A stretch of 10,700 nucleotides of DNA from Octopus sinensis (GCF_006345805.1 NW_021828820.1:1-10700), one strand, 5' to 3'; positions 1 through 10,700 are shown, counted from the first letter of the stretch. Numbers and translations: made by a program. Notes: a model not told the origin generated them from the sequence alone.

Positions 1-165
1 AGTTTTGCGTGCAACAAATCTTTTTTCTTCATTCAAAGAACGTTGTCTTTTAACAGGTAATGAACATAAATAAATTGAGCCGTTTATGATAATTACTTTT
101 ATAAGGTTAACCATTACCTATTGAGTAATGATAAATTAAAAGTTAGATTAATTAAATTTTTCAAT

Positions 166-787
166 TTACTGGTCTTGGGCCTCCTGAACAGCACCATCAT
201 CTTTCGTGATCCTCTTGCTATTAATTTGTCCTTCCTCAGAGTATTCGTTTTCTGTCACTCATCATGTCTCCTCTTCATCGAGTTAGCTCCCCTTTGGTGA
301 GTGTTCCACACTGCATAATCTTTGTTGAGAATCAATGCTTTAGTCATTACGTCTTCGAAACCATGTTATATTCTACGAACATTCCTTCCAACGTCTTCTT
401 TAATGCAATCGTTTGGATGTATGCCAGAACACTGTCTTTAATGCCAATCAAATCCATGTATATTTTAAAATACTTGGAGGTGATCGCATCCCAGGTAATG
501 ACAATCGGAAGTATTTTGACTTTGTAAATGATTCTAATTCACTTGCCAGGATATCATATTTATGAAGTTTTTCAACTTCAACTGCTTTTAATTATCCACA
601 CACGTCACTCCAATCTCTATTAGCCATATGTGGTTTAATTTTTTGTCGTATAGGAAAATGTCCGGCTTGTTATATTGAATTTTGACTCGGTAGGGATAGT
701 AGTGTCAACTCGTAATTCAGCACGATCATTGGTAATTACGCTTTAGTAAGATCAACACCAGGAATGTGGCGTTTACTGTTCAATGTG
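166..787 (-). pseudogene. Frameshifted C-terminal relic (REL endonuclease domain and tail) of an R4/NeSL-type non-LTR retrotransposon ORF
   Basis: Manual minus-strand translation across frameshifts: ...SVITNDRAELRVDTTIPTESK / QYNKPDIFLYDKKLNHIWLIEIGVT (PD at ~660-665, IEIGVT at 601-620) / LKAVEVEKLHKYDILASELE (EKxxKY at 544-573) / YKVKILPIVITWDAITSKYFKIYMDLIGIKDSVLAYIQTIALKKTLEGMFVEY / acidic tail ending ...DDGAVQEAQDQ* (TAA at 166-168). The PD...E...K-x-x-KY order matches the REL domain of early-branching non-LTR elements. The clade assignment is from recall of similar sequences, not a search. Confidence 0.75.
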
Positions 788-789
788 TA

Positions 790-978
790 CAGTGGGCGCA
801 AAAAAAATCCGGTTTTCTAATTCTCTATTTTTTTTATATTGTGCGATATAATATTTTTTTTTTAATCTTAAATTTTAGTGAAAAGTAACTCTTATTTTTT
901 TATTTTGATTATTTTCATTATTTTTTTCAAGAGATATTCCAATTTAAATTTACAATGCGCAAAAAAAACCCGGTTTTT
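790..978. repeat. Left terminal inverted repeat of Tc1, with outer and inner direct repeats (probable transposase-binding sites)
   Basis: Outer motif GCGCAAAAAAAATCCGGTTTT (796-816) and inner motif GCGCAAAAAAAACCCGGTTTTT (957-978), separated by an AT-rich spacer. The arrangement is mirrored at the right end. Confidence 0.85.
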
Positions 979-992
979 AAAAAAATGTCAAA

Positions 993-1998
993 TTAATATT
1001 TAATATGCCGTCCTTTAGCCATAAAAACATCGTACACCCTTCTCGGCATGCTGTTTATGAGTTTCTGTATTAGATCTTTCGGCATATTTTTCCAAATTTC
1101 GATAATTTTATCTTTCAGCTCATGCATATTTTTTGGAGGATTTTCGTACAATTTACTTTTAATATATGCCCAAAGATGTTCTATTGGATTTAAATCTGGC
1201 GATTGCGGTGCCCAATCCAATAGTTTGACGCTTCTTTCGGCAAAGAAATCTTTCGTGATCTTTGATGTGTGTGGAGGAGCCATGTCTTGTTGGAATATGA
1301 ATTCATTCAAGCACATTTTCGCAGCGGACTCCCACAGATATTTGATAATATGTTCACATAAGTTGCTGAGTCATAGTTCCATTTATAATACTAGATTGCC
1401 TACTCCATAATACCCGAAACATCCCCACACCATTATTTTTCCCCCTCCAAATTTAACAGTGGAGATAAGTGCGATTTTTCTAGAGTGTGTTGTTTTTCCT
1501 ATAACAAAATTCCTTTTTTTGTGATTAAAAATTTCGAAACAGCATTCATCACTAAAAATAGTTGATTTCCATGACGTCATATTCAGTGCGATAAATTTTT
1601 TTGACAAGGAATATCGTTTTTCGATATTAATTTTAGACAGATACGGTTTTTTTTTGACACACACGTGAATATATTTCCTTTGTTTCAGATAATTCCCAAT
1701 TGTTCGTTTTGAGACGATTTTTCCTGTCAAAGAATGAAGATCCTTTGACAGGCAACGGGAAGATTTTTTCGGATTGTCAGAAACAAGCGTCAATAAAGTA
1801 TTTATATCATCATTATTAATGTCCTAGGTCTTCCAGAACCGGACAGTCTCTGTGTTGTTCCATATTTTTTGTATTTACGTATGTAATCTCCCACTGTTGA
1901 TCTGGGAATTTCTACTTCTTCTGAAATTTGTTTATATGTCCAATTAAGGAAATAAAGTTGAATAATTTGTCCTTTCACAATTTCTGAATACACGACAT
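993..1998 (-). pseudogene. Tc1 DD34E transposase, broken into at least three frames
   Basis: ORF fragments 1802-2029, 1383-1793 and 993-1316 join into one protein: HTH-like EIPRSTVGDYIRKY, GSGRPR motif, WKSTIFSDE (first D), TVKFGGGKIMVWGCF, IFQQDMAPPH (second D), WAPQSPDLNPIEHLW (E), and C-terminal SMPRRV...KGRHIKY. Exactly 34 residues lie between the second D and the E. The start is uncertain; the nearest ATG is at 1998 and needs a 1-nt correction. Confidence 0.9.
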
Positions 1999-2060
1999 CC
2001 AACAACAACAAAAATGACAACAATTTCAAATTTTTGAGAATAAAAGACTCAATATTAAAA

Positions 2061-2240
2061 AAAAACCGAGTTTTTTTGCGCTTAAAATTAAATTCAAGAT
2101 ATCTCTATGAAAAATAAAAAATACTTAAAATAAAAACATATCGATTTACATTCAAAATGATACTAAATTAAAAAAAATAATATAAATTATATTGAAAAAT
2201 TCGAAAAATAAGAAAACCGGATTTTTTTTTGCGCCCACTG
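2061..2240. repeat. Right terminal inverted repeat of Tc1 (upstream of the transposase), with inner and outer direct repeats
   Basis: Inner motif AAAAACCGAGTTTTTTTGCGC (2061-2081) and outer motif AAAACCGGATTTTTTTTTGCGC (2213-2234), followed by CCACTG and TA. Confidence 0.85.
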
Positions 2241-2242
2241 TA

Positions 2243-2280
2243 ATAAATTCTGGCATATAGCTGCGCGCACCTTACCAAAG
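2243..2280 (-). other. Probable short continuation of the REL-retrotransposon relic on the far side of the Tc1 insertion
   Basis: Removing Tc1 and one TA, and using the copy-2 version of this flank (5278-5315), gives a minus-strand reading ALVRCAQLICQNYYTLNSKRH. This resembles the region just after the CCHC/RH motif of REL elements. The match is short and one frame choice depends on which copy is used. Confidence 0.4.
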
Positions 2281-2475
2281 CCGCAGTGAAATTATTCCGG
2301 CGCTGGAGCTGCCACTGTTGTATGGCTTTACTCCGATCTCGGCTTCGCAGCATCAGTCTCCTTCGCTTCATGAACCCAAATCAGAACACTATATTCTCAA
2401 AATTTCCAACTACGGAAATCTAAGAAGATACCATTACGTATCCCTAAACAGGCTCGGATCTCAGCGGCAAACTGC

Positions 2476-2979
2476 TTGTGCGATCTTATCACTGATGCGC
2501 TAAGCTCCGGGGGGGACCATTCTTGGATCCGTCTCCTCTCTTTTGCACCTTGTGTGTTTGGACAAGCAATTGATGGTTCAGTACAAAAGAAGAGTCTCTC
2601 GGCTGCCATTAAGTCGAACTCTGCGAGATTGGATGTCTCATGGATTGATTTCGATTGTGAAGCGACCAATTTCCAAACGTGCATCACGGAAAAATCCCCC
2701 CAGTGGTTCAAAACCCAAGTTAGTCGTAAACTCATGGATGGCGACATCCGTGCGGCAGTTCGGGTCCTTTCGTCCGCTGATTCACTTGCTGAATCTACTG
2801 CCGAGACTTTGGAACACCTCAAAAACAAACATCCGATGCCCCCAGATGACTTACGGGAGTTTCCCACACGAGACAATGCAATTATACTGTCAATTTCTGA
2901 TGATGAAATTTTGGAAGGATTAAATCTTTCAGACCGAGTAGCAGTGGGGGATTTGATGGTCTCCGGCCGAGTCATATAA
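2476..2979 (+). pseudogene. N-terminal part of the CRE-like ORF, out of frame with the RT part
   Basis: ...KLMDGDIRAAVRVLSSADSLAESTAETLEHLKNKHP...EILEGL continues in another frame as SFRPSSSGGFDGLRPSHIKD directly into the ATG at 2985. This is the conserved pre-RT segment of non-LTR RTs. One extra base near 2921-2925 would fuse the two. Upstream sequence from ~2340 also aligns with the copy-2 ORF 5321-5959. Confidence 0.75.
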
Positions 2980-2984
2980 AGGAC

Positions 2985-5063
2985 ATGATTTCCCGATTGA
3001 CTATGGAGACTGGAATCCGCCTGATCAAGTGTATTACCAAGCTTGTCGAACGGATTGTCAATGCTGAGATTTCAGGCTTTGCAAGGGATCTACTTTTCTG
3101 TTCACACCTTATTGCTTTCCGAAAGAACGATGGAGGAGTCCGCCCCATTGCAGTCGGTAATGTCTTCCGGAGGCTCGCATGCAAAATTGCAGCCCGAAGA
3201 GTCTGTCCCCGTGTTGCCGCTGAATTATCTCCAGTCCAACTGGGAGTTGGTGTTTCCAACGGATGTGAAGCTGCTGTCCACGCGACAAGAGCTTTTTTTT
3301 CACCTGACACAAGACATTCCCCAAATTCCTTTGCGGTGAAGCTGGATATCTCAAACGCGTTCAACAGTCTGAGAAGGGACTGTATGCTGGAATCGTGCTC
3401 GCAGCGTACCCCAGAGATCATGAGTCTGGCTCACCTTGCTTACGGGTCCGAAAGTTCGCTTGTCTTTGACAAACACATTGTCCGTTCACGGACTGGAGTC
3501 CAACAAGGTGACCCTCTTGGGCCCTTACTATTCGCTCTGTCAATCGACGAGGTGGCTCGTAATGTAAAGACACCTCTCAACCTTTGGTACCTTGACGATG
3601 CCACTATTGGTGGCCCTGTTGATGTCGTCTTGGATGAGTTATATAAAATTGTTCCTGCCCTGGCAAAAATGGGGCTGATAATCAACACCAAAAAAACTGA
3701 GATCATAAATATCTCAGTCCCAATTCAAGACTTTGGCTTAGTAATGGAAAAGATTTCAGAAATCTTGCCAGACACAAAACAAACACGCCTCAACGATGTT
3801 TATTTTCTTGGGTGTCCTTTCGGAGAGTCCGAAGTGCAAAACCACCTCAGAGCTAAGAGTGTCGAAATGTCCCGTTTTACTGAACGCCTCTCTCTACTCG
3901 ACTCCCACACGGCCTTTTTCCTCCTCAAAAATTGCATCCACGTGCCCAAACTGTTATATTTATTGAGATGCTCGCCCTGCTTTATACAAGATGAAATATT
4001 GCATTCTATCGATGATACGTTAAGATTGTGTGCCGAGTGGATCCTAAATGTCCGTTTCGATAATGATGGGTGGACCCAGTGTAAACTACCTCTTAATTCT
4101 GGCGGAGCTGGCCTAAGATCCGCCCTGGACCTTGCCCTCCCAGCTTTCCTGTCCTCTCACTCATCCTGCCGAAGGCTATCCTTGGAGATTCTACATAAAT
4201 CCCCCGAATCTTCTTTGGACAGGCCTTTTGAAGATGGATGTATGCTGTGGAAGGAATCAGGATTAAAATTCCCGATCCAAACATCACTCCAACAGAGCTG
4301 GGACAAATTACGCTGCGAATTCACCGCAGACAACCTGGCAATGAGGCTCGACCAGCACCGCCTCGCCTGCTTACGCTCTGCAGCTGTGCCACACAGTGGG
4401 TCATGGCTGAATGCTATGCCAATTGCTGGCCTCGGAACATTATTAGAGGATGACTGCATGCGTATCGGTACTGCACTGAGACTCGGACTTGACATCTGCG
4501 AACAACATCGTTGTAGATGTGGAAAAATGGTTGACGTCAAAGGTGTACACCCACTCTCTTGCAAACGAAGTGCTGGCCGAGCTCCTCGGCACTCCGCTAT
4601 TAACAATGTTATCTTAAGAGCTCTTGAGTCGGCGGGCTTCCCCTCGATCCTAGAGCCAGTGGGCTTAGATCGTGGAGATGGGAAAAGACCCGATGGAATG
4701 ACCACTTTTCCCTACTCCTGTGGAAAATCGTTGGTTTGGGATTCAACGTGTGTTGACACCCATTCCAAAACTAATATGATCTCTTCTGCTGTTTCTCCAG
4801 GTTCTGCAGCAGATGCTGCAGAGCAAAGAAAAATTGCCAAATACGCAAATCTTGGACAACGGTACCGCTTCGTACCTATCGCTGTGGAGACTTCTGGGGT
4901 AACCGGCCCTCTTACGACTTCTTTCATCAGAGAAGTCGGAGGAAAAGTTGCTAGGCGACGTGGGGAGCCTCGAGAAGTGTCATGGTTATTCCAACAAATT
5001 GGAATAGCTGTCGTTCGCGGCAATGCACACTCCATCATGCGTGCAACCGCAAGTGCCTTTTAA
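2985..5063 (+). CDS. Reverse transcriptase + CCHC zinc knuckle + restriction-like endonuclease (CRE-clade-like), uninterrupted 692-aa portion
   Basis: RT motifs: RKNDGGVRPIAVGNVFRRL, QLGVG..GCEAAVH, VKLDISNAFNS, GVQQGDPLGPLLF, WYLDD (YLDD at 3588-3599), GLIINTKKTE, FLGCPFG. Zinc knuckle CRCG-x7-H-x3-C, then RHSAINNVI. REL: KRPDG...WDSTC...RKIAKY...PIAVETSG. The ATG at 2985 is probably internal rather than the true start. Confidence 0.92.
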   Translation: MISRLTMETGIRLIKCITKLVERIVNAEISGFARDLLFCSHLIAFRKNDGGVRPIAVGNVFRRLACKIAARRVCPRVAAELSPVQLGVGVSNGCEAAVHATRAFFSPDTRHSPNSFAVKLDISNAFNSLRRDCMLESCSQRTPEIMSLAHLAYGSESSLVFDKHIVRSRTGVQQGDPLGPLLFALSIDEVARNVKTPLNLWYLDDATIGGPVDVVLDELYKIVPALAKMGLIINTKKTEIINISVPIQDFGLVMEKISEILPDTKQTRLNDVYFLGCPFGESEVQNHLRAKSVEMSRFTERLSLLDSHTAFFLLKNCIHVPKLLYLLRCSPCFIQDEILHSIDDTLRLCAEWILNVRFDNDGWTQCKLPLNSGGAGLRSALDLALPAFLSSHSSCRRLSLEILHKSPESSLDRPFEDGCMLWKESGLKFPIQTSLQQSWDKLRCEFTADNLAMRLDQHRLACLRSAAVPHSGSWLNAMPIAGLGTLLEDDCMRIGTALRLGLDICEQHRCRCGKMVDVKGVHPLSCKRSAGRAPRHSAINNVILRALESAGFPSILEPVGLDRGDGKRPDGMTTFPYSCGKSLVWDSTCVDTHSKTNMISSAVSPGSAADAAEQRKIAKYANLGQRYRFVPIAVETSGVTGPLTTSFIREVGGKVARRRGEPREVSWLFQQIGIAVVRGNAHSIMRATASAF

Positions 5064-5093
5064 TCATAGACTAACTTATTTTAATAATTAAAA

Positions 5094-5275
5094 AAAAACC
5101 GAGTTTTTTTGCGCATTTTAAAATTAAATTCAAGATATCTCTATGAAAAATAAAAAATACTAAAATTAAAACATATCTATTTACATTTCAAAATGATACT
5201 AAATTAAAAAAAATAATATAAAATTTATATTGAAAAATTCGAAAAATAAGAAAACCGGATTTTTTGCGCCCACTG
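5094..5275. repeat. Second (duplicated) copy of the Tc1 right TIR, complete with both direct repeats and followed by TA
   Basis: AAAAACCGAGTTTTTTTGCGC (5094-5114) through AGAAAACCGGATTTTTTGCGCCCACTG (ending 5275), then TA at 5276-5277. It matches 2061-2242 apart from small indels. Confidence 0.92.
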
Positions 5276-5315
5276 TAATAATTCTGGCATATTAGCTGCG
5301 CGCACCTTACCAAAG

Positions 5316-8120
5316 CCGCAGTGAAATTACTCCGGCGCTGGAGCTGCCACTGTTGTATGGCTTTACTCCGAATCTCGGCTTCGCAGCATCAGTCTCCTTC
5401 GCTTCATGAACCCAAATCAGAACACTATATTCTCAAAATTTCCAACTTACGGAAATCTAAGAAGATACCATTACGTATCCCTAAACAGGCTCGGATCTCA
5501 GCGGCAAACTGCTTGTGCGATCTTATCACTGATGCGCTAAGCTCCGGGGGGGACCATTCTTGGATCCGTCTCCTCTCTTTTGCACCTTGTGTGTTTGGAC
5601 AAGCAATTGATGGTTCAGTACAAAAGAAGAGTCTCTCGGCTGCCATTAAGTCGAACTCTGCGAGATTGGATGTCTCATGGATTGATTTCGATTGTGAAGC
5701 GACCAATTTCCAAACGTGCATCACGGAAAAATCCCCCCAGTGGTTCAAAACCCAAGTTAGTCGTAAACTCATGGATGGCGACATCCGTGCGGCAGTTCGG
5801 GTCCTTTCGTCCGCTGATTCACTTGCTGAATCTACTGCCGAGACTTTGGAACACCTCAAAAAACACATCCGATGCCCCCAGATGACTTACGGGAGTTTCC
5901 CACACGAGACAATGCAATTATACTGTCAATTTCTGATGATGAAATTTTGGAAGGATTAAATCTTTCAGACCGAGTAGCAGTGGGGGATTTGATGGTCTCC
6001 GGCCGAGTCATATAAAGGACATGATTTCCCGATTGACTATGGAGACTGGAATCCGCCTGATCAAGTGTATTACCAAGCTTGTCGAACGGATTGTCAATGC
6101 TGAGATTTCAGGCTTTGCAAGGGATCTACTTTTCTGTTCACACCTTATTGCTTTCCGAAAGAACGATGGAGGAGTCCGCCCCATTGCAGGTAATGTCTTC
6201 CGGAGGCTCGCATGCAAAATTGCAGCCCGAAGAGTCTGTCCCCGTGTTGCCGCTGAATTATCTCCAGTCCAACTGGGAGTTGGTGTTTCCAACGGATGTG
6301 AAGCTGCTGTCCACGCGACAAGAGCTTTTTTTTCACCTGACACAAGACATTCCCCAAATTCCTTTGCGGTGAAGCTGGATATCTCAAACGCGTTCAACAG
6401 TCTGAGAAGGGACTGTATGCTGGAATCGTGCTCGCAGCGTACCCCAGAGATCATGAGTCTGGCTCACCTTGCTTACGGGTCCGAAAGTTCGCTTGTCTTT
6501 GACAAACACATTGTCCGTTCACGGACTGGAGTCCAACAAGGTGACCCTCTTGGGCCCTTACTATTCGCTCTGTCAATCGACGAGGTGGCTCGTAATGTAA
6601 AGACACCTCTCAACCTTTGGTACCTTGACGATGCCACTATTGGTGGCCCTGTTGATGTCGTCTTGGATGAGTTATATAAAATTGTTCCTGCCCTGGCAAA
6701 AATGGGGCTGATAATCAACACCAAAAAAACTGAGATCATAAATATCTCAGTCCCAATTCAAGACTTTGGCTTAGTAATGGAAAAGATTTCAGAAATCTTG
6801 CCAGACACAAAACAAACAACACACGCCTCAACGATGTTTATTTTCTTGGGTGTCCTTTCGGAGAGTCCGAAGTGCAAAACCACCTCAGAGCTAAGAGTGT
6901 CGAAATGTCCCGTTTTACTGAACGCCTCTCTCTACTCGACTCCCACACGGCCTTTTTCCTCCTCAAAAATTGCATCCACGTGCCCAAACTGTTATATTTA
7001 TTGAGATGCTCGCCCTGCTTTATACAAGATGAAATATTGCATTCTATCGATGATACGTTAAGATTGTGTGCCGAGTGGATCCTAAATGTCCGTTTCGATA
7101 ATGATGGGTGGACCCAGTGTAAACTACCTCTTAATTCTGGCGGAGCTGGCCTAAGATCCGCCCTGGACCTTGCCCTCCCAGCTTTCCTGTCCTCTCACTC
7201 ATCCTGCCGAAGGCTATCCTTGGAGATTCTACATAAATCCCCCGAATCTTCTTTGGACAGGCCTTTTGAAGATGGATGTATGCTGTGGAAGGAATCAGGA
7301 TTAAAATTCCCGATCCAAACATCACTCCAACAGAGCTGGGACAAATTACGCTGCGCGATTCACCGCAGACAACCTGGCAATGAGGCTCGACCAGCACCGC
7401 CTCGCCTGCTTACGCTCTGCAGCTGTGCCACACAGTGGGTCATGGCTGAATGCTATGCCAATTGCTGGCCTCGGAACATTATTAGAGGATGACTGCATGC
7501 GTATCGGTACTGCACTGAGACTCGGACTTGACATCTGCGAACAACATCGTTGTAGATGTGGAAAAATGGTTGACGTCAAAGGTGTACACCCACTCTCTTG
7601 CAAACGAAGTGCTGGCCGAGCTCCTCGGCACTCCGCTATTAACAATGTTATCTTAAGAGCTCTTGAGTCGGCGGGCTTCCCCTCGATCCTAGAGCCAGTG
7701 GGCTTAGATCGTGGAGATGGGAAAAGACCCGATGGAATGACCACTTTTCCCTACTCCTGTGGAAAATCGTTGGTTTGGGATTCAACGTGTGTTGACACCC
7801 ATTCCAAAACTAATATGATCTCTTCTGCTGTTTCTCCAGGTTCTGCAGCAGATGCTGCAGAGCAAAGAAAAATTGCCAAATACGCAAATCTTGGACAACG
7901 GTACCGCTTCGTACCTATCGCTGTGGAGACTTCTGGGGTAACCGGCCCTCTTACGACTTCTTTCATCAGAGAAGTCGGAGGAAAAGTTGCTAGGCGACGT
8001 GGGGAGCCTCGAGAAGTGTCATGGTTATTCCAACAAATTGGAATAGCTGTCGTTCGCGGCAATGCACACTCCATCATGCGTGCAACCGCAAGTGCCTTTT
8101 AATCATAGACTAACTATTTT
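5316..8120 (+). mobile_element. CRE-clade-like non-LTR retrotransposon, copy 2
   Basis: Near-identical to 2281-5082, with the same stop context GCCTTTTAATCATAGACTAAC. Confidence 0.85.
5321..8102 (+). pseudogene. Frameshifted RT-REL ORF of copy 2 (fragments 5321-5959, 6021-7004, 6872-7492, 7380-8102)
   Basis: The fragments reproduce the copy-1 protein. Lesions relative to copy 1: 1-nt loss near 5860, 3-nt loss near 6188 (IAVGN to IAGN), ~5-nt gain near 6815 and ~1-nt gain near 7355. It also carries the frameshift shared with copy 1 near 5958. Confidence 0.85.
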
Positions 8121-8163
8121 AATATTAAAGAAAGAAAAGAAATGAGAGAACAAGAATCCGAAC

Positions 8164-10700
8164 TAATTAAGAAGATCATTGTCTCCAGAAAACCTTCCAT
8201 TGAAGATCCAACAGGGAATGTGCACAAGTCTGAGTCGTCGCCGTTATGTTCGGAAAGGGGAGTAGAACCGACTCCGTTACAACAGACATATGCATAGATC
8301 TGAAGGAAATCCTTAGATTAGGTGATTCTGGTGGCCAACGCATCACACGCGTGTAATTAAGAAGATCATTGTCTCCAGAACCTTTTCCATTGAAGATCCA
8401 ACAGGGAATGTGCACAAGTCTGAGTCGTCGCCGTTATGTTCGGAAAGGGGAGTAGAACCGACTCCGTTACAACAGACATATGCATAGATCTGAAGGAAAT
8501 CCTTAGATTAGGTGATTCTGGTGGCCAACGCAACACACTAATAGAAACCAACGAGCGCAACCGCGTGTAATTAAGAAGATCATTGTCTCCAGAAAACCCT
8601 TTCCATTGAAGATCCAACAGGGAATGTGCACAGGTCTGAGTCGTCGCCGTTATGTTCGGAAAGGGGAGTAGAACCGACTCCGTTACAACAGACATATGCA
8701 TACATCTGAAGGAAATCCTTAGATTAGGTGATTCTGGTGGCCAACGCAACACACGCGTGTAATTAAGAAGATCATTGTCTCCAGAAAACCCTTTCCATTG
8801 AAGATCCAACAGGGAATGTGCACAAGTCTGAGTCGTCGCCGTTATGTTCGGAAAGGGGAGTAGAACCGACTCCGTTACAACAGACATATGCATACATCTG
8901 AAGGAAATCCTTAGATTAGGTGATTCTGGTGGCCAACGCAACACACGCGTGTAATTAAGAAGATCATTGTCTCCAGAAAACCCTTTCCATTGAAGATCCA
9001 ACAGGAATGTGCACAAGTCTGAGTCGTCGCCGTTATGTTCGAAAGGGGAGTAGAAACGACTCCGTTACAACAGACTATGCATACATCTGAAGAAATCCTT
9101 AGATTAGGTGATTCTGGTGGCCACGCATCACAGTAAAGAAACCAACGAGCGCAACCGCGTGTAATTAAGAAGATCATGTCTCCAGAAAACCCTTTCCATT
9201 GAAGATCCAACAGGGAATGTGCACAGGTCTGAGTCGTCGCCGTTATGTTCGAAAGGGGAGTAGAACCGACTCCGTTACAACAGACATATGCATACATCTG
9301 AAGAAATCCTTAGATTAGGTGATTCTGGTGGCCAACGCAACACCGCGTGTAATTAAGAAGATCATTGTCTCCAGAAAACCCTTTCCATTGAAGATCCACA
9401 GGGAATGTGCACAGGTCTGAGTCGTCGCCGTTATGTTCGAAAGGGGAGTAGAACCGACTCCGTTACAACAGACATATGCATACATCTGAAGGAAATCCTT
9501 AGATTAGGTGATTCTGGTGGCCAACGCAACACCGCGTGTAATTAATAAGATCATTGTCTCCAGAAAACCCTTTCCATTGAAGATCCAACAGGGAATGTGC
9601 ACAGGTCTGAGTCGTCGCCGTTATGTTCGGAAAGGGGAGTAGAACCGACTCCGTTACAACAAACATAGCATACATCTGAAGGAATCCTTAGATTAGGTGA
9701 TTCTGGTGGCCACGCAACACACGCGTAATTAAGAAGATCATTGTCTCCAGAAAACCCTTCCATTGAAGATCCAACAGGGAATGTGCACAAGTCTGAGTCG
9801 TCGCCGTTATGTTCGAAAAGGGGAGTAGAACCGACTCCGTTACAACAGACATATGCATACATCTGAAGGAAATCCTTAGATTAGGTGATTCTGGTGGCCA
9901 ACGCAACACACGCGTGTAATTAAGAAGATCATTGTCTCCAGAAAACCCTTTCCATTGAAGATCCAACAGGGAATGTGCACAAGTCTGAGTCGTCGCCGTT
10001 ATGTTCGGAAAGGAGTAGAACCGACTCCGTTACAACAACATATGCATAGATCTGAAGGAAATCCTTAGATTAGGTGATTCTGGTGGCCAACGCAACACAC
10101 GCGTGTAATTAAGAAGATCATTGTCTCCAGAAAACCCTTTCCATTGAAGATCCAACAGGGAATGTGCACAAGTCTGAGTCGTCGCCGCCTTATGTTCGGA
10201 AAGGGGAGTAGAACCGACTCCGTTACAAAGACATATGCATACATCTGAAGGAATCCTTAGATTAGGTGATTCTGGTGGCCAACGCAACACACGCGTGTAA
10301 TTAAGAAGATCATTGTCTCCAAAAACCCTTTCCATTGAAGATCCAACAGGGAATGTGCACAGTCTGAGTCGTCGCCGTTATGTTCGGAAAGGGGAGTAGA
10401 ACCGACTCCTTACAACAGACTATGCATACATCTGAAGGAACTCCTTAGATTAGGTGATTCTGGTGGCCACGCAACACACGCGTGTAATTAAGAAGATCAT
10501 TGTCTCCAGAAAACCCTTTCCATTGAAGATCCAACAGGGAATGTGCACAAGTCTGAGTCGTCGCCGTTATGTTCGAAAAGGGGAGTAGAACCGACTCCGT
10601 TACAACAGACATATGCATACATCTGAAGGAAATCCTTATATTAGGTGATTCTGGTGGCCACGCATCACAGTAAAGAAACCAACGAGCGCAATCGCGTGTC
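8164..10700. repeat. Tandem (satellite-like) array: 13 units, 192-bp consensus, with a 216-bp variant
   Basis: The unit start TAATTAAGAAGATC recurs at about 8164, 8354, 8568, 8760, 8952, 9162, 9350, 9539, 9726, 9917, 10106, 10298 and 10485. Units 3 and 4 are exactly 192 bp. Units 2, 5 and 13 carry an insert of about 24 bp (TAATAGAAACCAACGAGCGCAACC in unit 2). Confidence 0.97.

Follow-up and report, generated by a model that had tools for sequence, protein, structure and literature searches.

The window, which is the entire unplaced contig VCDQ01006210.1 (10,700 bp) of a PacBio/Hi-C assembly of Octopus sinensis, holds a Tc1-like DNA transposon inserted in a non-LTR retrotransposon of the RT–RLE type (RLE, restriction-like endonuclease). 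The best reading of the locus, and a probable one, is that this nested insertion was followed by a microhomology-mediated tandem duplication, amid dead elements that border a satellite array. The two insertions can be read directly in the sequence, while we infer the order of the steps and the DNA-level mechanism of the duplication. Both the Tc1 and the retrotransposon are defective here. The locus is ordinary repeat-region wreckage rather than a proven new mobile element.

A Tc1-like transposon in the PHD-finger coding region

The features of the window, with coordinates, strand and the evidence for each, are as follows.

711–768, plus strand: degenerate partial satellite-like unit (unit positions ~15–77), abutting the retrotransposon 5′ stub from upstream (local alignment)
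769–787, plus strand: RT–RLE 5′ stub, encoding ..(G)VYCSMC with the second Cys pair of a PHD finger (tblastn, PHD profile)
788–789, no strand: left TA of the target-site duplication (terminus analysis; frame restored by one TA)
790–2240, minus strand: Tc1-like DNA transposon with IR/DR-type ends, 1,451 bp, non-autonomous (termini, TIR alignment, Pfam)
790–978, plus strand: left TIR, with outer repeat 796–822 and inner repeat 957–978 (repeat and terminus alignment)
993–2029, minus strand: transposase pseudogene with DD34E spacing (three-frame translation, ORF list, Pfam)
2054–2240, plus strand: proximal right TIR, with inner repeat 2060–2081 and outer repeat 2207–2234 (repeat and terminus alignment)
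2241–2242, no strand: right TA of the target-site duplication (terminus analysis)
2243–5092, plus strand: RT–RLE body, copy 1 (ORFs, Pfam, tblastn, homologue alignment, AF2 model, folds)
2985–5063, plus strand: 692-aa ORF with RT, helical linker, CCHC knuckle and restriction-like endonuclease (Pfam, homologues, AF2)
5087–5275, plus strand: distal right TIR, a duplicate of 2054–2240, with inner repeat 5093–5114 and outer repeat 5245–5269 (repeat and copy alignment)
5276–5277, no strand: TA copied with the duplicated unit, not an independent target duplication (copy alignment, terminus analysis)
5278–8124, plus strand: RT–RLE body, copy 2 (ORF list, copy-to-copy alignment)
8125–8163, plus strand: A-rich stretch (AAAGAAAGAAAAGAAA..) and 22 unassigned nt, between the retrotransposon 3′ end and the satellite (sequence; not satellite-like)
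8164–10700, no strand: tandem satellite with a repeat unit of 190–192 bp, 13 or more units, cut off by the contig end (repeat analysis)

The termini of the transposon are CAGTGGGCGC and GCGCCCACTG. TA-CAGTGGGCGC is found at 788 (plus strand), 2242 (minus) and 5277 (minus), and both right ends close with GCGCCCACTG followed by TA. There are exactly three copies of the 18-mer TACAGTGGGCGCAAAAAA, at 788–805 (plus), 2225–2242 (minus) and 5260–5277 (minus), and none in 200 dinucleotide shuffles. The TIRs, about 190 bp each, start with CAGTG, and the left end (790–985) aligns with the reverse complement of 2050–2240 or of 5083–5275 at ~74% identity over ~208 columns. Every end contains an outer and an inner direct repeat (DR) with the motif GCGCAAAAAAAA[T/C]CCGGTTTT, a putative site of transposase binding. 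The termini, the DRs and the TA dinucleotides thus bear out the initial annotation in its description of one left end and two complete, correctly oriented right ends.

The TA duplication, the TIRs and the transposase domains place the element in the Tc1-like IR/DR group of the Tc1/mariner superfamily. The minus-strand transposase remnants match DDE_3, HTH_Tnp_Tc3_2 and HTH_SB (Pfam), with 34 residues between the D of FQQDMAPPH and the E of NPIEHLW. The element is non-autonomous: an autonomous Tc1 has an unbroken transposase ORF that includes a start codon, whereas the remnants here lack an ATG and carry one frameshift, near 1800, as well as two in-frame stops near 1377–1391. The nearest relative of the transposase in 5.8 billion proteins is a non-octopus protein with 48% identity, a search in which it must be kept in mind that transposable-element ORFs are often omitted from annotations.

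The Tc1 sits inside the retrotransposon, not beside it, and interrupts the PHD-finger coding region. When the flanks are joined at a single TA, the PHD-finger frame is restored as CSMC/NKFWHISC (the slash marks the join), the one TA giving the codons tgT Aat (C N). Joining 789 to 2243 yields ..GVYCSMC/NKFWHISCAHLTKAAVKLFRRWSCHCC, a sequence that aligns with homologous PHD fingers on both sides of the join, and in tblastn the homologues P0003, P0008 and P0038 align with their N-termini through the joined empty site. Joining the 5′ flank raises the PHD profile score from 25.8 to 34.8 bits, a value reached by 0 of 544 control T/A flanks. An uninterrupted same-family copy of the retrotransposon 5′ region, usable as a true empty site, was not found, and so the empty-site argument draws on homologues that are ~30% identical there. 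The Tc1 entered a TA located 20 bp from the retrotransposon 5′ end and duplicated it (788–789 and 2241–2242); the retrotransposon, it appears, had already been 5′-truncated at about 769.

This placement bears on the proposal that the span 790–5275 carries an RT element as cargo. Since the Tc1 interrupts the retrotransposon, the supposed cargo is just the 3′ 2.85 kb of an already 5′-truncated element: the span contains nothing but the sequence 3′ of the Tc1 insertion, which lacks a start codon and has a frameshift shared with another family copy, L003.

The RT–RLE retrotransposon and its family

In copy 1, the segment 2243–2979 encodes the remainder of the PHD finger together with the N-terminal domain, with a frameshift near 2925–2935 and a stop at 2977–2979. 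The ORF at 2985–5063 follows, and downstream of it a short 3′ UTR ends in ..AATAATTAAA. The frameshift and stop between the N-terminal and RT regions (2925–2979) are common to both window copies and L003. With the frameshift, the stop and the missing 5′ end, the element does not have the single uninterrupted ORF of an intact one. In copy 2, private indels at 5863, 6189, 6816 and 7356 disrupt the frame still more, and copy 1 agrees with L003 at all five differences between the copies that fall in the stretch shared with L003.

The 692-aa ORF matches RVT_1 (Pfam, E 1.8e-15). Its CCHC knuckle (C510, C512, H522 and C526) and endonuclease residues (P569–D570, D586 and K616) fall in columns that are invariant across 23 homologues, the knuckle having the spacing CX1CX9HX3C as against the canonical CX2-3CX7-8HX4C (PMC5678591). 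The best folds for the AF2 model of the ORF (pLDDT 88.5) are the R2 proteins R2Bm and R2Tg, over ~750 columns with TMq 0.59–0.67, whereas LINE-1 ORF2p gives a TMq of at most 0.48. R2 proteins are also the best sequence matches in the PDB, with the similarity confined to the RT (E 5e-9). The model and the motifs support an RLE-type non-LTR retrotransposon of R2 architecture, i.e., an RT, a linker, a CCHC knuckle and a PD-(D/E)xK domain.

The non-LTR clades bearing an RLE are CRE, R2, R4, NeSL and HERO (PMC4640811, PMC5678591). The octopus element shares with them the RT, the helical linker, the CCHC knuckle, the C-terminal PD-(D/E)xK-type endonuclease and N-terminal zinc-binding motifs, and its predicted fold matches R2 end to end. 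It differs from R2 in having a PHD finger, not C2H2/Myb motifs, at the N-terminus, and in that the sequence likeness is found just in the RT. Of the label "CRE-like", what stands is the R2-like RT–linker–RLE architecture. The insertion sites do not support a place in the CRE clade itself (CRE1/2, SLACS and CZAR): that clade targets spliced-leader RNA genes, and here the flanks are unrelated and no Rfam family is matched anywhere in the window, the satellite included.

Two other copies of the family speak to target specificity. L003 is 5′-truncated, has an A23 tail and lies inside a FAM200/GTF2IRD2-like TE gene. L001, near an innexin gene, is also 5′-truncated and has a 3′ A-run, its own 14-bp target-site duplication (TSD) and a twin-priming-type 5′ inversion with a 53-bp overlap. 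No satellite was seen in either. The three family copies thus have three unrelated flanks, the window copy being at a satellite edge, and these different contexts rule out a site-specific RLE element with one conserved target. The two copies at unrelated loci likewise contradict the view of the element as normally site-restricted; they are dispersed products of target-primed reverse transcription (TPRT). In behaviour alone (dispersed copies and 3′ A-runs), it is closer to the HERO clade, which is mostly non-specific, than to CRE. The 5′ truncation and A-tail of L003, as well as the inverted segment with its overlap and the TSD of L001, are hallmarks shared with LINE-1, although the enzyme of the octopus family is RLE-type and not APE-type.

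We suggest that a poly(A)-type RT–RLE element inserted by TPRT next to or into the 190-bp satellite, the insert being 5′-truncated within the PHD-finger coding region and extending from a 5′ end at ~769 to a 3′ end at ~8124. This first step is proposed because of the TPRT hallmarks of L001 and L003, the R2-like fold and the satellite-like sequence on both sides. The upstream segment, 711–768, aligns with the satellite with a local score of 22 (shuffle mean 10.6, sd 1.9; reached by 0 of 300 shuffles). Downstream, the A-rich stretch at 8125–8163 probably represents a poly(A) tail that has decayed. The left flank also contains an additional decayed RT-element fragment.

The tandem duplication and the distal right end

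A 3,036-bp unit is repeated head-to-tail, at 2054–5089 and 5090–8125, with ~99% identity (3,046 of 3,094 aligned columns), and the retrotransposon body is therefore present twice (2243–5086 and 5278–8124). The segment 5087–5277 is the first 190 bp of the second unit and not an isolated extra end. The duplicate of the right TIR, described in the initial annotation at 5094–5275, is confirmed as a copy; over its 189 bp it differs from the proximal TIR at 7 places, most of them indels within A/T runs. Set beside the 10 differences in 2,840 bp of the RT part of the unit, the TIR part is about tenfold more divergent between the copies, an excess that we tentatively attribute to long-read indel errors in A/T runs. 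Between the copies, the RT sequence shows ~1 clean substitution in 2.84 kb, compared with ~0.5% divergence from other family copies. The description of 790–5275 as a TA-flanked Tc1 is accordingly sound in its geometry and in its TA bounds, but the distal TA is part of the 3-kb tandem copy and not a target duplication of its own. Since the distal TA and right end are both copies made by the duplication, they are not independent evidence for a TA-flanked element.

The novel junction, ...AATAATT-A9-CCGAG at ~5080–5100, lies in a microhomology of 6–9 bp (ATTAAA plus an A-run) common to Tc1 2050–2063 and the retrotransposon 3′ terminus. The breakpoints of the duplication are thus an A-run ~187 bp inside the Tc1, not a transposon terminus, and the retrotransposon 3′ end; position 2054 is the left breakpoint as well as the start of the proximal right TIR. 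We propose that, as a third step, the segment from 2054 to the retrotransposon 3′ end was duplicated head-to-tail. Such a junction is the signature of replication slippage, of unequal sister exchange or of microhomology-mediated break repair, among which so short an A-rich microhomology does not distinguish. It is not that of transposase cleavage, which would cut exactly at CAGTG/TA. Given a junction in microhomology and not at CAGTG/TA, the second Tc1 right end would be a passive by-product. Aberrant gap repair after an attempted Tc1 excision is one possible route.

The repeat could instead have been made by a long-read assembler or polisher that doubled a single Tc1-in-retrotransposon unit. 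The locus is the whole of a small unplaced PacBio/Hi-C contig, no other contig has the 692-aa ORF on record, and the ~17 indel events against ~3–5 substitutions between the copies resemble a long-read consensus error profile and not evolution. We consider such an artefact unlikely, since a 3-kb direct repeat is within typical long-read length and is usually resolved, not invented, and since the junction sequence is specific, with unique sequence on either side. In addition, missed-adapter PacBio artefacts lead to inverted, not direct, repeats.

A route through RNA has also to be weighed. A transcript running from or through the Tc1 right end to the retrotransposon polyadenylation site might have been reverse-transcribed, either as a new insertion at the A-rich tail of the old copy or by a template jump in one TPRT event; both would give a head-to-tail dimer with a 5′-transduced Tc1 end. 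The family uses TPRT with poly(A) and shows 5′ truncation and twin priming, and the end of the unit coincides exactly with the RT 3′ terminus. Moreover, LINE insertions typically have microhomology at their 5′ junctions, and R2-type RTs can jump from one template to another in vitro. No separate poly(A) tail or TSD marks a second insertion, however, and copy 1 is followed by exactly the Tc1's own A9: the junction A-run is 9 nt, the same as Tc1 2055–2063, with no extra tail. As the ORF lacks its N-terminus and the frame is shifted, the activity would have to be supplied in trans. We hold this route to be improbable, a DNA-level duplication giving the same junction with fewer assumptions.

Mobility of the 790–5275 span and comparison with known systems

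A tandem duplication at the DNA level remains the preferred origin of the distal right end. The outermost ends, 790 (plus) and 5275 (minus), form a correctly inverted pair; their 16-nt termini are identical, and each has both DRs. The cis requirements of a composite Tc1 that pairs its left end with the distal right one and moves, or has moved, retrotransposon sequence to other sites are apparently all present (DRs at both ends, intact termini and a flanking TA), and Tc1-family transposases act in trans. It is also established for Ac/Ds that the ends of separate nearby elements can move the intervening DNA (PMC4270019, PMC9910405). A mobilisable composite is nevertheless extremely improbable here. 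No second composite copy or Tc1 terminus was found in 49 kb from four other loci; the resident transposase is dead, with no relative above the 48% identity already given; the distal end was made by a duplication not due to transposase; the "cargo" is a non-functional 3′ fragment; and the complete proximal right end within the unit would compete for transposase. It is only slightly less improbable that the 3-kb unit of Tc1 right end and retrotransposon body is a propagating chimera in any form, be it a macro-Tc1 (790–5275) moved in trans or a retrotransposed Tc1-start transcript that scatters solo Tc1 ends. If true, it would couple a cut-and-paste system with a copy-and-paste system.

In maize and rice, the alternative transposition of Ac/Ds and its macrotransposons resemble this locus in that nearby termini belonging to no one simple element are oriented so that they could move intervening DNA. 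In Ac/Ds, mobilisation and rearrangements have been shown genetically, with an active transposase present (PMC4270019, PMC9910405, PMC3239180). The octopus locus, known from sequence alone, involves Tc1/mariner and not hAT, and its extra end came by duplication and not by a second insertion.

A physical combination of a non-LTR retrotransposon with a DNA transposon is also seen in Tx1L within Tx1D of Xenopus laevis. As the work of Christensen et al. (2000) is cited in PMC6719617, Tx1L is an APE-type element that targets a specific Tx1D site, and many composites exist. In the octopus, the nesting is reversed, the DNA transposon having entered the retrotransposon, at a single locus with no sign of targeting.

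The arrangement is of a kind already known, Tc1/mariner elements nested inside LINEs amid repeat-rich or heterochromatic DNA. As in those cases, a TA-duplicating DNA transposon interrupts a retrotransposon ORF, among TE fragments and satellite; what differs is the local 3-kb tandem duplication, which adds a spare right end to the DNA transposon.

Layout of the contig

An exact-protein look-up placed the 692-aa ORF (2985–5063) on a single contig on record, VCDQ01006210.1 of GCA_006345805.1, which is 10,700 bp long and has the same extent as the window. Hence the window covers one small, unplaced long-read contig from end to end. The O. sinensis assembly combines PacBio and Hi-C data (Li et al. 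2020, cited in 10.1101/2023.05.16.540928). For the 240-aa ORF, the exact-protein look-up for the locus or its unit in other assemblies returned no record. The whole contig consists of transposable-element debris and satellite, as follows.

Features of the contig
790–2240, followed by TA: Tc1-like transposon (Tc1)
2243–5086: body of the retrotransposon, copy 1
5087–5275, followed by TA: duplicate of the Tc1 right end
5278–8124: body of the retrotransposon, copy 2
8125–8163: A-rich stretch
8164–10700: satellite in units of 190–192 bp

The satellite comprises at least 13 units, runs off the contig and matches no Rfam family. Three units, those at 8543, 9137, and 10674, contain a 24–26-nt insert, AGAAACCAACGAGCGCAACCGCGTGT, and so form irregularly spaced variants of ~216 bp. 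The left flank, 350–698 on the minus strand, is the decayed C-terminal remnant of a second, different RT-type element. A 63-aa piece (350–538, minus strand) matches the extreme C-termini of RVT_1 proteins of 700–1,100 aa in an exhaustive HMMER search, with E-values down to 5e-14, and the left-flank peptide has no similarity to the ORF of the retrotransposon by BLASTP and Pfam. A KPDI...IEI motif at 591–698 suggests an RLE.

An RLE-type retrotransposon interrupted by Tc1

The retrotransposon is an RLE-type non-LTR element of R2 architecture, because its ORF contains RVT_1 and the invariant knuckle and PD-D-K residues, and its modelled fold matches that of R2. In an alignment with 23 homologues, the CCHC knuckle (C510, C512, H522, C526) and the PD...D...K residues (P569-D570, D586, K616) are invariant. 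The AlphaFold model of the ORF (pLDDT 88.5) aligns with the Bombyx and zebra finch R2 proteins over ~750 columns (E ~1e-20, TMq 0.59–0.67), whereas LINE-1 ORF2p is matched in the RT part only, with TMq ≤0.48. Of the label “CRE-like” in the initial annotation, only the RLE-type architecture finds support: an Rfam E-value search found no family in the whole window, and the defining CRE target is absent. On the same Rfam result, the satellite was rejected as an RNA-gene target (SL, 5S, snRNA) of a site-specific element.

Homologues of the retrotransposon protein are ~50% identical, have ~900–1,100 aa and start with a PHD-type finger of the pattern C-x2-C-x12-C-x2-C-x4-H-x2-C-x14-C-x2-C. The DNA 3′ of Tc1 encodes NKFWHISCAHLTKAAVKL(F/L)RRWSCHCC, with one 1-bp indel per copy within this stretch. 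The 21 nt 5′ of Tc1 (768–788) encode GVYCSMC, the final Cys codon being closed by the T of TA. Several homologues align across the joined site by tblastn, and with a profile built from their PHD fingers the joined peptide gains 34.8 bits, compared with 25.8 bits when the left flank is left off; of the window's 544 other T|A flanks, not one attains 34.8 bits. These alignments and the gain in score show that Tc1 integrated at a TA inside the retrotransposon ORF, the TA pair 788/2241 being its target duplication. When the joined N-terminus was used as a protein query to find an uninterrupted copy, and with it a true empty site, the one match, P0121, proved to be a copy truncated at window ~2683, which is uninformative for the Tc1 site.

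The retrotransposon is 5′-truncated at ~769, since upstream of this point stops close the frame and the first Cys pair of the finger is absent. The sequence KCPAC at 659–673 was rejected as that pair: it lies ~38 codons upstream, not ~13, with stops between, and its region instead forms part of the minus-strand remnant of another RT element. The segment 711–768 resembles positions 15–77 of the satellite unit, with a score reached by none of 300 shuffles. It is a partial, degenerate satellite-like unit, the rest of the unit missing, directly 5′ of the truncated end. Because this unit adjoins its 5′ end, the retrotransposon apparently inserted at the border of the satellite array.

A frameshift splits the N-terminal domain from the RT, giving GLNLSDRV...GRVI* and then an ATG at 2985, and throws a near-invariant motif, SFxPGSSGGxDGLRPxH, out of frame. 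The frameshift and stop (...GLNLSDRVAVGDLMVSGRVI*, then ATG) are found at 2925–2985, at 5960–6021, and at 13670–13745 of L003, another octopus locus; they are thus common to both window copies and an independent insertion. Two readings are possible: a source element that was already defective and moved with help in trans, or a family that uses two ORFs or recoding.

Origin of the second Tc1 right end

The initial annotation described the Tc1 ends correctly. Positions 788 (+), 2242 (−), and 5277 (−) each carry the 18-mer TACAGTGGGCGCAAAAAA, which is absent from all of 200 shuffles; the left end (790–985) is ~74% identical to the reverse complements of 2050–2240 and 5083–5275; and outer and inner direct repeats are found in every end. 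Left unremarked was a 3-kb tandem repeat. Segments 2032–5098 and 5058–8137 are identical in 3,046 of 3,094 alignment columns, and the homologous units, 2054–5089 and 5090–8125, repeat every ~3,036 bp. In each unit, 189 bp of Tc1 right end and a TA precede 2.85 kb of retrotransposon sequence.

Three sequences bear on the junction. Tc1 at 2046–2068 reads ...CTCAATATT-A9-CCGAG, the end of retrotransposon copy 2 at 8112–8130 reads ...TTTTAATATTAAAGAAAG, and the new junction at 5078–5100 reads ...TTTTAATAATT-A9-CCGAG. The breakpoints fall within a common ATTAAA/A-run, ~187 bp inside Tc1. The second right end is not a product of transposition, and a transposase-mediated origin of the duplication is ruled out, because transposase would cut at the terminus, CAGTG/TA, and not at this internal position. 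The best explanation, and in our judgement a fairly probable one, is nested insertion together with microhomology-mediated tandem duplication. The A-run of the junction is exactly Tc1's own nine A's; a dimer formed through RNA is improbable.

The bodies of the two retrotransposon copies differ by about one clean substitution, and their divergence from the copies at L003 and at a further octopus locus, L001, is ~0.5%. The differences between the window repeats are mainly small indels, which outnumber substitutions in a way that resembles consensus error of long reads. Given so few clean substitutions and such indel-heavy differences, the duplication is very recent or artefactual; an assembly artefact, the strongest of the rival readings, is rather unlikely. 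Within the part that L003 also covers, a three-way comparison by eye found copy 1 in agreement with L003 at all five differences. The Tc1-end part (2054–2242 versus 5087–5277) has seven differences in 189 bp, and the retrotransposon part 10 in 2,840 bp, roughly tenfold less; the excess is probably due to long-read error in A/T runs.

The initial annotation read 790–5275 as a composite Tc1 carrying a retrotransposon as cargo. Its geometry stands, and only its geometry. The transposase is dead: minus-strand ORF pieces in 993–2029 match DDE_3, HTH_Tnp_Tc3_2, and HTH_SB with a D-to-E spacing of 34 residues, but lack an ATG and carry one frameshift and two stops. Its closest relative among 5.8 billion proteins is 48% identical, and no active partner transposase above that identity was found among them; this octopus Tc1-like family is apparently undescribed. 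The enclosed retrotransposon sequence has neither its 5′ end nor a start codon and contains a frameshift, and the second end was duplicated without transposase. A functional composite is thus highly improbable. Movement of DNA between nearby ends is real elsewhere, as in Ac/Ds alternative transposition and macrotransposons (PMC4270019, PMC9910405), and Tx1L in Tx1D (PMC6719617) is another case of the mechanism invoked; nothing indicates that it operated at this locus.

As it stands, the locus matters little, being one more case of nested elements in repeat-rich unplaced octopus sequence; were the tandem unit present elsewhere, it would be an interesting case of cross-class hitch-hiking. It is a clean worked example of how ordinary tandem duplication can produce a “second transposon end”, and TA-flanked geometry alone is therefore no sign of a composite element.

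Dispersal of the retrotransposon family

The L001 copy (VCDQ01004651.1, 9502–11323) consists of an inverted 5′ segment (3384–4694) and a direct 3′ segment (4642–5090) that overlap by 53 bp. It is bounded by a 14-bp TSD, ATTATGTTAAAATT, and ends in a composite A-rich tail, A9-CCATGGAATTT-A4. This structure of inversion, TSD, and tail is of the twin-priming type known from LINE-1. The L003 copy (VCDQ01001066.1) is truncated at window ~2683, ends in A23, and lies within a FAM200/GTF2IRD2-like gene. Directly 5′ of it, at L003 13281–13440, a sequence of ~55–60 bp, CAATTGGTGGTAAATTGTGTTAATGATTGTGCTAATGTGGTTTCAACTATCAAAG, occurs twice, ~108 bp apart.

Neither satellite nor Tc1 terminus is present in L001 or L003. 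The supposition that the retrotransposon is normally site-restricted is contradicted by these copies, one with its own TSD and one in a gene, and the family is dispersed. Four RLE clades are mostly target-specific, and a further one, HERO, is largely non-specific (PMC4640811); the family resembles HERO in behaviour. A dispersed, PHD-finger-bearing, RLE-type family with A-tails (A9–A23 in the two copies seen) and L1-like insertion hallmarks is relevant to the view that site specificity is the rule among RLE elements.

An 82-bp stretch at window 19–100 recurs, inverted and with 96% identity, at L001 2050–2130, 8 kb from the retrotransposon copy there, and is likely a short interspersed repeat.
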